In this document: piece after piece, positions 1 to 45,139 of the stretch | How the letters are laid out: the number at the start of each line of letters is the position of its first letter | Numbering within the stretch: position 1 is the stretch's first letter | DNA from: a virus | Lineage: Duplodnaviria > Heunggongvirae > Uroviricota > Caudoviricetes | Direction: 5' to 3' (one strand) | IMG/VR virus record: IMGVR_UViG_2713897161_000005 | DNA: 45,139 bases | The notes under the pieces: generated by a model | The model's database searches: none | What the model was told of the DNA's origin: nothing | The model's input: the letters and a program-made list of their open reading frames with translations, nothing else | Position numbers and translations under genes: made by a program

Positions 1-933
1 ATGGACAACGACAAAATTGATCAACACAGCGACGAAATTGAAGTTGAGAGCGAAGAAAAAGAACGCGGCAAAAAAATAGAAATAGATGAAGACCGACTCC
101 CCTCCCGGGCGATGGCAATTCATGAACATATCCGCCAGGATGGTGAAAAAGAGCTGGAACGCGACGCAATGGCGCTACTGTGGTCAGCCATTGCGGCGGG
201 TCTGTCGATGGGCGCTTCACTACTGGCAAAAGGGATATTTCATGTCGAACTGGAAGGCGTGCCGGGCAGTTTCTTGCTGGAGAATCTCGGTTATACCTTT
301 GGCTTTATTATCGTCATTATGGCCCGCCAACAATTATTTACCGAAAACACCGTGACTGCGGTACTACCCGTCATGCAAAAACCGACAATGAGTAACGTCG
401 GCTTACTTATGCGGTTATGGGGCGTCGTGCTGCTGGGTAATATTCTCGGGACAGGTATTGCGGCGTGGGCATTTGAATATATGCCTATCTTTAATGAAGA
501 AACTCGCGATGCATTTGTAAAAATCGGCATGGATGTGATGAAGAACACCCCCAGTGAGATGTTTGCCAACGCGATCATTTCCGGCTGGCTGATCGCCACT
601 ATGGTATGGATGTTTCCTGCAGCGGGTGCGGCAAAGATTGTAGTGATTATATTAATGACCTGGCTTATCGCCCTCGGAGACACCACCCACATCGTTGTCG
701 GTTCTGTAGAAATCCTCTATCTGGTATTTAACGGCACGCTGCACTGGAGCGATTTCATCTGGCCCTTCGCCTTACCTACTCTGGCAGGAAACATCTGCGG
801 CGGCACCTTTATCTTCGCGTTAATGAGTCATGCACAGATCCGTAACGACATGAGCAACAAGCGCAAAGCAGAAGCACGACAAAAAGCAGAACGTGCGGAA
901 AACATTAAGAAAAATGATAAAAACCCGGCATAA
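1..933 (+). CDS. yfdC: Inner membrane protein YfdC (formate/nitrite transporter family)
   Basis: Complete 310-aa ORF (ATG at 1, TAA at 931-933); translation matches my recollection of E. coli YfdC; sits directly upstream of tRNA-Arg as in K-12. Confidence 0.85.
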   Translation: MDNDKIDQHSDEIEVESEEKERGKKIEIDEDRLPSRAMAIHEHIRQDGEKELERDAMALLWSAIAAGLSMGASLLAKGIFHVELEGVPGSFLLENLGYTFGFIIVIMARQQLFTENTVTAVLPVMQKPTMSNVGLLMRLWGVVLLGNILGTGIAAWAFEYMPIFNEETRDAFVKIGMDVMKNTPSEMFANAIISGWLIATMVWMFPAAGAAKIVVIILMTWLIALGDTTHIVVGSVEILYLVFNGTLHWSDFIWPFALPTLAGNICGGTFIFALMSHAQIRNDMSNKRKAEARQKAERAENIKKNDKNPA

Positions 934-1008
934 ATGGCGAGGGTTTAAGCAATCGAGCGGCAGTGTACTTACCCCGCTGAGCATTAGCGGGTATACTCAT
1001 GCCGCATT

Positions 1009-1083
1009 GTCCTCTTAGTTAAATGGATATAACGAGCCCCTCCTAAGGGCTAATTGCAGGTTCGATTCCTGCAGGGGACACCA
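1009..1083 (+). tRNA. argW: tRNA-Arg, anticodon CCU; prophage attachment-site tRNA
   Basis: 75-nt cloverleaf: acceptor GTCCTCT/AGGGGAC, anticodon loop CUCCUAA (anticodon CCU), T-arm GGTTCGATTCC, 3' ACCA. Integrase gene immediately downstream. Confidence 0.85.
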
Positions 1084-1199
1084 TTTATCAGTTCGCTCCC
1101 ATCCGTACCAGTCCGCAAAATCCCCTGAATATCAAGCCTTCCGTATATTCACAGTTCGCCATGGTTCGCGTTAGATCGTTGACAGCCGCACTCCATGAC

Positions 1200-1244
1200 G
1201 GGTAAAAAGTGGATAAAATAATTTTACCCACCGGATTTTTACCC
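1200..1244. repeat. Short inverted/direct repeats (GGGTAAAA / TTTTACCC) immediately upstream of the int start codon
   Basis: GGGTAAAAA at 1200-1208, TTTTACCC at 1222-1229 and TTTTTACCC at 1236-1244, seen directly. Candidate int promoter/operator or arm-type sites. Confidence 0.3.
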
Positions 1245-2402
1245 ATGCTCACCGTTAAGCAGATTGAAGCAGCAAAGCCGAAAGAAAAACCATACCGCCT
1301 TCTCGATGGTAATGGCCTGTACCTTTATGTCCCTGTGTCAGGGAAAAAGGTATGGCAGCTTCGCTACAAGATTGACGGTAAGGAGAAAATCCTTACTGTC
1401 GGAAAATATCCGCTTATGACTTTACAGGAGGCAAGGGATAAAGCATGGACCGCGAGGAAAGACATCTCGGTTGGCATCGATCCGGTAAAAGCGAAAAAGG
1501 CTTCGTCTAACAACAATTCCTTTAGTGCGATTTACAAGGAATGGTACGAGCACAAGAAGCAAGTCTGGTCAGTAGGCTATGCAACTGAACTTGCAAAAAT
1601 GTTTGATGACGACATTTTACCTATCATCGGCGGCCTTGAGATTCAGGATATTGAGCCGATGCAACTGCTGGAAGTAATCCGCAGATTTGAAGATCGCGGT
1701 GCAATGGAGCGAGCCAACAAAGCACGCAGAAGATGCGGCGAGGTTTTCCGTTACGCTATTGTCACTGGTAGGGCTAAATATAACCCGGCACCTGACCTTG
1801 CTGACGCCATGAAGGGATACCGCAAGAAGAACTTCCCGTTTCTTCCTGCAGACCAGATCCCGGCATTCAACAAAGCACTGGCAACATTTTCAGGAAGTAT
1901 CGTATCGCTCATTGCGACCAAAGTTTTACGCTACACAGCCCTAAGAACGAAAGAGCTTCGTTCCATGCTATGGAAGAACGTCGATTTTGAAAACAGGATT
2001 ATCACCATCGACGCCAGTGTGATGAAGGGACGCAAAATTCATGTGGTCCCGATGTCAGACCAGGTGGTTGAACTTCTCACTACGCTAAGCTCCATCACCA
2101 AACCAGTATCAGAGTTTGTTTTTGCCGGACGCAACGATAAGAAGAAGCCAATCTGCGAGAACGCGGTGCTACTTGTGATCAAACAAATCGGCTATGAGGG
2201 TCTGGAAAGCGGTCACGGATTCAGGCATGAATTCAGCACGATTATGAACGAGCACGAATGGCCTGCTGACGCTATTGAAGTGCAACTGGCACATGCCAAT
2301 GGCGGATCTGTGCGCGGGATTTACAACCATGCTCAGTATCTCGATAAGCGCAGAGAAATGATGCAGTGGTGGGCGGACTGGCTTGATGAAAAGGTGGAGT
2401 GA
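1245..2402 (+). CDS. intS: Tyrosine integrase (P4-like, CPS-53 IntS type)
   Basis: 385 aa from ATG 1245 (MLTVKQIEAAKPKEK...); the ORF track's upstream GTG at 1209 is probably not the true start. C-terminal tyrosine-recombinase-type region; adjacent to tRNA. Confidence 0.85.
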   Translation: MLTVKQIEAAKPKEKPYRLLDGNGLYLYVPVSGKKVWQLRYKIDGKEKILTVGKYPLMTLQEARDKAWTARKDISVGIDPVKAKKASSNNNSFSAIYKEWYEHKKQVWSVGYATELAKMFDDDILPIIGGLEIQDIEPMQLLEVIRRFEDRGAMERANKARRRCGEVFRYAIVTGRAKYNPAPDLADAMKGYRKKNFPFLPADQIPAFNKALATFSGSIVSLIATKVLRYTALRTKELRSMLWKNVDFENRIITIDASVMKGRKIHVVPMSDQVVELLTTLSSITKPVSEFVFAGRNDKKKPICENAVLLVIKQIGYEGLESGHGFRHEFSTIMNEHEWPADAIEVQLAHANGGSVRGIYNHAQYLDKRREMMQWWADWLDEKVE

Positions 2403-2498
2403 TCCACCTTAAACACTATCGAAGAGCACAAAACCTTGCAATCAAGTGCAAAGCCTTGTGTGTCTCAGTTTTGTCCTGTGTGCCAGATATTGAATGGC

Positions 2499-2858
2499 CT
2501 ACGCCTCCGGCAGTTCAGGCCAGATGACATCCGGCGCGGTGCTGGTATCTGTTGCCGTCACCGCTTTGATGTAGCCAATCCAGGCAATAAGGCTTGCCTT
2601 GTCTTCATCGCTGATAATGCCTAACCGAAGTTCCGTTTGCCACAGGCTGATTTTTGAATTTGCGGCGTTCAGCAGATTTGTTTTCTGTTGCTCGGCTGCG
2701 GACACGTTCGCCGCGTGCTGTTCATCGCTATCGGTAGCCCACTTTGCGCCATCCCATTTGTCATATGGCGTTGATGGTGCTGTGGTGGTTGTTCCTTCCG
2801 GGTATTCTCCCAACTGTGATACGGTCACAGGCTTGCCACTGTCCGTGCTGTAAACCGT
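2499..2858 (-). CDS. Tail fiber assembly protein, C-terminal fragment (5' end lost in N-run)
   Basis: Visible C-terminal ~120 aa (…LWQTELRLGIISDEDKASLIAWIGYIKAVTATDTSTAPDVIWPELPEA) is Tfa-like. The ORF runs into the N-run at 2859. Confidence 0.55.
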   Translation of the reverse strand, partial: TVYSTDSGKPVTVSQLGEYPEGTTTTAPSTPYDKWDGAKWATDSDEQHAANVSAAEQQKTNLLNAANSKISLWQTELRLGIISDEDKASLIAWIGYIKAVTATDTSTAPDVIWPELPEA

Positions 2859-3606
2859 NNNNNNNNNNNNNNNNNNNNNNNNNNNNNNNNNNNNNNNNNN
2901 NNNNNNNNNNNNNNNNNNNNNNNNNNNNNNNNNNNNNNNNNNNNNNNNNNNNNNNNNNNNNNNNNNNNNNNNNNNNNNNNNNNNNNNNNNNNNNNNNNNN
3001 NNNNNNNNNNNNNNNNNNNNNNNNNNNNNNNNNNNNNNNNNNNNNNNNNNNNNNNNNNNNNNNNNNNNNNNNNNNNNNNNNNNNNNNNNNNNNNNNNNNN
3101 NNNNNNNNNNNNNNNNNNNNNNNNNNNNNNNNNNNNNNNNNNNNNNNNNNNNNNNNNNNNNNNNNNNNNNNNNNNNNNNNNNNNNNNNNNNNNNNNNNNN
3201 NNNNNNNNNNNNNNNNNNNNNNNNNNNNNNNNNNNNNNNNNNNNNNNNNNNNNNNNNNNNNNNNNNNNNNNNNNNNNNNNNNNNNNNNNNNNNNNNNNNN
3301 NNNNNNNNNNNNNNNNNNNNNNNNNNNNNNNNNNNNNNNNNNNNNNNNNNNNNNNNNNNNNNNNNNNNNNNNNNNNNNNNNNNNNNNNNNNNNNNNNNNN
3401 NNNNNNNNNNNNNNNNNNNNNNNNNNNNNNNNNNNNNNNNNNNNNNNNNNNNNNNNNNNNNNNNNNNNNNNNNNNNNNNNNNNNNNNNNNNNNNNNNNNN
3501 NNNNNNNNNNNNNNNNNNNNNNNNNNNNNNNNNNNNNNNNNNNNNNNNNNNNNNNNNNNNNNNNNNNNNNNNNNNNNNNNNNNNNNNNNNNNNNNNNNNN
3601 NNNNNN
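2859..3606. other. N-run (748 nt, unresolved or masked sequence)
   Basis: Continuous n characters; ORFs crossing it are artefacts. Confidence 0.99.
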
Positions 3607-3660
3607 TCCAGCTTCCGTGGCAAATCCGTTTTCGTCTAAAGTGATTTCTTTCGTTTCCAT
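3607..3660 (-). CDS. 5' end of an ORF starting at the tail fiber stop codon (METKEITLDENGFATEAG...), truncated by the N-run
   Basis: ATG overlaps the tail fiber TAA (TAATG). Frame differs from the Tfa C-terminal fragment if the N length is literal, so it may be a separate gene. Confidence 0.3.
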
Positions 3661-4532
3661 TATGCCGCCCTTACAATGTAGTTAAATGCGATGTTGCGCG
3701 GTCGGTTTTCGTTCGCGGTTCTTGCAACTAACGAAGAATCGATACCTATTGTCTTATAATATATGTATGAAGATGATTCCGTTGCACTTGCGTAATATGT
3801 GATTCCCGCCTCTCCAGTAATTGTTATGGCACCACTGCCGGATGCTGATGCCCCCATAGAGTTATCTGTAACAGTACCACTTATTTTTTGCATCGCGTCA
3901 CTTTGCTGTGAAAGTAACGCCCGCCCTGAATCCACATTGCGCCCATCATCCCACCCACGAATGAATTCGCCGCGTAAATCAGGCAATTTATTTGTCGGAT
4001 AAACCTTTGCCAGTTCCGGGTATTCTTCAGCAGAAAAAGCCGCACCGTTGCATTTCAGCCAGCCAGTAGGCGGTGTGGCTGAAGGCCACGGAACAGGCAC
4101 ACCAACGGGTAATGCCGAACCTTCTCCCAAACCAAGGTATGAAAGAATATCTTTCCACCCGGTACCATTACTGTTTGGATCAGATAGATTTCCTTCTGTT
4201 GTGTTAATGAATATTCTTTCCCCATCGTTCGAGATGAGCATCGCCCCTGACGGATATCCAGAAATCTCCGAAGCAAATTCAGAATCAAAAGTATTCAGCG
4301 CCCCGGTGCTCGACCATCTACCCAGAGCAGAAAGTTCGTATAAAATTTGGTTCATATCCTGGCCTTTTGGTGGCAAACCGCCAGCAGATTTCAGGATCAT
4401 TGTTATTGGAGGAAACCCCTGTTCATACGATGCTGAGTTATCTCCTGCAGGGGTGGTTGGCAATATTGCCACTCTCTGTCCATTAACTCCAAATGGCTTA
4501 GGTTGTTTTTTAGGTGAGTCAGAACGATTCAT
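3660..4532 (-). CDS. Tail fiber protein (phage tail collar domain)
   Basis: 290 aa; contains the collar-type motif LPDLRGEFIRGWDDGR; last gene of the baseplate/fiber block. Confidence 0.7.
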   Translation of the reverse strand: MNRSDSPKKQPKPFGVNGQRVAILPTTPAGDNSASYEQGFPPITMILKSAGGLPPKGQDMNQILYELSALGRWSSTGALNTFDSEFASEISGYPSGAMLISNDGERIFINTTEGNLSDPNSNGTGWKDILSYLGLGEGSALPVGVPVPWPSATPPTGWLKCNGAAFSAEEYPELAKVYPTNKLPDLRGEFIRGWDDGRNVDSGRALLSQQSDAMQKISGTVTDNSMGASASGSGAITITGEAGITYYASATESSSYIYYKTIGIDSSLVARTANENRPRNIAFNYIVRAA

Positions 4533-4534
4533 GC

Positions 4535-5173
4535 TTAATTCCTATAAAATGTGCCGTCATTAAATGGATATGCATCTGTAGCAAAACCAAAGTATGGGCT
4601 TACAATTTGTTTGATATTTACCTGAACTCCACTTGGTACAGGAGTCACATCGTAATTTGTTAAAATCGATTCTTCGTAGGGAGCAAGTGAGAACTCAAAA
4701 TTTATACCAATGGTCATATCTCTGTAATTGGCACAATATGCTCTGCCTCGTTGATAAAAAAGTATTTTAAGGAATTTATTTATATCAGGAATGGTTGCCA
4801 CACTGATGTTAGTAAAAGCCTTGCAGAGTATTAATGTTCTGTAAGCATCATCCCCAAGCCTGACATTCGTTGTTTCCTGAATGCCGCCGTAAAACGGAGA
4901 ATTATTAAATGGTGCCGGGTAATCAGTACTCCCATCATCTGCTTCGCTAAATCCAAATGAATCGCTATCTATTGGCGCAACAATATATCTGCTTATGCCA
5001 ACAATTTTCCCCCACATATCAAGCCCGAATGTTTCGCAGGTAGTTAAATCCCATACCTTTTTAATGAATTCCTCAGTGAAATCATCAAGGCTCACTGCCT
5101 GGTTAAATGTGTCTATGATGGACAATAATTTTTTACTTGCTGAGTATTGGGTAAGTATTGTGTCTTCCCACAT
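4535..5173 (-). CDS. Baseplate/tail protein (Mu gp48-like, DUF2313-type)
   Basis: 212 aa ORF between the baseplate J-like gene and tail fiber, tightly packed; family assignment from memory. Confidence 0.5.
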   Translation of the reverse strand: MWEDTILTQYSASKKLLSIIDTFNQAVSLDDFTEEFIKKVWDLTTCETFGLDMWGKIVGISRYIVAPIDSDSFGFSEADDGSTDYPAPFNNSPFYGGIQETTNVRLGDDAYRTLILCKAFTNISVATIPDINKFLKILFYQRGRAYCANYRDMTIGINFEFSLAPYEESILTNYDVTPVPSGVQVNIKQIVSPYFGFATDAYPFNDGTFYRN

Positions 5174-5185
5174 GCCTCCCCCCCC

Positions 5186-6415
5186 TCACGATAAAGTTAC
5201 GGTAATATCTGATTCCTGAATTGTCGGAACCTGGTCGATACCCATTGTTATTGCTGGCCCATAGGCTGATCCATCAATGGAGACTTCAAGTGATAAAATC
5301 CCAACGGTGTCAGGTGATATTGAAATAATCGGAGCGTAATACTTACCGGCGTTAATGGTAGAGCCTATCCTTGCCTTCCCGATCCCATCATAACCACCAT
5401 TGAAAACTGATACGATCATGCTTTTCACTTGTGATGTGATATCACTAGGTGGATTAAGAGATCTATCCAGCTCAACGCTAAAATAAACCCTCGTCGGAGT
5501 TGCTTTTTGCCACTGCATTACATAGGAAGGGTATGGAGGCAGATAGTTAACATTGTCGTAAACCGTGTACGAGGTATCTCCGTTCAGATTTGCTCCAGGG
5601 TTGTACGTCTGGAAAATTGACTCCGCTACATCCTCATCAGTTCCACCATACACACAGATGTAAATAGAGTGCGCCACCACAGGGAAGTTAGTAGCTCCCT
5701 GATTTACTGTGGCTGCAGTTCTGTTTGACCATACATAGGCATCCAGCACACCATTCGTAGCCAGCAAGGCAGATAGTGTCGATGCGTCCTGATTGCGGCT
5801 ATTTCTCGCGACCGACTGCTTGCGACGTGTTTCAAATGCAATACGTGATTCAACATCAACGCCAACAACGCCTGGGCTCGCGTTTGTGATCGCATCCCAT
5901 CCAGATACTGCACGGTAAATCTGATTTAATGCACCTGCTGCACAGGGTATTGGTCCGGTTGTGTTATTTACAAACTGAACATCAATGCTTCCTGATGCTG
6001 GTATTGTTGCGATGTCGATAGACCGGTAAATATATCCATTGGTATCAATGGCTGTGCTTCCCGCGGGGATTGTCGTTCCGACCTGACCAATGCATGTTGC
6101 TGTAACAACTGTCCCCTGAGCAGCGATCCGTTCCATAAAGTAAATCCGGCCAATCCCGTCCTGGAATCTGCCACTTGAAAAGTCAGGGTTAATTTGATTA
6201 AACAAACAAAGAAGTTTGTCGTATTCCTGAGCAATAATTTCAGTGTCAGACTGTGCGATCTGCCCTTGCGGTGAACTCAGTGATTGACTTGCACCACCAC
6301 CAAGAGCCGTTGACATGTCTGTAAGTCTTCCCGCCAGCACATCCGCTATGTCGGGAACTGAAAGACCGTTTTCAGTGATGGTTACATCAGGAACAGCCGT
6401 ATTTAATATCGTCAT
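5186..6415 (-). CDS. Baseplate J-like protein (Mu gp47-like)
   Basis: 409 aa ORF in the conserved baseplate position; overlaps the upstream gene by 4 nt. Confidence 0.55.
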   Translation of the reverse strand: MTILNTAVPDVTITENGLSVPDIADVLAGRLTDMSTALGGGASQSLSSPQGQIAQSDTEIIAQEYDKLLCLFNQINPDFSSGRFQDGIGRIYFMERIAAQGTVVTATCIGQVGTTIPAGSTAIDTNGYIYRSIDIATIPASGSIDVQFVNNTTGPIPCAAGALNQIYRAVSGWDAITNASPGVVGVDVESRIAFETRRKQSVARNSRNQDASTLSALLATNGVLDAYVWSNRTAATVNQGATNFPVVAHSIYICVYGGTDEDVAESIFQTYNPGANLNGDTSYTVYDNVNYLPPYPSYVMQWQKATPTRVYFSVELDRSLNPPSDITSQVKSMIVSVFNGGYDGIGKARIGSTINAGKYYAPIISISPDTVGILSLEVSIDGSAYGPAITMGIDQVPTIQESDITVTLS

Positions 6416-6771
6416 AAGGTGGCCTGTGCAATATTACCATTGATATCTGTAACGCGGATTGTGCCGCGAGTTGTGCGTGTATTCTTGTCAAAGAAAACTG
6501 ATGCCAGAGCATCCTCAACGACGGGTAATTTGAGTGCTTCAGCCTGCATTTTCTGAGCAATAAAACCAGGAGATGGTCGCCTGCCAAGAACTTCTGCCTT
6601 CCATGGGATCCCAAGTGTATTGTCGTAATAACACTCTCCTGAAAACACCAGGCATGCACTGGCGACATCCTGAGCAACAGAATATGATTCTTCTGCGATC
6701 GCCAGATTGCCATTTCCGTCAAGCGTCAAGTCCCACGTAGAAGTGTCCAGTTGCATAGTTCTGTATGTCAT
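6412..6771 (-). CDS. Baseplate wedge protein (Mu gp46/W-like)
   Basis: 119 aa, translationally coupled within the baseplate block. Confidence 0.45.
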   Translation of the reverse strand: MTYRTMQLDTSTWDLTLDGNGNLAIAEESYSVAQDVASACLVFSGECYYDNTLGIPWKAEVLGRRPSPGFIAQKMQAEALKLPVVEDALASVFFDKNTRTTRGTIRVTDINGNIAQATL

Positions 6772-7460
6772 GTCGGTTTATCCGTTGCATTGGAATTTAT
6801 TGTTGACCCACCACTTTGTACTCCTGAAACAGAATGTTTGTGATTGTTATAGTTGTCCCTTAAATTTTTAACAGTAGATGACTGTGAACTTGCGTTATCC
6901 TGAATATCACCGCTAACTTTAAGTAAAGGAGTATTCATGTTGACTCCATCAGGAGCATCAATATTTAACGATGAACATTTAATATTTAGTGGGTTAGGCG
7001 TGGTTATGTTTATTGCACCATCAGCAAATTCAATGAATTGAGTAGGCGCAATGTTTAATACCCCACCAAGATAAATTGCATCAGATTTGCTGTGTCGTCT
7101 TTTGCTTCCAGGTACTGATTCTTTACGATTTTTTCTTACCAGTGATGTGTCTTTGTCACATATCGCAATCAGACCAATATCACCCGCCACAGGGTCCATA
7201 ATTACAGCGCTGTTTCCTCTCTGTAACCGCCATACAGGAATATCATATAAAACCGAGTTGGAAATCATTTTTCCTGTACGGTCTGTTCTGGTAAGCAAAG
7301 GAAGAGCATCAACAACTAAATCTGGTGCCTCACCCCTGACTTCCTGAACTTTTGCTAACTCAATGAAGAAATATCCAGACATCAGCATCTCAAAAATATA
7401 TTCCTGAGATTGAGACTCACTTACCTGAGCAGGCGTTGGAGTAAATAGTTGCTTATCCAT
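6768..7460 (-). CDS. Baseplate assembly/spike protein (gpV-like)
   Basis: Start placed at the internal ATG at 7460 (MDKQLFTP...), which overlaps the upstream gene's stop; the 7553 start in the ORF track overlaps too far. Confidence 0.45.
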   Translation of the reverse strand: MDKQLFTPTPAQVSESQSQEYIFEMLMSGYFFIELAKVQEVRGEAPDLVVDALPLLTRTDRTGKMISNSVLYDIPVWRLQRGNSAVIMDPVAGDIGLIAICDKDTSLVRKNRKESVPGSKRRHSKSDAIYLGGVLNIAPTQFIEFADGAINITTPNPLNIKCSSLNIDAPDGVNMNTPLLKVSGDIQDNASSQSSTVKNLRDNYNNHKHSVSGVQSGGSTINSNATDKPT

Positions 7461-8409
7461 TATTCTGTTGCGCCTCTGCTCTTTGTTCCGCTGTTCTGGC
7501 GGCAATACATATTGAGTGCCATGAACCATTTGGCATCCATGATGATAATTCATGCCGAACGGAGGTTAACTTATACCTTCCGCTTGCATGTGGTAGTTCT
7601 GTTTTGATATCCACATATCTTCCAATGCAAAGGAGAGATGAATATTGCGTCTGAAACATCAGTCCCCCATTTGAAAATACAGGATATCCAACAAGTCCGT
7701 ATTCTCTGGATATAAACGGAATTACATCGTCTCTGTTTTTTTCTGAAGGCCAGAACTCTACTTTTGTCGGTGGCGTAGCTGACATCGCCAGTCCATAATC
7801 TGAACAGACCCTATAAAGTTGCTCAAAAACACTTCCTTCAAAATGCGGACTTCCTGATGTTGTCATCCCTTTTACATTATTAAACACAGCTTCATAACCT
7901 GCACTTGCACAAATGGATGAGATGACATCTTCAACACTTTGCGCCCCCTGCGCTGTAAACGGGCTTGCTGGCATGTTCTGTAAATCAACATTAGAAGAGG
8001 CTGTTATCATCAGACTGCTTTCAGGAGCAGAATTCATGTTTGCTATTGATGAAAGCATCGTGCCGGAGAAAACAAGAGAATCATCAGCAAATACCTCAAC
8101 ATTTAACTTCTGACCTTCCCCAACAATACCATCAGCCTTCCCTGATATATCAGCAAGTCTTTCGATTCCTAACCCGTAAAGAGATATATCAGCCTGAGCA
8201 CCTCCGCGACCGGTAACAAAGTTCAGGGATACTGTTGACTTAACATTTCTGATGGAGATTTTATTGTTTCCATTTTTATCAAATGCTGATGATTCATTCG
8301 TGAAGTCAAACCGAAGACTGTGATTTTTATACAAGCTCGTTTTCCTCGATGTAATACAGCAAGTAACGGCTACCCAAGCCTTCCCATCGCGGGTCCGATT
8401 CTCCATCAT
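7453..8409 (-). CDS. Baseplate hub/tail protein (putative)
   Basis: Long ORF 7453-8442 (track start is TTG); ATG candidates at 8409/8406. Still overlaps the upstream ORF by ~80 nt, so the start is uncertain. Confidence 0.4.
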   Translation of the reverse strand: MMENRTRDGKAWVAVTCCITSRKTSLYKNHSLRFDFTNESSAFDKNGNNKISIRNVKSTVSLNFVTGRGGAQADISLYGLGIERLADISGKADGIVGEGQKLNVEVFADDSLVFSGTMLSSIANMNSAPESSLMITASSNVDLQNMPASPFTAQGAQSVEDVISSICASAGYEAVFNNVKGMTTSGSPHFEGSVFEQLYRVCSDYGLAMSATPPTKVEFWPSEKNRDDVIPFISREYGLVGYPVFSNGGLMFQTQYSSLLCIGRYVDIKTELPHASGRYKLTSVRHELSSWMPNGSWHSICIAARTAEQRAEAQQNNG

Positions 8410-8629
8410 TATCAATGAAAATAAGGTCTCCCTTAAATCCAAGGTAGGAATATCTTACCATCTTATTACCATGCAGACATGGAACGCCCTGCATAATTGG
8501 GACTTCATTAACAGTTAAATCCATGTACATAAAACTCTGTCGCTGAACAAGTTTTATATTACATTGCTGACCAGCCAGACTTACCGAAATGGACTGAGAT
8601 TTGCTGGGAAGAACAGATACTGTAATCAT
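8327..8629 (-). CDS. Phage tail protein (100 aa)
   Basis: ORF in the tail block, coupled to its neighbours. Confidence 0.4.
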   Translation of the reverse strand: MITVSVLPSKSQSISVSLAGQQCNIKLVQRQSFMYMDLTVNEVPIMQGVPCLHGNKMVRYSYLGFKGDLIFIDNDGESDPRWEGLGSRYLLYYIEENELV

Positions 8630-9441
8630 GTACTCGCCTTAACTATATTTTTTGCAATATCTGCCGCTTTTTTTGTTGCGCTGTTTGTGACTTCGAGTAT
8701 TGGTTTGGATACCGTATCAAGAGCACTCTGGAATTCAGTCTTGATTGTGTCGGAGATTTTTCCAGTGATTTCGCCAACAGATGACTTCAGTGATGACCAT
8801 GATTTACTTAGCTCATCGACAGTAGATTCCCTGGCTCCGCCATTGGTTATTTGCGGATCAACTCCTACATCTCCCTGTGACTTATTGTTATCCGTTGGCT
8901 TCTGTTCTGACTGAGATCCAGAGAGAATAACTTCCATTTGCTGAATGACCTCCTGAAAATCAAGATAAACCGTCAGAAGAGTAACCCCTTTTTGAGAGTT
9001 AACTTCGTAATAGTGGTCAACAAGGTCGAAACTCTCCAGAGTTTCCTTTGGCGTTTCAATATCGTATGTTTTTGCAGAGGACAGCATCGTTTTGATTGTG
9101 TTCAGCGTGCTGTTCTGGCTTGTGAATGTGAGATCGAAAATATTCGGGATGTTGCCGGAAAAACCAGTAAGACCATTTACGATGATTGCACATCTTACTC
9201 TGGCGGGTTCTTTAACTTTGTTGATGGACTGGTATTTCCCTTTCTCCACCGGAGCGTTTGTTATTTGCGCCCTTCCGCTTGGCTGTACGGATGCCATACC
9301 ACTGAACTCAAGAGCAACCTCGCCAGTTTCCCTGTCACGAATCACATACTGAGGATGCAGAACGCTGTCGATGATCGAAAGCGGAGAGCCACCACCGATA
9401 GCATTGAATATGTCTGCTGTGTTTAAATCGATTATGTTCAT
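8626..9441 (-). CDS. Phage tail protein (271 aa), first gene after the accessory island
   Basis: ATG at 9441 with GGAGAG upstream; function unassigned. Confidence 0.4.
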   Translation of the reverse strand: MNIIDLNTADIFNAIGGGSPLSIIDSVLHPQYVIRDRETGEVALEFSGMASVQPSGRAQITNAPVEKGKYQSINKVKEPARVRCAIIVNGLTGFSGNIPNIFDLTFTSQNSTLNTIKTMLSSAKTYDIETPKETLESFDLVDHYYEVNSQKGVTLLTVYLDFQEVIQQMEVILSGSQSEQKPTDNNKSQGDVGVDPQITNGGARESTVDELSKSWSSLKSSVGEITGKISDTIKTEFQSALDTVSKPILEVTNSATKKAADIAKNIVKAST

Positions 9442-9450
9442 CTACTCTCC

Positions 9451-9481
9451 ATTAAACAAAAACCCAGCCGAAGCTGGGTTT
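9451..9481 (-). terminator. Intrinsic terminator closing the accessory island
   Basis: Minus-strand RNA forms an 8-bp stem AACCCAGC/GCUGGGUU with UUCG loop, followed by UUUGUUUAAU; lies 11 nt downstream of the ORF ending at 9492. Confidence 0.55.
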
Positions 9482-9491
9482 AGTGAATTGG

Positions 9492-9710
9492 CTAGTTATC
9501 AAAAAGTCCGTACGTTTCTTCTTCAGGAGTAAGGGGAAGAATCTCAATTCTATCTATAGATACCTTTTCAATGTACCCATGAGGTCTACTTAAAATTAAA
9601 GCTCTCTCATGCCACAGAACTCCAAGAATGTGATACCTTCCAGCATCGCCTTTTACCCTGGCTCTTCCTTTGATTCTTGGCGGCATAATGCCATATTTTT
9701 TCTTTGCCAT
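9492..9710 (-). CDS. Hypothetical protein (72 aa, basic N-terminus)
   Basis: ORF MAKKKYGIMPPRIKGRARVKG...; last gene of the island operon before the terminator. Confidence 0.4.
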   Translation of the reverse strand: MAKKKYGIMPPRIKGRARVKGDAGRYHILGVLWHERALILSRPHGYIEKVSIDRIEILPLTPEEETYGLFDN

Positions 9711-10438
9711 TATGCAACATTACTCCCATGAACCAGGTGTTGTAGTGCTTTAACGCCTTCAGAATTGTAGCGGAATGCTTCCACCTGTTTGCTGGAATGC
9801 GCAGATTTATCCAGGAAGAACTTCCCGTACTGCTCAGTTTTGAGGTTGTTTGCGTTAGCAATGCGACCAATCTTGTTTGCCGTTACTCCAAGCTGCTCTG
9901 CGACCTCCCCTGCTGAGTAGTAATGCTCTTCTATTGCCGGAAGAGGTATTGCATTAAAACCAACGAGCGGGTTGATTATACTTGCTGCCGCTGTCTGCTT
10001 TGCCTCCGGCGCAAGATTTGGCATCAGATCGAACAGATTGGTAACAGCTTCAACCGTCATTTTCAATGTTCGCGCTTGACGATACTCAACAAGTCCACTC
10101 GACGATTTACCGCTTTTAATGTGCGCTTCTTGCATCCTTTCAAGTTGGTCTACAAGTGAGCGGCGAACAGCTTTAGATTCACGAGCAGCCACTCGAAGGG
10201 CTTGCTTAATTGACATAACAACTTTTTCAGAAGTTGTCTTGTTTGATTTTTGAACTACGAAAATTTCGTAGTGCTCACCTTCAAGTTCATCCTTAATGCG
10301 TGCAATAAAGTCGTTATTTCGAACTTCTTTTTCCCCGCACTGTCTACGAGCATGATTGACCATCTCTAACAGGTACTGGCTATCAATGGTTTTATCCGTG
10401 ACAACGGATCCGATGTTTGCTACATTCTTAAAAGTCAT
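9710..10438 (-). CDS. Antirepressor-like / phage regulatory protein (KilA-C-type C-terminal region, putative)
   Basis: Start at ATG 10438 (MTFKNVANIGS...) preceded by AAGGAA; C-terminal segment YSAGEVAEQLGVTANKIGRIANANNL resembles antirepressor DNA-binding regions (from memory). Confidence 0.45.
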   Translation of the reverse strand: MTFKNVANIGSVVTDKTIDSQYLLEMVNHARRQCGEKEVRNNDFIARIKDELEGEHYEIFVVQKSNKTTSEKVVMSIKQALRVAARESKAVRRSLVDQLERMQEAHIKSGKSSSGLVEYRQARTLKMTVEAVTNLFDLMPNLAPEAKQTAAASIINPLVGFNAIPLPAIEEHYYSAGEVAEQLGVTANKIGRIANANNLKTEQYGKFFLDKSAHSSKQVEAFRYNSEGVKALQHLVHGSNVA

Positions 10439-10475
10439 TAGGCATTCCTTATGTGGTAGTAAGGGTGTGACATAG

Positions 10476-10504
10476 GCCGCCAGCAGCACACTGGCGGTTT
10501 TTTT
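10476..10504 (+). terminator. GC-rich hairpin plus T7 tract, part of a three-segment alternative-pairing element
   Basis: GCCGCCAG(10476-83)/CTGGCGGT(10491-98) then TTTTTTT (10498-10504); a third copy ACCGCCAG at 10506-13 can pair alternatively. Lies between the two antirepressor-like genes. Confidence 0.4.
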
Positions 10505-10521
10505 CACCGCCAGATGCGTCA

Positions 10522-11445
10522 TTAATACAGATGAACAGAAGGCGGCAATTCTTTATTCTTAAGCCTTATCCATGCGGAAAGATTTGTTGGTCCGTCTGGC
10601 TCATTGATATCAACATCTCGTGTGTGGTTGATTAAAACGTCTCTCGCCGTTCCGATAACATACGAGAACTCATGACCGTAGTCGTAGCATCTGCCGGAAT
10701 AGTTCGATTGAATTTGTTTTAGCGCCGGATACAGTTCGCGGAATAATGCCTGTGAGCGGTTGGCATAATCCCATAGCCATACAAGGCTGTTTGCTTCTTT
10801 TGCAGAAAGCTCGTTGACTTTCCTCTCTTGTTTGCCGATGAACTCTCCTTCAAGCGGAACGCGAGCAGCAAGTGACAGTGCTTCGGTAAACTGCTCCTCA
10901 CTGATTTCTTTGTACGAACATCCAAAATGGGATTTCAGTGACGACCACATGGTGATCATCGCCTTAGCCTGTTTTTCTTTTGGCAGAGACTGACCGCGAC
11001 TCATGACGAGTTGTTTAATGGCTTCCTGCTGTTCAGTGGTAATTTTACCCGGCAACGCCTTTTTAGCTTTGCGTGGATTAACCACATGGCCTTTAGTCCA
11101 GTATTCGTAGAGCACATCGTCACACTCTTCCTGATACTGGATTACCTTGTCGCGGATTTCAGGGCGGACTTTGTTTGGTTGAATACTTGAAAGCCAAGCC
11201 GCAAATTTACGAAAGGCAAGACATGTCATTAACTGTTTACCGCCAGCAGAAGGTATTTCGATTTCCGAAATACCTTTGGCAAACCTTTGTTTTAACTTAA
11301 CAAATTGAGCAGCCCAAACCAGCCCCATGCCTTCAACAACAGGCCTCATAGGAACATAAGGCTCATTGTTAATTCCAACCAAAAACAGATTTGTTCCGTG
11401 GAATGGTACATTGATAGTAGATACCGCTGTTGCTATACTTTTCAT
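10522..11445 (-). CDS. Antirepressor (Ant-like), 307 aa
   Basis: Large ORF directly downstream of an Arc-like gene, as ant follows arc in P22 immI; N-terminal region looks antirepressor-like (from memory). Confidence 0.55.
   Translation of the reverse strand: MKSIATAVSTINVPFHGTNLFLVGINNEPYVPMRPVVEGMGLVWAAQFVKLKQRFAKGISEIEIPSAGGKQLMTCLAFRKFAAWLSSIQPNKVRPEIRDKVIQYQEECDDVLYEYWTKGHVVNPRKAKKALPGKITTEQQEAIKQLVMSRGQSLPKEKQAKAMITMWSSLKSHFGCSYKEISEEQFTEALSLAARVPLEGEFIGKQERKVNELSAKEANSLVWLWDYANRSQALFRELYPALKQIQSNYSGRCYDYGHEFSYVIGTARDVLINHTRDVDINEPDGPTNLSAWIRLKNKELPPSVHLY
11411..11439 (+). promoter_or_regulatory. Near-consensus sigma70 promoter antisense to ant (Psar-like)
   Basis: TTGATA (11411-16), 17-bp spacer, TATACT (11434-39); lies inside the first codons of ant on the opposite strand. 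Confidence 0.5.
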
Positions 11446-11518
11446 GTCAATATTTCCCGATCAGATTTGTTGATATAGAAGCCTCGCCAGTTCCCGCTGT
11501 CGGGGCTTCGTTATTTTT
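11446..11518 (+). ncRNA. Candidate sar-like antisense RNA (~70 nt) covering the ant RBS and arc-ant spacer
   Basis: Predicted start ~11446 from the promoter above; ends at a hairpin (11478-11509, GAAGCCUCG/CGGGGCUUC) followed by GUUAUUUUU. Same layout as P22 sar. Confidence 0.45.
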
Positions 11519-11678
11519 AGAGAGCATTCCGCATTTTCTCCCGGTACTTCAACCACCAAGCAAGTCCCTGAACCAACACTGAGTTTTCTGACATCCCCTC
11601 TTCCTTGGCGATGCGTTTCACCTCCTCCTTAAAACGGTACGGATACCGAAGAGTTGTCTTCACTTCATTCTTTTCCAT
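11517..11678 (-). CDS. arc: Arc-like ribbon-helix-helix repressor (53 aa)
   Basis: Uncalled small ORF with AAGGAG 7 nt upstream of ATG: MEKNEVKTTLRYPYRFKEEVKRIAKEEGMSENSVLVQGL...; matches the Arc pattern LRWPREV...ENGRSVNSEI. Confidence 0.55.
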   Translation of the reverse strand: MEKNEVKTTLRYPYRFKEEVKRIAKEEGMSENSVLVQGLAWWLKYREKMRNAL

Positions 11679-11700
11679 TGATCACTCCTTTTTACGTAAT

Positions 11701-11761
11701 GGCATTATGCCTTGAAAGCAATATGCCATCATTGAATATAAATAGCAATATGCCATCATTG
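11701..11761. promoter_or_regulatory. Divergent promoter/operator region between arc and mnt
   Basis: Two perfect 17-bp direct repeats GCAATATGCCATCATTG (11718-34, 11745-61); palindrome GGCATtATGCC (11701-11); TTGAAA(11712-17)...TATAAA candidate promoter toward mnt. Confidence 0.45.
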
Positions 11762-11780
11762 TTTTTTTTGAGGTGATGTT

Positions 11781-12101
11781 ATGGCTGAAAAACAGGTTAA
11801 AGATTACGAAAAGTTTGTTGTGCGTTTCCCTGACGGGATGAGGGACGCGATTGCGGAGAGAGCCAAACGAAACGGGCGCTCTATGAACTCAGAGATTGTG
11901 CAGATACTGGAAGATGCCTTGAATGCAGAAAATACTCTTGGGGAAATAGCAGACAAAATCAACAGCGTCTCGGTTCCGCTAAATGTTGATGCGCTAGTTC
12001 AACTTCAAGCCCAAGTGATCGCCATGCAAAAAGAAATACAGGAAAAATTCAGAGAGCAGAACGAAAAGTTGAGAGAACTGCTAAACAAAAAACCCACCTG
12101 A
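11781..12101 (+). CDS. mnt: Mnt-like ribbon-helix-helix repressor (106 aa)
   Basis: N-terminus FVVRFPDGMRDAIAERAKRNGRSMNSEIVQILEDAL matches the Mnt/Arc RHH pattern; GAGGTGA RBS; divergent from arc. Confidence 0.6.
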   Translation: MAEKQVKDYEKFVVRFPDGMRDAIAERAKRNGRSMNSEIVQILEDALNAENTLGEIADKINSVSVPLNVDALVQLQAQVIAMQKEIQEKFREQNEKLRELLNKKPT

Positions 12102-12112
12102 CGGTGGGTTTT
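12089..12112. terminator. Bidirectional intrinsic terminator between convergent mnt and the lipoprotein gene
   Basis: 10-bp stem AAAACCCACC/GGTGGGTTTT with 4-nt loop; T-rich on both strands; overlaps the mnt stop codon. Confidence 0.55.
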
Positions 12113-12135
12113 CATTACATATCAATTAATACCTA

Positions 12136-12798
12136 TTATCTTCTGATCGCTTTACGCCAATCCCCGGATAATCTAGATATATCCCAACACGACTGAACAA
12201 CTTCAGTAAAATACTCTCTATCCATTGGCGCGATTCCTGGCCAATCTTTCATTCGATTTACTAACGCATCTTTTGGTATGCCCTTCTTTTGATTCAAGGA
12301 GGTTTGTTCGCAAATCGCCCTTACCGCAGCATCATATTCAGCCTGAGCATAATGATTCACACTAAGAAGCACAGTGTATGCTGTTGAAAGTGAATTCATG
12401 GAAGATGAGAGTTCTTTCTTCCTCCGACACTCTTTATCAGCAAGGCATTTCTCTTCAGCTAGTTTTTTTTCCGCTCTCTTCTTGTTATTGAAGGCGTTAA
12501 TCCCAGAATCATAAGCGTTAGCCCATACATTGTAATAACACTCTCCATCCCAGCCGCATTGCGTGGTATCTGGAGCGACAAGAATCATCCCTGTTTTTTT
12601 TAGATAATCATTTTTAAGCCTATTAACAGTCCATGACTCTCCGCTTTTTGCTACATACTCTTTATCACCGAATTCGCTTTGCTGTTGCTGAGTGGTTGGT
12701 GGGGTTATCGAACACCCGTACAATAAAGAAGCAGAAAGAATCAAGAGAAAGTGTGATTTTATTTTTCTTACACATTCACCACGATTAATTAATGCCAT
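12136..12798 (-). CDS. Putative lipoprotein / secreted Cys-rich protein (220 aa), accessory gene
   Basis: Signal-peptide-like N-terminus with lipobox-like LLYGC; AGGAG RBS; AT-rich by eye; sits beside mnt where P22 carries sieA. Confidence 0.5.
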   Translation of the reverse strand: MALINRGECVRKIKSHFLLILSASLLYGCSITPPTTQQQQSEFGDKEYVAKSGESWTVNRLKNDYLKKTGMILVAPDTTQCGWDGECYYNVWANAYDSGINAFNNKKRAEKKLAEEKCLADKECRRKKELSSSMNSLSTAYTVLLSVNHYAQAEYDAAVRAICEQTSLNQKKGIPKDALVNRMKDWPGIAPMDREYFTEVVQSCWDISRLSGDWRKAIRR

Positions 12799-12996
12799 AC
12801 GGCGACTCCTGTCAATTTAGCATGATATACAACGGATTACCTTTGAGTTGTTCATCATATTAACGAACACAATAACTTCAGGTAAACACCTAATCCTCCC
12901 TCATCATCATGCATGAAGAAAAAACACGTATTTATCATACATGTAGCATTAATGACTGTTACCTCCAATTGGTTGGCAAAAATCATCACTGACAGG

Positions 12997-13245
12997 CTAT
13001 GATTTGAATAAGTGCTCATGCCGTGCTGATAGCTCTACTAGCAACTTCATCGCTTCTACCGCGTCTGCCGAGGTTGATTTAGGTGACGCAGCAATGGACC
13101 TGAGTGTGCTCTCTAAACTACACAGGGATAGAGAATATGCCAAATTTAGCTTTATCACGGCGGCTAAGTCTGTTTCATCATGGTTTACGAGTTTGTCTGC
13201 TTCTTCTGGGGTATACCCACTCGCAACCAATCGTGCGTGCATCAT
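12997..13245 (-). CDS. Hypothetical protein (82 aa)
   Basis: Minus-strand ORF preferred over the overlapping plus-strand ORF 13004-13255 because of composition and local gene polarity. Confidence 0.3.
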   Translation of the reverse strand: MMHARLVASGYTPEEADKLVNHDETDLAAVIKLNLAYSLSLCSLESTLRSIAASPKSTSADAVEAMKLLVELSARHEHLFKS

Positions 13246-13329
13246 CTCTTTGTAAGAGTGTTCAATTGCTTTTATGATAATAACCTATTGGTAATAATTC
13301 CAGGATTAAAAAACTCTTGATAGTAGTAA

Positions 13330-13569
13330 TTAATTTCCATCAAGAGCAGCAAGCAGCGAAGTGCGCAACTTTTCTTGAGTCATTTTCAACTCTCCGCTCT
13401 TTGCTTGCCTGCGAAGATCATCGACCACCATTTTGGTGAATTCTGTAGGGGTAATCTCACTCTCGATAGAGACCTCTCTCCCAAGAAGCAATGATATCCC
13501 ACCCAAAATCAGGCTAAAGGCATTACCAATATTTTTTAACGATGGAGTGTAAACGATGGAAAGTTTCAT
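13330..13569 (-). CDS. Hypothetical protein (79 aa) immediately downstream of the tape measure gene
   Basis: ORF with a hydrophobic central segment; weak RBS. Confidence 0.3.
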   Translation of the reverse strand: MKLSIVYTPSLKNIGNAFSLILGGISLLLGREVSIESEITPTEFTKMVVDDLRRQAKSGELKMTQEKLRTSLLAALDGN

Positions 13570-13624
13570 TTTTACCGTCCGACTTCAGTTAACGGATACA
13601 AGCACAGGAAACGTTACAAGGTGA

Positions 13625-15439
13625 CTAAGGCATTGCACTAGAAAATGCCGCGTTTGTTGACACCCGGCTAACTTGCTGATTGACACTTCTGGTAAGAGCA
13701 TCAACTGTTGTCGGGTTACTGTTAACAACAACCGTGCCAATAGTTGTACTGCTGCTACGACTGTTGTCAATTTTTGATGTTGTCTGGCTTGGTGTTGAAG
13801 CGATGCGTTGCTGCTGCTGATAGTAAGCCAGCGTCTCGTTTTCTTTTGCATTAAGAGCGGCGCGAATCTTTGGCACATATTCTCGCGTCTCTTTCGGTAA
13901 GGTGTTCCAGTATTTGGATGATGGTGAATCAAACCCGGTACTGGATATGTATTTTAACTTTTTGTCTACATTGCCCATCCCCCAGTTGTAAGCCATCAGC
14001 GCATGGTTAACATTGCCTTTATAGTGCTTTAGCAAATCCCTCATGAACCTTTCAGCAGCAGCGCGAGATTTTACCTCATCAAGACGCTCATCAATCCCAT
14101 CACCGACCTTTAACCCGTACGCTATGGCAGTATCCTTCATGAACTGATACGGACCAACAGCACCTTTCGGGCTGTAAAGTTTTTTACCACCACTCGATTC
14201 CACCTCACGAATGGCATCAAGAAGAGAATCCATGCTTACAGGCTTTACTCCGTCAGGGAGAGGGATATCTGGCTGAATGTTATTGCCATAAATCTCATCT
14301 CCCCTACGCCCAAAATCGGTGTCAAACCCCATGCTGCGCATGGTATCTCCAAGTTCACGCTTAGAGTAATCAAACGATCCTTTAGCTGCACCCTCAATGT
14401 TTTCCCTGTCATTGTAGAGGTACAAACCATATGCTATTAACCCAGCCAACCATGGAGGAAGGGCACCGCCTGTAAGTTTGCTTCCTACATATGCTGCTGC
14501 CAATAGCTTCAGAGCCTCTTCCGCGCCACCAACTGCCTTTGTGAATTGCTTCGTCATATTCCCGGCGTCATTGAAAAAGCCAATGATGTCGCCATGATGT
14601 TTCTCAATCCAGGAACCAAAAGCCTTCATCCCGTCAATAACGTCTGGAGCGAATGCCATGGCTAAATTTTGCTTTAATCGGGAAAACTCTGAATCAAGTT
14701 GACCAAGAGTGGCGGCAACCTTCTCCTGCTCTTTTACCTGCTGTGCGCTAATACGGGATTTCTTTGTTTCTGAATCGACAAGCTGCTTAAGTTCCCCTGA
14801 TTTTATTTTAGCGGCATCTGTCGGATCGAACCCTGCGGCCGCCATCACCTGCATCAGGTTTTCTTGAGAATGAGTCTTGCCATAGCGAGAAAACTCAGCA
14901 AGAGCCTTGTTTGGGTCACCGAGCTTATTGATATCTAATCCGGTACGAGCGCCAAGAACCAGCAAATTTTGGGCAGCGCCAGTAAGCCCCCCCATAACAG
15001 TTGGATCGGCAATATTTGCCAAAGCCATTCTGGCATTCCCAGAAGATGAAATGAACGAGTCACCGTTAAGACCAGCCTGGCGAAATCCCCGCTGAACACC
15101 AAACATCTTATTAACATCAGAACCGAAAAACTTGGCCTGTTGACTGGCTCTCACGATTTCGTTGGCAGTAGATGTAAAAAGTTGCTTGATTCCATACAAC
15201 CCGGCGCCAATTCCCAAAAATCCAGCGGCTGCGGTTGTCACGTTGCGGAAAGCTGAAACAGCGGTTTTACCGAACCTCTCCGTTTCCTGCCGCTGTTTTT
15301 CAAGTTCCTTTAGCCTTTCCTTCTCAGCCCTGGAAAGATCTTTGTTTAATTTACTAACTTCATCTTTTACTTTCCGTTTTCCATTCAGGAATTCATCGGC
15401 CTTAATTGTGACCTTGTAGGCCAACTCATTGATAATCAT
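13625..15439 (-). CDS. Tail tape measure protein with lytic transglycosylase-like region
   Basis: 604 aa, N-terminal coiled-coil-like region; C-proximal EVESSGGKK...GPYQFMKDTA...AYNWGMG resembles SLT catalytic motifs (ES...AYNxG). Confidence 0.7.
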   Translation of the reverse strand: MIINELAYKVTIKADEFLNGKRKVKDEVSKLNKDLSRAEKERLKELEKQRQETERFGKTAVSAFRNVTTAAAGFLGIGAGLYGIKQLFTSTANEIVRASQQAKFFGSDVNKMFGVQRGFRQAGLNGDSFISSSGNARMALANIADPTVMGGLTGAAQNLLVLGARTGLDINKLGDPNKALAEFSRYGKTHSQENLMQVMAAAGFDPTDAAKIKSGELKQLVDSETKKSRISAQQVKEQEKVAATLGQLDSEFSRLKQNLAMAFAPDVIDGMKAFGSWIEKHHGDIIGFFNDAGNMTKQFTKAVGGAEEALKLLAAAYVGSKLTGGALPPWLAGLIAYGLYLYNDRENIEGAAKGSFDYSKRELGDTMRSMGFDTDFGRRGDEIYGNNIQPDIPLPDGVKPVSMDSLLDAIREVESSGGKKLYSPKGAVGPYQFMKDTAIAYGLKVGDGIDERLDEVKSRAAAERFMRDLLKHYKGNVNHALMAYNWGMGNVDKKLKYISSTGFDSPSSKYWNTLPKETREYVPKIRAALNAKENETLAYYQQQQRIASTPSQTTSKIDNSRSSSTTIGTVVVNSNPTTVDALTRSVNQQVSRVSTNAAFSSAMP

Positions 15440-15654
15440 CGCTGCTCCTGATGTTTATTCCAGACCCGCTTGTTAAATGATTCCACCGAGATAATTTCCA
15501 GAAGGTTATACATATCACGAACAGATAACCGTTCCTGTAAATCGGTATAAGTGGCTTTTCCTGAACAGATAATGGCGTTCATTGATGGTGTGACGTTTAC
15601 GGGGTTAACGAGTTTTGCCGGAAGAGTCTCCTCCTCCATGAACGGGTACTTCAC
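15436..15654 (-). CDS. Tail assembly chaperone, frameshift-extension ORF (T-like part)
   Basis: 72-aa ORF in the -1 frame relative to the upstream 135-aa ORF; lacks a good independent ATG (track start is GTG at 15654). Confidence 0.45.
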   Translation of the reverse strand: MKYPFMEEETLPAKLVNPVNVTPSMNAIICSGKATYTDLQERLSVRDMYNLLEIISVESFNKRVWNKHQEQR

Positions 15655-16058
15655 TCTCCGGCGATCGTTAAAAAATCAAAATTGACTTTAAATACCTTAT
15701 CCATTACCTGACGAATGGTTGATACCTCTTCAAAGTCGACAGGCTTCACGGTTCGCACCTGTCTGCTGCCTTCGTGTGTAATCACAATTTGCACAGTTGA
15801 CATCAGGCGATCACGCAGTTTTCTGGCAACTTCCGGCGATGCGGCAGAAAGAACATTCAGACCAAGGGTGGCAAGGCCAGCACACCCCATGGCAATCACA
15901 TCAGCAGGAATACCAGAGAATCCCGATTCCCCCATGGAGCGGAATAAATCCTGTGCCAGTTCGTCGGCATCCCATGCCGACATCTCTGTGATAATGAACT
16001 CTTTCCCATTGTCGCGATTATCGTCTTCCACGATAAAGGGGATTTCTTTACGTGCCAT
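15651..16058 (-). CDS. Tail assembly chaperone (G-like, 135 aa)
   Basis: Position between the tail tube and tape measure genes, with the frameshift partner downstream. Confidence 0.5.
   Translation of the reverse strand: MARKEIPFIVEDDNRDNGKEFIITEMSAWDADELAQDLFRSMGESGFSGIPADVIAMGCAGLATLGLNVLSAASPEVARKLRDRLMSTVQIVITHEGSRQVRTVKPVDFEEVSTIRQVMDKVFKVNFDFLTIAGE
15669..15675 (-). promoter_or_regulatory. Candidate -1 ribosomal frameshift slippery heptamer U_UUU_UUA
   Basis: Minus-strand GAT TTT TTA gives X_XXY_YYZ = T_TTT_TTA in the zero frame, 5 codons before the 135-aa ORF stop; the -1 frame continues into the 72-aa ORF. Confidence 0.5.
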
Positions 16059-16492
16059 CAGATAGTGCTCCGTGTTACAGACTCAAAGTGAAATACTGCC
16101 GGGCGTGGTTGCAGTACGCGCCGACCCGGAGGGGTTGGAGTCCATGTATAAAGAACCCCGTTCACAAAATTCCACTTCGCGCCGAGAGCTGGAACTGTAA
16201 GCACCGCATTACACTGAAACGCTGAAATTGCAGTTCTCTCCGCTGCATACCAGTCATCAATCAGCGAGCCAGCATTGGATGTGGGCATCAGGTTGATGGT
16301 GAACTCTGTCGGGTTAAAGATAAAACCAGCATGGTATTTACCGTCCGCTGACATCATGTCTTCTTTGTTCTGTAACGCACCAGTTTCAAACATGTTATCA
16401 GCTGCGTAGTCGTCAACATCAAAACCGCCAGGGTAGTAAGCGGGTACAACGATTCGCAGCTTACTGTTTGCCGAGGTAATATCGATAGGCAT
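16058..16492 (-). CDS. Tail tube protein (putative)
   Basis: 144-aa ORF directly downstream of the sheath gene in the conserved sheath-tube order. Confidence 0.5.
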   Translation of the reverse strand: MPIDITSANSKLRIVVPAYYPGGFDVDDYAADNMFETGALQNKEDMMSADGKYHAGFIFNPTEFTINLMPTSNAGSLIDDWYAAERTAISAFQCNAVLTVPALGAKWNFVNGVLYTWTPTPPGRRVLQPRPAVFHFESVTRSTI

Positions 16493-16503
16493 GATTTATT
16501 CCC

Positions 16504-17994
16504 TTATAAAATCGCGGTTGAGGACATTGTGATGGACTGAATAAGTTGCCCATCGACATAATAGAAAATGACACCTTTCAGGTCGCGCTCAATGCGTGCA
16601 GAGCCTGACTGTGTCGGGATGTACAGGAACCAGCCCTGTGAATACAGCGTCGATGAGATATCTTTTCCAACTGTGTTATTCACAATTCTGGTTTGCGCAT
16701 TATCAAGTTTCACGCCACGCTGAATAGCCCCGAAATTGAGAGCCTGTTCAGCAACATCAATAACAGCAGCAGAAACTGCGCCGTATCCTGTCTCATTGAA
16801 CGGGTAAGACTGGTTATTGGTGAACAGGTTAGCAAAAGCACTAACCAGATTGGCATTAATCCATACCTGATTAATAAAACTGTCCAGCCATACAAACTTG
16901 CCAGTAATGGCACCATCAGATGCGTACTGCGCCATTGTTTTGTTCAGGCTGTATGAGCCGTAGAAGTTGTAACCGTTTGATTTCAGTGCCTGAGCGGTCG
17001 CCAGATCGCTTACGTTGGGTGCTAACCCTGAAAATCCACGGAACTTGAACGAGATACGCCCATTGGTGCGTGCAAAATCCACGGATGCAGCATATGCCAG
17101 TGCTGTAACGCTATACAGGTATGTTCCGTACACCGGAAAAATGTTCTCGTAGCCATTTGCCACAACCACTTTCTGCACAAAGCAATTTGCATTATTGGCT
17201 ACCGTTCCTGCTGAAGTGGTATCGTGAACAACATATCCAAACCGGTTTTTACTGCTGCTTGCCCATGCGCACAATTCTGTTTTCTGGTCATCGGTCAGTT
17301 CGACCAGCGAGTTAAACAGGATCCAGTTCTGGTTGACGTTGATGATGTTGTTCATCGTGTCTGTCAGCGTTACCGCATCATAACCCGGTGATACAATCGC
17401 TGCGGAATCCTGCGTAAGTAACAACCCGGTAGCCAGAGCGCCAGCAGAGGCATAAGACACTTCACTCTCTGCGCCAGTAGTGGCAGAGCGAATGATGAAT
17501 CGGTTAGCTATTGGCAACCATTCAACCACCACCTTGCTTGCACCAATTCCAACCTGCAACTTGGACGCAATGTCGCTAAAACTTGTGGCTGTGGACAAAT
17601 CAATTGATGTGCTGGTAGTCGACTCACCGTCAATGGAAAGGGTGATTGTTCCTGCTGGAATCGCTTTCAGTGTTGCCAGGGTAACACCTTTCAGGTTGCC
17701 GGACAGAAGATACCCAGCCACTGGTGAAGTAACAATACGATACATCAGCAGTTCACCAGGAATAACGGATGAGTTTTCGTATCCGTTAAAATACTGTTGT
17801 GCTGCGAGGAATTCTTTCGATTCACTCCCCATCAAAGCTGATACATCAGATGAGGAGTAATAAGATTGTACCGCGCCAACCGGGATAAGCTCGTTATCGG
17901 TCAACATCAGGCCGTTAGCATCAACCGCAGAACCGGCAGGCGTAACGACATTGGGCGTGATATTAAAATCTACAGATAAAGGGATTGTGCTCAT
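16504..17994 (-). CDS. Tail sheath protein (putative)
   Basis: 496-aa ORF; size and position typical of contractile tail sheath. Confidence 0.6.
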   Translation of the reverse strand: MSTIPLSVDFNITPNVVTPAGSAVDANGLMLTDNELIPVGAVQSYYSSSDVSALMGSESKEFLAAQQYFNGYENSSVIPGELLMYRIVTSPVAGYLLSGNLKGVTLATLKAIPAGTITLSIDGESTTSTSIDLSTATSFSDIASKLQVGIGASKVVVEWLPIANRFIIRSATTGAESEVSYASAGALATGLLLTQDSAAIVSPGYDAVTLTDTMNNIINVNQNWILFNSLVELTDDQKTELCAWASSSKNRFGYVVHDTTSAGTVANNANCFVQKVVVANGYENIFPVYGTYLYSVTALAYAASVDFARTNGRISFKFRGFSGLAPNVSDLATAQALKSNGYNFYGSYSLNKTMAQYASDGAITGKFVWLDSFINQVWINANLVSAFANLFTNNQSYPFNETGYGAVSAAVIDVAEQALNFGAIQRGVKLDNAQTRIVNNTVGKDISSTLYSQGWFLYIPTQSGSARIERDLKGVIFYYVDGQLIQSITMSSTAIL

Positions 17995-18018
17995 GACAAT
18001 ATTTATACCTTTGATAAA

Positions 18019-18027
18019 TGATATAAT
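18019..18027 (+). promoter_or_regulatory. Extended -10 promoter element (TGaTATAAT) for the HNH gene
   Basis: TGATATAAT at 18019-18027, about 24 nt upstream of ATG 18051, with AGGAGG RBS at 18040-45. Confidence 0.4.
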
Positions 18028-18050
18028 ACCTCAGCATCCAGGAGGTTATC

Positions 18051-18533
18051 ATGTGTAAATTCAATGATTTATTTGCGTATTGCAAACGAACCGGTGTTTT
18101 GACATACAAGAAAAAATGCGGAATAAAAATGCCAGGGCAAATTGCTGGGTCTGTCAACAAAAATAACTACATAAATCTTGGCATTGAAAAGAAAAGATAC
18201 TATGCCCACAGGATAATATGGGAAATGCATAATGGAACCATTCCTGATGGCTATCAGGTAGACCACATAAATGGCATAAGGTCTGATAATCGAATCGAGA
18301 ATCTCAGAATAGTGAAAAACAGCGAGAACTCGAAGAACCAGAAGCGAAAATCTACCAACAAATCTGGTATGACTGGCGTTTCATGGGATACGCAAACCCA
18401 GAGATGGAGAGCGCATATAACTGTTAATGGAAAGATGATATCTCTTGGAAGATATATACATAAGCTTGATGCATTAACAGCCAGAAAAAATGCCGAGATT
18501 AAATACAATTTTCACGAAAATCACGGGCGTTAA
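18051..18533 (+). CDS. HNH endonuclease with AP2-like DNA-binding region (homing-endonuclease type)
   Basis: HNH motif YYAHRIIWEMHNGTIPDGYQVDHINGIRSDNRIENLRIV; AP2-like GVSWDTQTQRWRAHITVNGKMISLGRY. Opposite strand to the flanking structural genes; AT-rich by eye. Confidence 0.75.
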   Translation: MCKFNDLFAYCKRTGVLTYKKKCGIKMPGQIAGSVNKNNYINLGIEKKRYYAHRIIWEMHNGTIPDGYQVDHINGIRSDNRIENLRIVKNSENSKNQKRKSTNKSGMTGVSWDTQTQRWRAHITVNGKMISLGRYIHKLDALTARKNAEIKYNFHENHGR

Positions 18534-19048
18534 TCGACGTTAACATCAACGATCTCTGTAGATACCTCTGCCTTATCAAAATAATCTTGCTGCATGCTCA
18601 CGGTTATGTGTGCCTGCATCGACAATGTCAGCACCCATCTTTCCTGCCACTGACTCTCGGCGTTGATCATCGGCGCCTGAATGGCAGGAGATGAGTAAAG
18701 CGGCGCAAGCCGTGCATCAATAGCCTTGATGATGTCGTAGCCATATCCACTGGTGAATGTTGTTTCCAGTGCAATAGCTCTATCCCCTGCCCCCTGACCA
18801 TAGATATCTACCTGAATATCAGCCTGGCGAACTTCCGTATATCCCATGGTGCTTGTGTCCGGAGAGCCGGTATCTTGCTTAAGCTCTCTCGTCGTGGATA
18901 GTCTGGTGAATCGCAAAGGGGTCAGGATACAGAACTGATCTTTGGGCATTGGTACACGGTTAGCCTGAGCCTGCAGGCATTTACCAGCGATAGGTTCTAT
19001 GTAGCCAGCAAGTACATCGATAATATTATCAACAGTGAAATCATTCAT
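18530..19048 (-). CDS. Phage neck/tail-completion protein (putative)
   Basis: Start set at ATG 19048 (MNDFTVDN...), which overlaps the upstream gene's stop; the track start at 19081 overlaps further. Confidence 0.4.
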   Translation of the reverse strand: MNDFTVDNIIDVLAGYIEPIAGKCLQAQANRVPMPKDQFCILTPLRFTRLSTTRELKQDTGSPDTSTMGYTEVRQADIQVDIYGQGAGDRAIALETTFTSGYGYDIIKAIDARLAPLYSSPAIQAPMINAESQWQERWVLTLSMQAHITVSMQQDYFDKAEVSTEIVDVNVD

Positions 19049-19422
19049 GGGCTTACCTGCAATACAGCAATCAGCCGGCACCAGTCAGGCCACAACTCTA
19101 TTGGCTCAACAACAAGCCATTGCTCCCCGTTAATCACGAAGATATCTCCGCCCTGCTCTAGTTCTCGCTGAACACTGAAGTAATTACCATTGACGTAAAT
19201 CACTTTTGCCAGCCCCTGAATATTCAGTCCATCGACGTGTTGCATGTCGCCGCGACTGATTGGCTGTAGTTGAATGGTAACGTGCTGGTCAGGGAGATAA
19301 GACGGAATCGGCTTGCGACCGGGGCCGATAGTTTCACCTGCATACTTTTTCAGGATTGCTGGGATGTTGGGGTTAATGCTTGTGATCGCGTTATTGGCTA
19401 TCTGTCGAAGATTCAATTTCAC
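19045..19422 (-). CDS. Phage structural protein (125 aa)
   Basis: ORF in the head-tail joining block. Confidence 0.4.
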   Translation of the reverse strand: MKLNLRQIANNAITSINPNIPAILKKYAGETIGPGRKPIPSYLPDQHVTIQLQPISRGDMQHVDGLNIQGLAKVIYVNGNYFSVQRELEQGGDIFVINGEQWLVVEPIELWPDWCRLIAVLQVSP

Positions 19423-19957
19423 CTACCTCATAATCAACAGCCCTTAACATGTCCCCGGTCCATATGAGAGGCTTGTTGTTGCTCATATCAACATCAACCT
19501 TTTTCACCGGACCGAAATAGCCCGGACCACCAAAAACATCTTCTCTGGCCTTCACTACATCCCACTTAGTCATTTCCGCCCTGTTATTAGGGAATCTACT
19601 TCTTAGAAGTACTGTTACCGGGCTTAATGGCGGCTCTTGAATAGTTCGAATGGATTCCTGAATGTCTGCTTTTATGATCTCGCCGATAAGATTCAGAACA
19701 GTATCCGCATCTCCGTCATGCGATTTCATGAGCTTTTCGACCTTTTCTGACCACTCTTCAGATTTAGAAGCTATAGCATTCCTGAAGAATGGCCTTGGCG
19801 GACTTCCACTTGCCGGGTTACCAAATTCGTTAGATGCTGCAACCATTGGCATAGAAGTACCATCCGGATAGGTGGCATCTTCAAGAAACCCGACCTTCAA
19901 TTGCTTTGAGAACAACTCACTACCAACTGAATCAAGGAACTCCATCACCTTATCCAT
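19391..19957 (-). CDS. Virion morphogenesis protein (putative)
   Basis: 188-aa ORF in the head-tail joining block. Confidence 0.4.
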   Translation of the reverse strand: MDKVMEFLDSVGSELFSKQLKVGFLEDATYPDGTSMPMVAASNEFGNPASGSPPRPFFRNAIASKSEEWSEKVEKLMKSHDGDADTVLNLIGEIIKADIQESIRTIQEPPLSPVTVLLRSRFPNNRAEMTKWDVVKAREDVFGGPGYFGPVKKVDVDMSNNKPLIWTGDMLRAVDYEVGEIESSTDSQ

Positions 19958-20388
19958 CAGTACCTCCGGTAATACCCATACGGGTAATTTGATGGAGAAT
20001 GCCCGCTTATATACTGGAAGGTGCGAAACGGCGCCGTAGCATTCCAGTAATCAGCCCCGTACTTTGTTTGCATGTACCATGCTGAATTTGCTGTTCCCCC
20101 TGGCATATCGGCATGAACGCTAACCGAACCCTCTGAAGCACTGTCGATTCTTCCAACCAATCCGGATGGAGACTGCCCATTTGCTCCTGAATACAAACAG
20201 GCGATATGGGCAACCAGCATATTCAGCAGCATTGAGCGTACAGCTAAATCCGACACACGACTTGAGTCTGTGTTATCGAGATAAATGGTTGCTTGCGTGA
20301 AATACTGCTGAAGAAGTACGTCGTCGACAGATGAGAATTCAGGATAGCGTAGCTTAAATGCGGAGGGGGCAAATATTACGACGCCCAT
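19957..20388 (-). CDS. Head-tail connector/adaptor protein (putative)
   Basis: 143-aa ORF downstream of the capsid genes. Confidence 0.4.
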
Positions 20389-20400
20389 TTGCTGCTCCCG

Positions 20401-20748
20401 CTATTTTTCGTCAGCCTTTTTTACGCCCGGAGCCGGATTTTCCGGGTCAAGGCCTTCAAGGCCAGTTTTTGATTCTTTCAGATCTTTACCCTGCGCATTC
20501 AGACTGCGAATATCTTTCTGAATGAAGATTGCATTGTTCTGAATATACGCGGCATCCTTATAGGTCTCGATGAACTTATCCATGAAGTCTTTCTCGACCA
20601 TGGTAACTCCGAAAGCCCCCTCAGGAATTGCACCATCAAGACCACGGAGGGCGGTTGTTGCCGCCCCGTTCAGGATTACTGTTTTGCCATCCAGAGTTAC
20701 CTGAAGGCCATTTGGCAATTTGCAGCCAACGCTTACCATTTCTGCCAT
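20401..20748 (-). CDS. Phage structural protein (115 aa)
   Basis: ORF immediately downstream of the major capsid gene. Confidence 0.4.
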   Translation of the reverse strand: MAEMVSVGCKLPNGLQVTLDGKTVILNGAATTALRGLDGAIPEGAFGVTMVEKDFMDKFIETYKDAAYIQNNAIFIQKDIRSLNAQGKDLKESKTGLEGLDPENPAPGVKKADEK

Positions 20749-20751
20749 GAA

Positions 20752-21792
20752 TTAAACTCCCAACATGCTTGCAAATGCCAGCGGCTGGCGAATGATTGCG
20801 CCCCAGGTGCCACCGGTTTTCTTTTGTTTGTACGCGGACAGGTCAACAACAACTGGATGCGCACGCATTTTTTCGGTAAATGCGCAGTAGCCGGTGTCCT
20901 GACCATCCAAATCGTCGGCGATCAGCTGAACCAGTTCGCCGGATTCGGTTTTGTACTCGACAGCAGTAACAACGCGCAGGTTCGGGAAGTTTTTCTTCAA
21001 CTGATCAGACACGTTGACGTTGTACATGTTGGTCTTGGTCAGATTTGCTTCTGACTCTGGAGACATCGCCAGCGTCATCTTGCTGTCTCGCTCAACGTAC
21101 CCCTTGGTCTGCTTCACTAACTGCATGTAAAGCGCCTGGATATCGTCATACACCGCCTGACCGTCTTTTGTTGCCCAGGTGGTTCCGCCGCTCGCACCAG
21201 TTGCACCCGGGGTGATTGATGCCGGAAGGTTAGGGTCATTCAGAATGCCGTAGTTCTTCAGGCCAGCAACGCCGAAGAAGTAGGACTTGTTCTGAAACTT
21301 ATTCAGGGTCAGCGCAGAAGCAGTATTCAGTTGTTGAGCCCATGCAATGCGGCCTTCACCGTAACGGTCAAGTTCCAGCTCACCCCACTGAGTAATGGTC
21401 TGGTACAGATAGGACTCACGAGCAACCCAGTTGACGTTAGCATTTACCTGCCCATTATTGTTGTAGTCACCATAACTGGAAACCTGACCCGTTGATTCCA
21501 CAACCGGGAATTGTGCGGTCATGGTGGTCCAGTCTCCCTTCTTCGTTTCCCCCAGAATTTCCACCGCTTTCATCGGAGTGACAAGGATGCGAATCAGTTC
21601 CGGGTCAACGTAATTAGTGAAGTACCATGGAATGCCAGAGTTGCTGGTTGTTACCAGTGAAGGCTGAGAGTCCATTGCATAGGAATAGCTATTAGCAACA
21701 GCATCCGTCAGATAGGCTTTGGCTTCCGGAAGGATTACACCGTAATCTCGCTCAGCCATAGCTTTATGTTGTAAAAATTCTGCGTTATTCAT
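20752..21792 (-). CDS. Major capsid protein (putative)
   Basis: 346-aa ORF in the canonical position after the protease/scaffold and a small head protein. Confidence 0.6.
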
Positions 21793-21795
21793 GTA

Positions 21796-22275
21796 TTAGC
21801 TCCAGGTGCCCATCTGAATCAATTCGCCAGCCTCGCCAGCACTGCCAACAACAAATTTTGTTTCAACGTAATCCGAGATTGACGCCCCGGCATCGCCAGC
21901 GGTAATGGTTCCATCTGACAGTTTGGCGAAAATCTTCTGCCCTACGGTTGCCGCACCGGCAGTTTTCACCCAGTAGTCGCCAGCAGTCATCAATGTCATC
22001 TGAACTCCAGGCTGAATAGTCATAGATGATTCACCAAGCCATGTGGTGACAGACGCCTGCCCTTCCCGATGAACGAAACCGGCAGGAGCACCGGTTCCAG
22101 TGTTATTGACAACACCATTGCTTACCCATGCAAAGCGACCAACAACAACCCCATTTGCACCGGCAACAAGAGCGCCCTCACCTGCAAGAAGACTTGCTTT
22201 AGGGTTAGCCGAAGCGAAATCCCCTTCAACTCCCGGCGCCTGTTGCTGATTAATTACACTTTGAAAGCCACTCAT
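21796..22275 (-). CDS. Head decoration/structural protein (putative)
   Basis: 159 aa, Gly/Ala/Val-rich; sits between the scaffold and capsid genes. Confidence 0.4.
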   Translation of the reverse strand: MSGFQSVINQQQAPGVEGDFASANPKASLLAGEGALVAGANGVVVGRFAWVSNGVVNNTGTGAPAGFVHREGQASVTTWLGESSMTIQPGVQMTLMTAGDYWVKTAGAATVGQKIFAKLSDGTITAGDAGASISDYVETKFVVGSAGEAGELIQMGTWS

Positions 22276-22278
22276 TTC

Positions 22279-23505
22279 TTAGCTCCGTTTCAGTTTAGTT
22301 GCGCCAGGAAATGCCTTGGCGAAAGAATTGGTTGCAGCAGAATCCATCCCCATACCATGAGATGGTTTGCGAACTACCGCTTTCTGGCTGATAGCAAATT
22401 CAACCATCGATTTAAGTGCTGAAGGATGAACGCCTTTATGTTCGGCACCGATTGAATCAAGAGCAAAGCGATAAATAGACTCTGCGGAATCCATAGCGAC
22501 CAGACTCACATCACCAACCAAAGCACGAACACATTCTCGAGCCTCATTGGCTTGACGGATACGCCCCATCACATTCTCTTCAGCTTTTCGAATCAATGCG
22601 GCATCCATAGCTGCTTTATTCTCATCATCGTCTTCATCCTCGGCAGTCTTTTTATCCTTGCCGTCATCATCTTCGTCTTCCGCTTCTTTGCGGTCACGAT
22701 CGCGATCCTTTCGCTCACGTTCTTCACGCTCTTTTAGTTCATCCTCTTCACGTTTCAGACGCTCTGCTTCTGACTCATTATCTCTCTCAGCCTGAGTGGC
22801 TTCGTCTTCAACAACCTTTTGCACTTTCTTTTCCACTTCTTCTGGCTTCTCATCACTTGCCAGCATCGGCGTGATAACTGCCATCAACTTTTTAGTAAGT
22901 TCTGACATTGATTTCATTCCTGTTGGTATTGAATCCCCGACAACAACGTCGGATCCGGCTCTTCCCTCTGTTACGAGAGCAACGTGGTTCCCGACGATAT
23001 CGCGCATTACACCATCGTATGGCTGGCCTTCATGCACGCCGGGGGTCATGTCAGCTACATATCTGTAGGCCGACGAAAGTTCTTTCTTCTCGTCTGTCTC
23101 GATTCCAGCGATAGAATCTGCGTCCCATACGACAAGCGAGTTCTTGAGATAAGTCCCGTCAAACTCAGCATCAGTACCAGTAGAACCAACCACAGCCATC
23201 TTCTGAGGGTCTGCAGCAGTAACCGGAATGTGTTCGTTAAGGAGCGGGATGTTGTTGAATGTAGATGCTGCTTTGGCTAACTCTTTCGGGTCACGAAGCA
23301 GGTAGTAAAACTTGTCAGGCTGTAAACCTAGCGATCTGTAATTAGGGATTTCACGCCCATAATAAGGGCAAACGTTAGCCTTACTGATTGGCGTCACTTC
23401 GATATGCAAACGCCCATCCTTATCAAAGGAGCGCACCGTTGCCTTGTCGAATGCCAATCCGTGATATCCCCATTGCCAGTCGCCTTTAACTTTGCGTAAT
23501 GGCAT
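22279..23505 (-). CDS. Prohead protease/scaffold fusion protein (putative)
   Basis: 408 aa; conserved N-terminal domain followed by a highly acidic, charged low-complexity segment typical of scaffolds. Confidence 0.5.
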
Positions 23506-23639
23506 GCTTTTACCTTTCGGCAGGCAATAAAAAAGCCGCAGTAGCGGCCATTATTTCCTCTTGGACATAGCTATTTTCAGTAGTGCAATCATTAAGCAAC
23601 CAAAAATCAACACTAATCCCAGAGACCATAAAACCTCAA

Positions 23640-24458
23640 TCATTTTCTATCTATCCCAGGGATAACAGGAGACCACGTACAACGGCAGTTGATAGCCTCT
23701 CCCGGCAGCACCCATTCACCATCAAGATACAGCCCTTTATCGAGGTCGAACTCTTTACCGTCAGCTTTCACATGGGATGGCCTTGGCTGCTTCCCGGCGT
23801 GTGAGTGACGCCAGATTCCTTTGGTGATGCCTAACTTCTTCTGCCGTTCAGACTGAATTACCGCTGTAGCTTTGTTGTTCTGATCGCGTGCGATCGTCTC
23901 AGCGCGTCTGCGTGTAATGCCATATCGCTTAACCAGTTCATCAGTGAGATAGCCAAGGTCACGACCACGGCTGACAGACTGCATGACTATCGTCTCAACC
24001 TGTGTGTGATAGTGTTCAGGTATGGATTTAATCAGGTTGACGTTCTCGTTAACGACAGCCTGCATCACGTTCTTAAGCTCGTCATTCATTGTGAACTTAA
24101 CGGTAAATCCGCCAGCCTTTAACGCTGAGTGTAACGAAACGTCGGTGTTGCGCAGTGTCTTATCAACGAAGCGATCAGCCAGTTTCTTAGCCAGTTCATT
24201 GAATTTATGCTCCCACTGCTTGCCTAGTCTGGACAATCTGCGCTTTAACTCATTCGCGGGACTGGAATCCATCGCCATGTTGTTTTTGTATGCGCCCTCA
24301 AGCCAGTATCGGTATGACTTATCCATCTCCCTAACCAGTTTGAGAAGCTCAGAGCGATACCACTCATGAACTCCGGCATTAGCTCTGACTGGACGAAGGG
24401 TTTTCCGGGTCTTCGAATCCTTCTTCGACGGACTCGTTTTCGTGCTCTTCTTCGTCAT
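23640..24458 (-). CDS. Head morphogenesis protein (Mu gpF-like)
   Basis: 272 aa; C-terminal region typical of the Mu F / SPP1 gp7 minor head family (from memory); downstream of portal. Confidence 0.6.
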
Positions 24459-25914
24459 ATTCAGATTCCATCATGTGGTATGGGCTGGCCTTATCCGACT
24501 GGCGCATGCTTCTTATTGCATCAAGGTCGAATACGCCAGCTTCAGCATAGTTCTTGTCAGCCTCAGACTGATGTTTCATGATCTCGGCTTTCTCTGCTTC
24601 TGTAAGCTCGTACAGCGGCAGGAATTCAAAATCAATGTCAGGGTCAATCTCGCCAAATTCATTCAACTGGATAACATCCAGCACTGTTTTCAGCGGCACC
24701 CTGAACAGATTCTCCTGCATGGCGTGTATTGAGTCATAGAAGACGCGGATTTCGCCATCAGATGAAGCGTTTAGCCCGTTAGGAGTGATGCCAAGGAGCT
24801 TAACCAGAGGAATGCTTGATACCGATGCCATTTGTTCCTGCGCTTGCGCCTGAAGAGCATCAACTCCGGACAGACTTGTCACAAACTGGAAGAATTCTTC
24901 TCCATCCTTATCAATAAGGAACATTCCGCGATTGTCGCGAACCTTATTGAATAGCTCGGCACGCATAAACAGGTTTGGGTCTGCAATTCCAGACAAGGCA
25001 TTCTGCATGTTCGTCTTCAGCCCATAGACCACAAACGAATGAACCAGATCGCTAACGCTGTCACGTGTTCTCAACCAGTTCTGCACGTATGGCTCTGCCA
25101 TCTGACTCAGCGACAAGCCGCCGAAGTTGTACGCCGCTTTGAGAATGTCTGGCACCTGGCGAGAAATCATTGTCAACATGCGACTGGCGTGAACCGTGCG
25201 CCCCATGACATACCATTCAGATGGATTGAAGAAGTCAGGGCTTAGAGGATTGTCAGCGTTATACACGCCCGGGTAAGTCCACATAGCCTCGATAACGCGG
25301 AAACCATTCAGGCTTCCTTTGGTAATCTTGCGCGGGCTGATATAGAGCTTCTTATCCAGTTCGTCGGGAACCAGCCAGGCTGAGTTACCGCTTGGCGTCT
25401 TCACGTCGATATAAATCTGCCCGCGCCCGAAGTAACCGTCATGTTCCGCTGCCTCGCGAAACTTCTCTCGCACTCTGAAACGCTTTAATGCTTCGTCAAG
25501 CTGGCGAAGTTTATCGGCCTTGTCGTCACCATCGTCTTTACCTACATGCTTCAGCTCAATCCATTTTCGCGTCATCTCTTCTGCTATCGTGCCAGTAATC
25601 TTGCGATACTCCGGCAACTGAGCAAGTTGAGACAGATATGGGTAGCCAGGAAATCCACCGTAGCCATATGCGGTGATGTTTGCTGAGTTAAGGTAACTGT
25701 ACGGCGTGGAGTCCATCGCCAGAGCTGACTCCCCAATATGTTCAGGAATAACGCCTGGCGGGGGTACGTATCTCTCAATTCTACGCAATGCCTCGCCTTC
25801 ATTTTTAATTCGCTCCTGTTCGCTAATAATCGCAAGAACATTCGCCAGAGACATTGGCTGTTTCGCCTCTTCTTTCTGAGGCTCAGATTTTTTCTTTCTC
25901 AAAAAATTAAACAC
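24379..25914 (-). CDS. Portal protein
   Basis: 511-aa ORF directly downstream of the large terminase; start codon overlaps the TerL stop. Confidence 0.65.
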
Positions 25915-27440
25915 TATGCGAGCCTCAAAAGGTCTTCAGATATACGTAACGGACCATTGCCATTTTTCATCTCATCGATGGCATCCATCATCGGATCAAG
26001 CTGGTCGTCGTGCGTATTGAAATCAGGATTAATAGCTTCCATCTCAACGAGGAAGTCGTTGATGAATGGTGCGCTGCTGGGCAACTTGATGTAACCGGAC
26101 TCGATATAACCCTGTACGTCCATCAGTCGCGTGTACTTATCCTTATCGCGCTGAATTGCTTTGATGGGGCATATCGCTTTTTTACGGATGTTCTGTATCA
26201 GGCCTGTGCCAGATGACTTGTCCTCTATCGCCATGTGGCGAAGCGGCCCATTCTTCAGAGTTTTGCACTTTTCCCAGAATGCAACAGCACGGCGTTGTAA
26301 TTCATCGGCCTCCCATTTACCGCGAATCATATCGATCAGATAGATGTACCCGTCAGTACCAAGCCCCCAGTGCTCGAATACTGAGAAGTCGTTGACCTCT
26401 TTTGTTTTCTGTGCGGTGTCTCCATAGACGGCACGCCATTGCATGGGAGGGAGTACCGAATATTCACCAAACCATTCAGACTTAATAAGCCCCCCGCCTT
26501 TGGCGGTTGGTCGTTGCTGATAAAGAGCATTCCATACAAGGGAACCGCGCTGTTTGCATTTCTCTACGAACTCTCTCGGCATGCGCTCAGGGAACAGAAT
26601 TTCACCGGGATTGCGCAGTCGATATACGTTACCGTTGAGTTCATGGATCTCCTCCTTTTCAGCCTCCATAGGGAAGCTAACTACGCGCCAGCGTTCCCCG
26701 CCTTCTTCTGCCAGTTTTAATAACTGGCCGGCGAGATCGTTTTGATGCCAGCGTGTCAGAATGATGACGATGCCGTTTATCTTCGGGTCAACACGCGTGA
26801 AGAATGTCGTGTCGTACCAGTCCATCACCGCTTCCTGGTAAGTTGGAGACGATGCGGTTTTGTAATCTTTCGCGGGGTCATCAATAACCCCAATGTTCAT
26901 ACCCTGCCCGGTGATACCACCGTTAACACCAGCGGAACGATATGAGCCGCCGTGTAGTTCGCCTTTGGCATCAACTGGTTCCCATAGCTCGGTTTTGTTG
27001 ATACCTCCCGCCAAACTGCGTCCTGAGGGTATTTTCACGTCAGGGAAAACATCAGCGTACTTATCAGATGTGATAATGCGTTTAACGTCACGGCTCATTC
27101 GGTCTGACAGGTCAGAAGAATATGAGCACGAGATAATGTTCCATGATGGATGCTGTCCTAACACATACGCTGGGAAGCGGCGAGAGCACAACTCACTCTT
27201 TCCTGAGCGCGGAGGGGCAAACACCATTAGCCTGGGCATGTTTCCGGCTTTAACTTCATCCAGAAAGTGATCTAGCTCAGCACAAAGCAGCTCGTTAAAC
27301 CAACCTGTTTCGTATTGCGGATTAGTGTACAAAGTGAAATCGAGAAGGTTTTTTCTTGCTGAGCGGATAGCCAGCTCTTTGTGCAACTCATAAATCTGAG
27401 CGTTTCGATTCAAGCTGATTGGAGCGCCTGCCATTACCAA
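25914..27440 (-). CDS. Terminase large subunit
   Basis: 508 aa; Walker A-like FAPPRSGKS near the N-terminus and a nuclease-type C-terminal half; overlaps the small subunit 3' end. Confidence 0.8.
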
Positions 27441-27978
27441 GCTCCTTCAGTTTCTCTTCAAGTAACTCTTCTGACATATCGGCATAACGAACAGGCCCAC
27501 CATCAGCGCCAGTTATTTCTGTAGATGTTTGCTCTTTAAATGCCTGAACAGAAACATGCTTGCCAAGAAGTTCGAGGTTTTTGACCTTATCAGGCCATTT
27601 GATTTTCTTCAGGAGAGCAGCACTATCTGCTGATGCCATCTCGACGACATCCATTCCTGATAGCGTTGTACGCCACACCTTAGGCCAGTCTTTAATCGGC
27701 TTCAGTTCGCCATTGGCAAGCAGGATATCCAGCACGTCCATCTGGTCTATTTCAGTCAGCCGTCGCAATACATAGGCAGCGTCTATACCTACCTCTTCAT
27801 TGCGTTCAGCCTTTAGCTCAGCAATGCGATCTGCTATGTCAGGTTTTGACAGGTTCTCGCTACCAGTGGCGCGAGCAGTTTTTTCGCTGTAACCCGCCCT
27901 GATAGCTGCCTGAGTGGCGTTTAAATCTTTCAGGTACTCACGGGCAAACAGCTCTTGTTTGTCTGTGAGCTTTGCCAT
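27388..27978 (-). CDS. Terminase small subunit
   Basis: 196 aa; N-terminus LTDKQELFAREYLKDLNATQAAIRAGYS is the classic TerS HTH signature. Confidence 0.75.
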   Translation of the reverse strand: MAKLTDKQELFAREYLKDLNATQAAIRAGYSEKTARATGSENLSKPDIADRIAELKAERNEEVGIDAAYVLRRLTEIDQMDVLDILLANGELKPIKDWPKVWRTTLSGMDVVEMASADSAALLKKIKWPDKVKNLELLGKHVSVQAFKEQTSTEITGADGGPVRYADMSEELLEEKLKELGNGRRSNQLESKRSDL

Positions 27979-28081
27979 TGTTGGCTCCGTTTATCCGTTA
28001 AAAGGGATATCAGTTAAGTTATCCCGTGTAGGGTATAAGCCATTATCAAAGCCACTCTGTAGGGAATGGCTTTTGTAATAA

Positions 28082-28462
28082 CTACTGTTCGCTTAACTTC
28101 TGCTTCAGCAAGTAACCTTCGAGCATCCAGATTTTGTTTACAGCATTTTGCCGGGCAATCTTCCGACCAATTTCTGCATCAAAATTTTCAGGGCTTGCAC
28201 AGGCACTCTCTCCGGTGACGGTGAAGCCATTCTTCAGCACCAGTACGCAGAAAGTGAGCAACTTCAATGGTGATAAATCACGATCGCCTTCTTCTGGTTT
28301 TTCTCTGCCACAATATTCGTTGCTGGAAATGGCACCATTTCGTCCATCATAAGCAGTAAAGTAATGCTCGCTTTTAATCACGTCTTCGATGTGCTGCGGG
28401 CTGATTCGCGGTGCCGTTTTGCCTTTCTCAACGATTTCTTTTTCGATTTGCTGGTCGTTCAT
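28082..28462 (-). CDS. Hypothetical phage protein (126 aa) upstream of terminase
   Basis: ORF with start MNDQQIEKEIVEKGK...; function unassigned. Confidence 0.4.
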   Translation of the reverse strand: MNDQQIEKEIVEKGKTAPRISPQHIEDVIKSEHYFTAYDGRNGAISSNEYCGREKPEEGDRDLSPLKLLTFCVLVLKNGFTVTGESACASPENFDAEIGRKIARQNAVNKIWMLEGYLLKQKLSEQ

Positions 28463-28678
28463 AATTATGACCCTGTGGAGTGGTTGCTTGATTAGGATGT
28501 CTTTCCATCAGTCCGCCACCACAAAGAATCTTTTTTTGCCATAAGGCAGGAGGTTCATCTTTCAGTGGCTGCCAGTGTTATTTCCCCACTTACTGGCTTG
28601 GGTTGTTTCGCTGTACTGCCGTAACTGGTTGCCCAGAATAAATTCCGGTTTCATTATCAAGCCCACCCGTAGATAGGC

Positions 28679-29560
28679 NNNNNNNNNNNNNNNNNNNNNN
28701 NNNNNNNNNNNNNNNNNNNNNNNNNNNNNNNNNNNNNNNNNNNNNNNNNNNNNNNNNNNNNNNNNNNNNNNNNNNNNNNNNNNNNNNNNNNNNNNNNNNN
28801 NNNNNNNNNNNNNNNNNNNNNNNNNNNNNNNNNNNNNNNNNNNNNNNNNNNNNNNNNNNNNNNNNNNNNNNNNNNNNNNNNNNNNNNNNNNNNNNNNNNN
28901 NNNNNNNNNNNNNNNNNNNNNNNNNNNNNNNNNNNNNNNNNNNNNNNNNNNNNNNNNNNNNNNNNNNNNNNNNNNNNNNNNNNNNNNNNNNNNNNNNNNN
29001 NNNNNNNNNNNNNNNNNNNNNNNNNNNNNNNNNNNNNNNNNNNNNNNNNNNNNNNNNNNNNNNNNNNNNNNNNNNNNNNNNNNNNNNNNNNNNNNNNNNN
29101 NNNNNNNNNNNNNNNNNNNNNNNNNNNNNNNNNNNNNNNNNNNNNNNNNNNNNNNNNNNNNNNNNNNNNNNNNNNNNNNNNNNNNNNNNNNNNNNNNNNN
29201 NNNNNNNNNNNNNNNNNNNNNNNNNNNNNNNNNNNNNNNNNNNNNNNNNNNNNNNNNNNNNNNNNNNNNNNNNNNNNNNNNNNNNNNNNNNNNNNNNNNN
29301 NNNNNNNNNNNNNNNNNNNNNNNNNNNNNNNNNNNNNNNNNNNNNNNNNNNNNNNNNNNNNNNNNNNNNNNNNNNNNNNNNNNNNNNNNNNNNNNNNNNN
29401 NNNNNNNNNNNNNNNNNNNNNNNNNNNNNNNNNNNNNNNNNNNNNNNNNNNNNNNNNNNNNNNNNNNNNNNNNNNNNNNNNNNNNNNNNNNNNNNNNNNN
29501 NNNNNNNNNNNNNNNNNNNNNNNNNNNNNNNNNNNNNNNNNNNNNNNNNNNNNNNNNNNN
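28679..29560. other. N-run (882 nt, unresolved or masked) between the lysis cassette and packaging genes
   Basis: Continuous n characters; ORFs crossing it are artefacts. Confidence 0.99.
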
Positions 29561-29629
29561 CACTCCAGAAGTGATCACCACCCTGTCTACAGAGCCAGAT
29601 GTGAAGGATGATGAGTAAAATTATCGCTA

Positions 29630-30067
29630 TCATCGAAGGCATTGCGTCCTGATGTATTCCTGCAAGTAGTTAACCTGCGCGGTTATCCTGTCGATTCCAC
29701 TTCGGAGACGGTAATAATTGAGTTCAGCATCTGCTGTAAGTCTTGGGCTTTCTCCATCGCCCATGCTGCTGGCTCCGGTCGTTGGCTTTGCACAGGTGGC
29801 GGCGACTTGCAGGCGCTTACGACCAGCAGAAACATCAGCACGGAGGCTTTCGATAGTCGCGTTAGCATCAGCAAGCTCCTTTGTGTATCTGGCGTCGAGT
29901 TCTGCTACATCACGTTGACGCTTCTGCATATCAGCGATGATGGATGTGGCTTTATCGCGCTGGTCTTTGTAGGCGATGGCGTTATCACGGTAATGATTAA
30001 CAGCCCATGACAGGCAGACGATGATGCAGATAACCAGAGCGGAGATAATCGCGGTGACTCTGCTCAT
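29630..30067 (-). CDS. Rz: Spanin inner-membrane subunit Rz
   Basis: From ATG 30067 (overlaps the endolysin stop, ATGA): [31 protein letters not shown]... matches lambda Rz N-terminus from memory. Confidence 0.75.
29683..29874 (-). CDS. Rz1: Spanin outer-membrane lipoprotein Rz1 (embedded in Rz, +1 frame)
   Basis: 63-aa ORF wholly inside Rz; lipobox LVVSAC followed by a Pro-rich segment. Confidence 0.6.
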
Positions 30068-30567
30068 TGCTGCCCCCACAAACAGACTTCACGCTCAATA
30101 TCACGACGGGTCATCAGCCCTTTCCATTGCTTACCGCCAGCGTATGTCCAGCGACGTAGCTGGTCACATGCGCCTTTGATATCACCCTGGTTTATTTTGC
30201 GAAGAAGCGTCGATGTTCTGAAATTGCCAGCCCCCACGTTGTAGACGAACGAGTAAAGAGCGCCGCGCGTTGTTTCCGGTATATCGACTTTGATGTACGG
30301 GTTAATTTGTCTGGCGACCGTGGCAAGGTCTTTATTCAGGAGAGCTTTGCATTCTGCTTCGGTATACGTTTTACCGAGCATGATGTCTTTTCCTGTATGC
30401 CCGTAACATACAGTCCATACACCAACTATGTCTTTGTAAGGATTATGTCTCACACCTTCCAGACCATCGTTACCACTTGGGCCAGTGATTAACACAGATG
30501 CTATAGCAATAGCCCCGCCACTTATCGCCGCTATTACGCTATTTCGTAGTGCCGGTGACATTGCCAT
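30064..30567 (-). CDS. SAR endolysin (T4 lysozyme-like muramidase with N-terminal signal-anchor-release domain)
   Basis: Gly/Ala-rich weakly hydrophobic N-terminus ([19 protein letters not shown]), then E-x8-D-x5-T catalytic spacing ([17 protein letters not shown]). Confidence 0.75.
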
Positions 30568-30742
30568 TCAATCTGTCCTCGCGCTCTTTGCGCTTGTAGT
30601 ACCAGTTGATGCCAAATGTGCCGACAGTACAAAGAATACCAATGATGACAGCCCAGTCATTCAGGGAGAGAATGCCACCCATCGCAGTCAGTCCTCCGAA
30701 GCTGTAACTGAACCATTCTCTGATTTTGTCCATACGGTACAT
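30539..30742 (-). CDS. Holin (pinholin-like, dual-start motif)
   Basis: 67 aa with hydrophobic helices; N-terminus M-Y-R-M gives two in-frame starts (30742, 30733) separated by a basic residue; overlaps the endolysin 5' end. Confidence 0.6.
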
Positions 30743-31035
30743 GCTCTACCCCTTCATTGAGGGGATTTGCTCTATTTAATTAGGAATAAGGTCGATTACT
30801 GATAGAACAAATCCAGGCTACTGTGTTTAGTAATCAGATTTGTTCGTGACCGATATGCACGGGCAAAACGGCAGGAGGTTGTTAGCGCAACCTCTTGCCA
30901 CCCGCTTTCACGAAGCCAGCCATTGCGCTGGTTTTCTTTTATGCAAAGCACACCGCACCGTAGCCACAGCGGATAAGGTGATTATTTTTGTCTGTCTGGT
31001 ATTTGGTTTGATGTGCTTTCAGAAAGGTCGTGATT

Positions 31036-31071
31036 AAAACGCAAAAAGCCCCGAGCTATTAACTCAGGGCT
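31036..31071 (-). terminator. Intrinsic terminator ~55 nt downstream of the late promoter (tR'-like)
   Basis: Minus-strand RNA AGCCCUGAG-UUAAUAG-CUCGGGGCU (9 bp incl. one G-U) followed by UUUUUGCGUUUU. Confidence 0.55.
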
Positions 31072-31106
31072 TTATTTAACGAGTGCATTTATCCATCGTT
31101 GTGTCA

Positions 31107-31135
31107 AATTTACCCAACTTTATTCAAAAAGTCAA
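31107..31135 (-). promoter_or_regulatory. Late promoter PR' with Q-utilisation region
   Basis: Minus strand TTGACT (31130-35), 17-bp spacer, TAAATT (31107-12); the stretch beginning TTGACT...TAAATTTGAC..AACGATGG resembles lambda PR'/qut from memory. Confidence 0.6.
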
Positions 31136-31177
31136 TATAATGCCGTAAAGATGTTGCCATCCGTGGCAATCATGACG

Positions 31178-31801
31178 CTAACGTGTGACCGCATTCAAAA
31201 TGTTGTCTGCGATTGACTCTTCTTTGTGGCATTGCACCACCAGAGCGTCATACAGTGGCTTAACAGTGCGTGACCAGGTGGGTTGGGTAAGGTTTGGGAT
31301 TAGCATCGTTACAGCGCGATAAGCAGCGCTTGCTGGCATTCTTGAATAGCCGGCGCCTTTGCATCTTCCGCACTCTTTCTCAACAACTCTCCCCCACAGC
31401 TCTGTTTTTGCTATATCAACCGCACGACCTGTACCGTGGCAATCTCTGCATCTTGCGCCCGGCGTCGCGGCACTACGGCAATAATCCGCATAAGCGAATG
31501 TTGCGAGCACTTGCAGTACCTTTGCCTTAGTATTTCCTTCGAGCTTTGCCACACCACGGTATTTCCCCGATACCTTGTGTGCAAATTGCATCAGATAGTT
31601 GATAGCCTTTTGTTTGTCGTTCTGGCTGAGTTCGTGCTTACCACAGAATGCAGCCATGCCGAATCCGGCTTGTGATTGCGCCATCCCCATAGCAGCCATC
31701 ACATCAGTACCGGAAAGAGAGTCAGAAGCCGTAGCCCGTGGTGAGTCGCTCATCATCGGGCTTTTTGGCGAATGAAATTTAGCTACGCTTTCGAGTCTCA
31801 T
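31178..31801 (-). CDS. Q: Late gene antiterminator Q (lambda-type)
   Basis: 207-aa translation (MRLESVAKFHSPKSPMMSDSPRATASD...CGRCKGAGYSR...) is essentially lambda Q by my recollection. Confidence 0.85.
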   Translation of the reverse strand: MRLESVAKFHSPKSPMMSDSPRATASDSLSGTDVMAAMGMAQSQAGFGMAAFCGKHELSQNDKQKAINYLMQFAHKVSGKYRGVAKLEGNTKAKVLQVLATFAYADYCRSAATPGARCRDCHGTGRAVDIAKTELWGRVVEKECGRCKGAGYSRMPASAAYRAVTMLIPNLTQPTWSRTVKPLYDALVVQCHKEESIADNILNAVTR

Positions 31802-31986
31802 CGTCTTCCCCTCTTGCCCTGTTTGACCATCAGGACGCCGTTAACTATTACGTGACGCTCGCCTTTGCTGTCTCGGTTGTACTTGAGCACTGTTCCTCTT
31901 GCGCAGGAAAGCATCCTTGCCACTTCGGTCTGATTGCCTCGTGTATGGATAAGAAGCTCTGGTATCGTTTGAATTGTGGCGTTCAT
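31798..31986 (-). CDS. ninH: NinH-like small DNA-binding protein
   Basis: 62 aa; ...GNQTEVARMLSCARGTVLKY... resembles lambda NinH; directly upstream of Q. Confidence 0.55.
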   Translation of the reverse strand: MNATIQTIPELLIHTRGNQTEVARMLSCARGTVLKYNRDSKGERHVIVNGVLMVKQGKRGRR

Positions 31987-32345
31987 GCGTTCTCCAGTTC
32001 GGTGATTTTTATTCCAAGCCTTCCGCCTGGTACTTTCACACCACGAATTACGCGAATGTCATCGAATTGCTCGTCGTCTTCCGCAAATCCAGCGTGGATA
32101 AGGGAGTCGAGTAAACCTTTCAGGATGTTGTCGAGGTCGCGGCGGCGGGAGTCTGGAACGTCTGCGATGACTTTGATACGGAGTCGTGATTTGGTGAAAA
32201 TGTCTAACTTGAGTTGGCGGATGATTTTCTGAACGTCTTTTCTGTATTTCTGGCCTTTATCGCTAATGTAATATTGGCTTCCTCGTCTTCGCCAGTAGGT
32301 GTTCAGCGACGGCGGGTATGGAAGCACAAACTGATATTCGTTCAT
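31983..32345 (-). CDS. rusA: Holliday junction resolvase RusA
   Basis: 120 aa; MNEYQFVLPYPPSLNTYW...RRRDLDN...GGRLGIKITE matches the RusA pattern. Confidence 0.75.
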   Translation of the reverse strand: MNEYQFVLPYPPSLNTYWRRRGSQYYISDKGQKYRKDVQKIIRQLKLDIFTKSRLRIKVIADVPDSRRRDLDNILKGLLDSLIHAGFAEDDEQFDDIRVIRGVKVPGGRLGIKITELENA

Positions 32346-32632
32346 GACTTAATCTTCCCCTCCTTCAGCAGTATCGCCTGCGTCCTGATTACGCCTTCGA
32401 GGTGGCAAAGTCTGGCGTCTTTGTTGTCGAGGTTATGGGTGCGTCTGTCGATTTCATCGTGACACGCGCTACAAGCCCATGCGCCGATCAGGTCGTCAGG
32501 CTTCATTCCCGTTCCGCAAATTCCAGCCATCCGGTAATGTGCCAGAACTGTAGTTTCAGGATTGCCATTGCATACACCGTAAATACGTACCTGGCATTCT
32601 CTGCCGCGTGCTTCTTTGCGTAGGTTAGCCAT
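32342..32632 (-). CDS. DUF1364 family protein (YbcO-like, Cys-rich putative nuclease)
   Basis: 96 aa; RGRECQVRIYGVCNGNPETTVLAH...CSACHDEIDRR closely matches my recollection of DLP12 YbcO. Confidence 0.65.
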   Translation of the reverse strand: MANLRKEARGRECQVRIYGVCNGNPETTVLAHYRMAGICGTGMKPDDLIGAWACSACHDEIDRRTHNLDNKDARLCHLEGVIRTQAILLKEGKIKS

Positions 32633-32901
32633 TATGGTTCACTCCAGTAATTCTCAATTGCAGCAGCCATTCTCTGCATCCACTCAGCCAGCTTTAACGC
32701 GGCTTCTCTTTCAGAACCACATTTAGGGAAATCCTTCATTTCCATGCTGGCCTTATATGTTCTGAATGCCAGGTCTCCGGTAATAACCAACTCCTGATCA
32801 AGCACCGAGCGTTTATTCCGGTGTTGAACGTAATAGACAGATTCAGTCCGCATTTCTTCTCTGTCTTTTTTGAAGGAAATAAGCTCAGAGAAATCACTCA
32901 T
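32632..32901 (-). CDS. Hypothetical nin-region protein (89 aa)
   Basis: ORF coupled between NinF and the DUF1364 gene. Confidence 0.4.
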   Translation of the reverse strand: MSDFSELISFKKDREEMRTESVYYVQHRNKRSVLDQELVITGDLAFRTYKASMEMKDFPKCGSEREAALKLAEWMQRMAAAIENYWSEP

Positions 32902-33070
32902 CGTCTTCTTCCTCGTACATTGAGCTATTCGGATCGCTCATCAGTTCTGCGCAGCAATCGGAGCACACGTGAACTTCCAGCACATGCAGTTTCTGACCGC
33001 AGTTAGCGCACGTTAAAGCCCGCTCGACGCTTTCTTTCTGGTATTGAAGGGATTGGGATGGGCTAAGCAT
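32894..33070 (-). CDS. ninF: NinF (58 aa, Cys-rich)
   Basis: Uncalled ORF: [58 protein letters not shown]; matches lambda NinF from memory; ATG overlaps the upstream stop. Confidence 0.6.
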   Translation of the reverse strand: MLSPSQSLQYQKESVERALTCANCGQKLHVLEVHVCSDCCAELMSDPNSSMYEEEDDE

Positions 33071-33435
33071 TATTGGATTCTCTGCATCATGAGAAAGACA
33101 ATCATGGCGGCGCGAAGGGGATTTTTATGTATAGCTCGCTTAGATTTACAGTAGGCCACACCACGTGCACCCCACTCGTCTTCATCGAGATTGATAATGC
33201 TAATCCTGTATTTTTCAATAATCGGCCATGAGTCTGCTGGGTTTGCGCATGGGTTAAAGGATCCGCGCTCAACTTCTACTTCAACTGCGTCTCCGTTTAC
33301 AATGTCTCCCTCAAATGAGACAAACACCATATCGCCATTCTCACCTTCTTTGTAATCCGGTGATCCGTTATGAATGGCTTCGAATACCGCCACGTTAATT
33401 TCAAAATCACTTAACTGTGAATAATCCATTGTCAT
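33070..33435 (-). CDS. Hypothetical nin-region protein (~120 aa)
   Basis: Start at ATG 33435 (MTMDYSQ...) or 33429, overlapping the NinE stop; the track's longer version is rejected. Confidence 0.4.
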
Positions 33436-33608
33436 TTCCTCGCACGATGTCTTAGCCACCGGATATCCCACAGGTGAGCCGTGTAGTTGAAGGTTTTTAC
33501 GTCAGATTCTTTTGGGATTGGCTTGCGTTTATTTCTGGAGCGTTTCGTTGGAAGGTATTTGCAGTTTTCGCAGATTATGTCGGTGATACTTCGTCGCTGT
33601 CGCCTCAT
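33432..33608 (-). CDS. ninE: NinE (58 aa)
   Basis: [58 protein letters not shown]; start overlaps the methylase stop (ATGA); matches lambda NinE from memory. Confidence 0.6.
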
Positions 33609-34080
33609 GCCGCCCTCCTGACGCCCTGCCCGATCGCCATCAATGCCGCTTTGGATACGGTAGTAAACATCCGTCGAGGACTGATGAACGGTCGCCAAAT
33701 CAGCAGCATGGAGCCTTTGCTGTTCCCCTTCTTCTCCAGCCCTGTCGATGGTTCGATAAAATTAATCCGTCCATCAGTGATGATGCGAACTTCGTCAACA
33801 CTCTCCAGAGCCTTGCTGAACCATCCGACTGACATATCCTCTGGCACAAGCATAACTACCGTCTGTCGCTGTTGTATGCACTGCTCAGCGGCTTTTTCCA
33901 CCCACGGCCTGATATTGCTGTACGGTGGGTTATTCCAGATTGCACCGTGACTTACCCACTCAGAATTGAGCGCGTCGTCGGCCTCAGTTAGCCAGTGAGC
34001 GCACAGAGCATTTTTGTCGCTCGCAGCTGAATCCAGCCAGAATCCAAACTCAATATCCAGTGCATCAAAAAGCCAAAGCG
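33605..34080 (-). CDS. DNA N6-adenine methyltransferase (phage Dam-type), C-terminal fragment
   Basis: Visible C-terminal 158 aa contains the N6-MTase motif NPPY (…[14 protein letters not shown]…); 5' part lost in the N-run. Confidence 0.6.
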
Positions 34081-34720
34081 NNNNNNNNNNNNNNNNNNNN
34101 NNNNNNNNNNNNNNNNNNNNNNNNNNNNNNNNNNNNNNNNNNNNNNNNNNNNNNNNNNNNNNNNNNNNNNNNNNNNNNNNNNNNNNNNNNNNNNNNNNNN
34201 NNNNNNNNNNNNNNNNNNNNNNNNNNNNNNNNNNNNNNNNNNNNNNNNNNNNNNNNNNNNNNNNNNNNNNNNNNNNNNNNNNNNNNNNNNNNNNNNNNNN
34301 NNNNNNNNNNNNNNNNNNNNNNNNNNNNNNNNNNNNNNNNNNNNNNNNNNNNNNNNNNNNNNNNNNNNNNNNNNNNNNNNNNNNNNNNNNNNNNNNNNNN
34401 NNNNNNNNNNNNNNNNNNNNNNNNNNNNNNNNNNNNNNNNNNNNNNNNNNNNNNNNNNNNNNNNNNNNNNNNNNNNNNNNNNNNNNNNNNNNNNNNNNNN
34501 NNNNNNNNNNNNNNNNNNNNNNNNNNNNNNNNNNNNNNNNNNNNNNNNNNNNNNNNNNNNNNNNNNNNNNNNNNNNNNNNNNNNNNNNNNNNNNNNNNNN
34601 NNNNNNNNNNNNNNNNNNNNNNNNNNNNNNNNNNNNNNNNNNNNNNNNNNNNNNNNNNNNNNNNNNNNNNNNNNNNNNNNNNNNNNNNNNNNNNNNNNNN
34701 NNNNNNNNNNNNNNNNNNNN
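34081..34720. other. N-run (640 nt, unresolved or masked) inside the nin region
   Basis: Continuous n characters. Confidence 0.99.
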
Positions 34721-35157
34721 ATCCCTTTTCGTTGTGACCATTCATACTCTCTCCGGGAGTCATCGCTCCACCGCACGTTGCGCTCTGAGCCGAACCAGAA
34801 CATGATTTCGATAAGCTCAGTCATGCTGGCCTTTCGCATTTTGCTGGTACGCACGCCAAGCATGACAACGCCACCGTCGATACCAGGCACACTTCGTTGC
34901 TCTAGTTTTTTGGTCTTAAGCCACAGGGCAGTGAACAGGTCTTTCCAGTCTTCCGGTTCCAGCCGTTGACCATGCCATAGCACCTGACGCGAAACATCGT
35001 TCAGCATCGGCCACATACGGTCATTCTGCGCTTTGCTGCGTTTGGGTTCTCTAACGTGGACTTCGTGAGGTGACTTGTCGTCGATGGGAAGTGAGAGTAT
35101 TGCGTCTATGGCGTTGTTTCTGATTTCTTCGTTGCGAAGCATGTATATTTGCTTCAT
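34721..35157 (-). CDS. ninB: NinB recombination protein (3' end runs into the N-run)
   Basis: 145 visible aa (MKQIYMLRNEEIRNNAIDAI...DVSRQVLWHGQRLEPEDWK...) match the lambda NinB pattern. Confidence 0.7.
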
Positions 35158-35159
35158 CG

Positions 35160-35444
35160 TTACTCCTTCACTTTGATTCCAGCGGCGCGGATGGATTCAT
35201 CGATATCGTCACGGTCGTACACAGCAATAGCATCACTGACAAACCATACAGGCAACTCAATTTCAATAGCTGCTCGCGATGCCTGCCACGTTTGCCAGTG
35301 GCCTTGAACATCGTCCATCACGTATTGACCACCAATATCACCACTGCCAATTTCATGGTGATTTTCAGGATAACGGATAAGTTCTGATGATTCGCCTCCA
35401 CGTCGCAACCAACTTTCTTCAAACTGCTTTCTTGATTCGTCCAT
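35160..35444 (-). CDS. Hypothetical protein (94 aa)
   Basis: ORF coupled upstream of ninB. Confidence 0.4.
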   Translation of the reverse strand: MDESRKQFEESWLRRGGESSELIRYPENHHEIGSGDIGGQYVMDDVQGHWQTWQASRAAIEIELPVWFVSDAIAVYDRDDIDESIRAAGIKVKE

Positions 35445-35461
35445 CGATACTTACCCTCAGT

Positions 35462-35668
35462 TCAACTCACAAAACGCCACGCCATTTTTGCTACAGCGAC
35501 AGGCATAACACCGATAATCACCCACAGGAAAATGCTACCGAAAAGCACACCCACCAGGTCTTTACCTTCGCCTACCAACCGGACAAAACAGCCAGCAACC
35601 ACAATGAACGTCGCCACCATCCACAGAGCACCGAGAAGCCTCAATGCAGAGAAAATCAACTCAACCAC
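35462..35668 (-). CDS. Small membrane protein (68 aa, two predicted TM helices)
   Basis: Hydrophobic ORF; GTG start with GGGGAGAG upstream. Confidence 0.4.
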   Translation of the reverse strand: MVELIFSALRLLGALWMVATFIVVAGCFVRLVGEGKDLVGVLFGSIFLWVIIGVMPVAVAKMAWRFVS

Positions 35669-35683
35669 GATTTACTCTCCCCC

Positions 35684-35715
35684 AAATAAAAAGGCCTGCG
35701 ATTACCAGCAGGCCT
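35684..35715 (-). terminator. Candidate intrinsic terminator downstream of the primase-helicase gene
   Basis: Perfect 8-bp stem AGGCCUGC/GCAGGCCU with 8-nt loop, followed by UUUUAUUU on the minus strand; overlaps a possible 27-aa ORF. Confidence 0.4.
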
Positions 35716-35744
35716 GTTATTAGCTCAGTGATGTAGATGGTCAT

Positions 35745-37625
35745 TTAATACTCCGTCACGTTTTCCTGTCGCCACGCCTCGTCATATTCCGATTTCGGCA
35801 TATTGGCGATGTAGCTATATGGAGATCCTGATTCAAGTTGCAGGAACTGGTGCGATTGCTCGTCAAGGAACAACGGGACACCACCTTCCCAACCTTCGCC
35901 GTTACGTTGTTTTTCGAGCATTAAAACAGATGCCGGAGATGCCAGTAGCTGTTCGTCCTTCTCTGACATCTTTTCACCACTCTGAACTCTCTGTAACGCT
36001 CTCTCGCGAGCCTTGTTACGCCAGATGATGAAAAGGTTGTCTGTCAGGTCTGTTATCGCTCCAGAGCCTTTTACGTCCATTTTCCCGGTTGGTTTTTCTT
36101 CGCTGTCTCCTTTTCGCGAGTGAGTAACGAGAATGACGTGGGAGTTTGTTTTGTTTTTGAAGTCACAAATCGAGTCAACAAATGCTTTCTGCCCGTTATA
36201 GTCATCGTCGCCTATGCCACATTTCATCAGGCTGTCGATGATGAATAACTGGATCCCGTATCGGCGGCGAGCGTAGTCGAATATTTCGATCAGCCTGTCG
36301 GCTTTCGCCGTTCCGGTCAGGCCAAACACCCAAAGTCTTTCGTCATAAAATTTAAATGCAGAGTCAATTTCCAGCACTGGCGGCATCTTGCAGCACGTCG
36401 CCTGACGGGTAAGGCGCTTAAGGAGAATACCAGGCTTCAGCTCAAGTGACGCGATGCACGTCTTCACACCCTGACGCATTGCCTCAAGTGCCATATGCCC
36501 GACAACCTCCGTTTTTCCGTGACCGTTCACACCATTGACCAGCGTCAACTCTGCCTCACGGAACTGGAATTTATCTGCCAGAGATTCCCACGGTGGATTA
36601 AACAGATACTGCTGCTTGCCGTAGAAAGCGTTGATAGTGTCCTGGTAAAACTCTCGCGCGCTGTAGAGTTCTTCAGGATCGAAGTAGGATGCCGTGCCGA
36701 TGTACTGCCAGATTTCATCCTCGGTAACACCGTTCATCAGGCATTCGTTGATGTCCTTGTACGGCAGAGTAACAAGACGGCAACGATGTTCACCGAGTCG
36801 GCTTGCGATTTCCCTTGCGGCTTCACGACCAACATCATCAACGTCCATCGAGATGAATATTTCCTCAAACCTGTCGAGGTTGTGATACTCAAACTCAATC
36901 CACTGTTGCTTAGCGCCTTTCCCGCCACCAAACGGCACGGATAACGCCGAGATGCCGTATTGCGCATAGCTCATACAATCAATTTCGCCTTCGCAAAGTA
37001 CAACCGCCCTCACGCCAGCGTCCAGAGCCTGCCATCCGAACAGACAAGGTTCGCAATCACCTTCTGCCATAATGACTTTCTTCCCGTCCGGGCGCTCAGT
37101 GCTGATTCGCTTGACCTGCAACAACTCACCATCGCGTTTGTACGGAATCACCAGAGCATCCAGTTCTCGCTCTCCATTCCACACCTTGCCGCTGACAACC
37201 TCGTAGCGCTTTACGATTTCTGGAGATATGCCACGCGATTGCAGGTACTCAAGATGGGATTCTGTTCTGGTAACGTAGCGGGCGATTTTCTTGCGGTCAG
37301 GTCTGGAGAATTTCTTCTCACGTCTGGCATCGAAATGGTGATCGTCATCCTTGATACCGAGAAATGCTTTCGCTTCCTGCATAGCCTGATGCAGGTTAAT
37401 CCCACGACATGCCATCCACAAATCAAGCATGTCACCGCCGTCTCCCTCAGCGAAATCAGCCCATTTTTTCTTGCCGCTAAGGTTGACCTTAAGGCTGTTT
37501 CCCTTGTCACCGTTGACGTTACCGGCAACCCACTCATGCCCCTCTTTTTTGCCGTTTGGCAACAGGTGCGGAGCCACCCTGTCAACCTGCGACCAAAGCA
37601 GGTCGCTGAGTTCACTTGGCGTCAT
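35745..37625 (-). CDS. Replicative primase-helicase (Toprim-like N-terminal half, DnaB-like ATPase C-terminal half)
   Basis: 626 aa; Walker A GVNGHGKT in the C-terminal half; occupies the lambda P position downstream of O. Confidence 0.65.
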   Translation of the reverse strand: MTPSELSDLLWSQVDRVAPHLLPNGKKEGHEWVAGNVNGDKGNSLKVNLSGKKKWADFAEGDGGDMLDLWMACRGINLHQAMQEAKAFLGIKDDDHHFDARREKKFSRPDRKKIARYVTRTESHLEYLQSRGISPEIVKRYEVVSGKVWNGERELDALVIPYKRDGELLQVKRISTERPDGKKVIMAEGDCEPCLFGWQALDAGVRAVVLCEGEIDCMSYAQYGISALSVPFGGGKGAKQQWIEFEYHNLDRFEEIFISMDVDDVGREAAREIASRLGEHRCRLVTLPYKDINECLMNGVTEDEIWQYIGTASYFDPEELYSAREFYQDTINAFYGKQQYLFNPPWESLADKFQFREAELTLVNGVNGHGKTEVVGHMALEAMRQGVKTCIASLELKPGILLKRLTRQATCCKMPPVLEIDSAFKFYDERLWVFGLTGTAKADRLIEIFDYARRRYGIQLFIIDSLMKCGIGDDDYNGQKAFVDSICDFKNKTNSHVILVTHSRKGDSEEKPTGKMDVKGSGAITDLTDNLFIIWRNKARERALQRVQSGEKMSEKDEQLLASPASVLMLEKQRNGEGWEGGVPLFLDEQSHQFLQLESGSPYSYIANMPKSEYDEAWRQENVTEY

Positions 37626-37729
37626 GATTCCCTCAGATTGAGATTTTTAAACCAGAAATCGACAAACGAAATACTTAACCAGCCGTGGTTATAACCAGCG
37701 ACCAGTAGCGATTTGATTTTTGATTTCAT
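37622..37729 (-). CDS. Small ORF (35 aa) translationally coupled between O and the helicase
   Basis: Uncalled: MKSKIKSLLVAGYNHGWLSISFVDFWFKNLNLRES; AGGTGA RBS; stop overlaps helicase ATG (ATGA); starts 3 nt after the O stop. Confidence 0.3.
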   Translation of the reverse strand: MKSKIKSLLVAGYNHGWLSISFVDFWFKNLNLRES

Positions 37730-37732
37730 GGT

Positions 37733-38593
37733 TCACCTGTCGAAAAACACGTAGCCAGTTTTCGATACGGTGATTGCGGATGATGGTTTGGATTGTGGTT
37801 GAATAGTTTCTGGCTTCTCGTCGTTCCAGCGTTGACCGTTCAGGTAGCTCGATGGTAACAACCTGTCGAATCCGAACTGCTTACCATTCCTGCATGCGAT
37901 GTCTTCTGCCAGCATCGTGGCAAATTCGCTTGCCGTACCCCTGGTAGTTTTACGCCATTCCCTGAACTGTGTTCTGAATGCCGAAGCCGCGTTTTTCTTC
38001 CCGGCTTTCCGCATGCCTGCACACCAGAATATTTCCTCGAATGCCTTGTCGGTTTCTTCGTGACGGTCAGATGATTTTTCACACTCCGTCCGAACACTTT
38101 CGGACATAGTGTTTTTATTATTTCTTTTTTCTTTTGTAATAGTTTCTTTTGTGTGTCCCTGTTTTGGTGACAGCGCTGTCACCGTTTTGGTGACACTTTT
38201 TGTCACCAATGCAGTGACATTATCACCAGAGTAGTGACACCCTTCGATTTGCCATTCCTCGATGTTCTTGTTAGGCCCGATTTGCTGGCCTTCGCGAAGG
38301 ATAACCTTCATCGCGATAAGCTCATTCTTGGCCTTGTTTACCTTCTGTCTTGGCAGCCTGGTAATTTGAGCTAACTGACTATCAGAGATGCGGTCCATCT
38401 TTTTACCGTAGCCGTATGTTTTACGGCATATGGCGTGGGCAACCTTGCTCTGATTTTTCGTTAAATCTGCGCCGATAAGCTCTTCATACAGGGCATTTGC
38501 AAGACGGGTATAACCATCTTCAACTTCTGCCACACGACGCTCCACAGGCCGTTGTGAAGGCCTTAAATGTGTTACGGTTGCAAGATTACTCAT
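37733..38593 (-). CDS. O: Replication initiator O
   Basis: 286 aa; N-terminal ...[49 protein letters not shown]... matches lambda O; iterons inside the gene. Confidence 0.75.
38111..38242. repeat. Replication origin: iteron array with adjacent A/T-rich stretch, inside O
   Basis: Dyad repeats GGTGACAGCGCTGTCACC (38166-83), GGTGACActttttGTCACC (38189-207), AGTGACAttaTCACC (38213-27), AGTGACACC (38233-42); A/T-rich 38111-38151. Confidence 0.6.
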
Positions 38594-38732
38594 GACCTTT
38601 CTCCTTCTGCATCAGCTTCACTTTTTCCAACTCAGCCCGGAATCGACCAGGCTGCTTGAAGCTGGACAAGAAGCGATCACGTAGTATGTGTTTGTGAATT
38701 TTGTCCTGGTAAGGACTGAGTTGTTTTGTCAT
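38586..38732 (-). CDS. Small ORF (48 aa) between cII and O
   Basis: Uncalled: [48 protein letters not shown]; AGGAG RBS 5 nt upstream; 3' end overlaps the O start. Confidence 0.35.
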
Positions 38733-38766
38733 AATGACTCCTGTGGATTGATCCAGTCTTTCTACA

Positions 38767-39045
38767 TCAGGCCTCGAAGAATTCGCCGTTCTTCGGGGCT
38801 TTTTCTTTTGTCAGCATTCTGGCTACTTTCTTAGCCAGTTCCGCCAACTCCTCGTCTTCAACACCCCACTCAAGAACAGCCAGAAGCATTCCCATTTTGG
38901 GGATGAAGCTGTCTTTCCATCGCGAAATTTGCGATTCATTAATCCCTAACGCGTCGGCAACCTTTCGCTGACCACGTACAGCAATTCGATTCAGGATGTT
39001 GCTTGTAATTGCATTCGCTTTCTTGCGAGTACTTGTAAGTTCCAT
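38767..39045 (-). CDS. cII: Transcriptional activator CII
   Basis: 92 aa from ATG 39045: ...[34 protein letters not shown]... matches lambda CII; the track's longer start would include nutR. Confidence 0.75.
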
Positions 39046-39078
39046 ATGTAAGTATTTCCTTAACAAATAAGAAGTTAT

Positions 39079-39096
39079 GCGCATCAACTTATGCGC
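39079..39096 (-). terminator. Hairpin between nutR and cII (tR1 position)
   Basis: 6-bp stem GCGCAU/AUGCGC with 6-nt loop, followed by moderately U-rich sequence; position analogous to lambda tR1. Confidence 0.3.
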
Positions 39097-39103
39097 GTTG
39101 TAT

Positions 39104-39146
39104 TCCCGCATTTCGGCGGGAATGAGGACCATGACTGTTAAAGAGC
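39104..39146 (-). promoter_or_regulatory. nutR (boxA GCTCTTTAACA + boxB hairpin)
   Basis: Minus strand: boxA at 39136-39146, 7 nt after the cro stop; boxB UCCCGC-CGAAAU-GCGGGA at 39104-39121. Both elements identical to those in the PL leader. Confidence 0.65.
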
Positions 39147-39153
39147 AATTTGC

Positions 39154-39339
39154 TTATGCCGCTTTGCGGTAAGCGCTTTCTTGATACTTCAGGGCGCCAG
39201 CTGTAACGACTTCCAGTCGATAGGCGTCTTTCTCTGGGATGACTTCCTTCCACTGAGAGACTGCTGCGTCGCTAATGCCTAACGCTTTAGCTACAGCACG
39301 CTGGGTTCCGAAGTGGTCGATAACATCTTTCTTGTACAT
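39154..39339 (-). CDS. cro: Cro-like repressor (HTH)
   Basis: 61 aa; HTH-like GTQRAVAKALGISDAAVSQW; divergent from cI. Confidence 0.7.
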   Translation of the reverse strand: MYKKDVIDHFGTQRAVAKALGISDAAVSQWKEVIPEKDAYRLEVVTAGALKYQESAYRKAA

Positions 39340-39363
39340 AGACTCGCTCCGAAATTAAAGAAC

Positions 39364-39419
39364 ACTTAAATTATCCACTAAAGGAATCTTAAGTCAAGTT
39401 TATTTAAGATGTCTTAACT
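39364..39419. promoter_or_regulatory. OR/PR/PRM region between cro and cI
   Basis: TTAA-centred operator-like motifs (ACTTAAAT 39364-71, TCTTAAGT 39387-94, ATTTAAGA 39402-09, TCTTAACT 39412-19); PR candidate on minus strand TTGACT (39392-97), 16 bp, GATAAT (39370-75). Confidence 0.5.
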
Positions 39420-40070
39420 ATGAAAACTCAATTGATGGGAGAGCGCATTCGCGCTCGGAGAAAAGAACTCAAGATCAGACAGGCCGCACTTGGAAAGATG
39501 GTCGGCGTGTCTAATGTTGCCATATCTCAGTGGGAACGCTCTGAGACAGAGCCAAATGGAGAGAATCTTCTCGCCCTGGCTAATGCGTTGAAGTGTTCCC
39601 CTGACTATCTGATGAAAGGAGAGGAAAGTCTTTCAAACATTGCCTATCACAGTAGGCATGATCCAAGAGGGTCATACCCTCTGATTAGCTGGGTGAGCGC
39701 AGGATGCTGGATGGAAGCTGTAGAACCATATCATAAGCGTGCAATAGATAACTGGTACGATACAACCGTAGACTGTTCAGAAGATTCGTTTTGGTTGGAC
39801 GTGAAGGGAGACTCAATGACGGCTCCGGCCGGTCTCAGTATCCCTGAAGGAATGATAATACTCGTAGATCCTGAAGTAGAGCCGCGTAACGGGAAACTGG
39901 TAGTTGCAAAGCTCGAAGGAGAAAACGAGGCAACTTTCAAGAAGTTAGTTATTGATGCAGGCAGGAAGTTTCTAAAACCACTTAACCCACAATATCCGAT
40001 GATCGAGATCAACGGAAACTGCAAAATCATCGGCGTAGTTGTCGATGCAAAACTAGCAAACCTTCCATAA
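39420..40070 (+). CDS. cI: CI-type prophage repressor (HTH + S24 LexA-like peptidase domain)
   Basis: 216 aa; N-terminal HTH (IRQAALGKMVGVSNVAISQWER); C-terminal ...GDSMTAP... serine-peptidase-like region; divergent from cro. Confidence 0.8.
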   Translation: MKTQLMGERIRARRKELKIRQAALGKMVGVSNVAISQWERSETEPNGENLLALANALKCSPDYLMKGEESLSNIAYHSRHDPRGSYPLISWVSAGCWMEAVEPYHKRAIDNWYDTTVDCSEDSFWLDVKGDSMTAPAGLSIPEGMIILVDPEVEPRNGKLVVAKLEGENEATFKKLVIDAGRKFLKPLNPQYPMIEINGNCKIIGVVVDAKLANLP

Positions 40071-40093
40071 GGGGGCATTCGCCCCTTTTTTTT
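40071..40093 (+). terminator. Intrinsic terminator immediately after cI
   Basis: GGGGGC-AUUC-GCCCC hairpin followed by T8. Confidence 0.6.
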
Positions 40094-40117
40094 ATTTCCC
40101 TTAAAAATCAAAGCCAA

Positions 40118-40194
40118 ACTTAAGTTACGAAAGAAAATTTAAGTTTTCTTCAAAAATACTCTTGACCATTAATTAAAGAGATCTTAAATTTAAG
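40118..40194 (+). promoter_or_regulatory. OL/PL region
   Basis: Operator-like palindromes ACTTAAGT (40118-25), ATTTAAGT (40137-44), CTTAAATTTAAG (40183-94); PL candidate TTGACC (40162-67), 17 bp, TAAATT (40185-90). Confidence 0.5.
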
Positions 40195-40236
40195 CCATCA
40201 GCAGGACGCTGGTAGCCAAACGGAACAGATTGGCAG

Positions 40237-40277
40237 GCTCTTTAACATTGATGGGATTGTCCCGCCGAAATGCGGGA
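40237..40277 (+). promoter_or_regulatory. nutL (boxA GCTCTTTAACA + boxB hairpin)
   Basis: boxA at 40237-40247, 12-nt spacer, boxB UCCCGCCGAAAUGCGGGA at 40260-40277; identical to the nutR copies. Confidence 0.65.
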
Positions 40278-40635
40278 ACTGAGTTTAACCAAACAGGAGG
40301 TGCCGTAATGGTGCACTAACGCGGTTAGACCGCAGCCGAAAGGCAATGCAGCAGTAATGATGCTGCCCCGAGTCGCGTAATGGCGAGCAGGTTTAGCAGA
40401 CCGATGTGAGGGTAAATAAGGGAACATGCTCCGGAAAGGCAGCGCGAATGCCAGACGCGCACCGGTTATCAGCGGCTAATAAGCGACAGAGGCTCAAGGG
40501 CATGAGCGCGCTCACTGCGAGAGTGTGAGTCAAAGAGTAGTTGGCTTTGGGGTAACGTGAAGTGCAGCTGCACGACGGCAACCGGAAGATAAGCACCCGG
40601 CGCGTCACCGCCAAAGTCAATCATCGGAGGTCAAC

Positions 40636-40935
40636 ATGACAGTAGTCATTACATATCTGGCTGACGATAACGCCAGAAATCGCCGCAGAGCACGCAGACA
40701 GGCTCAACGTGAACAGGCAATGCAAGAGCAGCGACTGGCGCGAAAAATTGCGCTAAAGCTCTCTGGTTGCGTCAGAGCAGATAAAGCAGCATCACTCGGA
40801 AGCCTTCGCTGCAAGAAGGCAGAAGAAGTCGAGCGTAAACAGAACCGTATTTACTACCGCAAGCCACGCAGTGAAATGGGTGTGACTTGTGTTGGTCGCC
40901 AGAAAATGAAATTAGGCAGCAAACCACTTATTTGA
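40636..40935 (+). CDS. N: Antiterminator N
   Basis: 99 aa; arginine-rich motif NARNRRRARRQAQ near the N-terminus; C-terminus ...YYRKPRSEMGVTCVGRQKMKLGSKPLI parallels lambda N; GGAGG RBS. Confidence 0.75.
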   Translation: MTVVITYLADDNARNRRRARRQAQREQAMQEQRLARKIALKLSGCVRADKAASLGSLRCKKAEEVERKQNRIYYRKPRSEMGVTCVGRQKMKLGSKPLI

Positions 40936-40943
40936 GGTGAGAT

Positions 40944-41414
40944 ATGACAAAATCATGGAGCGTACCTTTTCCTGAATCAGAAACTGAACATGATGGAATG
41001 CCTGTTTTCTGGAGATTCCAGGCGACAGTTGAAGAAGATGGGATAAAAATATTCGCACTTCAATATATAGCTTTTCATCAGACAGAGCATTATGCATGGT
41101 TGGTTCCTGCGCATTGGATTATTGATTATAAACCAGCACCAAATCAGTGGTTACGGGAATGGAAACAAAGGAGAAATAGATATGCAATTAAGAAAGTAGC
41201 AAAAAATGCAGAAAGATCTTTTGCATTCCCAACAAAGAAACTTGCCATTGAGAGTTTATTGCGCCGGAAGAAATACCATTTAATGAGAATCAAACAAGAT
41301 TTGGCTGTTGTATCAACTCTTGTCGATGGGATGAAGAATATTGATACATCAACACCAGATATTGAATATAACTTTGGACACAACCAAGAAACAGAAAATT
41401 GGGTATTCTACTAG
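40944..41414 (+). CDS. Hypothetical accessory protein (156 aa), AT-rich, immediately after N
   Basis: GAGGTGAG RBS; followed directly by an intrinsic terminator; no recognisable motif. Confidence 0.45.
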   Translation: MTKSWSVPFPESETEHDGMPVFWRFQATVEEDGIKIFALQYIAFHQTEHYAWLVPAHWIIDYKPAPNQWLREWKQRRNRYAIKKVAKNAERSFAFPTKKLAIESLLRRKKYHLMRIKQDLAVVSTLVDGMKNIDTSTPDIEYNFGHNQETENWVFY

Positions 41415-41438
41415 GCCGCATAGTCGGCCTTTATTTTT
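41413..41438 (+). terminator. Intrinsic terminator (tL1 position) after the 156-aa ORF
   Basis: AGGCCG-CAUAGU-CGGCCU hairpin followed by UUAUUUUU. Confidence 0.55.
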
Positions 41439-41460
41439 GGCATAAACAACAGAGGTGAAT

Positions 41461-41595
41461 ATGAACGCAGTTGAATTTACAAAATGGATGGCAGAGCAAG
41501 ATATCACAGGAGCCGACGAAAAGGCTGTGTACTACATGGCTCTGCTATGGATTCACAAAGCAAAAGAGGCTGCAAATGCTCTTGGAGGTGAGTGA
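41461..41595 (+). CDS. Small hypothetical protein (44 aa)
   Basis: Uncalled ORF with AGAGGTGA RBS; stop overlaps the next start (TGATG). Confidence 0.35.
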   Translation: MNAVEFTKWMAEQDITGADEKAVYYMALLWIHKAKEAANALGGE

Positions 41596-41804
41596 TGTGC
41601 GAGTTTTATGAAGCAGATATCAAACGCCCAGAAATGGCAAGTGATGCGACATTACGTGATTACTTCGCTGCTAAGGCTATGGCAGCAATAGTGCGCAGAT
41701 GGGACGGACATTCCTTTGGCGGTGGACAGAATTCACCACAGTACAAAGAATTAGCAGATGATGCCTACTTTATTGCTGATGCCATGCTCAAAGCTCGCGA
41801 ATAA
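41595..41804 (+). CDS. Hypothetical protein (69 aa)
   Basis: ATG at 41595 (track lists a GTG at 41592); coupled to the upstream small ORF. Confidence 0.4.
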   Translation: MCEFYEADIKRPEMASDATLRDYFAAKAMAAIVRRWDGHSFGGGQNSPQYKELADDAYFIADAMLKARE

Positions 41805-41938
41805 GCACTGTGTATTCATTCCAACGAGTGAATACACGGAGCAATGTCGCTCGTAACTAAACAGGAGTCGACTTGTTCTGATTATTGGAAATCTTCTTTG
41901 CCCTCCAGTGTGAGGGCAATTTTTTTGATGGAGGATAT

Positions 41939-42907
41939 ATGAGTGAAGTAACAGATTTAGTTGTTATTGAAAAAGCAAATGCAATGACTGTATTTCAGTC
42001 TGCCGACCAGATTGAAGAAATTCTCCAAAAGGTTGAACGTGAAGTTATGTCCTTTGTGCCTGATATCACAACGGCAAAGGGCAGAAAGGAGATTGCTTCT
42101 CTGGCGTATAAAGTTGCGCAGACGAAAACATATCTCGATGGTCTTGGCAAAGACCTTGTTGCTGAACTGAAGGAAATTCCAAAGCTAATTGATGCCAACC
42201 GCAAGACAGTGCGCGATCGCCTTGATGAACTGAAAGCCAAGGCTCGCCAGCCTCTTACTGATTATGAGGAGGAACAGGCGCGGATTAAAGCCGAAGAAGA
42301 AGCTAAGGCAGCAGCTGAAGCTCTCGCAAAGCAAATTGAGTCTGATCATGAAATAGCTATTTTGATGGATCGCGAATTTGACCGCCAAAGAGAAGAGGCA
42401 AGACTCAAAGCGGAGCAGGAAAAGCGAGAGCATGAAGAACGCTTAAAAAGAGAAGCTGAAGAGAAAGCCAGAGCAGAAGCCGAAGCAAAGGCAAAAGCCG
42501 AAATTGAATCAGCAGCAAGGCGAGAAGCAGAAGCTAAGGCCGCAGCGGAACGTGCAGAGCGTGAACGCATTGAAGCCGAGCAACGAGCACAGCGCGAAGC
42601 AAAAGAGGCAGCAGAACGAGCTGAAAGAGAAAAGCAGGCGGCAATTGAAGCAGAACGCCGAAAAGCACAGGAGGAGGCTGAACGAATCCGGCGCGAGGCT
42701 GAAGCAAAAGAGCAAGCCAGAATAGCAGAAGAAAAAAGAATCAAGGAAGAAGAAGAGCGTAGAGCAAAGGATAAAGCTCACCGGAAAGAAGTAAATAACA
42801 AAATACTTGCTGACCTTATCAAGGTTGGCGCATCAGAAGATGTTGCTAAAAATATCATAACAGCCATCGTAAAAGGCGAAGTATTCGCAACAAAAATAAC
42901 CTACTAA
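41939..42907 (+). CDS. Coiled-coil protein with charged E/A/K/R-rich repeat core (322 aa)
   Basis: Start at ATG 41939 with GGAGGA upstream (track start is TTG at 41885); central ~150 aa of AEAEAKAKAE/ERAEREK-type repeats. Confidence 0.5.
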   Translation: MSEVTDLVVIEKANAMTVFQSADQIEEILQKVEREVMSFVPDITTAKGRKEIASLAYKVAQTKTYLDGLGKDLVAELKEIPKLIDANRKTVRDRLDELKAKARQPLTDYEEEQARIKAEEEAKAAAEALAKQIESDHEIAILMDREFDRQREEARLKAEQEKREHEERLKREAEEKARAEAEAKAKAEIESAARREAEAKAAAERAERERIEAEQRAQREAKEAAERAEREKQAAIEAERRKAQEEAERIRREAEAKEQARIAEEKRIKEEEERRAKDKAHRKEVNNKILADLIKVGASEDVAKNIITAIVKGEVFATKITY

Positions 42908-42931
42908 TAAAACCAACATAAGGAACCACCC

Positions 42932-43063
42932 ATGATTTACGCAATCGCGGGAGGCGCTCGCATGGGTGCCTTCCAATTAAATGAATCTTTACTTGAACGA
43001 ATCACCCGTAAATTACGTGACGGATGGAAAAGAGTTGAGGTCTTATTATGCGCAATGAAATAG
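42932..43063 (+). CDS. cIII: CIII-like protease inhibitor (43 aa)
   Basis: Uncalled ORF: MIYAIAGGARMGAFQLNESLLERITRKLRDGWKR...; core ESLLERITRKLRDGWKR matches lambda CIII from memory; AAGGAA RBS. Confidence 0.6.
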   Translation: MIYAIAGGARMGAFQLNESLLERITRKLRDGWKRVEVLLCAMK

Positions 43064-43200
43064 CCATCAATCACCAGATGCTTCGTGCTGCACAGAACAA
43101 AGCAGTAATAGCCAGATTTATTGGTGATTCCAAAATGTGGCTTGAAGCAAATAAAGCGATGAAATCAGCTATCAACCTTCCGTGGTATCGCAGGAAATGA
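43048..43200 (+). CDS. Kil-like small protein (50 aa)
   Basis: Uncalled ORF overlapping the cIII 3' end; ...IARFIGDSKMWLEANKAM... resembles lambda Kil (...ATFIGDEKMFREA...) from memory. Confidence 0.4.
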   Translation: MRNEIAINHQMLRAAQNKAVIARFIGDSKMWLEANKAMKSAINLPWYRRK

Positions 43201-43355
43201 GTTTTACAGATAACTGGTCAGACGAAGAATTCATTCGTCAGATGAAAGATTTAATCGGTAACGAAGGAGATATTCATGTCACTTGCAACCACAGTGAAGG
43301 AGAGCAAGTTACAGAGGCGCATGTACACGCAGAAAGCTCTCTGGTTTCGCCATAA
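43197..43355 (+). CDS. Small hypothetical protein (52 aa)
   Basis: Uncalled ORF whose start overlaps the upstream stop (ATGA). Confidence 0.3.
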   Translation: MSFTDNWSDEEFIRQMKDLIGNEGDIHVTCNHSEGEQVTEAHVHAESSLVSP

Positions 43356-43454
43356 TGGTGACCGCGAAGGAATGCGGGTATGCCTTAATTTGTCCCGAGT
43401 CGAAGTATTAAATCAGCGTTATTTCCTTGGGCCGTGTCCATTCTGAGGTGAATT

Positions 43455-44162
43455 ATGGATTTGAACAAATTCGATGAGCCATTCAGCCCTGAAGATATCG
43501 AATGGCGAATACAGCAAAGCGGTAAAACACGCGATGGCAAAGTGTGGGCTATGGTGCTGGCTTATGTCACGAACCGGGCAATCATGAAACGCCTGGACGA
43601 TGTTTGCGGCAAAGCAGGATGGCGCAATGAATACCGCGATATTCCCAACAACGGCGGAGTTGAATGCGGCATATCAATCAAGATTGATTCCGAATGGGTA
43701 ACCAAATGGGATGCCGCTGAAAACACGCAGGTAGAAGCAGTAAAAGGTGGTCGTTCCGGTGCAATGAAGCGTGCTGCCGTTCAATGGGGAATAGGTCGGT
43801 ATCTGTATAACCTTGAGGAAGGTTTCGCACAAACATCTCTCGACAAAAAGCAGGGATGGCACAGGGCAAAACTCAAGGATGGAACAGGATTTTACTGGCT
43901 CCCTCCATCGCTGCCAGGCTGGGCAATCCCAGCATCAGATAACAAACCATCACCAGAAAATACCAACCAGAAATCTCCATCGGTTGACTGCGAACAAATC
44001 CTGAAAGACTTCAGCGATTATGCAGCGACAGAAACTGACAAGAAAAAACTCATCGAGCGTTATCAGCATGACTGGCAATTAATGGCTGGAAACGAGGAGG
44101 CGCAGGCTAAATGCGTTCAGGTAATGAACATCAGAGTTAACGAGCTAAAACAGGCGGCATAA
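43455..44162 (+). CDS. Single-strand annealing protein (Rad52/Sak-like, putative)
   Basis: 235 aa immediately upstream of ssb, occupying the bet/erf position; N-terminal region pattern resembles Rad52-type phage recombinases (from memory). Confidence 0.5.
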   Translation: MDLNKFDEPFSPEDIEWRIQQSGKTRDGKVWAMVLAYVTNRAIMKRLDDVCGKAGWRNEYRDIPNNGGVECGISIKIDSEWVTKWDAAENTQVEAVKGGRSGAMKRAAVQWGIGRYLYNLEEGFAQTSLDKKQGWHRAKLKDGTGFYWLPPSLPGWAIPASDNKPSPENTNQKSPSVDCEQILKDFSDYAATETDKKKLIERYQHDWQLMAGNEEAQAKCVQVMNIRVNELKQAA

Positions 44163-44678
44163 ATGGCAAGCAGAGGCGTAAATAAGGTGATCATTATTGG
44201 TCGCCTTGGGCATGATCCAGAAATCAGATATTCACCATCAGGAACGGCATTTGCAAACCTTACAGTTGCTACGTCAGAACAATGGCGTGATAAGCAAACT
44301 GGAGAGCAAAAGGAGCAGACGGAGTGGCACCGCGTGGTAATGAGCGGGAAACTGGCAGAAATTGCCAGCGAATATCTGCGAAAAGGCTCTGAGGTTTATC
44401 TTGAAGGAAAATTGCGGACAAGAAAATGGCAGGATCAAAGCGGACAGGATCGGTTCACTACCGAAGTCATCGTGGGCGTTGGTGGAACCATGCAAATGCT
44501 TGGTGGCAAGCAAGGAGGCAATGAACAGTCTTCACCTCAGCGAAATAATGGTCAGCAACAAAGACAGCAACCTCAGCAGCAGGGAAATCACAGCGAACCA
44601 CCTATGGATTTTGACGACGATATCCCCTTTGCACCAGTAACTCTCCCCTTCCCTCGTCACGCTATTCACGCAATTTAA
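44163..44678 (+). CDS. ssb: Single-stranded DNA-binding protein
   Basis: 171 aa; OB-fold N-terminus, Gly/Gln-rich linker, acidic C-terminal tail ...DDDIPF. Confidence 0.85.
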
Positions 44679-44691
44679 TCAGGAGAAAATC

Positions 44692-44988
44692 ATGCCAGCG
44701 CCTCAGTATGGTGCAGATGACCCGCGCCGCTGTTCCGGCAATTCCGTATCGGAGGTGCTGGATAAATTCAGAAAAAACTACGATCGGATAATGTCGCTAC
44801 CGCAGGAAACGAAAGAGGAAAAGGAATTTCGCCATTGTATATGGCTTGCAGAGAAAGAAGAACGCGAGCGAATTTACCAGACATCAATCCGACCATTCCG
44901 CAAAGCCACATATACCCACTTCCCTGAATATATCGACCCGCGCCTGCGTAATTACCGCTCACGCTATGGCGCTATCAGTAATGACTGA
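44692..44988 (+). CDS. Hypothetical protein (98 aa)
   Basis: ORF downstream of ssb. Confidence 0.4.
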
Positions 44989-44999
44989 GGAATTTACCA

Positions 45000-45139
45000 T
45001 GAGAGGACTTGCATACAATCCCGGCATTCTTCCGGCAGAAATGATTATTCGCCAACGCGTAAAGCCAATGCCATCGAGAGATGAATTGCTTAAGAGAAAT
45101 TCTTTTCCATCAGTGAATCAAAACAAATATCTGAATGCG
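45000..45139 (+). CDS. Hypothetical protein, 5' fragment (continues past window end)
   Basis: ATG at 45000, open to the end of the window. Confidence 0.3.

Follow-up and report, generated by a model that had tools for sequence, protein, structure and literature searches.

The four genes at positions 29630-30742 of the window, by which is meant the whole 45,139-nt stretch of DNA analysed, form the intact late-operon lysis module of a lambda/P22-like prophage located at tRNA-Arg(CCU) (argW), beside yfdC, in Escherichia coli. This cassette probably works through a pinholin, an antiholin, a signal-anchor-release (SAR) endolysin and spanins. The original prediction had placed a lysis cassette at these bounds without stating the strand, which is minus for all four genes; the bounds are exact, position 30742 being the first base of the holin ATG and position 29630 the last base of the Rz stop codon. 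The genes are as follows:

30742..30539, minus strand: holin, 67 aa, beginning MYRMDKIRE
30567..30064, minus strand: endolysin, 167 aa
30067..29630, minus strand: Rz i-spanin, 145 aa, likely start ATG 30067
29868..29683, minus strand: Rz1 o-spanin, 61-aa precursor, ATG 29868

Pfam family-profile scores were far above chance for all four genes, the holin, endolysin and Rz-like spanin families of PHROGs were matched with E-values from 3.5e-25 to 8e-73, and all four reading frames are intact and full-length relative to the profiles of both collections. The host flank, consisting of yfdC and tRNA-Arg(CCT), is 100% identical to an E. coli chromosome and is followed by the integrase. Rfam and tRNA scans returned this host tRNA-Arg as their sole match, with none in the leader between Q and the holin. 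On the 3′ side of the cassette lie a Gp49-family gene, the small terminase and the large terminase, and Q, pR'/qut, terminase, structural genes and integrase are all present in order. A small ORF following Rz has five phage copies that are 98% identical at the DNA level, which is too alike to judge coding selection. It is barely credible that the cassette is instead a non-functional, decaying remnant of a defective prophage, even though many lambdoid prophages of E. coli are cryptic, DLP12 with its essD-rrrD-rzpD among them, and N masking of three stretches in the window limits how far the completeness of the prophage can be judged. One masked stretch, 28679-29560, hides part of a 50-aa ORF and the gene beyond it. 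Against such decay stand the four intact, full-length frames, the ordered set of late and integration functions, and a holin shared with 100% identity by plaque-forming phages, SPN9CC and ST104 among them.

The module is preceded by control elements of the late operon, which are all on the minus strand:

31178..31801, minus strand: late-gene antiterminator Q, lambda-type, 207 aa, directly upstream of the lysis operon
31107..31135, minus strand: pR'-like late promoter with a qut-like element, TTGACT-17-TAAATT, returned by the promoter scan and visible in the sequence
31045..31073, minus strand: intrinsic terminator (tR'-like) downstream of pR', a 13-bp stem followed by a T run
30749..30764, minus strand: short hairpin CCCCU-N6-AGGGG, its 3′ arm being the holin Shine-Dalgarno

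Q matched Pfam Antiterm PF03589 with 193.5 bits and phrog_127 (anti-termination protein Q-like) with an E-value of 8.9e-83, and its homologue is labelled 'antitermination protein' in RefSeq. The pR'/qut segment is 97-98% identical to phages Emek, HK140 and HK544, where it is labelled 'qut site' or 'promoter, similar to lambda Qut site', and the stretch of Emek homologous to the tR'-like element is annotated 'terminator'. The hairpin covering the Shine-Dalgarno was seen in both the minimum-free-energy and the centroid folds; the z-score of the holin 5′ region taken as a whole segment was not significant. Comparable hairpins with other arm sequences cover the Shine-Dalgarno 5′ of essD in DLP12 and of further genes for class II holins, and the hairpin here may tune the choice between the two holin starts.

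In the mechanism that we propose, RNA polymerase initiated at pR' and modified by Q would be expected, on the model of lambda, to pass through the tR'-like terminator into holin-endolysin-Rz/Rz1. The holin gene would then probably give two products, an active 64-aa form from Met4 and a 67-aa antiholin from Met1 that bears one additional positive charge (Arg3) and delays triggering. Both products would enter the inner membrane as a two-helix hairpin. Helix 1, which is weakly hydrophobic, is thought to exit the bilayer, and oligomerisation of helix 2 would produce small holes and collapse the membrane potential. Meanwhile the endolysin would be exported by Sec and kept inactive by its N-terminal SAR helix until depolarisation releases it, after which it would refold and cut the cell wall, leaving the outer membrane to be disrupted by the Rz/Rz1 spanin complex. 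Among these steps, the use of both starts, the exit of helix 1 and the small size of the holes are ascribed to the holin by analogy.

The endolysin matched Pfam Phage_lysozyme PF00959 with 162 bits, is 93% identical to RrrD, the R21-type SAR endolysin, and matched the solved structures 4ZPU and 3HDE/3HDF (R21) with E-values of about 1e-103 to 1e-91. A SAR N-terminus and an E/D/T catalytic spacing had been read from the sequence at the outset, and both were borne out. Residues 9-28 form an N-terminal anchor with 11/20 Gly/Ala/Ser/Thr, and the catalytic motif E37-x8-D46-x5-T52 aligns with E35, D44 and T50 of RrrD and has the canonical E-x8-D-x5-T form of the lysozyme triad (PMC9239132). The SAR segment is nearly identical to that of RrrD/R21, for which the tethered and released forms have been solved (3HDE/3HDF). 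By sequence the protein is a SAR endolysin of the R21/RrrD type and a GH24 lysozyme, and we infer its Sec-dependent export and its release on depolarisation from the 93% identity to the characterised enzyme. The reading frame overlaps that of the holin by 29 nt, or by 23 nt if translation begins at a second ATG at 30561, which gives 165 aa and is the RefSeq start in L001.

The holin matched Pfam PF16080 (Phage_holin_2_3, HP1 holin family, TCDB 1.E.7) with 75.1 bits and an E-value of 4.4e-21, the cut-off being 28.8 bits and the match covering profile positions 1-49 of 56. It also belongs to phrog_20 (holin). PF16080 is the assigned domain in all 44 database homologues for which one has been precomputed, and their sources name them 'HP1 family phage holin'. 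The alignment with S21/R21 that had been suggested as a check held in one half only: R21 aligned, through RrrD, and S21 did not. Against the S21 holin family (Pfam PF04971, Phage_holin_2_1) the holin scored 19.5 bits, below the cut-off of 26, and BLASTP against the S21-like EssD of DLP12 gave an E-value of 0.024 with 8/27 identities, solely at the end of TMD2. No solved structure in the PDB matched the holin, the best match having an E-value of 0.58 and being irrelevant; in NCBIfam neither the holin nor Rz or Rz1 matched any family, and the endolysin had sub-threshold matches only. By sequence the protein is a class II holin of the HP1 family and falls outside the S21 family. PF16080 holins are widespread in prophages of Enterobacteriaceae.

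Only two hydrophobic segments were found in the holin by a simple sliding-window hydropathy analysis, at residues 10-27 and 30-49, and the hydrophobic core is confined to residues 10-49. The first segment reaches a best 17-residue hydropathy of 1.13, with 9/18 G/A/S/T, and the second 1.78. The corresponding values for EssD are 0.56 for TMD1 and 2.02 for TMD2, so TMD1 of the holin is comparable to that of EssD and weaker than its own TMD2, a composition that would suit a releasable, SAR-like helix. The AlphaFold2 model, of modest confidence (mean pLDDT 64.5), has two helices at residues 3-25 and 29-58. The C-terminal 18 residues hold 6 K/R against 3 D/E, a strongly basic tail that would fit a cytoplasmic location. 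A third TM helix was ruled out by length and hydropathy. The contrary outcome named beforehand for this topology check was three TM helices in the holin and no SAR domain in the endolysin; two segments and two helices were found, and the SAR domain is present. The predicted topology is accordingly that of class II, with two TM segments and a basic C-terminal tail.

Whether such a holin is a pinholin is judged from its family membership, predicted topology and partner enzyme, and on this basis we infer, with good support, that it is one. The founding member, HP1 Hol, proved lethal to E. coli but caused neither lysis nor leakage of beta-galactosidase; it was required for lysis in Haemophilus, and its authors took it to be a pinholin that works with a SAR endolysin (PMC7312051). 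A SAR endolysin likewise partners the PF16080 holin in 6 of the 8 relatives examined. In phiE125, the partner lysozyme is annotated with a start that lies past the expected catalytic Glu and shows no SAR segment. Pairing with a SAR endolysin is typical of pinholins and is not sufficient, as P1 and N4 exemplify. Operationally, a pinholin makes nanometre-scale holes: it can rescue an S21 mutant whose endolysin is of the SAR type but not a lambda S mutant whose endolysin is soluble (PMC9239132; bioRxiv 10.1101/2025.11.12.688109). Within the family, comparable data come solely from HP1 Hol, in its lack of beta-galactosidase leakage (PMC7312051).

The protein might instead be a canonical large-hole class II holin, which would still depolarise the membrane and release the SAR endolysin but whose holes would pass folded proteins. 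The SAR endolysin Lyz of P1 works with the holin LydA (PMC9025707), gp62 of N4 frees SAR and soluble endolysins alike (bioRxiv 10.1101/2025.11.12.688109), the holin here lies below the S21 Pfam threshold, and in APSE-7 an HP1-family holin stands beside a non-SAR lysozyme. However, APSE-7 also has a separate lambda-type holin that could serve the soluble lysozyme, and HP1 Hol, of the same family, released no beta-galactosidase (PMC7312051). S21 is also mirrored in the weak, G/S/T-rich character of TMD1 and in the dual start with its additional basic residue; together with the SAR partners in most of the examined relatives, these features make large holes quite unlikely.

Pinholin function need not mean the S21 pathway. 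Mechanistic details of S21 are carried over to the holin by analogy, since it lacks detectable full-length homology to S21. HP1 Hol has no dual start and was reported to be N-in/C-out when overexpressed (PMC7312051), and the PF16080 family may for these reasons not copy S21. A speculative extension, which we hold to be improbable, is that the HP1-family holin here represents a pinholin lineage apart from S21 that independently carried, or retained, a dual-start antiholin and has a different active topology. The latter would accord with the N-in/C-out arrangement reported for active HP1 Hol, in which TMD2 and the C-terminus rather than TMD1 are externalised. If true, such a lineage would form pinholes by a second route that differs in mechanism.

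The dual start noted in the original prediction is real as a sequence feature. The holin begins M1-Y2-R3-M4, with two Met codons, a basic residue between them and the ATG of Met4 at 30733, and M-x-R-M persists in homologues as distant as about 60% identity in the forms MYRM, MQRM or MHRM, position 2 being Y, Q or H. In the homologue of E. coli E423 codon 1 is GTG, still a start codon, and distant family members have MKM (Yersinia phage), MTKM (Mulock) or MTRM (HK225). The N-terminus has a net charge of 0 when translation begins at Met4 and of +1 when it begins at Met1, the same pattern in the 64/67-aa forms as in S21 68/71 (PMC9636201). The 67-aa product from Met1, with the extra Arg3, is the putative antiholin and the 64-aa product from Met4 the putative pinholin.

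It is possible but unlikely that a single start is used, that M-Y-R-M is no functional dual start, and that timing is set by holin concentration alone in the absence of an antiholin, as proposed for HP1, whose hol gene has no dual start (PMC7312051). In line with this, the homologues of mEp010 and APSE-7 start, as annotated, with one Met, gene callers choose Met1 or Met4 variably between genomes, and the Shine-Dalgarno GGGG lies 6 nt from ATG1 and 15 nt from ATG4. The pattern across homologues argues the other way, Met1 and Arg3 being retained while residue 2 varies, the GTG of E423 keeping its capacity as a start, and equivalents of the form M-x-K/R-M or M-K-M recurring in distant family members. 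The S21 gene has the same geometry and uses both starts, according to Barenboim et al. 1999 as recounted in PMC9636201. Two starts yielding a putative antiholin and a putative pinholin are the preferred reading.

Rz matched Pfam Phage_lysis PF03245 with 125.3 bits and phrog_13 over its full length with an E-value of 8.3e-73, and its ATG at 30067 lies in an ATGA overlap with the endolysin stop. The GTG at 30079 given for Rz by the ORF lister is four codons upstream of this ATG. A strongly hydrophobic stretch at residues 4-23, where hydropathy rises to 2.88, forms an N-terminal anchor and is followed by a periplasmic domain, and Cys92 and Cys143, candidates for intermolecular disulfide bonds, align with the lambda-type C99 and C152 in RzpD. 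Rz1 matched Pfam Rz1 PF06085 with 72.4 bits and phrog_3198 with an E-value of 7e-29. As had been claimed from the sequence, Rz1 lies wholly within Rz in the +1 frame; its ATG, preceded by AAGGAG 7 nt upstream, is offset from that of Rz by 199 nt, and the gene spans 0.45 to 0.88 of the length of Rz, which is typical of embedded spanins (PMC6139136). The claim of a Pro-rich lipoprotein stood in part. The lipobox VSAC, ending at Cys20, is present, but the mature 42-aa protein is only moderately Pro-rich, with 5 Pro that all fall in its first 14 residues, compared with 10/40 Pro in lambda Rz1 (PMC6139136). Mature Rz1 has no Cys beyond the lipidated one, and spanin function needs only Rz C152 or Rz1 C29 (PMC6139136). 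By sequence, Rz/Rz1 is a two-component spanin of the embedded, lambda-type architecture.

The same four genes in the same order are found in the P22-like Salmonella phages PS119, PS34, ST104, SE1, SPN9CC, MG40 and Emek (genes 13-19-15) and in Klebsiella phage phiKp_30, whose DNA matches 76-95% of the cassette with 91-97% identity. At the protein level the holin is 100% identical across these phages, gp13 of PS119, ST104 and SPN9CC included, except in PS34, where it is 98.5% identical. The lysis cassette of SPN9CC, with its identical holin, was reportedly studied by Shin et al. in 2014. The whole block from Q to Rz occurs with 96-97% identity in 32 complete E. coli genomes. Unlike in these phages, the cassette here is carried by a prophage of E. 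coli at argW and is followed by another set of genes (a Gp49-family gene and the small and large terminase genes), a difference that is ordinary lambdoid mosaicism.

Compared with phage 21/DLP12 (S21/EssD, R21/RrrD, RzpD/RzoD), the endolysin is 93%, Rz 58% and Rz1 43% identical. Shared with these systems are a small 2-TMD holin, an M-x-x-M dual start with one extra basic residue, a hairpin covering the Shine-Dalgarno and an embedded +1 Rz1. The holins differ in family, PF16080 here and PF04971 there, and in the periplasmic loop, which has 2 residues (N28-D29) in the holin here and several residues, a much longer loop, in EssD. Rz1 here also lacks the second cysteine found in phage 21/DLP12. 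The Hol/Lys pair of HP1 shares the holin family PF16080, the overlap of a small holin with the start of a SAR lysozyme gene, and experimental behaviour that fits small, non-lytic but lethal lesions (PMC7312051). In contrast to the cassette here, HP1 Hol has 78 aa and neither dual start nor antiholin, HP1 Lys is a P1 Lyz-like and not an R21-like SAR endolysin, and HP1 has no recognisable embedded Rz/Rz1 pair (PMC7312051). With S-R-Rz/Rz1 of lambda the cassette shares the late-operon logic of Q, pR'/qut and tR', the dual start of the holin gene and the embedded +1 Rz1 (PMC6139136). Lambda S105, however, is a 3-TMD class I holin making micron-scale holes, and lambda R is a soluble cytoplasmic transglycosylase without a SAR domain (PMC9636201).

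The four-gene cassette is a well-known and ordinary one, a textbook lambdoid module with proteins identical or nearly identical to those of sequenced and partly characterised phages, and its significance is mainly for annotation. The correct label for the holin is HP1-family class II holin, putative pinholin with dual start, and not S21 homologue. Annotations often get the endolysin start or the embedded Rz1 wrong or overlook them, and in RefSeq relatives Rz is named 'lysis protein' and Rz1 is omitted.

The lysis cassette was found at exactly the predicted bounds, 29630-30742, with all genes on the minus strand:

30742..30539, minus strand: holin, 67 aa
30567..30064, minus strand: endolysin, 167 aa; the second ATG at 30561 gives 165 aa, the form that RefSeq annotates in relatives
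30067..29630, minus strand: Rz, 145 aa; ATG 30067 is the most plausible start
29868..29683, minus strand: Rz1, 61 aa; AAGGAG stands 7 nt upstream of ATG 29868

The endolysin and holin genes overlap by 29 nt in different frames (23 nt from the second endolysin ATG), and the Rz start overlaps the endolysin stop codon as ATGA. The Rz length agrees with the 438-nt 'lysis protein' of relatives, and Rz1 is, as predicted, entirely inside Rz in the +1 frame with an ATG-to-ATG offset of 199 nt. Pfam scores were all far above the curated thresholds (Phage_holin_2_3, 75.1 bits; Phage_lysozyme, 162; Phage_lysis, 125.3; Rz1, 72.4) and the PHROGs assignments concurred. The four-gene cassette is real and was correctly interpreted, and its overall description is close to certain. 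At the 5′ end of the endolysin gene (30561-30567) two close Met codons, M-A-M, lie 8 and 14 nt from a GAGGA Shine-Dalgarno sequence, and the start is annotated differently elsewhere, giving 167 aa in phage Mulock and 165 aa in RefSeq E. coli.

The Gly/Ala-rich signal-anchor-release (SAR) N-terminus and the E/D/T catalytic spacing predicted for the endolysin are both present. Residues 9-28, of which 11/20 are Gly, Ala, Ser or Thr, are nearly the same as the SAR segment of R21, the phage 21 endolysin, and of the DLP12 endolysin RrrD, to which the protein is 93% identical across all 165 residues. The catalytic E37-x8-D46-x5-T52 aligns with RrrD E35, D44 and T50 and follows the canonical lysozyme triad motif E-x8-D-x5-T (PMC9239132). 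The proposed R21 alignment was borne out by the PDB matches, 4ZPU (RrrD) and 3HDE/3HDF (phage 21 endolysin), with E values of 1e-103 to 1e-91. The SAR assignment is as secure as sequence alone allows.

The alignment proposed between the holin and S21, the phage 21 holin, failed, BLASTP against the S21-like DLP12 holin EssD giving only 8/27 identities at the TMD2 end. Membership of the S21 family was rejected at 19.5 bits for PF04971 against a cut-off of 26. Judged by its sequence, the holin is a member of the HP1 holin family (PF16080), not of the S21 family, and this is the sole refinement over the original prediction. Gp13 of PS119, ST104 and SPN9CC has exactly its sequence (100% identity), as have the holins of MG40, SPLA1b and further phages, and its database homologues carry the name 'HP1 family phage holin'. 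The hydrophobic stretch covers residues 10-49 only, leaving room for two helices. Segment 10-27 is weak (best 17-residue Kyte-Doolittle mean 1.13; 9/18 residues G, A, S or T), segment 30-49 is stronger (1.78), and N28-D29 alone separate them; EssD displays a like pattern of 0.56 and 2.02, and the stable anchor of Rz reaches 2.88 for comparison. The last 18 residues include 6 K/R and 3 D/E. AlphaFold2 with a 26-sequence alignment placed one helix at 3-25 and another at 29-58, its confidence being modest (pLDDT 64.5). Thus, rather than three transmembrane helices in the holin and no SAR domain in the endolysin, two segments and a SAR segment were found. The holins of Mulock (L006, 1363-1632) and HK225 (L007, 1354-1632), of 89-92 aa, end in a TMD2 and C-terminus of the HP1 family, with 66-74% identity to window holin residues 25-65, behind a longer, unrelated N-terminal part. 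An 89-aa database protein of this type (P0042) matches both PF16080 and PF04971; the double match and the unrelated N-terminus suggest that such holins may be mosaics bridging the HP1 and S21 families.

The predicted dual start, M1-Y2-R3-M4 with a basic residue between two Met, is present and kept in homologues. Across an alignment of 26 homologues, the most distant at about 60% identity, the motif reads MYRM, MQRM or MHRM, with Met1 and Arg3 constant and residue 2 variable, and the 64-aa homologue entries have the start placed at Met4. The N-terminal net charge is +1 from Met1 and 0 from Met4, mirroring the two starts of S21 71/68 (MKSMDK...), in which an additional basic residue turns the longer product into an antiholin (PMC9636201). 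Distant family members read MKM (Yersinia phage 21.09), MTKM (Mulock) and MTRM (HK225), a single start is annotated for the holins of mEp010 and APSE-7, and the HP1 holin lacks a dual start (PMC7312051). There is apparently no experimental study of dual start in the HP1 holin family in the literature surveyed. A 5-bp hairpin, CCCCU-N6-AGGGG, has the holin Shine-Dalgarno GGGG as its 3′ arm, and comparable Shine-Dalgarno-covering hairpins with other arm sequences stand upstream of essD and several other class II holin genes, which suggests, with weak statistical support, that the hairpin may tune start-site choice. In E. coli E423 (L003, 856-868) codon 1 of an otherwise identical holin gene is GTG, not ATG (gagcGTGtaccgtATG), so that the RefSeq entry is the 64-aa form; both starts are retained there, the first of them weaker.

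The holin is quite probably a pinholin, given its family precedent, predicted layout, SAR partner, module swapping and a general rule. HP1 Hol, the founding member, killed E. coli without lysis or beta-galactosidase leakage and was needed for lysis in its host, and its authors concluded that it works as a pinholin together with a SAR endolysin (PMC7312051). Against the pinholin reading, HP1 Hol had an unusual N-in/C-out topology when overexpressed (PMC7312051), large-hole holins can work with SAR endolysins, as they do in P1 and N4 (PMC9025707; bioRxiv 10.1101/2025.11.12.688109), and APSE-7 has an HP1-family holin next to both a lambda-type holin and a lysozyme of the soluble kind, a two-holin arrangement unlike that of the window. 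The pinholin reading also draws on the predicted arrangement of two helices, the first of them weak, which is like that of S21, and on the SAR endolysin partner found in the window and in 6/8 relatives examined (Yersinia phage, Mulock, HK225, mEp010, a Serratia locus and a metagenomic locus). As a general rule, pinholins are encoded by most phages that have SAR endolysins (PMC9239132). The same endolysin-Rz block recurs in E. coli phages at 94-96% identity, where the window holin gene has no match, the alignments beginning at query position 280, about where that gene ends; the SAR enzyme thus appears to have stayed the same while the holin module ahead of it was exchanged. The APSE-7 genes (L005, 1510-2441) run from a 59-aa single-start HP1-family holin through the lambda-type holin to a lysozyme without SAR segment, directly behind a CdtB-like toxin cassette.

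Rz is 58% identical to DLP12 RzpD, with a strongly hydrophobic N-terminal anchor at residues 4-23 and periplasmic Cys92 and Cys143 aligning with lambda-type C99 and C152. The description of Rz1 as a Pro-rich lipoprotein held for the lipobox (VSAC, ending at Cys20 behind a 19-residue signal peptide, with Lys at +2), but the Pro content is only moderate: 5 Pro in the 42-aa mature part, all within its first 14 residues, whereas lambda Rz1 is more Pro-rich with 10/40 (PMC6139136). The lipidated Cys is the sole cysteine of mature Rz1, which lacks an equivalent of lambda Rz1 C29 and, unlike DLP12 RzoD, any second cysteine. A missing Rz1 cysteine is tolerated while the C-terminal Rz cysteine is present, and under this published lambda genetics the pair should be functional; the extent of Rz1, 0.45 to 0.88 of the Rz length, is typical for embedded spanins (PMC6139136).

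A small ORF starting at 29642 on the minus strand overlaps the last 13 nt of Rz, with 27 codons visible (29561-29642) before an N-masked run. Full copies in relatives (L001, 4709-4861; L003, 1958-2110) encode 50 aa and a single hydrophobic helix near the N-terminus, the counterpart of Sf6 gene 65 and epsilon34 gp67 (phrog_11822, unknown function). It adjoins the Rz end in all of 44 phage records, and in epsilon34 a terminator follows it. It is not confined to SAR systems, since HK620 and epsilon34 have it alongside soluble endolysins of the lambda R type. The DNA of five copies is too alike, at 98% identity, to judge coding selection.

The cassette is already known and does not depart from the pinholin/SAR-endolysin/spanin paradigm. 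Its whole DNA is 91-97% identical to phiKp_30, Emek, VSe13, PS34, BTP1, ST104, SE1 and others; 32 complete E. coli genomes carry the entire Q-to-Rz block at 96-97% identity, and 5,130/5,426 carry parts of it. Upstream, in order, stand ninH, rusA, ybcO-like and ninX genes, followed by:

31801..31178, minus strand: Q antiterminator, 207 aa
31135..31107, minus strand: promoter TTGACT-17-TAAATT
31073..31045, minus strand: intrinsic terminator, 13-bp stem

The Q-to-holin leader is 96-98% identical to segments of phages Emek, HK140 and HK544 annotated 'qut site', 'promoter' and 'terminator'. Downstream, past an N run at 28679-29560, come a Gp49-family gene, small and large terminase genes and structural genes. 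The window's left end carries yfdC (formate/nitrite transporter family) and tRNA-Arg(CCT), 100% identical to an E. coli chromosome, and then a tyrosine integrase. Because of this Q/pR′-type leader, the terminase and structural genes and the yfdC/tRNA-Arg/integrase flank, the window is a lambda/P22-like prophage at argW of E. coli, and the cassette is its late-operon lysis module.

The prophage is partly masked by N runs at 2859-3606 (748 bases), 28679-29560 (882) and 34081-34720 (640), the second of which starts 70 bases beyond the Rz stop. In relatives the space at that position, from the cassette to the Gp49-family gene, is occupied by Rha-family regulator, KilA-N or HNH genes. The Q-to-holin leader, free of cargo in the window, carries cargo in relatives: two Serratia-type loci encoding a Serratia fonticola-type holin, P0011 (L011 and L012, 412-1283), hold a PhdYeFM antitoxin and Fic pair there, and E. 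coli E423 (L003, 458-613) and Klebsiella phage Mulock (L006, 767-1086) hold tRNA genes.

Follow-up and report, generated by a model that had tools for sequence, protein, structure and literature searches.

How a lambdoid phage comes to combine the late-gene antiterminator of lambda and the sequence 5' of the lambda holin gene with a holin and an endolysin foreign to lambda is the question raised by a stretch of 45,139 nucleotides from a virus of the class Caudoviricetes (IMG/VR record IMGVR_UViG_2713897161_000005), referred to in its full length as the window. An earlier note, made from the letters of this stretch, had described a mosaic junction at the holin start, where lambda-like sequence would give way at base-pair resolution to an unrelated lysis cassette, with Rz and Rz1 again lambda-like downstream. 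According to the ORF list and Pfam, all features concerned, namely Q, holin, endolysin, Rz and Rz1, are carried by the minus strand, to which the coordinates below refer unless indicated otherwise. The region very probably marks where the late operon begins in a lambdoid prophage residing in an Escherichia chromosome, and its lysis genes are appropriately named PS34/ST104-type class II holin, R21-type SAR endolysin and HK97-type spanin rather than lambda S, R and Rz.

Comparison with lambda (J02459) by blastn yielded exactly three matching segments (31811-31078, 30915-30747 and 30067-29819), the first of which corresponds to lambda 43875..44609 with 95.8% identity over 735 bp and comprises Q as well as pR' up to about +20. 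Q (31178..31801; 207 aa) is 99.5% identical to its lambda counterpart at the amino acid level and qualifies as a Q-family antiterminator, being a PF03589 gene (Antiterm, 193.5 bits) directly 5' of a late promoter. Consensus scanning and folding predict a sigma-70 promoter and an intrinsic terminator ahead of the lysis genes. The promoter is of the pR' type (TTGACT-17-TAAATT; 31107..31135), aligns together with its qut region with pR' of lambda, HK97 and Emek and retains the AACGAT pause element. The qut region deviates from lambda at few positions and is identical to that of HK97 and Emek, the equivalent site being annotated as qut in the Emek record. The terminator, of the tR' type, is located about 35-60 nt 3' of pR' (31045..31073) and consists of a 13-bp stem followed by a T run; it folds at -20.6 kcal/mol (z = -5.2; 0 of 200 shuffled sequences were as stable), and its equivalent is annotated as a terminator in Emek, just after the qut site.

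Between pR' and the second lambda-like segment, a 162-bp spacer (30916..31077) of the HK97/P22-like type takes the place of lambda 44610-45014. It has no blastn match to lambda and is 90-100% identical to HK97, Emek and phiKp_30, while lambda features 405 bp at this position, encompassing the rest of 6S RNA, tR' and orf-64; the tR' terminator of the spacer is much shorter than that in the leader of lambda. An apparent similarity to lambda at 31077-31006 turned out to be an artefact of a global-alignment identity plot, in which cheap gaps raised the background to 50-70%, and the segment limits given here were taken from blastn segments and MAFFT blocks in place of that plot. An Rfam search of 29562-32000 returned nothing at E <= 1. 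A scan of the plus strand additionally found a terminator-like hairpin with a T run at 30912-30935, antisense to the late operon and located precisely where the HK97-type spacer meets the sequence that follows.

This following sequence is a late leader directly 5' of the holin gene (30747..30915), which corresponds to the stretch 5' of S in lambda (45015..45181; 96.4% over 169 bp, E 2e-76 by blastn). It is common to lambda, HK97 and P22-like phages, in which it is 92-100% identical and occurs behind two Q types and together with two holin types. Within the leader, a GC-rich hairpin with an 11-12-bp stem is followed by GUUUUG (30870..30899) and is present in 104 of 125 leaders of lambda, HK97 and P22-like phages, with folding energies of -13 to -24 kcal/mol. 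It could constitute a weak second terminator or an RNA structure; clear covariation was not found among the 125 leaders because the variable stem position is mostly a mismatch.

At the holin start, multiple alignment shows that the sequence ...AAATAGAGCAAATCCCCT is common to lambda, HK97 and the window, and that uninterrupted identity stops at T 30760. Past this position the sequences part in the loop of a hairpin, agree again in GGGGTA (30752-30747) and differ at three of the next four bases; then comes the ATG (30742-30740), 3' of which the alignment reveals no similarity to lambda or HK97. The blastn match to HK97 stops at 30762 and that to lambda at 30747, and lambda has no match in 30746-30068. 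Uninterrupted identity is lost inside a hairpin that adjoins the holin ribosome-binding site. This sdi-like hairpin, CCCCU-CAAUGA-AGGGG (30749..30764), the 3' arm of which abuts or overlaps the Shine-Dalgarno sequence of the holin gene, was found by scanning and is also present in the minimum-energy structure of a 51-nt fold, which at -12.4 kcal/mol (z = -1.75) is not significant compared with shuffled sequences; at its position lambda has CCCCUUAUUGGGGG.

The left joint, from lambda/HK97-type to PS34-type sequence, is thus located at 30740..30760, and the crossover can be placed only within these ~20 nt, since the patchy similarity of GGGGTA and ATG runs through the hairpin and Shine-Dalgarno region. 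Among the compared sequences, no parental pair with the 67-aa holin (>90% identity) behind an unrelated leader was present, for which reason the crossover cannot be fixed from the holin side either; in its more distant relatives (HK225 and a Klebsiella phage) the N-terminus of the holin has diverged. Likewise, the phages S137, Oslo and SPN9CC, despite their different Q, do not improve the resolution because they share the same leader and the same joint. The earlier note consequently proved right in its core, and far beyond chance: near-identity to lambda, the absence of which was to count against it, is present across Q as well as in ~30750-30900, the lambda match that it gave up to the end of the shared sequence agrees with the alignment, and divergence towards a holin and an endolysin that are not lambda S and R is sharp at the ribosome-binding site. 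Its base-pair resolution has to be given up, and to its lambda-like parts must be added the 162 bp of HK97/P22-type sequence between Q and the leader.

The holin gene (30539..30742) encodes a class II holin of 67 aa with the dual start M1-Y-R-M4, which is assigned to the HP1 family by a PF16080 match of 75.1 bits over residues 5-53 (cutoff 28.8). The protein is 98.5% identical to PS34 gp13 and occurs in identical form in ~20 viral contigs. Neither the holin nor the endolysin has a blastp match to lambda S and R at E <= 10; moreover, the holin scores 19.5 bits against the S21 pinholin family PF04971, below the cutoff of 26, and has no blastp match to S21 of SfI. A Kyte-Doolittle plot displays one clear hydrophobic segment (~residues 30-48) and one weak, Gly-rich segment (~9-27), and the C-terminus, KRKEREDR, is charged. 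The weak Gly-rich first segment in conjunction with an SAR endolysin suggests a pinholin-like operation, though the protein does not belong to the S21 family.

Lambda S107/S105 and S21 71/68 are antiholin/holin pairs. By analogy with these, the small hairpin immediately in front of the Shine-Dalgarno sequence, together with the in-frame starts M1 and M4, would probably give rise to a longer antiholin and a shorter holin. In favour of this timing model, the distant relatives in HK225 and a Klebsiella phage begin with M-T-R/K-M, which preserves the dual start, and their Shine-Dalgarno sequence is likewise directly preceded by a hairpin, the 5-bp stem of which shows a compensatory change (TCCGA/TCGGA versus TCCGT/ACGGA). 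On the other hand, the role of the hairpin is weakened by the finding that the 51-nt stretch does not fold significantly better than its shuffled versions.

The endolysin gene (30064..30567; 167 aa), the first 29 nt of which lie within the 3' end of the holin gene, encodes an SAR endolysin of the phage-21 (R21/RrrD) type. SfI and DLP12 served as stand-ins for phage 21 (M65239), and PDB 3HDE for R21. The assignment to the R21-type GH24 enzymes is given by the PF00959 match (162 bits), the similarity to phage-21 lysozyme 3HDE (E 7.8e-103, residues 3-167) and to RrrD 4ZPU (E 1.1e-103), and an identity of 93.9% to SfI R. Residues 10-29 represent a weakly hydrophobic, Gly/Ala-rich N-terminal segment of the SAR kind, for which release is predicted, and this segment is identical to that of R in SfI and DLP12 from a 13-residue stretch onward. 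In the alignment, high identity to SfI/DLP12 begins at ~30521, which is ~15 codons into the gene.

When the holin and endolysin DNA (679 bp) was used as query, ~50 records covered the whole length at 93-97%, mostly Salmonella P22-like and related phages, plus phiKp_30. In many E. coli, Shigella and Stx phages, including SfI, the Stx2 phages and lambda-like 'ev' phages, the match starts only at query position 181 or 222, and corresponds to the endolysin alone (~90-95%) behind an S21-type holin. Judged from these alignments, the first ~15 endolysin codons, which overlap the holin frame, travel with the holin type, and the cassette is itself a mosaic with a second joint at the 5' end of the endolysin gene (~30521-30562), from where phage-21-type endolysin genes behind S21-type holins are >90% identical. 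Inside the endolysin gene, a patch of ~75 bp (30406-30480) is 78-92% identical to PS34, Emek, phiKp_30 and SfI between flanks of 94-100%; this patch may be a micro-mosaic derived from another allele.

The Rz gene (29630..30067) encodes an i-spanin of 145 aa (PF03245, 125.4 bits), and its ATG overlaps the stop codon of the endolysin gene (ATGA). A third joint lies exactly at this ATG, where similarity to lambda and HK97 returns at ATGAGCAGAGTCACC. The third blastn segment, 30067..29819, matches the 5' part of lambda Rz with 79%, comprising ~110 nt of 94-100% identity followed by sequence of ~78% and lower. The o-spanin Rz1 (29683..29868; 61 aa; PF06085, 72.4 bits) is embedded in Rz in the +1 frame and has the lipobox VSAC. 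At the protein level, Rz is 96.6% identical to HK97 versus 58.6% to lambda, and Rz1 95.1% versus 42.9%, so that both belong to the HK97 family of two-component embedded spanins, in agreement with Kongari et al. 2018 (PMC6139136), where the o-spanins of PS34 and Emek are assigned to the HK97 family. In addition, Rz1 of SfI (Rz/Rz1 at 2495-2980 of the compared sequence) looks hybrid, with an HK97-type signal peptide and a lambda-type mature part, which points to another joint inside the embedded gene, at about window position 29825.

The picture of an unrelated cassette followed by lambda-like spanins therefore needs revision on two counts: the holin-endolysin unit is unlike lambda S and R, yet its endolysin is of the phage-21 type and the unit contains a joint of its own; and the lambda likeness of the spanin genes is confined to the first ~110 nt of Rz, beyond which they are HK97-type.

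Among known phages, Salmonella phage PS34 (genes 23, 13, 19 and 15), vB_SemP_Emek and Klebsiella phage phiKp_30 exhibit the same gene order and joints as the window, namely lambda-type Q, short tR', leader, 67-aa holin, R21-type endolysin and HK97-type Rz/Rz1, with DNA identities of 92.9-96.8% over the region. Collinearity between phiKp_30 and the window extends over 3001 bp (32634-29637) with 96.8% identity; in PS34 and Emek it reaches from Q to Rz and is interrupted by a 90-bp insert. This insert, orf30, is situated between endolysin and Rz in PS34 and Emek (3676-3763 and 3235-3330, respectively, of the compared sequences), and is lacking in the window (site 30064-30067), phiKp_30 and SfI. 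The genes 5' of Q in the window (roi, DUF1364, rusA and ninH) are of the HK97/phiKp_30 type, and not of the P22 type. HK97 (NC_002167, gp69-gp72) is collinear with the window from the nin genes to the leader (32634-30762; 95.6%) and again over 30067-29637 (96.5%), but between these flanks it carries a lambda-type S holin and an R transglycosylase, unlike the window. On these sequence comparisons HK97 is a better reference for the flanks than lambda, since lambda is devoid of the 162-bp middle segment and differs in the 3' half of Rz and in Rz1.

The resemblance to lambda comprises Q, pR'/qut, the 169-nt leader, the layout of hairpin and dual start at the holin gene and the first ~110 nt of Rz, while lambda differs in its class I holin S, its transglycosylase R, its 405-bp spacer and its Rz/Rz1. 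With the cassette of phage 21, DLP12 and SfI the window shares the R21-type SAR endolysin and a small, putatively two-segment holin upstream of it, though the holin of the window belongs to PF16080 and not to PF04971, and the first ~15 endolysin codons differ. Q, tRNA genes and leader of the phage-21 type are absent from the window.

Further evidence on the age of the joint comes from its distribution. A 19-mer of the leader was located at >120 loci in viral contigs, and the 118 sequences that extend far enough downstream, among them the window and five reference phages, were classified by the holin that follows. The leader precedes a lambda-S-type holin in 92 and the 67-aa type in 26 of these 118 sequences, a third type being found in none, and each type has a single fixed joint, the sequence of which is the same apart from a loop base. 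In the 62 loci of which the flanks are complete, lambda S-type holins are paired with a lambda-type R with one exception, and the 67-aa holin is paired with an R21-type endolysin throughout; Q type, middle segment and Rz 3' type combine freely. The joint of the window recurs, with at most 1-3 loop bases different, in PS34 (AJ011580), Emek, phiKp_30 and SPN9CC/S137/Oslo, and it is present in most of the 26 survey sequences with the 67-aa holin. SPN9CC, S137 and Oslo possess a different, shorter Q and two tRNA genes, yet the same leader and leader-holin joint.

Among 5426 complete E. coli genomes, 27 carry at least 80% of the arrangement at ~97% identity, and none reaches at least 99% over the full region. 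The exact 36-mer across the joint is absent from 185,579 species-representative genomes, which implies that the host genome has no representative there or that the representatives are without this prophage. The joint is thus old and inherited and did not arise in this genome; the recombination boundary claimed at the outset is a real module boundary, though not the trace of an event in this particular phage. Its occurrence in many other phages makes it an ordinary case of textbook phage gene shuffling, and this lambdoid module boundary is already known in the sense that it has been contained in database phages since the PS34 entry AJ011580. A literature search returned general treatments and none of exactly this joint.

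The remainder of the window places this region in its prophage. The early region resembles the E. coli lambdoid phages N7, mEp043, IME10 and Sf101, and the lysis region is likewise ordinary for E. coli lambdoid phages. A search of 50,697 deposited phage records with the virion-structure/late region (3700-28600) yielded hardly any close match; the best, to a Vibrio phage, covers 9% of the query with 70% identity. Positions 1-2850 represent the chromosomal yfdC / tRNA-Arg (argW) / intS locus with ~97% identity to the best of the 5426 E. coli genomes, a value which may indicate a host from a divergent Escherichia lineage, and intS adjoins the tail end of the prophage, which points to another element, or what remains of one, at argW. 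Three runs of masked N occupy 2859-3606 (748 bases), 28679-29560 (882 bases) and 34081-34720 (640 bases); since the second starts ~70 bp 3' of the Rz stop codon, the gene after the lysis cassette is unreadable.

Judging from the anatomy and from lambda, Q would load on RNA polymerase at pR'/qut, and the modified polymerase would read through the short tR' terminator and the ~170-nt leader to transcribe a four-gene lysis cassette comprising the class II holin, the SAR endolysin, Rz and the embedded Rz1. As to the origin of this arrangement, the holin-endolysin unit was probably exchanged as a whole by homologous recombination in the leader (30747-30915) and in the ~110 nt at the 5' end of Rz (~29960-30067), an exchange for which phage Rad52-type or host recombinases would be responsible. 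The product would then have spread among phages of E. coli, Salmonella and Klebsiella, with later exchanges affecting the Q type, the tR' segment, the holin alone versus the phage-21 cassette, and the 3' half of Rz/Rz1. The leader and the 5' end of Rz, which flank the unit, are nearly identical in phages with different units, and holin and endolysin behave as linked pairs across loci. Homologous exchange of the unit fits experiments in which lambda gained R and Rz of the DLP12 prophage by homology-driven recombination via short, diverged homologies and yielded viable recombinants (PMC3945230), as well as the description of P22-like Salmonella phages, among which three types of holin without homology to one another and three types of lysin occur as exchangeable cassettes (PMC2629481). 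Taken as a whole, the explanation by an inherited lambdoid cassette exchange between conserved flanks, read by Q, is considered highly probable.

Alternatively, the unit might have been joined illegitimately at a random point and retained since it lies between functional units, as in the model of Hendrix, the flanks being alike by recent ancestry. The abrupt change from 96% identity to no similarity at a gene boundary is what selected random joins predict, and ~70% of temperate-phage mosaics are without any trace of flanking homology (PMC3945230). Such an origin is nonetheless unlikely here, for the unit is bordered on both sides by stretches in which phages with different cassettes are 94-100% identical, the same leader stands before exactly two holin types with one fixed joint each, and residual similarity in hairpin arms, GGGGTA and ATG spacing extends across the joint. 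Both holin genes have a hairpin, a Shine-Dalgarno sequence that contains GGGG, equal spacing and a basic residue in their dual start, which could be taken to mean that no exchange occurred at the holin start and that both genes and their hairpins descend from one ancestor, diverged past recognition behind a conserved leader. This reading is very improbable: the two holins fall into separate Pfam families and topological classes (PF16080 with 67 aa and two putative segments versus lambda S with 107 aa and class I) with no blastp match, identity falls from 96% to none within ~20 nt while the flanks differ by 4%, and the holin relatives in HK225 and Klebsiella phages have unrelated upstream regions and Q genes. 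Finally, the masked N runs in the window and the lack of a complete E. coli genome with at least 99% identity over the full region would be compatible with an assembly or chimera artefact of the source contig; with the arrangement collinear at 96-97% in phiKp_30, Emek, PS34, 27 E. coli chromosomes and about two dozen IMG/VR contigs, the probability of such an artefact is practically negligible.

Exchange of an inherited cassette between conserved flanks hence remains the preferred explanation, and a further proposal concerns the leader itself. It is conceivable, though rather doubtful, that the ~170 nt at 30747-30915 constitute a maintained cis-acting element and not merely recently shared DNA, the hairpins of which would control read-through and holin translation while the leader serves as a docking site for alternative holin cassettes. 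The sdi hairpin would then be chimeric, with a 5' arm from the lambda-type leader and a 3' arm that came with the incoming holin, and the crossover would have rebuilt a working regulatory hairpin.

In summary, the locus is a clear-cut case of nested exchange of cassettes between flanks that are conserved in lambdoid phages, with little import beyond annotation. Since it precedes exactly two holin types with one fixed joint each, the leader represents a handy natural substrate for experiments on recombination and translational control.

Follow-up and report, generated by a model that had tools for sequence, protein, structure and literature searches.

The block at positions 31036 to 31135 of the minus strand is, judging by its sequence, very probably the cassette that controls the late genes of a lambdoid prophage, here of the P22 type with a short leader. 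It was analyzed within a viral stretch of 45,139 nucleotides, referred to here as the window, and its ends are exact: it runs from the -35 hexamer of a PR'-type promoter to the last U of a terminator tail. The sequence elements of the block were observed directly, as were the places where they lie, their identity to those of lambda and P22 and how widely they are conserved. A P22-type PR'/qut/tR' cassette is an already known allele and not a new one. The preliminary description of this DNA had proposed a PR'-like late promoter followed closely by an intrinsic terminator, and the elements found bear this out. It had named no strand for either; all elements lie on the minus strand, as do the neighboring genes in this region of the window.

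Genomic context of the late promoter block

The block is flanked by a lambda-identical Q gene on one side and a lysis cassette on the other, which is exactly where the late promoter and tR' of a lambdoid phage belong. The Q gene (31178 to 31801, minus strand), a 207-aa ORF encoding an antiterminator of the lambda-Q family, lies immediately upstream on the same strand as PR' and ends 42 nt before the -35 hexamer. Its product is identical to lambda Q at 206 of 207 positions and to P22 gp23 at 200 of 207; lambda Q and P22 gp23 have been reported to be interchangeable (PMC8022706). Downstream, again on the same strand, the lysis cassette comprises intact genes for a dual-start holin, a SAR-type endolysin and an Rz-like protein, with the holin start at 30742 (minus strand), ~300 nt beyond the terminator. 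The lysis genes of P22 are gp13 and gp19, whereas those of the window encode a 67-aa dual-start holin and a SAR-type endolysin.

Several further features of this region were recorded. Directly before the 67-aa holin is a CCCCU-CAAUGA-AGGGG hairpin (30742-30770, minus strand), and the holin itself begins MYRM, with two Met codons and Tyr-Arg between them. This hairpin and the MYRM start resemble the sdi stem-loop and the S107/S105 dual start of lambda, although the window holin is of a different type from lambda S. Antisense to the Q gene, a CII/C1-type site, TTGCGAGCACTTGC, occurs at 31501-31514 on the plus strand; ~230 nt farther along that strand (about 31738-31770), a T-run accompanies a strong hairpin, which ranked second for stability when the window was scanned. 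Site and hairpin are arranged like the features annotated in P22 as the a23 (PaQ-like) antisense promoter, C1 binding site and a23 terminator. The TTGC-N6-TTGC motif itself is no rarer in the window than chance would have it (3 found versus 3.2 expected). Long runs of N, visible as X-runs in the ORF translations, mask the window at ~28.6-29.5 kb and ~33.9-35.0 kb.

Promoter, Q-binding spacer and pause elements

PR' comprises the -35 hexamer TTGACT (31130 to 31135, minus strand) and the -10 hexamer TAAATT (31107 to 31112, minus strand), both of which are identical in lambda and P22. Between them lies a 17-nt spacer (31113 to 31129, minus strand) carrying the Q-binding element, which reads TTTTGAATAAAGTTGGG in the window and TATTGAATAAAATTGGG in the aligned lambda sequence. 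These spacers differ at 2 of 17 positions, and P22 has the same two substitutions. For the HK and mEp phages, GenBank notes describe a sequence "similar to lambda Qut site with 1-2 bp mismatch." The match to the promoter consensus is not significant when taken alone (4 sites found versus 3.9 expected); in a scan of 29.5-33 kb, TTGACT-17-TAAATT was the sole promoter-like site on the minus strand.

The transcription start was placed using the P22 annotation and lambda PR' numbering. On that basis, +1 is predicted to be position 31100, the first A of AACGAT, 7 nt past the -10 hexamer, and AACGAT itself (+1 to +6; 31095 to 31100, minus strand) would by homology be the sigma-dependent pause element. 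At +14 to +17 (31084 to 31087, minus strand), the pause-site tetranucleotide is TGCA, where lambda has TTCG. Set against the pause-site consensus, T+14 N Y+16 G+17 (bioRxiv 10.1101/2022.01.24.477500), to which lambda conforms in full, TGCA keeps T+14 and Y+16 and has A instead of G+17, a replacement found in every P22-type leader among the matches listed. The tetranucleotide tunes the pause and is not strictly needed for a cassette of this kind. Positions +16 and +17 are reported to influence pause capture and lifetime (bioRxiv 10.1101/2022.01.24.477500), and without G+17 the pause may be weaker or shorter than that of lambda.

Within the first 23 nt of the leader (31100-31078, minus strand), a weak 5' stem, AACGA.../...UCGUU, is predicted at about -4 kcal/mol. 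The same stem is found in lambda (locus L003, positions 788-810), where the pairing bases are kept and the loop differs; it is possibly incidental in both alleles.

Terminator hairpin and the remainder of the leader

Beyond the pause site, and before the first late gene is reached, there is an intrinsic terminator. Its core stem (31070-31048, minus strand; +31 to +53) is formed by the arms GCCCUGAGUU (31070-31061) and AGCUCGGGGC (31057-31048) around the loop AAU and contains 10 pairs, including 6 G-C and 2 G-U. Three A-U pairs extend the hairpin to 13 pairs (31045 to 31073, minus strand), with predicted energies of -15.2 kcal/mol for the core and -18.6 kcal/mol for the extended form. The U-rich tail, UUUUUGCGUUUU (31036 to 31047, minus strand), reads UUUUU GCG UUUU, i.e., a run of U5 and U4 interrupted by GCG. 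Among 204 hairpins adjacent to a T-tract, taken from both strands across the 45 kb of the window, this one ranks 4th in stability, and it is the first and strongest terminator past PR' on the late strand. The 71-nt leader as a whole folds at -24.2 kcal/mol (z = -4.1), and 0 of 200 shuffled sequences folded as well.

From +1 to the end of the stem is 53 nt, so the distance of ~55 nt in the preliminary description was accurate; the very short constitutive transcript that it implied also agrees with the positions of the elements, from which an RNA of ~60 nt would be expected in the absence of Q. Because release generally takes place 7-9 nt past the stem (U-tract length: PMC9388147), the 3' end of the RNA is predicted near +60, at ~31041-31039 (+60 to +62). 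Sequence variation in the stem is slight: in 69 leaders among the matches listed, one G-to-A change keeps its pair and two singletons break one. Since the stem is almost invariant, covariation cannot support the hairpin. No match was returned when 29500-33000 was searched against Rfam at E<=1.

The stretch of late leader that remains before the holin start (30743 to 31035, minus strand) was examined by alignment with lambda and P22 and by folding. Homology to lambda resumes at ~30915 (TTCGTGAAAGCGGGTGGCA...), ~190 nt before the holin, and continues to the holin. Within this part, a hairpin, GGCAAGAGGUUGCGCUAACAACCUCCUGCC, followed by GUUUUG (30868-30897, minus strand), a short way upstream of the holin, is kept in lambda and P22; possible roles are those of a second, weaker terminator or of an element in the processing or structure of the late leader. 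On the plus strand, antisense to the leader, the terminator-like hairpin GAAGCCAGCCATTGCGCTGGTTTTCTTTT (30912-30935) is present in the window and P22 and absent from lambda. This hairpin could halt backward transcription toward Q.

Comparison with lambda

Alignment with the lambda late promoter, one part of a check suggested in the preliminary description, supports the assignment. From -35 through +8, the two sequences are identical bar 3 bases, two of them in the spacer and one at -2, and AACGAT is intact; the -35 and -10 hexamers, AACGAT and the spacing are the same in both. Farther into the leader, +9, +11, +15 and +17 are changed, +18 to +23 are identical and divergence is complete beyond. 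Lambda sequence from +24 to about +420 is replaced in the window by ~160 nt of unrelated sequence. Whereas lambda transcription ends at +193 to give the 194-nt 6S RNA, the predicted end point in the window is at ~+60, ~130 nt sooner. The lambda hairpin is also longer and stronger (-26 kcal/mol, compared to -15 to -19 kcal/mol in the window). The statement in the preliminary description that the lambda 6S terminator is much farther on, at ~190 nt, was right: the U-run of tR' occupies +188 to +193, and the tR' termination site has been placed at +193 (PMC4914094).

A second proposal, that the Q engagement site is compressed between the -10 element and the terminator, did not hold. The Q-binding spacer, AACGAT at +1 to +6 and the +16/+17 pause are at their lambda positions, and spacer, pause element and pause position are all upstream of the hairpin, which starts at +28/+31. 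With the loading elements thus at lambda positions and upstream of the hairpin, a compressed site is unsupported, and only the post-loading leader is short. In effect, the leader past about +24 has been swapped for a shorter module, and the loading site is unaltered in position.

The P22-type allele and its distribution

Although the arrangement had been described in terms that implied an oddity, it is the standard P22-type allele, which is annotated in P22 and is about as frequent as the lambda allele. In the RefSeq and TPA records of P22 (NC_002371/BK000583), "P late or PR'" is given at 37852-37880 with a lambda-like qut site, the 5' nucleotide of the P late RNA is given as 37887, 7 nt past the -10 element, and "t late or tR'; antiterminated by gene 23 protein" is given at 37917-37945, i.e., +31 to +59; the TPA_inf record phrases these features as "similar to phage lambda," which makes them partly inferential. 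The window is 95.5% identical to P22 (NC_002371/BK000583) over 109 nt, and the two share the promoter, both spacer substitutions, the initial transcribed sequence, the stem arms, the U-run and the distance to the terminator. They differ trivially, in the loop (UUUAACC in P22, UUAAUA in the window) and at -2, where the window has A (TGACAC) in place of T or C. An A at this position is rare, occurring in 2 of about 120 loci among the matches listed. Block identity rises to 99% for mEp235, HK97 and HK542. At the homologous place, the annotation of Salmonella phage Emek has a qut site and a rho-independent terminator, and for HK140 and others the promoter and qut are annotated.

A megablast search with the Q-holin intergenic region matched 176 phage records, 65 of them at full length, and the 111-nt promoter and terminator block was found at >=80% coverage, and conserved almost to the base, in 83 phage records, including P22, HK97, HK022, HK620, epsilon34, Sf101, Emek and the mEp/HK series. 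Across 5,426 complete Escherichia coli genomes, the short leader (+9 to +71) was present in 315 and the lambda leader (+9 to +198) in 413. A further sample, made up of the window, a few reference loci and IMG/VR contigs with a lambda-type -10/pause core, contained at least 69 P22-type and at least 53 lambda-type leaders among the matches listed.

Variants of the spacer (and hence of the Q-binding element, QBE) assort freely with both types of leader. This free assortment indicates that the promoter/Q-loading module and the leader/terminator module are separate mosaic units. The sequence from +1 to +58 is nearly invariant in the 69 P22-type leaders among the matches listed, and at least 5 unrelated sequences, one of which is lambda's own post-tR' sequence, join right past the U5 run. 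Junctions with unrelated sequence just past the U-run mark the terminator as the boundary of a discrete functional module.

Individual genomes provided additional observations. A prophage of the standard laboratory cloning strain E. coli DH5alpha (NZ_CP026085.1; locus L126, positions 1792-2563) has a 207-codon Q gene and a 100% identical short leader from +9 to +71. In the P22-like Salmonella phage S9-5 (MW722521.1; locus L127, positions 1317-1564), ninH is followed by the leader from ~+9 and the terminator, with no Q gene or PR' between ninH and the leader; phage NM-3 gives the same partial match. The gap in S9-5 reflects either a deletion of Q and PR' or an assembly or annotation problem. 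When species-representative genomes were scanned for the short-leader signature, 2 matches were obtained in all, one of them in an E. coli contig. The second match, exact over the signature, lies in a 10-kb contig (JAEZIN010000021.1; locus L129, positions 2891-2925) of a metagenome-assembled genome (MAG) labelled Bacillota, and this contig is most likely mis-binned.

Proposed operation of the late switch

By homology to lambda, we infer a transcription start, a pause, termination and Q-dependent read-through for the window. Host sigma-70 RNA polymerase would start constitutively at PR', with +1 at about 31100 (minus strand), and would pause at ~+16 as sigma region 2 re-binds the -10-like AACGAT at +1 to +6. 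In lambda, sigma region 2 bound to +1 to +6 holds a scrunched complex at +16/+17 (bioRxiv 10.1101/2022.01.24.477500). Without Q, the polymerase would be expected to escape and terminate after ~60 nt; a very short leader RNA would be released, and the holin, endolysin, spanin and virion genes downstream would stay silent. Once accumulated, the lambda-type Q would bind its site in the promoter spacer and load onto the paused complex; Q and NusA would then form a nozzle on the RNA exit channel, and the polymerase would read through the hairpin and all later terminators. This scheme draws on the well-established Q-lambda pathway, in which Q first docks on the QBE and then on the paused complex; Q and NusA together build a nozzle that blocks formation of the terminator hairpin, the RNA being threaded through the Q nozzle at a length of 15-16 nt (PMC9388147). 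As the predicted release point is only ~40 nt past the pause, the arrangement implies that modification by Q has to be finished by the time the polymerase leaves +16. Such early completion is consistent with the nozzle model.

Comparable control is found in other phages. The Stx phages have a different Q type. Like the window, they have a constitutive late promoter that is terminated just downstream in lysogeny, and the short RNA is a by-product of Q control; their 258-nt primary transcript is processed to 74 nt, and a regulatory function has been shown for the resulting StxS (PMC7547250). A passage of the same article, citing Roberts, Roberts, Hilliker and Botstein (1976), mentions short antitermination-regulated RNAs from the late promoters of P22, 21, phi80 and 82 (PMC7547250). 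As described in the literature, phages 82 and 21 follow the same logic of Q gene, promoter, sigma-dependent promoter-proximal pause and terminator (PMC9388147, PMC4914094), but their Q proteins belong to unrelated families, their QBEs are at other positions, and the pause of phage 82 is at +25.

Alternative explanations

The ~60-nt PR' leader RNA, which would be constitutive in lysogens, might double as a regulatory sRNA acting in trans on mRNAs of the host or phage or in cis on the late transcript, for which StxS and IsrK (Gifsy-1) are precedents. The PR'-tR' transcript of the Stx phages is an Hfq-binding sRNA, and the authors who described it propose antiterminated late promoters as a general source of sRNAs and count P22 among the phages with short RNAs of this kind (PMC7547250). 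The predicted structure of the window leader, with an A/U-rich and largely single-stranded 5' part of 30 nt followed by the hairpin and a U tail, would suit such a role, as would the near invariance of +1 to +58 in 69 loci (among the matches listed) despite their mosaic flanks. Pause and terminator function together with recent common ancestry, however, would explain this invariance equally well; the U tail has just five U before GCG, and the leader matches no Rfam family. A literature search returned no report of an sRNA function for leaders of the P22/HK type. On balance, we consider a second role as an sRNA unlikely. We are similarly doubtful of a broader proposition, namely, that the leader is a prophage-encoded regulatory RNA as StxS is, or that A+17 and a terminator ~40 nt past the pause set a Q-loading window or threshold other than that of lambda.

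It is less likely still that the main task of the hairpin is to form the 3' end of the early-right (Q) transcript, or to insulate the early and late regions from each other in both directions, with the true late barrier farther downstream. The hairpin does lie ~105 nt past the Q stop codon, where unmodified polymerase from PR would stop too, but this is compatible with a role as tR'. Its A-run upstream and U-run downstream mean that the plus strand reads the hairpin and then TTTATTTAA; the plus-strand version nonetheless failed the terminator scan. While more hairpins occur downstream in the leader, including the lambda-conserved one at 30868-30897 with its GUUUUG, none precedes or surpasses the hairpin of the block as a terminator past PR' on the late strand, and the P22 curators annotate the corresponding hairpin as the late terminator. 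Finally, the promoter and hairpin might no longer function, as leftovers of a prophage in decay, or might stand side by side by chance. The promoter consensus match, which alone is no better than chance, and the masked stretches of the window, through which prophage integrity can be judged only partly, leave some room for this reading. It is nevertheless very improbable, given a full-length Q at 99% identity to the lambda protein, lysis genes that are intact and a block 95-99% identical to those of viable, plaque-forming phages such as P22, HK97, HK022 and mEp235. Chance juxtaposition in particular was rejected on the intact Q and lysis genes and on the identity to viable phages.

Implications

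Read as a P22-type late regulatory cassette, the block fixes the start and strand of the late operon of this prophage for the purposes of annotation. More broadly, the 194-nt 6S leader of lambda is one of two about equally common alleles that are paired with the same Q protein. The short-leader allele would also provide a natural illustration that modification of the Q-lambda type is complete when the polymerase leaves the pause.

Follow-up and report, generated by a model that had tools for sequence, protein, structure and literature searches.

The DNA examined in this study, hereafter the window, is a stretch of 45,139 nucleotides from the virus IMGVR_UViG_2713897161_000005. An ORF listing of the window recovered, on the minus strand and with unchanged coordinates and sequences, the three small ORFs (orf48, orf35 and ninA) to which an earlier note had drawn attention. 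Their setting is a lambdoid, P22-like early-right (pR) operon with the cistron order cII, orf48, O, orf35, primase/helicase, ninA (containing tR2), orf68 and then the nin genes; the top DNA matches, Lederbergvirus and Stx phages, share this gene order. The features discussed here are:

35462..35668, minus strand: orf68, a 68-aa hydrophobic ORF with a GTG start (PHROG 1165), to which ninA couples
35661..35744, minus strand: ninA, a proposed relay ORF of 27 aa, MTIYITELITGLLVIAGLFIWGRVNRG (PHROG 5907; lambda and P22 homology)
35684..35715, minus strand: tR2, a stem-loop AGGCCTGC-TGGTAATC-GCAGGCCT (35715-35692) followed by the U-tract TTTTATTT (35691-35684), from a terminator scan and lambda identity
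35745..37625, minus strand: bifunctional primase/helicase (Toprim_2 and AAA_25) of the T7 gp4 / Twinkle type
37622..37729, minus strand: orf35, equivalent to ES18 gp60, epsilon34 gp51 and g341c gp46 (PHROG 21848), with the motif LL(V/I)AGYNHG and a stop overlapping the helicase ATG
37733..38593, minus strand: O, replication initiator, from sequence and homology
38586..38732, minus strand: orf48, equivalent to P22 orf48 and HK620 hkaW (Pfam DUF2740), a predicted two-helix hairpin whose stop lies 8 nt inside O
38730..38735, plus strand: predicted -10 hexamer CATAAT of pO, from alignment and homology to P22, where the oop promoter overlaps the orf48 start
38738..38742, minus strand: Shine-Dalgarno motif AGGAG of orf48, within the conserved block ACAGGAGTCATTATGACAAA (alignment with lambda, P22 and an Erwinia phage; PMC3349717)
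38743..38811, plus strand: putative oop-like antisense RNA, 5' end approximate, from a terminator scan, folding and identity to P22 oop
39103..39147, minus strand: nutR, read from the sequence by resemblance only

The claim that the three ORFs exist, with ribosome-binding sites and translational coupling, is borne out by the sequence. The AGGAG of orf48 lies 5 nt from its ATG, and its TAA stop falls 8 nt into O (ATGAGTAA). The TGA of O sits 3 nt ahead of the orf35 ATG, which has the Shine-Dalgarno motif AGGTGA, and the orf35 stop and helicase ATG overlap as ATGA. The helicase TAA directly abuts the ninA ATG (35747-35742), with GGAG 6 nt upstream, and the ninA stop overlaps the GTG start of orf68 (GTGGTTGA, 35668-35661). 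The three ORFs would be genuine links in a chain of translationally coupled cistrons in a lambdoid pR operon, and we consider it likely that the best account of the whole is one of three coupled cistrons, with orf48 and orf35 encoding proteins and ninA acting as a relay around tR2.

None of the three ORFs, which the earlier note had presented as uncalled, is undescribed. All are already catalogued in lambda/P22-type phages (orf48 and ninA are annotated in P22, and gp60 in ES18), and two of them are conserved tiny proteins. Among profile searches, NCBIfam returned 0 matches for four peptides, while in Pfam orf48 alone matched; an Rfam scan of 33000-41000 at E <= 1 gave a sole match, to Mu-gpT-DE, by chance (20 bits against a 49-bit cut-off). 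Reading-frame loss in homologous regions, proposed earlier as the sign of spurious ORFs, was not found: the 48-aa and 35-aa ORFs keep both frame and exact length in divergent relatives, with dN/dS of approximately 0.3. It is therefore very improbable that the ORFs are chance open frames in untranslated intergenic DNA; their shortness, and the frequency with which gene callers pass over such ORFs, would fit this reading, but frame and length are kept among divergent relatives, third codon positions vary most, a Shine-Dalgarno motif precedes every start, and reporter evidence exists for the NinA start. Conservation and ribosome-binding sites suggest that orf48 and orf35 are translated in this phage. 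The main value of these findings lies in annotation, since three ORFs of fewer than 50 codons in the lambdoid replication region emerge as bona fide conserved cistrons.

The ninA ORF matched PHROG 5907 (E = 1.3e-18), and its residues 1-22 are identical to those of lambda and P22 NinA, which was named in 1982; ES18 gp63 is annotated as 'similar to P22 NinA'. As in lambda and P22, it lies at the boundary between the replication and nin genes, with a stop overlapping the next start. Its neighbours differ, with the primase/helicase upstream (TAA then ATG) in place of ren in lambda or gene 12 in P22, and the 68-aa hydrophobic ORF with a GTG start downstream in place of ninB. Because the downstream gene differs, so do the last five residues of NinA, which finish in VNRG-stop in the window compared to GKS-stop.

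Within ninA lies a hairpin with an 8-bp stem (35715..35692, 6 GC pairs) that begins 30 nt after the ATG. The tR2 pattern, consisting of the stem AGGCCTGC/GCAGGCCT and loop TGGTAATC followed by UUUUUAUUU, was found at 35715-35684, where the sequence is identical to lambda and to the tR2 oligonucleotide in the supplement of PMC4824070, and folds as predicted. From the ninA ATG through GGGGGAGAG, the orf68 Shine-Dalgarno motif directly after the tR2 U-tract, the window equals lambda except for one synonymous ATC/ATT change. The location of tR2 was also confirmed: it lies in the pR operon, downstream of nutR, where the replication genes end and ahead of the nin region; the curated P22 record annotates a terminator inside ninA and an oop promoter overlapping orf48. 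In lambda, the identical sequence is known to stop transcription by E. coli RNA polymerase, a stop that N overrides. The suggestion that the hairpin overlapping the 27-aa ORF is a terminator was thus correct, sequence identity marking it as the lambda tR2 intrinsic terminator.

The competing suggestion in the earlier note, that the 27-aa ORF encodes a small membrane toxin-like peptide, is not supported. Its core, GLLVIAGLFIW, is what in-frame reading of the tR2 stem and U-tract yields, and NinA is hydrophobic because the GC stem and U-tract are translated; the apparent membrane peptide turns out to be a textbook terminator read as protein. Nonsynonymous variants are common, no antisense promoter is predicted, and the ORF lies inside the pR operon rather than in a separate cassette. 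Like the type I toxins Hok, TisB, Ibs and Ldr, NinA has fewer than 50 aa and a hydrophobic core, but it differs from them as a mid-operon ORF with neither an antisense RNA nor its own promoter, under weak peptide constraint, with a tail that varies with the neighbouring gene and a composition explained by the terminator. A consensus scan, which can miss weak promoters, found no promoter-like site on the plus strand near 35600-35800, Rfam gave no matches for the ninA region, and the ninA variants do not point to a peptide under purifying selection with a conserved transmembrane segment.

IMG/VR loci are highly redundant prophage copies, and locus counts therefore overstate independence. Across 191 loci, seven unrelated upstream genes end directly against the ninA ATG, in each case with a GGAG-like motif 9-14 nt upstream, and for 10 of 12 unrelated downstream genes the start is no more than 8 nt from the ninA stop. 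The variants comprised 11 synonymous and 19 nonsynonymous changes over 17.3 and 45.7 sites, respectively (ratio of approximately 0.65), including the recurrent nonsynonymous changes Leu13-to-Gln (nine loci) and Trp21-to-Leu (five loci), while three of five variants in the tR2 stem keep pairing through G-U. As judged from these variants, peptide-level constraint on ninA is weak, and the conserved part is the start/stop coupling.

A functional membrane peptide, toxin-like or otherwise membrane-active, to which the terminator overlap is secondary, would fit a GRAVY of +1.14, a hydrophobic run of approximately 19 residues with a basic tail, and translation of the ORF in a lambda reporter (PMC4824070). 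In addition, the open frame is kept both in class B loci, which have a different hairpin (weakly hydrophobic, GRAVY +0.10), and in class C loci, which have none (strongly hydrophobic, GRAVY +1.01). Such a peptide is nevertheless unlikely, given that the hydrophobic core corresponds exactly to the in-frame stem and U-tract, that nonsynonymous changes reach the ratio and recurrence given above, that the C-terminal tail changes with every downstream gene, that natural frameshifts occur in the T and G runs (L003, L100, L128 and L152), and that no antisense promoter is predicted nearby. Phages carrying the nin5 deletion are viable. In lambda, this deletion takes out ren and ninA-ninI (PMC3349717). 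The class C loci (L016, L033, L070, L071 and L169) keep a 34-aa hydrophobic ORF despite having no hairpin, and there the peptide could matter in its own right; however, class C adjoins an apparent inserted HNH-type gene, and its tail may be incidental. These loci were considered and rejected as decisive proof of a functional peptide, as they offer only approximately 23 extra open codons in AT-rich DNA next to the HNH-like insertion, and L033 is frameshifted.

Instead, ninA is probably a relay ORF with the lambda tR2 terminator at its centre. The first 29 nt of ninA would place the hairpin just beyond the footprint of a ribosome halted on the upstream gene, which would therefore allow unmodified RNA polymerase to terminate at tR2. 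N-modified polymerase would read through, and ribosomes reinitiating at the ninA ATG would translate across the hairpin; on finishing ninA they would halt at the start codon of the following gene, so that translation of the nin genes would stay coupled, and the NinA peptide is probably a by-product. The efficiency of tR2 reaches its maximum once more than 27 nt separate it from the upstream stop codon (PMC4824070), and the corresponding distance in the window is 29 nt; by analogy with these reporter data, which come from a different context, codons 1-10 of ninA may act as an insulating spacer. Alternatively, ninA could be a leader peptide, with reinitiating ribosomes melting tR2 and tuning read-through into nin/Q according to how tightly translation follows transcription. 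The tR2 terminator was almost fully repressed when a translated gene ended a few bp upstream and partly repressed inside a long coding region (PMC4824070), and as the upstream gene naturally stops at or within the ninA ATG, a reinitiating ribosome may be close behind the polymerase. Yet silencing the NinA ribosome-binding site or AUG, an initiation site described as 'not weak', changed tR2 efficiency by only approximately 10%, albeit in a construct without the natural stop-start overlap (PMC4824070), and N antitermination (nutR is present) already accounts for read-through, making the leader-peptide explanation rather improbable.

For orf35, which matched PHROG 21848 with E = 4.4e-26, homologues were gathered by tblastn against phages and by a back-translated motif scan. 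The scan of IMG/VR for AGYNHG gave 89 matches, of which 86 lay in small ORFs; measured from the first in-frame start, these have <=70 aa and mostly 35. In the resulting set, 63 different DNA sequences, each 35 codons long, encoded 40 different peptides, and column entropies were 24.5, 14.8 and 37.5 at the first, second and third codon positions. Median pN/pS was 0.36, dN/dS between the two main alleles was 0.28, and the frame is the sole open one. ES18 gp60 is 97% identical to orf35 and the epsilon34/g341c allele 71%; gp60, epsilon34 gp51 and g341c gp46 are all 35 aa and lie, as in the window, between O and a T7-gp4-like primase/helicase, with no structural difference. Divergence extends to phage SaltyDalty, in which orf35 is 54% and the helicase 60% identical. 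Among complete E. coli genomes, approximately 4% carry the ORF, and it also occurs in prophages of Salmonella, Klebsiella, Proteus and Pragia; the Proteus mirabilis and Pragia fontium homologues are again 35 aa long and occupy the same gap. RefSeq annotation usually omits the ORF, and it is uncalled in the RefSeq records of mEp043, Sf101 and SEN22, in Proteus and Pragia, and in the PGAP annotation of the E. coli RefSeq genomes listed. Taken together, the alignments indicate that orf35 is a real microprotein.

The orf35 product is probably a partner of the helicase or of O, a function we infer from its company. A primase/helicase homologue directly follows in every representative with downstream sequence, except for two loci with a small inserted ORF. 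Upstream, 214 of 214 proteins fall in one O-like similarity cluster (171 match the window O directly), a pattern compatible with orf35 tracking either the helicase or the initiator. The product would be a helical microprotein of 35 residues that always travels with the T7-gp4-type primase/helicase, with the conserved C-terminal part of O on its other side; the O gene also contains the origin iterons (approximately 19-20 nt, TGTCACC...GGTGACA, 38154-38239). AlphaFold2 gave a single helix (pLDDT 81), uninformative as it was predicted from a single sequence. Linkage, coupling and co-divergence suggest that its most likely role is that of an accessory subunit or adaptor that recruits or loads the phage helicase at the O-origin complex, which would stand in for the service of lambda P to DnaB. 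The fuller proposal is tentative: orf35 may be a dedicated cofactor of the lambdoid T7-gp4/Twinkle-type primase-helicase, an adaptor to the O C-terminal domain at the origin that functionally replaces lambda P and is unstudied as a replication factor because gene callers routinely omit it. Even so, a role for ninA in making tR2 a translation-sensitive attenuator is less likely than this. Should orf35 act as a cofactor or loader for the helicase, it would supply a missing piece in the picture of how a helicase other than DnaB is brought in by O-type initiators.

The third ORF, orf48 (PHROG 1913), matched PF10872 (DUF2740) over the full-length profile with 99.4 bits (cut-off 27; E = 8.9e-29). 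Its position was confirmed between the cII/oop region and the O-type initiator, overlapping the O start; the description by Hayes et al. (PMC3349717) gives the same cII-oop-'orf'-O layout. The proteins of HK620, HK022 (orf48) and mEp043 are 100% identical to that of the window and P22 orf48 is 85% identical; P22 orf48, HK620 hkaW and HK022 orf48 share this slot, flanked by the oop promoter and O, and the same 8-nt overlap, and nothing material differs. In ES18 and g341c, by contrast, the slot holds an unrelated 53-aa ORF of the HK97 gp53 type. Erwinia phage Midgardsormr38 keeps the 48-aa length at 58% identity and dS of approximately 1.2, and dN/dS against this phage and P22 is 0.28-0.35; polymorphisms number 7 synonymous and 10 nonsynonymous over 28 and 113 sites. 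The invariant residues are central and lie outside the parts that overlap the promoter and the start of O. These comparisons show orf48 evolving under purifying selection.

In lambda, the block ACAGGAGTCATTATGACAAA is the translation start of gene O, and in the alignment its ribosome-binding site and ATG are identical in orf48. The orf48 ORF would start where lambda starts O and pass ribosomes to O through the 8-nt overlap, its product being a basic two-helix protein. AlphaFold2 predicted a two-helix hairpin (pLDDT 80); Foldseek gave no match in the PDB and only matches with E > 1 in BFVD; the predictions for both orf48 and orf35 are generic helices with no fold matches. The family is labelled 'tail protein' in RefSeq and PHROG, which its genomic position does not support, and a literature search found no mention of DUF2740. 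From its position at the cII-oop-O junction, we infer that orf48/DUF2740 may take part either in initiating replication or in the cII/oop decision.

It is also conceivable that orf48 and orf35 are merely translational couplers or spacers with functionless peptides. Each overlaps the start of the next gene and holds its Shine-Dalgarno motif, lambda lives without orf48 (PMC3349717), and the homologues of both have no known function. However, amino-acid conservation in both far exceeds the needs of coupling: K6, L9, A11-G16, F22 and F27 of orf35 are invariant in 40 peptides while synonymous sites are saturated (pS 0.8 against SaltyDalty), and orf48 has its central run of invariant residues at dN/dS of approximately 0.3. 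We thus regard functionless couplers as a poor explanation compared to two encoded proteins, although the GHE end of orf48 and L32-R33 of orf35 may owe their conservation to the nucleotides, which provide the following gene with its ribosome-binding site or start, and not to the amino acids.

On the opposite strand, the CATAAT hexamer is the reverse complement of the ATTATG start region of orf48. A terminator scan placed the oop terminator hairpin at 38769-38801 (14 bp plus a U-run), overlapping the cII 3' end; the putative RNA folds at -29.5 kcal/mol (z -4.2), and positions 38746-38775 match the sequenced P22 oop RNA perfectly over its first 30 nt (PMC13397905), while Rfam contained no family matching it. 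As with lambda oop RNA and pO, an antisense transcript with a strong terminator would cover the cII 3' end, and the -10 hexamer lies inside the conserved block upstream of O/orf48. In lambda this block is followed directly by O, whereas in the window, as in P22, orf48 is interposed, and its first codons therefore overlap pO. Further upstream in the operon, nutR comprises boxA TGCTCTTTAACA (39147-39136) and the boxB hairpin TTCCCGCCGAAATGCGGGAA (39122-39103) and, from its resemblance, would be the signal for the N-type antitermination that overrides tR2; the P22 and ES18 annotations place nutR at the equivalent position.

The window is a lambdoid genome of the P22-like (Lederbergvirus/Stx-phage) type, with the early-right operon on its minus strand and the features of interest arranged as follows:

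39420-40070, plus strand: cI
39154-39339, minus strand: cro, in the early-right operon
39147-39103, minus strand: nutR, with boxA TGCTCTTTAACA and a boxB hairpin
end at 38767, minus strand: cII, followed by the 48-aa ORF
38586-38732, minus strand: the 48-aa ORF (orf48)
37733-38593, minus strand: O, with origin iterons at 38154-38239
37622-37729, minus strand: the 35-aa ORF (orf35)
35745-37625, minus strand: primase-helicase of 626 aa (Toprim/AAA_25), with the 35-aa ORF before it and the 27-aa ORF after it
35661-35744, minus strand: the 27-aa ORF (ninA)
35462-35668, minus strand: a hydrophobic 68-aa ORF (orf68), followed by the nin genes

The closest DNA matches are vB_EcoP-720R6, mEp043, Sf101, SEN22 and Stx2a phages, all with identical gene order; in mEp043 and Sf101 the three small ORFs are identical as well. 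Runs of N occupy 2859-3606 (748 bases), 28679-29560 (882) and 34081-34720 (640), the last of which lies immediately past the studied region and breaks the ninB-like and DNA-methylase ORFs there.

The earlier note had described the three small ORFs as uncalled, and the ORF listing of the window contains them with the coordinates and peptides claimed. Inspection of the sequence likewise bore out a Shine-Dalgarno motif at all three starts and translational coupling, each stop overlapping or abutting the next start. The 48-aa ORF starts at AGGAG-N5-ATG and its TAA lies within ATGAGTAA of O; the 35-aa ORF starts at TGA-ACC-ATG, and its TGA and the helicase ATG overlap as ATGA; the 27-aa ORF starts at TAA-ATG, and GTGGTTGA holds both its TGA and the GTG from which the 68-aa ORF starts. 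A chance origin of the three ORFs is rejected: the 48-aa and 35-aa ORFs are conserved microproteins, and the 27-aa ORF is the long-known ninA/tR2 element. This is an ordinary finding in which nothing is undescribed, as each of the three already has an entry in public annotation, Pfam or PHROGs.

The 48-aa ORF is P22 orf48 (DUF2740), scoring 99.4 bits against Pfam PF10872 (cut-off 27), with 100% identity to HK620 hkaW and the HK022 and mEp043 proteins and 85% to P22 orf48; homologues in Escherichia, Salmonella, Citrobacter, Klebsiella and Pluralibacter are named 'DUF2740 family protein' by NCBI. Its start region is shared with other elements. The gene O start block of lambda aligns as the ribosome-binding site and ATG of orf48, ACAGGAGTCATTATGACAAA, and the ATTATG at the start reads on the opposite strand as CATAAT, which the P22 annotation assigns to the -10 of pO. 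A predicted oop-like RNA, with a terminator of 14 bp, extends to about 38811, and its first 30 nt are those of the sequenced P22 oop RNA (PMC13397905). The reading frame proved to be conserved, with the same 48 codons in an Erwinia phage at 58% identity, and the constraint on its coding sequence is genuine: comparison with P22, and with the Erwinia phage at a dS of about 1.2, gives dN/dS values of 0.28-0.35, and polymorphisms number 7 synonymous at 28 sites and 10 nonsynonymous at 113 sites. The invariant residues (H13, K14, I16, R18, D19, R20, L22, A33-K37 and K39) fall between the overlapping regulatory elements. The AlphaFold2 model is a two-helix hairpin (pLDDT 80), for which no fold matches were found.

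Homologues of DUF2740/orf48 carry the label 'tail protein' in PHROG 1913 and in RefSeq NC_019706, NC_002730, NC_027398 and NC_070949. It is very unlikely that orf48 is a tail protein; since this 48-aa ORF sits in the replication module, flanked by cII/oop and O, the label looks like a propagated misannotation. The cII/oop-O slot always holds some small ORF overlapping the O start by approximately 8-14 nt, although the families differ: DUF2740, an HK97-gp53-like 53-aa ORF (ES18/g341c), a 58-aa DUF2740-like ORF (Proteus) and an unrelated 50-aa ORF (Pragia), with slot ORFs at 1357-1533 in IMG/VR locus L382, 1387-1539 in L383 and 938-1099 in L002. The Proteus prophage ORF in this slot, which has HKNIMRDK and a ...SHE end, is a likely distant relative.

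The 35-aa ORF is a member of the ES18 gp60 family (PHROG 21848, E = 4e-26). Homologues were found by tblastn in 42 phage records, 23 of them at 90-100% identity (ES18 gp60, 97%), 16 at 71% (epsilon34 gp51, g341c gp46 and several Stx2a phages) and three weaker, at about 50%. Among the last, the SaltyDalty homologue is also 35 aa long and flanked by an O-like gene and a primase/helicase, with 54% identity to orf35 compared to 60% for the helicase. In a scan of IMG/VR, the motif AGYNHG-x-(L/F), back-translated, matched 89 times, in 86 cases within small ORFs, and the pooled loci comprise 63 distinct DNA sequences encoding 40 distinct peptides. Conservation of the reading frame holds without exception, all 40 peptides having 35 codons. 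Outside the scan motif, K6, L9, F22, F27, L32 and R33 are invariant, and the L32-R33 codons also encode the helicase Shine-Dalgarno sequence. Column entropies sum to 24.5, 14.8 and 37.5 at codon positions 1, 2 and 3, the median pN/pS is 0.36, and the two main alleles give a dN/dS of 0.28 at a dS of 0.69, with the remaining two frames closed.

A primase/helicase homologue lies directly downstream of orf35 in all representatives with downstream sequence except two loci, where a small ORF is inserted. In L295 and L326, an ORF of approximately 170 aa (MMSSELDEFIPGYEGKYSVTKDGRVYSH...) lies between the 35-aa ORF and the usual primase/helicase start position and, judged by eye, resembles the HNH/homing-endonuclease type. 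As the upstream genes form one O-like similarity cluster across all loci, linkage of orf35 to O is not separable from linkage to the helicase; an accessory or adaptor role may be suggested. Only this under-annotated protein linked to the primase-helicase remains mildly interesting: uncalled 35-aa homologues occupy the O-helicase gap in Proteus mirabilis and Pragia fontium prophages, and 217 of 5426 E. coli genomes contain the sequence, which PGAP leaves uncalled in the listed E. coli RefSeq genomes. In L310, L315 and L371 the frame is open for 29 further codons upstream (MVHTIWRWNSGG..., 64 aa in total). The conserved 35-aa unit begins at an internal Met in L310 and L315 (Ile in L371), so the longer frame is probably merely an upstream in-frame start.

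The hairpin within the 27-aa ORF, which the earlier note thought might be a terminator, was detected by the terminator scan: an 8-nt loop on a stem of 8 bp, 6 of them GC, with TTTTATTT after it. It is indeed lambda tR2, as established by the same sequence in the ren-ninB interval of lambda, ATGACCATCTACAT(T/C)ACTGAGCTAATAACAGGCCTGCTGGTAATCGCAGGCCTTTTTATTTGGGGGAGAG, and by the published tR2 oligonucleotide aacaggcctgctggtaatcgcaggcctttttatt (Li et al., NAR 2016, supplement; PMC4824070). The curated P22 record annotates a terminator inside ninA, the same ORF is annotated NinA or NinA-like in Sf101, epsilon34 and ES18, and it matches PHROG 5907. In lambda, whose element is identical to that of the window, tR2 lies 30 bp downstream of the NinA AUG (PMC4824070, crediting Kroger & Hobom 1982 and Liu et al. 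2013). The same paper describes initiation at NinA as 'not weak', finds a shift of only about 10% in tR2 efficiency when this start is silenced, and observes full efficiency when the upstream stop codon is more than 27 nt away; in the window this distance is 29 nt.

Approximately 200 IMG/VR loci with the ninA 5' end were gathered, 191 of which had sufficient flank for both junctions. What is conserved in ninA is its upstream and downstream junctions and not its peptide. Seven unrelated upstream genes end directly at the ninA ATG (TAA|ATG, ATGA or TGATG), each supplying a GGAG-like motif 9-14 nt upstream. Downstream lie 12 unrelated genes: for 10 of them the start codon is no more than 8 nt from the ninA stop, and the remaining two overlap ninA by 14 and 23 nt. 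The 176 loci of tR2-type sequence show 11 synonymous and 19 nonsynonymous distinct variants over 17.3 and 45.7 sites, respectively (ratio about 0.65). The core GLLVIAGLFIW (GGC CTG CTG GTA ATC GCA GGC CTT TTT ATT TGG) arises from in-frame reading of the tR2 stem, loop, stem and U-tract; Leu13-to-Gln, in 9 loci, is a loop nucleotide change, and Trp21-to-Leu occurs in 5. Three of five stem variants retain pairing via G-U, and the two that disrupt it are both singletons. Natural frameshifts occur in T and G runs, the start is lost in L081 through an ATG-to-ATA change, and L164 and L181 carry premature stops.

Beyond its 5' 32 nt, ninA continues in three or four unrelated ways: with the tR2 hairpin, with another hairpin (10 bp, then U6), or with an unstructured AT-rich stretch adjoining an HNH-like gene. 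The frame is open in all of them, which places a mosaic junction inside the ORF, at codon 11. Class B (L017 and others) has the 10-bp hairpin; the minority class C (L016, L033, L070, L071 and L169) lacks a hairpin (fold z +0.44) and retains, beside the HNH-like gene, a hydrophobic ORF of 34 aa. These open frames may be a sign of selection on the NinA peptide.

The reading of the 27-aa ORF as a toxin-like membrane peptide fails on promoter, peptide constraint and tail: the promoter scan predicted no antisense promoter, constraint on NinA is weak, and its tail varies with the neighbouring gene. Instead, ninA is best read as a relay cistron, which would hold tR2 apart from the terminating ribosome and, once N-modified polymerase reads through, would bring ribosomes to the next gene. 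Of 5426 complete E. coli RefSeq genomes, 2060 carry the 96-nt ninA/tR2 segment, in up to 6 copies each, which ranks it with the most widespread of the short conserved modules in lambdoid prophages. The segment could act as a recombination linker joining the replication and nin modules. If any small membrane protein in the region is real, orf68 is a better candidate than ninA. Strongly hydrophobic and assigned to PHROG 1165, it lies directly past tR2, is coupled to the ninA stop through its GTG start, and exists as two alleles differing at approximately 70 of 207 nt.

Follow-up and report, generated by a model that had tools for sequence, protein, structure and literature searches.

We identify in this DNA what is very probably the theta replication origin of a lambdoid (P22/Sf101-like) prophage, laid out on the plan of the lambda origin and embedded in the gene for an O-like replication initiator. 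The element was found in a stretch of 45,139 nucleotides (hereafter the window), and the case for it is built on its anatomy, its homology to known origins, the co-variation of its repeats with the initiator, and constraint on the repeats at the DNA level. An earlier note on this DNA had described a lambda ori architecture with iterons of a different sequence and hence a different O specificity. Every sequence-level feature of that architecture that can be tested (gene, position, register and A/T-rich block) is present, and the iterons differ from those of lambda and phi80, as well as from those of P22 and the HK97 type. The element is of a textbook kind, probably a functionally ordinary origin with a new specificity.

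The surrounding region is the early-right operon of a lambdoid prophage (Table 1). On one strand, a pR-like promoter is followed by a P22-type cro, cII, a DUF2740 ORF and O, with a cI-type repressor gene divergent from the promoter. Given this arrangement, predicted transcripts cross the origin by way of cro, cII, the DUF2740 ORF and O. A small ORF separates O from a gene coding for a primase-helicase homologous to gp61 of phage ES18, which we presume to be the partner of the O C-domain, in the place taken by P in lambda. Over its right half, the window is closest to phages N7, mEp043, IME10 and Sf101.

Table 1. The origin and neighboring features of the early-right operon (positions in the window; the O strand is the minus strand)
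Feature	Position	Strand	Details
Toprim + DnaB-like primase-helicase, 626 aa	35745-37625	-	Pfam Toprim_2, AAA_25, DnaB_C; PHROG 239 'DNA primase/helicase', 1e-171
35-aa ORF between O and primase-helicase	37622-37729	-	Homologue of ES18 gp60; phrog_21848, 4e-26
O-like replication initiator, 286 aa	37733-38593	-	Pfam Phage_rep_O (PF04492), 1.1e-37, residues 20-114
Palindrome	38081-38112	.	Arms 38081-38094 and 38099-38112; directly follows the A/T-rich block
A/T-rich block, presumed DNA-unwinding element	38110-38153	-	44 nt, GC 0.18, 70% A on the O strand
Iteron 4 (ITN4)	38154-38172	-	O strand TGTCACCAAAACAGGGACA; plus strand TGTCCCTGTTTTGGTGACA
Iteron 3 (ITN3)	38177-38195	-	O strand TGTCACCAAAACGGTGACA, a perfect 7-bp dyad; plus strand TGTCACCGTTTTGGTGACA
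Iteron 2 (ITN2)	38201-38219	-	O strand TGTCACTGCATTGGTGACA; plus strand TGTCACCAATGCAGTGACA
Iteron 1 (ITN1)	38221-38239	-	O strand TGTCACTACTCTGGTGATA; plus strand TATCACCAGAGTAGTGACA
pR-like promoter	39370-39397	-	TTGACT-16-GATAAT; upstream of cro

The core of the element is a set of four dyad-symmetric 19-bp units between 38154 and 38239, with the consensus TGTCACC-N5-GGTGACA, each composed of two 7-bp arms around a 5-bp center. Iteron 1 is the first unit in the direction of O translation, and in that direction successive units start 20, 24 and 23 bp apart. The earlier note had placed four to five GTGACA/TGTCAC dyad repeats, 21-24 bp apart, within 38111-38242: the repeats are indeed there and the count of four stands, that of five does not, and the measured spacing (20-24 bp) differs slightly from the range it gave. 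No match to the unit occurs upstream of iteron 1, and the apparent fifth or extra dyads are inverted junctions between adjacent units, such as GGTGACAgcgcTGTCACC, which mimic a further dyad. The only further near match, with two mismatches at 37505-37523 inside the primase-helicase gene, is at chance level (1.78 such matches expected). The right arm of iteron 4 does not follow the consensus, nearly all relatives showing the same deviation, and it is part of a segment that ES18 also has. A central A-tract (CAAAAC), which is found in lambda, is present in iterons 3 and 4 and missing from iterons 1 and 2; hence, intrinsic bending here may be unlike that of the lambda origin.

Such a cluster is far above what chance would produce. 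Six of the 23 GTGACA/TGTCAC hexamers in the window are packed into 73 bp, whereas in 500 first-order Markov simulations at most three were found in any 80-nt span. The Poisson probability of at least six hexamers is 6e-12 per span, and about 3e-7 after multiplication by all start positions. A search for TGTCAC-N7-GTGACA allowing up to two mismatches returned seven matches against the 1.78 expected, a number reached in none of 100 shuffles, and the matches with zero or one mismatch are exactly the four iterons.

The A/T-rich block lies directly after the last iteron, downstream in the direction of O translation, which bears out the claim that an A/T-rich stretch of about 40 bp follows the repeats, its measured length being 44 nt at a GC fraction of 0.18. 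The first 33 nt after ITN4 match lambda at 32 positions, CACAAAAGA(A/C)ACTATTACAAAAGAAAAAAGAAA, and the block opens with a box, (A)CACAAAAGA, that is kept across iteron types. Next to it comes a palindrome which, as single-stranded DNA, is predicted to fold with -11.9 kcal/mol (z = -7.6), a value matched by none of 200 shuffles, and which is conserved in ES18. In ori-lambda, too, an inverted repeat lies to the right of the A/T-rich block.

The initiator has Phage_rep_O as its only Pfam match; among PHROG families, it matches 277 ('replication initiation O-like') over residues 1-180 and phrog_33384 over residues 157-286. Its predicted layout comprises a winged-helix origin-binding domain (residues ~20-114), a disordered linker (115-175), and a partner-specific C-domain (176-286). 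We know of no structure of an O-family initiator, and no PDB entry was found to be related to this one by sequence. We therefore turn to an AlphaFold2 model, built from a 20-sequence alignment and of moderate confidence (mean pLDDT 57), in which residues 46-107 form a helix-helix-turn-helix-hairpin, i.e. a winged-helix pattern, with pLDDT of 60-88, residues 115-175 fall below a pLDDT of 40, and the C-domain is helical. This model is suggestive of a winged helix in the N-domain. A Foldseek search with it yielded no significant match (best E 0.055). The non-significant matches were mostly to winged-helix regulators (such as MarR, IclR, CRP and GntR).

The iterons encode residues 119-147, which lie inside the predicted disordered segment, and that such a segment is what the iterons and the A/T-rich block encode plausibly explains the DNA-level constraint within a coding region. 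The same circumstance admits another reading, namely that the repeats are a by-product of a repetitive linker peptide and have no role as DNA: the linker encoded by the origin is Val-Thr-rich and predicted to be disordered, and linkers of this kind tolerate, and often contain, repeats. We accord this reading next to no probability on several grounds. The four iterons begin at codon positions 1 (O nucleotide 355), 3, 3 and 2, respectively; hence, a single DNA word is translated in three frames. The units are also inverted repeats, which a peptide repeat would not yield, and their base-pair-exact spacing is kept across iteron types that code for unrelated peptides. Moreover, conservation was gauged as mean pairwise identity across 21 distinct loci of the TGTCACC type, with N-domains 70-92% identical to that of the window. 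It reaches 0.90 over all positions of the half-sites and 0.86 at their third codon positions, against 0.68 in the iteron centers, 0.66 in the spacers between iterons, and 0.46 at third codon positions of the N-domain, so that third positions in the half-sites are far more conserved than the gene elsewhere. The base counts of the 168 half-sites of this type (T164 G161 T157 C166 A144 C165 C100/T61) define the motif. On these comparisons, the constraint on the repeats is one that acts at the level of DNA and not of protein.

The same anatomy recurs throughout the family. The reference phages lambda, ES18, 933W, phiEt88, P22, mEp213, 4A7 and RCIP0034 have four to six dyad 19-mers in the equivalent place, followed by an A/T-rich block starting ACACAAAAGA, and each phage has its own half-site. 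A survey of one genome per bacterial species gave 80 loci with N-domains 47-92% identical to that of the window O. Of these, 72 have the ACACAAAAGA box with at most one mismatch, and the iterons upstream of it align gap-free in the lambda register. The other eight gave no automatic anchor, and seven of them were inspected by eye. In two (L084 and L087) the iterons are of the lambda type and the box has diverged; in three the gene is disrupted, with O truncated (L031), an insertion inside iteron 4 (L038) or the iteron array deleted (L054); one is masked (L057); and one ends at the edge of a 336-nt contig (L078). None of those inspected is a complete, unmasked O gene lacking iterons. Repeats that are absent from homologous O genes or not conserved there in spacing, which the earlier note had named as evidence against its reading, were not encountered in any complete, unmasked O gene examined; all have both the repeats and the conserved spacing.

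Across the 80 related loci and the reference phages, seven half-site types can be distinguished. TGTCACC, the type of the window, is found in 22 distinct loci from at least 15 genera of Enterobacterales. The others are ATCCCTC (the lambda type, 14 distinct loci), TGTCTCT (11), ATTAGCC (the HK97/mEp213 type, nine), TGTTACC (the phiEt88 type, seven), TTTACC (P22 and RCIP0034, two), and TGTCCCA (a single locus from Aeromonas). On a neighbor-joining tree of N-domain residues 22-114, each type forms a single clade except TGTCACC, which is paraphyletic with TGTTACC nested inside it.

This distribution bears on a further alternative, namely that some other DNA-binding protein, for instance a repressor or host factor, uses the palindromes as its operators. 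TGTCAC-N7-GTGACA does resemble a generic operator of a dimeric helix-turn-helix protein. Nevertheless, the half-site co-varies with the O N-domain over 73 distinct loci, and mosaic phages keep the iterons together with the N-domain even as their immunity regions and partner genes differ. The position, number and spacing of the units are those of the biochemically defined lambda O sites (PMC7466680), and the motif shows no enrichment in the rest of the window. We accordingly regard operators as very improbable and favor sites for the initiator itself.

Two of the mosaics delimit the exchangeable parts. Between 38121 and the O start codon, PhiR12_1 matches the window at 99.8% identity, with identical iterons, and it continues beyond the shared tract with a lambda-type C-domain and then P; the PhiR12 phages join a window-type origin to a lambda-type C-domain and P. 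Conversely, the similarity of ES18 to the window (~93% identity) runs from the O stop codon to 38166 and breaks off inside iteron 4; its gene 59 combines lambda-type iterons with a lambda-type N-domain and is annotated with a rep_origin 'similar to lambda ori'. What ES18, along with its epsilon34 and g341c relatives, has in common with the window is the C-terminal half of O (93-95% DNA identity), the gp60-like small ORF, the T7 gp4-like primase-helicase, the A/T-rich block, and the palindrome. The two tracts of similarity overlap only in the right arm of ITN4 and the conserved A/T box; hence, this invariant segment of ~45 bp, comprising the iteron 4 right arm and the (A)CACAAAAGA box common to all types, would be the crossover site for module reassortment. 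If so, it lets the origin-binding and helicase-partner modules reassort freely.

The other end of the protein follows its partner. Clustering of O by its final 100 residues gives groups from which the gene downstream can be predicted almost one-to-one, the partners being of four types: a DnaB-like helicase, a P-like protein, a ~285-aa family of no assigned function, and the primase-helicase. TGTCACC iterons occur with four C-domain clusters and all four of these partner types, and across the sampled loci the iteron type is one that combines freely with all partners. The notion of a different O specificity is thus supported by comparison, through both the PhiR12_1 and ES18 mosaics and the N-domain tree over 73 loci. 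As the iteron sequence is unlike those of lambda, phi80, P22 and HK97, placing the window initiator and its origin in a separate specificity group finds support in these alignments.

The nearest different specificity is that of Erwinia phage phiEt88 and related prophages (TGTTACC), which have the same architecture, apart from an iteron 4 that is one base shorter in this group, and N-domains up to 82% identical to those of the TGTCACC type. The half-sites of the two groups separate cleanly at position 4 only, which is C in 166 of 168 half-sites of the TGTCACC type, whereas in the TGTTACC type it is T in 36 of 42 and C in none of the 42. Eight residues of the initiator discriminate between the two groups (30, 33, 63, 78, 80, 81, 83 and 120). 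Residues 78, 80, 81 and 83 map to the junction of helix 2 with helix 3 in the predicted winged helix, at the start of the predicted recognition helix, and residues 78-88 form the most type-specific stretch over all seven types. We tentatively suggest that the two groups might represent a natural one-base switch of origin specificity. If the two initiators do not cross-react, the pair would provide a minimal, testable recognition code for O-family initiators.

Extending the biochemistry of lambda to binding, unwinding, helicase recruitment and firing, we propose the following course of initiation. Dimers of the O-like initiator would bind the four 19-bp iterons through the N-terminal winged-helix domain and assemble an O-some-like complex, and this complex, on supercoiled DNA, would destabilize the adjacent 44-bp A/T-rich block. 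The C-domain of the bound initiator would then recruit the phage's own Toprim/DnaB-like primase-helicase, rather than the lambda combination of P and host DnaB, as suggested by co-occurrence. Transcription from the pR-like promoter would pass through the origin, as in lambda. The helicase employed here is most likely that encoded by the phage, because the window-type C-domain precedes a primase-helicase gene in all seven loci in which it was found, and also in ES18.

The module is widespread and nearly invariant among its close relatives. The 162-nt origin (38081-38242) is identical in Sf101, and mEp043, SEN22 and vB_EcoP-720R6 have O genes with 98-99% identity to that of the window. Of 5426 complete E. 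coli genomes, 175 (~3%) contain the segment 38100-38600, which spans the origin and the N-terminal half of O, with 172 of the 175 copies at least 99% identical. Taken together, these observations suggest that the origin is functional. Copies this uniform, whether from E. coli or from phages, are uninformative about co-variation, which is why the comparative evidence draws on the more distant loci.

The alternative of a true lambda-type origin by descent that has become a dead relic in this prophage deserves consideration on account of its setting. The window is a prophage that may or may not be inducible, its masked stretches obscure how complete it is, and related prophages have decayed, as in the three disrupted loci of the survey. 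Yet the reading frames of O, the small ORF and the primase-helicase are intact, the origin is the very sequence found in the isolated phage Sf101, and Sf101, mEp043 and vB_EcoP-720R6 have O genes with 99% identity to this one. We thus consider a relic unlikely, with only a small chance of being correct, and a functional origin to be the better reading of the conservation.

The Sf101 and PhiR12_1 records have no origin feature annotated, the Sf101 paper makes no mention of an origin, and the 12-mers TGTCACCAAAAC and GTTTTGGTGACA occur in none of the papers listed in the open-access collection searched. Within the searchable records and that collection, the TGTCACC iteron type thus appears to be undescribed as an origin specificity. 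Our analysis locates the origin of a module that is common among prophages and phages and is left unmarked in public records; Sf101, mEp043, SEN22 and ~3% of complete E. coli genomes contain it. Replication of this module should be compatible with that of lambda-type phages, since competition between them for one initiator is not expected. While nothing here should surprise a specialist, the module is a further clear case of the long-standing rule for the O family, by which evolution couples the N-domain to the iterons and the C-domain to the helicase or its loader. The comparative set, in which a single fixed 20/24/23(24) register holds for all seven half-site types and these occur in free combination with four partner types, singles out residues that can be swapped for testing how origin specificity is read. 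The most useful outcome besides the origin itself is the TGTCACC/TGTTACC pair, a candidate for a minimal switch of specificity.

Comparison with known systems places the element within the O family. Plasmid iteron origins, such as those served by Rep, pi and RepA, are alike in having repeated initiator sites beside an A/T-rich unwinding element and a winged-helix initiator. In plasmids the iterons are direct repeats to which Rep_3-type proteins bind as monomers, whereas the units in the window are dyads, presumably bound by dimers, and the initiator belongs to Phage_rep_O; the window therefore falls outside the plasmid-type class defined by direct repeats and a Rep_3-family initiator. P22 gene 18, HK97/mEp213 and phi80 gene 15 all have the origin in an O-family gene, with four dyads followed by an A/T-rich block. 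Their half-sites differ (ATTTACC in P22, ATTAGCC in the HK97 type, and TTCCCG, as TTCCCG...CGGGAA, in phi80), and their N-domains are 26-49% identical to that of the window O, phi80 being at 26%. Sf101, mEp043, SEN22, vB_EcoP-720R6 and the PhiR12 series share both the N-domain and the TGTCACC iterons with the window. It was previously noted that the iterons inside the initiator gene differ among lambda, P22 and phage L, with proteins that vary along with origin specificity, and that the four repeats of P22 are unlike those of lambda (PMC8022706).

Lambda itself provides the plan of the element. Its O protein, for which iteron binding, O-some formation and single-strand DNA binding have been described (PMC7466680), is of the same family (Phage_rep_O), with the origin at the same position within the gene and the gene in the same operon context downstream of cro and cII. 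The four 19-bp dyads ITN1-4 of lambda (at 39034, 39054, 39078 and 39101 in its record) have the 20/24/23-bp spacing of the window exactly, and they start 348, 368, 392 and 415 nt from the O ATG, as against 354, 374, 398 and 421 nt here. The half-sites are TGTCACC/GGTGACA in the window versus ATCCCTC/GAGGGAT in lambda, and the N-domains are 49-58% identical. The window O hence stands outside the lambda specificity group (lambda, 434, 21, 933W and ES18), which is marked by ATCCCTC and N-domain identity of at least ~90%. Likewise, the window O has a C-domain of cluster 3, the ES18 type, that is unrelated to the P-binding domain of lambda O, and the next large gene codes for the primase-helicase instead of P, which sets it apart from the lambda replication module of lambda-type C-domain and P. 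Such a pattern, with iterons traveling with the N-domain and the partner with the C-domain, is, as read from the loci compared here, the classical two-domain logic of lambda O played out across many natural recombinants.

We observed that the early-right operon of the window contains several small elements in addition to O and the gene of its presumed partner, the primase-helicase, downstream (see table). The gp60-like ORF is kept with the module type of the window, namely O combined with the primase-helicase. The DUF2740 ORF bears the label "tail protein" in PHROG 1913 and in RefSeq phage records; given that it sits in the early-right operon, this label looks like a propagated misannotation. 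The length listed for the cII ORF is that of the mechanical call, within which the Pfam Phage_CII match spans residues 30-120, and the annotated cII of Sf101, a phage with an origin identical to that of the window, is 282 nt long. We posit that an internal ATG is probably the true cII start. In the oop-like element, a 33-nt box (38725-38757) differs at a single position from the pO/oop 5' sequence conserved among lambdoid phages, as given in PMC3349717, and is followed by a terminator hairpin of 14 pairs with a T run (38769-38801). The three masked runs of N limit any judgement of the completeness of the prophage.

Small elements of the early-right operon and masked stretches, in window coordinates
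Feature	Position	Strand	Remarks
Run of N (masked)	2859-3606		
Run of N (masked)	28679-29560		
Run of N (masked)	34081-34720		
35-aa ORF	37622-37729	-	between O and primase-helicase gene; homologue of gp60 of Salmonella phage ES18; phrog_21848
DUF2740 ORF, 48 aa	38586-38732	-	between cII and O
oop-like antisense RNA element	38725-38801	+	between cII gene and DUF2740 ORF
cII ORF, 121 aa	38767-39132	-	

A further iteron-like site, TGTCACCGTTGACGTTACC, lies at 37505-37523, within the 5' portion of the gene for the primase-helicase, and departs from the iteron pattern at two positions; with 1.78 such matches expected per window, we reject it as being at chance level.

Among the related prophages recovered as O homologues in our scan, origin decay is seen in several forms: Photorhabdus kayaii retains three iterons only (L022, about 2845-2910), iteron 4 is interrupted by an insertion in a Symbiopectobacterium locus (L038, about 2800-2900), a Hafnia locus has a deletion of the iteron array together with a truncated O (L054, about 2800-2860), and O is likewise truncated in a Klebsiella plasmid locus (L031). 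The scan also returned lambda O/ori sequence, with lambda's own ori region, across the whole of loci L065-L076 and L086, in assemblies of unrelated bacteria, including Bradyrhizobium, Paenibacillus, Shewanella, Pseudomonas, Leeuwenhoekiella, Neobacillus, Oceanobacillus and Chromatium. Coverage is low for many of the contigs bearing it, and these occurrences almost certainly represent contamination of the assemblies with lambda DNA.

Downstream of O genes with a lambda-type C-domain, we also found a family of proteins of about 285 aa (partner cluster 3), represented in RCIP0034 (L009, 1558-1907), L015, L017, L029, L030, L034 and L066. This family occupies the usual place of P and may be a P analogue.

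Follow-up and report, generated by a model that had tools for sequence, protein, structure and literature searches.

HK620-type nut sites around the immunity region of a P22-like Escherichia coli phage, and a structured RNA inserted behind nutL

Described N systems and the layout of the locus

Among the described N/nut systems, that of HK620 (GenBank AF335538) is the nearest to the sites considered here, which belong to a window of 45,139 nucleotides (the whole stretch of viral DNA analysed; IMG/VR record IMGVR_UViG_2713897161_000005). At either site, the window has the same boxA, spacer, and boxB as HK620, and as HK630, HK140, mEpX2, CUS-3, N7, and IME10, and the HK620 record annotates these sequences as "nutL; putative N-utilization leftward" and "nutR". 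The N protein of the window also holds the same arginine-rich motif (ARM) as that of HK620, which places the window in the HK620-type nut/N group. Being annotated in a well-known phage, these nut sites are already known, and their recognition in the window is a correct but ordinary finding. The two phages exhibit clear differences elsewhere. The C-terminus of N is of the phage 21/lambda type in the window (99 aa), whereas it is of the P22/H-19B type in HK620 (90 aa); the immunity module of the window is P22-like, with 1156 bp between nutL and nutR compared to about 1700 in HK620; and a 251-nt RNA element that follows the nutL boxB in the window is not present in HK620.

Phage 21 shares with the window the boxA 11-mer, the PL leader, a hexaloop of the form pyrimidine-4 nt-pyrimidine, and N residues 35–99, which are phage 21/lambda-like and almost identical to those of phage 21 N. 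However, its loop is CUAACC instead of CGAAAU, its ARM is GTAKSRYKARRAELIAERR instead of DDNARNRRRARRQAQREQAM, and its nutL and nutR stems are unlike each other, whereas the two stems of the window are identical. The resemblance to the P22 gene 24 protein and nutR boxB (CCGCC-GACAA-CGCGG) lies in the upper stem CCGC/GCGG, in a pyrimidine–pyrimidine pair closing the GA(C)AA loop, and in the ARM frame NA[KR]xRRxxRR, although in P22 the loop has five nucleotides, one of them an extruded C (PDB 1A4T, PMC12550061), in contrast to the plain GAAA of the window. With lambda, the window has in common the gene order, the succession of boxA and boxB, the N-terminal ARM, and a C-terminal region (residues 62–99 of the window N) that aligns with lambda N residues 74–110 of PDB 6GOV. 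Lambda differs in its boxA (CGCUCUUA), in a boxB with a 5-bp stem and a GAAAA/GAAGA pentaloop, and in its spacers of 8–9 nt.

The window belongs to a P22-like phage of E. coli, and N7, CUS-3, and IME10 are 99% identical to it over the immunity region. The genes are arranged in the order cII - nutR - cro - PR/OR - cI - PL - nutL - N, with the following features:

38767–39045, minus strand: cII/c1 activator, 92 aa from the ATG at 39045 (HK620 cII is likewise 279 nt)
39062–39096, minus strand: tR1 candidate, hairpin GCGCAU-AAGUUG-AUGCGC (39096–39079) with a U-rich tail, a prediction from folding only
39146–39104, minus strand: nutR, in the PR transcript, 3' flank of cro
39136–39146, minus strand: nutR boxA GCUCUUUAACA, beginning 7 nt past the cro stop codon
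39122–39135, minus strand: nutR spacer, 14 nt, GUCAUGGUCCUCAU
39104–39121, minus strand: nutR boxB hairpin, same sequence as the nutL boxB
39154–39339, minus strand: cro, which opens the PR operon and is so named in the records of N7, CUS-3, and P22
39370–39397, minus strand: PR promoter (-35 TTGACT, -10 GATAAT), from a promoter scan
39420–40070, plus strand: cI/c2 repressor (LexA-like), the immunity module between the two nut sites
40069–40088, plus strand: intrinsic terminator of the repressor gene
40162–40190, plus strand: PL promoter (-35 TTGACC, -10 TAAATT), from a promoter scan
40237–40277, plus strand: nutL, in the PL leader, upstream of N
40237–40247, plus strand: nutL boxA GCUCUUUAACA, where NusB/NusE are predicted to bind, near +41 of the PL transcript
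40248–40259, plus strand: nutL spacer, 12 nt, UUGAUGGGAUUG, identical in about 100 related loci
40260–40277, plus strand: nutL boxB UCCCGC-CGAAAU-GCGGGA, to which the N ARM is predicted to bind, part of the annotated HK620 nutL
40278–40635, plus strand: N leader, 358 nt
40636–40935, plus strand: N antiterminator gene, 99 aa
41413–41430, plus strand: tL candidate, hairpin resembling a terminator, past N in the PL operon, a pattern match only
41898–41919, plus strand: second terminator-like hairpin of the PL operon, a pattern match only

Both repeated elements occur in exactly two copies in the 45-kb window: the hairpin 18-mer TCCCGCCGAAATGCGGGA at 40260–40277 (plus) and 39104–39121 (minus), and the boxA 11-mer GCTCTTTAACA at 40237–40247 (plus) and 39136–39146 (minus). 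Allowing up to two mismatches brings up no further copy of the 18-mer in the window, and 100 dinucleotide shuffles produced no match. On both transcribed strands, boxA is followed by a spacer of 12 nt (nutL) or 14 nt (nutR) and then by the hairpin, a gap that lies within the range of about 8–15 nt of lambdoid nut sites. One copy is located in the PL leader ahead of N, the other immediately past cro in the PR transcript, both behind predicted promoters. The start of the PL transcript has been placed near 40197, by homology to the A annotated as the pL start of phage 21, so nutL would extend from about +41 to +81. The claim of a sequence-only reading of this DNA, that nutL and nutR share identical boxA and boxB elements in the same order and at similar spacing, is thus borne out by the exact-match scans, and their identity as nut sites agrees with their lambdoid position, order, orientation, and gene context, in addition to the HK620 annotation. 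These sequences, their positions, and their identity to the annotated sites are established directly.

The N gene downstream of nutL encodes an N-terminal ARM, DDNARNRRRARRQAQREQAM, at residues 10–29 (40663–40722), recognizable from its alignment with the ARMs of lambda, P22, and phage 21. Compared to HK620 N, there is one difference in the first 64 residues, which falls outside the ARM. The Pfam N_peptide model scores the window N at 20.2 bits, under the cut-off of 27.9, while HK620 N passes at 58.4. The alignment of N and the nut sites with those of lambda, P22, and phage 21, proposed by the earlier reading as a check, gives comparable boxBs with different loops and a single ARM frame, A-x-x-R-[RY]-x-x-R-R, common to all four proteins. 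It is in the second, C-terminal half of the helix that the four ARMs differ, with Ala/Met in the window at the position of lambda Trp18.

Taken together, nutL and nutR are very probably the cognate sites of an N antitermination system of the HK620 type. The PL and PR transcripts would each carry boxA and then boxB. By analogy with lambda, the host NusB/NusE (S10) pair would bind the boxA, which is identical to that of rrn, and the boxB hairpin would be the target of the arginine-rich helix at the N-terminus of N (residues about 10–29). The lambda/phage 21-like C-terminus of N, together with NusA and NusG, would then make RNA polymerase resistant to termination. The modified enzyme is expected to pass tR1 into cII and the replication genes, with cII/c1 as the first gene predicted to depend on read-through beyond nutR/tR1, and to pass the tL terminators, for which 41413–41430 and 41898–41919 are candidates, into the early-left operon. 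The binding, the use of Nus factors, the fold of the loop, and the identity of the overridden terminators are what we infer for this system. The candidate terminators past the nut sites, at 39096–39079 (minus), 41413–41430 (plus), and 41898–41919 (plus), come from pattern scans and folding only. The first of them is located between nutR and cII; HK620 annotates tR1 just after nutR, and the P22 hairpin is of the same type.

The distribution of these sites is broad. A 52-nt stretch comprising nutL is found in 26 phage records, among them several Stx phages as well as HK620, HK630, HK140, mEpX2, CUS-3, and N7. It recurs in IMG/VR, where at least 120 contigs have it, and in 498 of 5426 complete E. 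coli genomes (about 9%). No biochemical work on the HK620-type ARM-boxB pair, either on binding or on antitermination, was found in the searchable full-text literature, so that this pair seems to be common yet biochemically unstudied. No nut or boxB family of Rfam matched in a search of the whole window at the gathering threshold. The nut sites by themselves matter little, as those of a P22-like phage with a textbook N/Nus switch and HK620 specificity.

BoxA and the boxB loop

The boxA of ribosomal RNA operons is the other described element to which the window can be compared. Antitermination in rrn operons is independent of N, and their boxB-like hairpin lies upstream of boxA, unlike in nut sites. 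The rrn boxA sequence was checked directly in E. coli genomes, where each genome has seven copies of the leader sequence TGCTCTTTAACAA, lying about 143 nt ahead of the 16S rRNA. The window boxA is identical to this leader boxA (T-GCTCTTTAACA-A; GCUCUUUAACA) at 11 of 11 positions, and the description of the boxA as rrn-like therefore holds. This likeness is not special, because the 11-mer is also present at both phage 21 nut sites and, nearly so, in P22.

With regard to boxB, the fold of the 18-mer (-9.7 kcal/mol, z = -2.9) agrees with the 6-bp stem and 6-nt loop that had been read from the sequence. At nutR, the stem can be extended in the fold to 8 bp through two flanking A-U/U-A pairs. The boxB copies are all identical but four, three of which are nutR copies with a terminal A to G change only. 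The fourth, a nutR variant (L050), keeps the loop unchanged and replaces a stem G-C by A-U, with one mismatch in addition, and is the single compensatory case. Due to this near invariance, the stem is almost without covariation support. The boxBs with which it can be compared are the following:

lambda nutL: GCCCU-GAAGA-AGGGC
lambda nutR: GCCCU-GAAAA-AGGGC
P22 nutL: GCGCU-GACAA-AGCGC
P22 nutR: CCGC-C-GACAA-C-GCGG
window, aligned to P22 nutR: CCGC-C-GAAA-U-GCGG

As judged from this comparison, the window boxB corresponds to the P22 nutR boxB minus the extruded C, with C·U replacing the C·C closing pair. Structures of two of the related complexes have been described: P22 forms a pentaloop with an extruded C (PDB 1A4T), and the CUAACC hexaloop of phage 21 (PDB 1NYB) adopts a GNRA-like fold of UAAC between a C-C pair (PMC12550061). 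The layout C[GAAA]U of the window equals the C[UAAC]C of phage 21, a pyrimidine on either side of four nucleotides. The hexaloop is thus probably a true GNRA tetraloop, GAAA, closed by a C·U pair, and a variant of the GNRA theme. The earlier reading had set this boxB apart from the GNRA-like pentaloop of lambda; the loop does have six nucleotides and not five, but the opposition to GNRA-like loops probably does not hold in view of the P22 nutR comparison and the published phage 21 structure.

The loop CGAAAU does not fit the sequence pattern of the lambda/P22 pentaloop class, in which one base of a GNR(N)A or GN(N)RA loop is extruded, though the window boxB may work like the members of that class. 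Neither does it belong to the phage 21 hexaloop class, defined by the loop CUAACC and the phage 21 ARM, from which the window differs in both loop and ARM. Three elements would confer the specificity of the window boxB: the pair that closes the loop, the stem, and, on the protein side, the distal half of the ARM helix. Should its loop indeed be a GNRA tetraloop with C·U as closing pair, the HK620-type boxB would represent a fourth solution to N-boxB recognition. It would also be a useful natural test of how far boxB recognition is plain GNRA recognition, and would bear on the need for an extruded loop base at the NusA step.

Association of boxB and ARM types, and other readings of the repeats

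The PL leader is the same in the window and in phage 21 up to boxA, while ARM and boxB both differ: DDNARNRRRARRQAQREQAM is paired with UCCCGC-CGAAAU-GCGGGA in the window, and GTAKSRYKARRAELIAERR with UCUCAAC-CUAACC-GUUGAGA in phage 21. The association between both elements was followed in two surveys. The first covered the IMG/VR loci holding the window boxB, with the N genes read where readable. Among the matches listed, all readable N genes encode an ARM of the NARNRRRARR type or a close variant, the most divergent being SDTAKNRRRERRAALRDQA, and they carry at least three unrelated C-termini (types of 99, 90, and 101 aa). The same listed matches include 90 nutL-nutR pairs, which fall into about nine distance classes from 1152 to 2990 bp, and different immunity modules must therefore be inserted between the same pair of nut sites.

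The second survey was a scan for the common leader plus boxA, TTGGCAGGCTCTTTAACA, irrespective of what follows. The window boxB was found in 102 loci, where the readable N genes all encode the window ARM (15 loci have none readable), and the phage 21 boxB is accompanied by the phage 21 ARM in 27 of 27 loci. Another two loci hold a third boxB, GGGGAUGAUUCGUCCCC, together with a third ARM, KAREIRKLERARKHKEATAKRK. Two further matches of the leader scan, L134 and L144 on T4-like contigs, were discarded as chance matches within a structural gene. In both surveys, the boxB type matches the ARM type, and no mixed combination was observed in either of them (about 100 loci with the window boxB and 27 with that of phage 21). 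This co-segregation is, like the positions of the sites, directly established.

Part of the co-segregation is plain linkage, because nutL and N are adjacent. The matching of nutR across unrelated immunity modules is the stronger argument for selection on the cognate pair. The suggestion that the window represents a different N specificity class gains support from this strict co-segregation, set against the boxB and ARM that phage 21 holds on the same leader, and the comparison of loci supports treating the window boxB and N as a class of their own. Specificity would reside in the ARM-boxB pair, which appears to be swapped among phages as a matched set, whatever the C-terminus of N or the immunity module. 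The window nut sites offer a clean natural example of such a matched exchange on a constant scaffold.

A narrower view accepts the sites as real nut sites but takes their specificity to be that of P22 or lambda, with cross-reaction and no separate class. The ARM frame A-x-x-R-R-x-x-R-R, common to lambda and P22, would fit such a view, as would a boxB that equals the P22 nutR boxB less one loop base, and the lambda N peptide is reported to tolerate deletion of the extruded loop base. However, few positions agree in the C-terminal half of the ARM helix, where lambda Trp18 has no equivalent, and mixed ARM/boxB combinations are absent from both surveys, which makes a shared specificity unlikely. 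The repeats have also to be considered as module-boundary sequences, kept by homologous recombination between mosaic lambdoid genomes and not by their use by N. CUS-3 indeed annotates the interval between cI and N as 'bsq5; boundary sequence', and the PL leader up to boxA is common to phages with different boxB types. Recombination at a boundary, however, has no need of an identical hairpin flanking unrelated immunity modules and leaves the perfect match between boxB type and ARM type unexplained, so that this origin is very improbable as an alternative to N use; a boundary role and a nut role are, on the other hand, not mutually exclusive.

Finally, GC-rich perfect inverted repeats flanking an immunity region could be intrinsic terminators, or DNA sites bound by a protein in the manner of operators. 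Neither copy is followed by a U-tract, the downstream sequences being ACUGAGUU and AUACAACG, and neither hairpin was picked by the terminator scan. Both are oriented with the transcripts and preceded by boxA, which speaks against either function, and the operators lie elsewhere, adjoining PL and PR. Such a role has hardly any likelihood, and the HK620-type nut function remains the preferred reading of the two sites.

A structured RNA inserted behind the nutL boxB

Compared to HK620, N7, and CUS-3, the N leader of the window holds an insertion, located between GGGAAC and CAAAGAG, with these features:

40280–40530, plus strand: insertion of 251 nt in the N leader, beginning 2 nt after the nutL boxB and outside the nut site
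40295–40300, plus strand: strong Shine-Dalgarno sequence of the insertion
40308–40319, plus strand: mini-ORF of three codons, ATG GTG CAC TAA

The remainder of the insertion, of roughly 215 nt, is a conserved structured RNA. The element is 77–99% identical in mEp213, Stx2c phages, Hafnia phage yong1, the Klebsiella phages RothC/D, and a Providencia phage, and it is without annotation in all those records. At least 120 contigs of IMG/VR contain it, as do 113 of 5426 E. coli genomes. A genome scan with the core motif (17 specified bases in 596 Gb) gave mostly chance matches, as expected, and 36 loci confirmed by nhmmer were kept; these belong to Enterobacterales, except for two matches, one of them partial and from a Shewanella assembly, the other from an assembly that bears the label Vagococcus. 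Searches of Rfam 15 with the leader and four related loci found no match to the element, including those at E<=10 or E<=1, and literature searches with sequence strings of the element and keywords found nothing relevant.

The structure was modelled from an alignment of 46 copies, no two of which reach 90% similarity. The model comprises 45 base pairs in 11 helices, with 94.2% of cells paired, compared to 27–39% when the 3' partners are slid. Twenty-five pairs are changed on both sides, among the pairs of the model there is a long-range one that 25 sequences form as C-G and 17 as U-A, and none of 500 shuffles reached any of the observed measures. Moreover, G·U pairs outnumber A·C pairs (124 vs 54), and the sense strand is therefore favoured. 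The element is a widespread, covariation-supported structured RNA and may be a mobile module. An upstream mini-ORF starting with ATG is found in 81 of 107 distinct copies, 60 of these 81 with a Shine-Dalgarno-like sequence before it. It usually has three codons, its length being kept and its peptide not, and its stop usually ends 1–2 nt before helix 1. A group I intron was dropped on the reading of the boundaries, as the 5' flank is without a terminal U and the insert without a terminal G.

There are good grounds to regard the element as a candidate new structured RNA of phages, and we consider the chances evenly balanced that it constitutes an undescribed class made by N- or Q-modified RNA polymerase in lytic growth. 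Being conserved and placed exactly where antiterminated transcription begins, it could matter more than the nut sites next to it. Its orientation is always sense to its operon, and its contexts include the interval between the CI repressor and N, positions just after Q-type antiterminators and before tRNAs or holin, and positions after an Rz-like spanin. Other Enterobacterales phages also have it immediately past a point at which antitermination is loaded: in Hafnia phage yong1, it lies right after a different nutL boxB with a GAGA loop, and in Klebsiella phage RothC, it follows Q and a tR'-like terminator.

An RNA element behind nutL

The leader of N carries a 251-nt insertion that begins 2 nt 3' of the nutL boxB and is missing from HK620, N7, and CUS-3, the phages used for comparison. 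Its features in the window are the following:

40280–40530, +, 251-nt insertion
40295–40300, +, Shine-Dalgarno sequence AGGAGG, inside the insertion
40308–40319, +, 3-codon mini-ORF ATG GTG CAC TAA, inside the insertion

The RNA part of this insertion comprises about 215 nt and folds into 11 helices with covariation support. The helix model is 94.2% paired, compared with 27–39% in slid controls, and both sides have changed in 25 of its pairs; 0 of 500 shuffles attained any of the observed measures. The insertion has no match in Rfam, and the element is never annotated. It is present in at least 120 IMG/VR contigs and in many prophages of Enterobacterales; of 5426 E. coli genomes, 113 carry it. 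It is always in the sense orientation relative to the operon, and is located in the cI–N interval, 3' of Q, or 3' of the Rz-like spanin. The sole match in the window at the Rfam gathering threshold is a tRNA gene (1009–1080, +).

Phage mEp213 has two N genes in tandem (373–705 and 1858–2130 of its locus L156). A degenerate boxB (CCCTCCGAAATGCGGG) and the structured RNA element lie upstream of the second gene, which resembles the N of HK620.

Natural variants and other classes of boxB

The only informative natural variant of boxB is found in the nutR of L050, one of the compared loci, located about 1.16 kb from its nutL. This hairpin (CUCCCAC-CGAAAU-GUCGGAG) retains the loop unchanged, and its stem bears a single G-C to A-U replacement plus one C·C mismatch; the N protein of L050 holds a variant arginine-rich motif (ARM), DDNARNRRRARRALQRKQAM. 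L096 is a degenerate prophage: its nutR boxB breaks off within the hairpin (TCCCGCCG|TGAACC...), and its N gene has a frameshift 3' of the ARM.

Further ARM/boxB classes were found on the same type of PL-leader scaffold:

L145 ~3569 and L149 ~10790 (two compared loci), boxB GGGGAUGAUUCGUCCCC with an N starting VKAREIRKLERARKHKEATAKRK
Hafnia phage yong1 (locus L157, 1456–1497), boxA GCTCTTTAAAA and boxB GUAUGCC-GAGA-GGUGUAC with ARM NAKQRCKLRRLERRSEER

The loop of the yong1 boxB is a GNRA tetraloop, GAGA.

nutR boxA and the start of cII

In the predicted fold of the PR transcript, the nutR boxA (UCUUUAACAG) pairs with UUGUUAAGGA, the Shine-Dalgarno region of cII:

39144–39135 with 39066–39057, -, predicted pairing of 10 bp, including 2 G·U

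Both segments have the same sequence in all copies. This predicted pairing could link the translation of cII to the occupancy of boxA, or it could be due to chance. Regarding the start of cII, the CUS-3 and N7 records place it at an upstream ATG corresponding to 39132 (-), which falls within the nutR spacer. The more plausible start is the one at 39045 (-), which matches HK620 and P22 and gives a protein of 92 aa.

What the first reader, a model, noticed from the sequence alone, without database searches (positions are those of the whole stretch)
40944..41438. AT-rich 156-aa gene immediately after N, closed by its own terminator
This gene occupies the slot where lambdoid phages carry exclusion or restriction-alleviation functions. 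It is compositionally distinct, has a strong RBS, and is followed directly by a tL1-like terminator. No motif is recognisable, so it is a candidate accessory gene of unknown function.
Basis: inference. Interest (0 to 1): 0.5.

Follow-up and report, generated by a model that had tools for sequence, protein, structure and literature searches.

The report
HK97 gp45-type early phage accessory gene
The gene is real and nearly identical to the uncharacterised gene 45 of phage HK97: a small basic protein with no solved structural relative, made together with N in a swap-in slot that in sister phages often holds the anti-restriction gene ral, so it is a reasonable but ordinary candidate for a phage counter-defence or host-conditioning factor.

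Summary
Window 40944-41414 (+) is a 156-codon ORF and the most AT-rich stretch of the window. It has a GAGGTG ribosome-binding site overlapping the stop codon of N, and a hairpin plus T-run follows it directly.

It is not new as a sequence. It is 98% identical to HK97 Gp45, belongs to PHROG 1636 (function unknown), and occurs in about 80 deposited lambdoid/Stx phage records and in 598 of 5426 complete E. coli genomes, always as "hypothetical protein". No Pfam, NCBIfam, PADLOC or PDB sequence match exists.

The gene is a precise cassette between the conserved 3' end of N and the first leftward terminator. In 109 sampled loci sharing that N end, the slot holds ral (36), Nmad5 (23), this gene (21) or other small genes. 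The terminator belongs to the backbone, not to the gene.

No internal promoter-like site or membrane segment was found. It is therefore most likely an immediate-early lytic-cycle protein that binds a polyanion, plausibly for counter-defence. Lysogen-expressed exclusion is unlikely. The function itself remains inferred.

The parts
40944..41414 (+). Coding sequence of the 156-aa HK97 Gp45-type protein (PHROG 1636); 18.7 kDa, pI 9.05, no Cys, 7 Trp, no membrane segment
40934..40939 (+). Shine-Dalgarno GAGGTG, overlapping the TGA stop of N (40933-40935). The same RBS-ATG junction is used by most alternative cassettes in this slot (start at offset 11 from N's stop)
41413..41438 (+). Intrinsic-terminator-like hairpin (AGGCCG/CGGCCT) plus T-run, overlapping the stop codon; a backbone element equivalent to tL1 (role inferred)
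   Evidence: 41413-41453 is 100% identical in CUS-3, which lacks the gene, and is absent after the gene in HK97 and phi24B
40882..41422 (.). Homology block shared with HK97 and phi24B at about 98% identity: last 54 nt of N, the RBS, the gene, and 8 nt beyond it. These are the cassette boundaries
40636..40935 (+). N-like antiterminator gene (99 aa) directly upstream, likely co-transcribed
   Evidence: 97.5% identical over this stretch to the CUS-3 N region
40162..40190 (+). pL-like promoter (TTGACC-17-TAAATT); the only promoter-like site found upstream of the gene on this strand
40237..40276 (+). nutL-like site: boxA-like GCTCTTTAACA (40237-40247) and a boxB-like hairpin (40261-40276). The assignment is inferred from the sequence
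40069..40096 (+). Terminator-like site directly after cI, which would insulate the gene from prophage pRM transcription

Best explanation
This is the HK97 gp45-family gene, a swappable early accessory cassette. It lies between N and the first leftward terminator, so it should be transcribed from pL together with N. Its translation may be coupled to N, because its RBS overlaps N's stop codon. It should therefore be made at the very start of infection or induction, before antitermination is needed, and be silent in the repressed prophage. The product is a soluble 18.7-kDa basic protein. The model shows a three-stranded antiparallel sheet, two short helices, a short fourth strand and a 33-residue basic helix. 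The family conserves about eight Lys/Arg positions, an aromatic-Arg pair on strand 1 and an E/Q-T turn, but no catalytic-looking residue set. The most likely mechanism is that it binds a polyanion (DNA or RNA) or a host protein through this basic face during the lytic cycle. The purpose would be to counter a host defence or otherwise condition the cell for the phage. Shown here: identity, cassette boundaries, slot variability, operon architecture, purifying selection, confident fold model, phage-wide distribution. Inferred: timing of expression, nucleic-acid binding, counter-defence role.
For: Identity: 98.1% to HK97 Gp45; PHROG 1636 over its full length, E 1e-110. Architecture: one pL-like promoter, no promoter-like site inside N, a terminator after cI and a terminator right after the gene. 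Cassette nature: homology to HK97 and phi24B covers only 40882-41422, while CUS-3 shares both flanks but carries ral plus a membrane-protein gene instead. Slot content in 109 sampled loci with the same N 3' end: Ral 36, Nmad5 23, this gene 21, and at least six other small families, most starting at the same ATG. One of those occupants, the 107-aa acidic protein, is ORF184 of a published accessory-gene screen. That screen places it in the same accessory region as ral and shows it triggers the gop-beta-cII abortive system (10.1101/2023.04.06.535777). Lytic-cycle use: a 63%-identical copy is the first gene of a small operon in Salmonella phage NX263, which has no annotated integrase or repressor. 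Fold relatives occur in Erwinia phiEa2809, Achromobacter phiAxp-3 and Delftia RG-2014. Distant sequence relatives always sit co-oriented in early regions. They lie near DNA methylases, a Lar-like gene, a DarB-like gene, and RecE, RdgC or helicase genes. Protein properties: pI 9.05, net +12 over residues 76-131, no membrane segment. Conserved basic positions are 24, 83, 84, 87, 91/92, 98, 108 and 109. The model has pLDDT 95.9 in all five runs.
Confidence: 0.4

Rival explanations
1. Helper of phage DNA metabolism. A DNA-binding protein that assists the recombination or replication module of the leftward operon, for example by protecting or organising incoming or replicating DNA, rather than targeting a host defence.
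For: It is always co-oriented with recombination and replication genes. In lambdoid phages these are ea10/ssb, gam, bet and exo. In this window they are a 235-aa ORF (43455-44162; not annotated here) and an SSB-like ORF (44163-44678), read from the translations only. Distant relatives lie beside RecE-like genes, RdgC or a superfamily-3 helicase. The conserved basic surface fits DNA binding.
Against: It is a dispensable cassette, replaced by unrelated genes in phages with the same recombination module. It also moves within the operon, lying after N in some phages and just upstream of xis in others. No recombination gene co-varies with it in the loci examined.
Confidence: 0.2
2. Transcription or host-takeover factor. 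An immediate-early protein that acts on RNA polymerase, Nus factors, the nucleoid or a host regulator to redirect expression.
For: It appears co-transcribed with N and may be translationally coupled to it. It shares the conserved 3' end of N as its left junction. The weak top structural matches for the N-terminal sheet are Tudor, PWWP and PipX-like small barrels, and some of these domains bind RNA polymerase or regulators (the role of those domains is from my own knowledge).
Confidence: 0.15
3. Prophage-expressed exclusion or defence gene (a moron), which is part of the first reader's reading. It would be expressed in the lysogen to block superinfecting phages.
For: Low GC composition typical of morons. 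The same slot sometimes holds a small membrane protein, phrog_3054, that could be an exclusion factor. Prophages often carry defence genes near the immunity region (established knowledge).
Against: No promoter-like site lies between pL and the ATG, and a terminator after cI blocks pRM read-through. The terminator after the gene is backbone, not cassette. There is no membrane segment. None of the 71 family members hits PADLOC. Homologues occur in phages without annotated lysogeny genes.
Confidence: 0.08
4. Selfish or decaying passenger ORF with no benefit to phage or host.
For: No phenotype has ever been reported; some truncated copies exist.
Against: Strong purifying selection. A family of at least 87 clusters at 50% identity was found. 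The co-evolution signal is strong enough to give a pLDDT 95.9 model. The gene is present in 11% of complete E. coli genomes.
Confidence: 0.03

Closest known systems
HK97 Gp45 (AAF31125.1); also vb_24B_11c of phi24B and ORF-60c of Stx2 converting phage I; PHROG 1636
   Same: 98.1% identical over all 156 residues to HK97 Gp45, and 96-97% to the copies in Stx phages. Same position directly after N and the same RBS junction.
   Different: Here the stop codon is followed at once by a terminator and two extra small ORFs that HK97 and phi24B lack. The upstream N has a different N-terminal part, of the CUS-3 type. No function is known for any member.
Ral (PF11058), restriction-alleviation protein of lambda and P22-like phages
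   Same: Occupies the same slot between the conserved N 3' end and the first leftward terminator (CUS-3; 36 of 109 sampled loci). An early, dispensable, swappable gene.
   Different: No sequence relation. Ral is 66 aa with a Cys-rich motif, whereas this protein is 156 aa with no Cys. The two can co-occur in one phage, as in phi367 (N-ral-gp45) and L119, so they are not simple alternatives.
ORF184 of phage mEp213 (AFM76385.1), an accessory gene that triggers the gop-beta-cII abortive system (Silas et al., 10.1101/2023.04.06.535777)
   Same: Another cassette found at exactly the same offset after the same N 3' end. The published screen places it in the same accessory region as ral.
   Different: Unrelated sequence: 107 aa, acidic, phrog_1372. 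The gp45 family was not in that screen.
Lambda immediate-early leftward unit (pL-nutL-N-tL1)
   Same: The order promoter, nut site, N, then terminator is kept.
   Different: An accessory gene is inserted between N and the first terminator. It should therefore be made without antitermination. In lambda itself, ral lies beyond tL1 (that last point is from my own knowledge).
Beta-sheet DNA-binding domains (AP2/ERF, integrase arm-binding type)
   Same: A three-stranded antiparallel sheet packed on a helix, with conserved aromatic and Arg/Lys residues on the strands. This is a resemblance only.

Membership tests
HK97 Gp45 / PHROG 1636 | Full-length match to the family profile | tested here: met
   phrog_1636, E 1.3e-110, residues 1-156 on profile positions 1-156 of 156; 98.1% identity to HK97 Gp45
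HK97 Gp45 / PHROG 1636 | Position in the leftward early operon, co-oriented, directly after N | tested here: met
   Relatives at 58-63% identity sit before xis-int instead
Ral (PF11058) | Match to the Ral profile; about 66 aa with a Cys-rich motif | tested here: not met
   No Ral hit even at E<=1; 156 aa with zero Cys
Ral (PF11058) | Alleviates type I restriction and enhances modification | not testable with these tools
   Needs plating assays on EcoKI/EcoBI hosts
Membrane-type superinfection exclusion proteins (SieB, RexB, HK97 gp15, Cor) | One or more membrane-spanning segments or a signal peptide | tested here: not met
   Maximum Kyte-Doolittle 19-residue mean is 0.56; GRAVY is -0.62; the N-terminus is acidic
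Membrane-type superinfection exclusion proteins (SieB, RexB, HK97 gp15, Cor) | Expressed in the repressed prophage | tested here: inconclusive
   No sigma-70-like site between pL and the ATG, and a terminator after cI. A consensus scan cannot exclude a weak or non-canonical promoter
Known anti-phage defence system components (PADLOC-DB 2.0) | Match to any defence protein model | tested here: not met
   Only a chance-level hit for the protein itself (E 0.025); none of the 71 family members matches at E<=1e-3
Moron (autonomous inserted unit with its own promoter and terminator) | Composition distinct from its neighbours | tested here: met
   GC 0.367 against 0.466; lowest 0.07% of windows
Moron (autonomous inserted unit with its own promoter and terminator) | Own terminator travelling with the gene | tested here: not met
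   The terminator at 41413-41453 is shared with CUS-3, which lacks the gene, and is absent after the gene in HK97 and phi24B
Moron (autonomous inserted unit with its own promoter and terminator) | Own promoter | tested here: not met
   None found in the scan of 39900-42100; the RBS overlaps N's stop codon
DNA-mimic anti-restriction proteins (Ocr, ArdA, Arn) | Strongly acidic surface mimicking DNA | tested here: not met
AP2 / arm-type beta-sheet DNA-binding domains | Significant fold or profile similarity | tested here: inconclusive

The most novel reading that the evidence does not exclude
The HK97 gp45 family is the founding member of a structurally new class of immediate-early phage proteins. 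It is spread across temperate and virulent phages of Proteobacteria, with fold relatives in Bacteroidota phages. It would neutralise a not-yet-identified host defence or nuclease by binding nucleic acid or the defence protein through its conserved basic face. Under this reading the N-to-tL1 slot of lambdoid phages is a counter-defence hotspot whose other occupants (Nmad5, DUF7446, DUF2528, phrog_2471) are counter-defence genes too.
Probability: 0.3. Interest if true: 0.6.

Novelty: already known. Interest (0 to 1): 0.36.

Why it matters
The gene is carried by about one in nine complete E. coli genomes, including most Shiga-toxin phages sampled, yet has no assigned function. It should be made with N at the first moment of induction, in a slot shared with ral and with a known trigger of abortive infection. 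If it disables a host defence or reshapes host DNA or RNA handling, it would bear on how Stx phages spread between strains. It would also add a new fold to the anti-defence repertoire. The slot analysis gives a short, testable list of about ten cassette families for screening.

Tried and rejected
- Pfam, NCBIfam and PADLOC scans of the protein and of 71 family members found nothing.
- PDB sequence searches with two profiles gave only chance hits.
- The first AlphaFold run, on 21 close homologues, was poor (pLDDT 56). The 71-sequence alignment was needed.
- Candidate domain fusions among remote hits (P0062, P0080) are repeat or low-complexity artefacts. P0052 only adds a Cys-rich N-terminal extension.
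- The 140-aa ORF that follows ral in CUS-3 is unrelated (hhalign probability 0.1%).
- Literature searches for HK97 gp45, vb_24B_11c and the PHROG identifiers found no functional study.
- The Silas et al. accessory-gene library does not contain this family.
- The plasmid collection yields only phage-like, non-mobilizable records, so there is no link to plasmid leading-region anti-defence islands.
- The search for related loci with the broad alignment failed for lack of a conserved stretch.
- Minus-strand ORFs overlapping the gene (43-79 aa) were not tested separately and have no support.

Full report
**1. What is there**

Window 40944-41414 (+) is an ATG-initiated ORF of 156 codons.
- Its GC content is 0.367 and its GC3 is 0.293. 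The window averages 0.466 once three masked N runs are excluded, and the upstream N-like gene is 0.49.
- Only 0.07% of 471-nt windows are as AT-rich, so this is essentially the most AT-rich stretch present.
- With that composition, 156 sense codons in a row has probability about 4e-6.
- A GAGGTG Shine-Dalgarno at 40934-40939 overlaps the TGA of the upstream gene.
- The stop codon is embedded in a 6-bp GC-rich hairpin followed by TTTATTTTT (dG -9.6 kcal/mol).
- The upstream 99-aa gene matches the N-like antiterminator family (phrog_271, E 5e-37; Pfam N_peptide falls below its threshold).

The gene is under purifying selection. dN/dS is about 0.15 against HK97 and phi24B. Against a 63%-identical copy in Salmonella phage NX263, dN is 0.24 with synonymous sites saturated.

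**2. Identity**

- The protein is 98.1% identical to Gp45 of phage HK97 and 96-97% identical to an ORF in about 80 deposited phage records. These include phi24B (vb_24B_11c), BP-4795, Min27, Stx2 converting phage I (ORF-60c, annotated "similar to phage HK97 Gp45") and H-19B. All are annotated hypothetical.
- It matches PHROG 1636 (unknown function) end to end.
- It occurs in 598 of 5426 complete E. coli genomes, up to four copies per genome.
- No Pfam, NCBIfam or PADLOC model matches it or any of 71 family members.
- Literature searches found no functional work on it.

**3. Wider family and fold**

- An exhaustive profile search found 87 clusters at 50% identity with E up to 1e-3. Most are proteins of 130-160 aa. 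Homology is reciprocal: P0048 finds HK97 Gp45 again by tblastn.
- Conserved features are an aromatic-Arg/Lys pair (23-24), G33, E/Q46-T47, K/R83-84, K87, R91/92-F-A-F, T97-K98, A101, R108-K109, a hydrophobic stripe along a long helix, and a C-terminal aromatic residue.
- With only 21 close homologues the model was poor (pLDDT 56). With 71 diverse sequences all five models reached pLDDT of at least 95 and pTM 0.83.
- The model has strands at 19-30, 33-46 and 50-55, short helices at 57-61 and 66-74, a strand at 83-86, and a helix at 98-130.
- In BFVD, 11 viral proteins match at E below 1e-3. All are uncharacterised. They come from Erwinia phiEa2809, Achromobacter phiAxp-3, Delftia RG-2014 and from Rhizobium, Sinorhizobium and Tenacibaculum phages. 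A Cellulophaga phage protein matches just above that cut-off (E 1.7e-3).
- The protein is soluble (no membrane segment) and basic overall (pI 9.05). Residues 76-131 carry net +12, and both termini are acidic.

**4. The gene is a cassette in a hypervariable slot**

- Homology with HK97 and phi24B runs only from 40882, which is 54 nt before the end of N, to 41422.
- Phage CUS-3 shares the cI, pL, nutL and N region and the sequence from 41413 onward, including the terminator at 100% identity. Between these flanks it carries ral and a membrane-protein gene instead.
- In HK97 and phi24B the same gene is followed by a different sequence. That sequence contains a 14-bp perfect hairpin and, about 100 nt later, another terminator. 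In the window these lie at 41808-41839 and 41898-41925.
- The terminator at 41413-41438 therefore belongs to the backbone. It is the first leftward terminator, a tL1 equivalent, and not part of the gene.
For the 109 with enough flank, the first downstream ORF was:
  - Ral, 36 loci
  - an Nmad5-domain protein, 23
  - this gene, 21
  - an 83-aa protein (phrog_2471), 8
  - a membrane protein (phrog_3054), 5
  - DUF7446, 4
  - a 107-aa acidic protein (phrog_1372), 4
  - DUF2528, 3
  - DUF7167, 2
  - others, 3
- Most occupants start at the identical offset, 11 nt after N's stop, and so reuse the same RBS.
- The 107-aa acidic protein is ORF184 of Silas et al. That study places it in the same accessory region as ral and shows it triggers the gop-beta-cII abortive system (10.1101/2023.04.06.535777). 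The gp45 family was not in their 200-gene library.
- Ral and gp45 can sit side by side, as in phi367 and L119, so they are stackable rather than alternatives.

**5. When it is expressed (inferred from sequence)**

The layout is as follows:
- a strong terminator follows cI (40069-40096);
- the only promoter-like site upstream is the pL-like TTGACC-17-TAAATT at 40162-40190;
- a boxA-like and boxB-like nutL site follows at 40237-40276;
- then come N, this gene and the terminator.

No promoter-like site lies within or after N. The gene should therefore be silent in a repressed prophage. It should be made together with N on the very first leftward transcript, before antitermination is required.

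**6. Context elsewhere**

- At 70% identity the gene again follows an N-like peptide.
- At 58-63% identity, in Pectobacterium and Brenneria prophages, it is the last gene before xis-int. There is thus no obligatory link to N.
- In NX263, which has no annotated integrase or repressor, it is the first gene of a small operon.
- Distant relatives in Pseudomonas and Vibrio phages and in prophages lie co-oriented in early regions. Their neighbours include DNA methylases, a Lar-like restriction-alleviation gene, a DarB-like gene, and RecE, RdgC or helicase genes.
- The gene is not found on mobilizable plasmids.

**7. Interpretation**

- **Best supported.** An immediate-early, dispensable, lytic-cycle accessory protein that uses a conserved basic surface to bind a polyanion or a host protein. 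Counter-defence is the most plausible purpose, given the company it keeps.
- **Limits.** Only the identity, architecture, slot variability, selection and fold model are shown here. Binding and role are inference.
- **Exclusion is unlikely.**
- **Rivals still open.** A helper of recombination or replication, or a transcription or host-takeover factor.

**8. Novelty and score**

The sequence has been in GenBank since the HK97 genome and is catalogued as PHROG 1636, so as an object it is already known. What is added here:
- the precise cassette boundaries;
- the census of the N-to-tL1 slot;
- a confident model with no solved structural relative;
- the phage-wide reach of the family.

Interest is moderate. 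It is one of many uncharacterised accessory genes, but it is very common in Stx phages and easy to test.

Noticed in passing
window 40280-40530 (core about 40295-40552): A GC-rich element of about 250 nt in the leader between nutL and N. It is absent from CUS-3, which has the same cI/pL/N. It is present in mEp213 (99%), two Stx2c phages (89%), Hafnia phage yong1 (83.5%) and Providencia phage PSTCR7lys (86% over part). There is no Rfam match. A four-sequence consensus fold has 60 pairs, 9 of them with compensatory double changes. These include pairs in hairpins at 40348-40366, 40442-40460 and 40510-40530. The single-sequence fold is not unusually stable (z -0.6). It is a candidate structured leader RNA, but four sequences are too few to be sure.
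   Followed up: partly
window 40295-40319: At the 5' end of that leader element, a strong AGGAGG ribosome-binding site is followed 7 nt later by a three-codon mini-ORF (ATG GTG CAC TAA, 40308-40319). It is conserved in the Stx2c and Hafnia copies. The Providencia copy has ATG GTT TAG.
   Followed up: no
window 41808-41839: A 14-bp perfect hairpin (dG -21.7 kcal/mol, z -5.1) without a T-run. In HK97 and phi24B it follows the gp45 stop codon directly. Here it is displaced by the terminator and two small ORFs. It may be an RNA processing or pause site.
   Followed up: partly
window 41423-41797: This segment is absent from HK97 and phi24B. It carries the terminator tail and two small overlapping ORFs: 41461-41595 (44 aa, phrog_24660) and 41595-41804 (69 aa, phrog_2201). 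Both are of unknown function and lie between two terminators in series (41413-41438 and 41898-41925).
   Followed up: partly
window 41939-42907: A 322-aa protein whose central part is very rich in E, K, A and R, possibly a coiled coil. It matches phrog_1376 and phrog_21365, both of unknown function.
   Followed up: no
window 43276-43446: A 56-aa ORF closely resembling accessory gene UDP0168 (AFH20475.1), which is listed in the Silas et al. screen library.
   Followed up: no
window 1009-1080 and 1209-2402: A tRNA gene (63 bits) lies just upstream of a 397-aa ORF on the same strand. The ORF is possibly an integrase, but this was not checked. The pair may mark the attachment region.
   Followed up: no
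window 2859-3606, 28679-29560, 34081-34720: Three masked runs of N (748, 882 and 640 bases). They depress naive GC figures for the window and create artefactual long ORFs across them.
   Followed up: yes
L139 4001-4477 and L140 4001-4477 (Pectobacterium and Brenneria prophages): Relatives at 58-63% identity sit immediately upstream of xis-int, at the far end of the leftward operon, rather than after N. The cassette therefore moves between two accessory slots of the same operon.
   Followed up: partly
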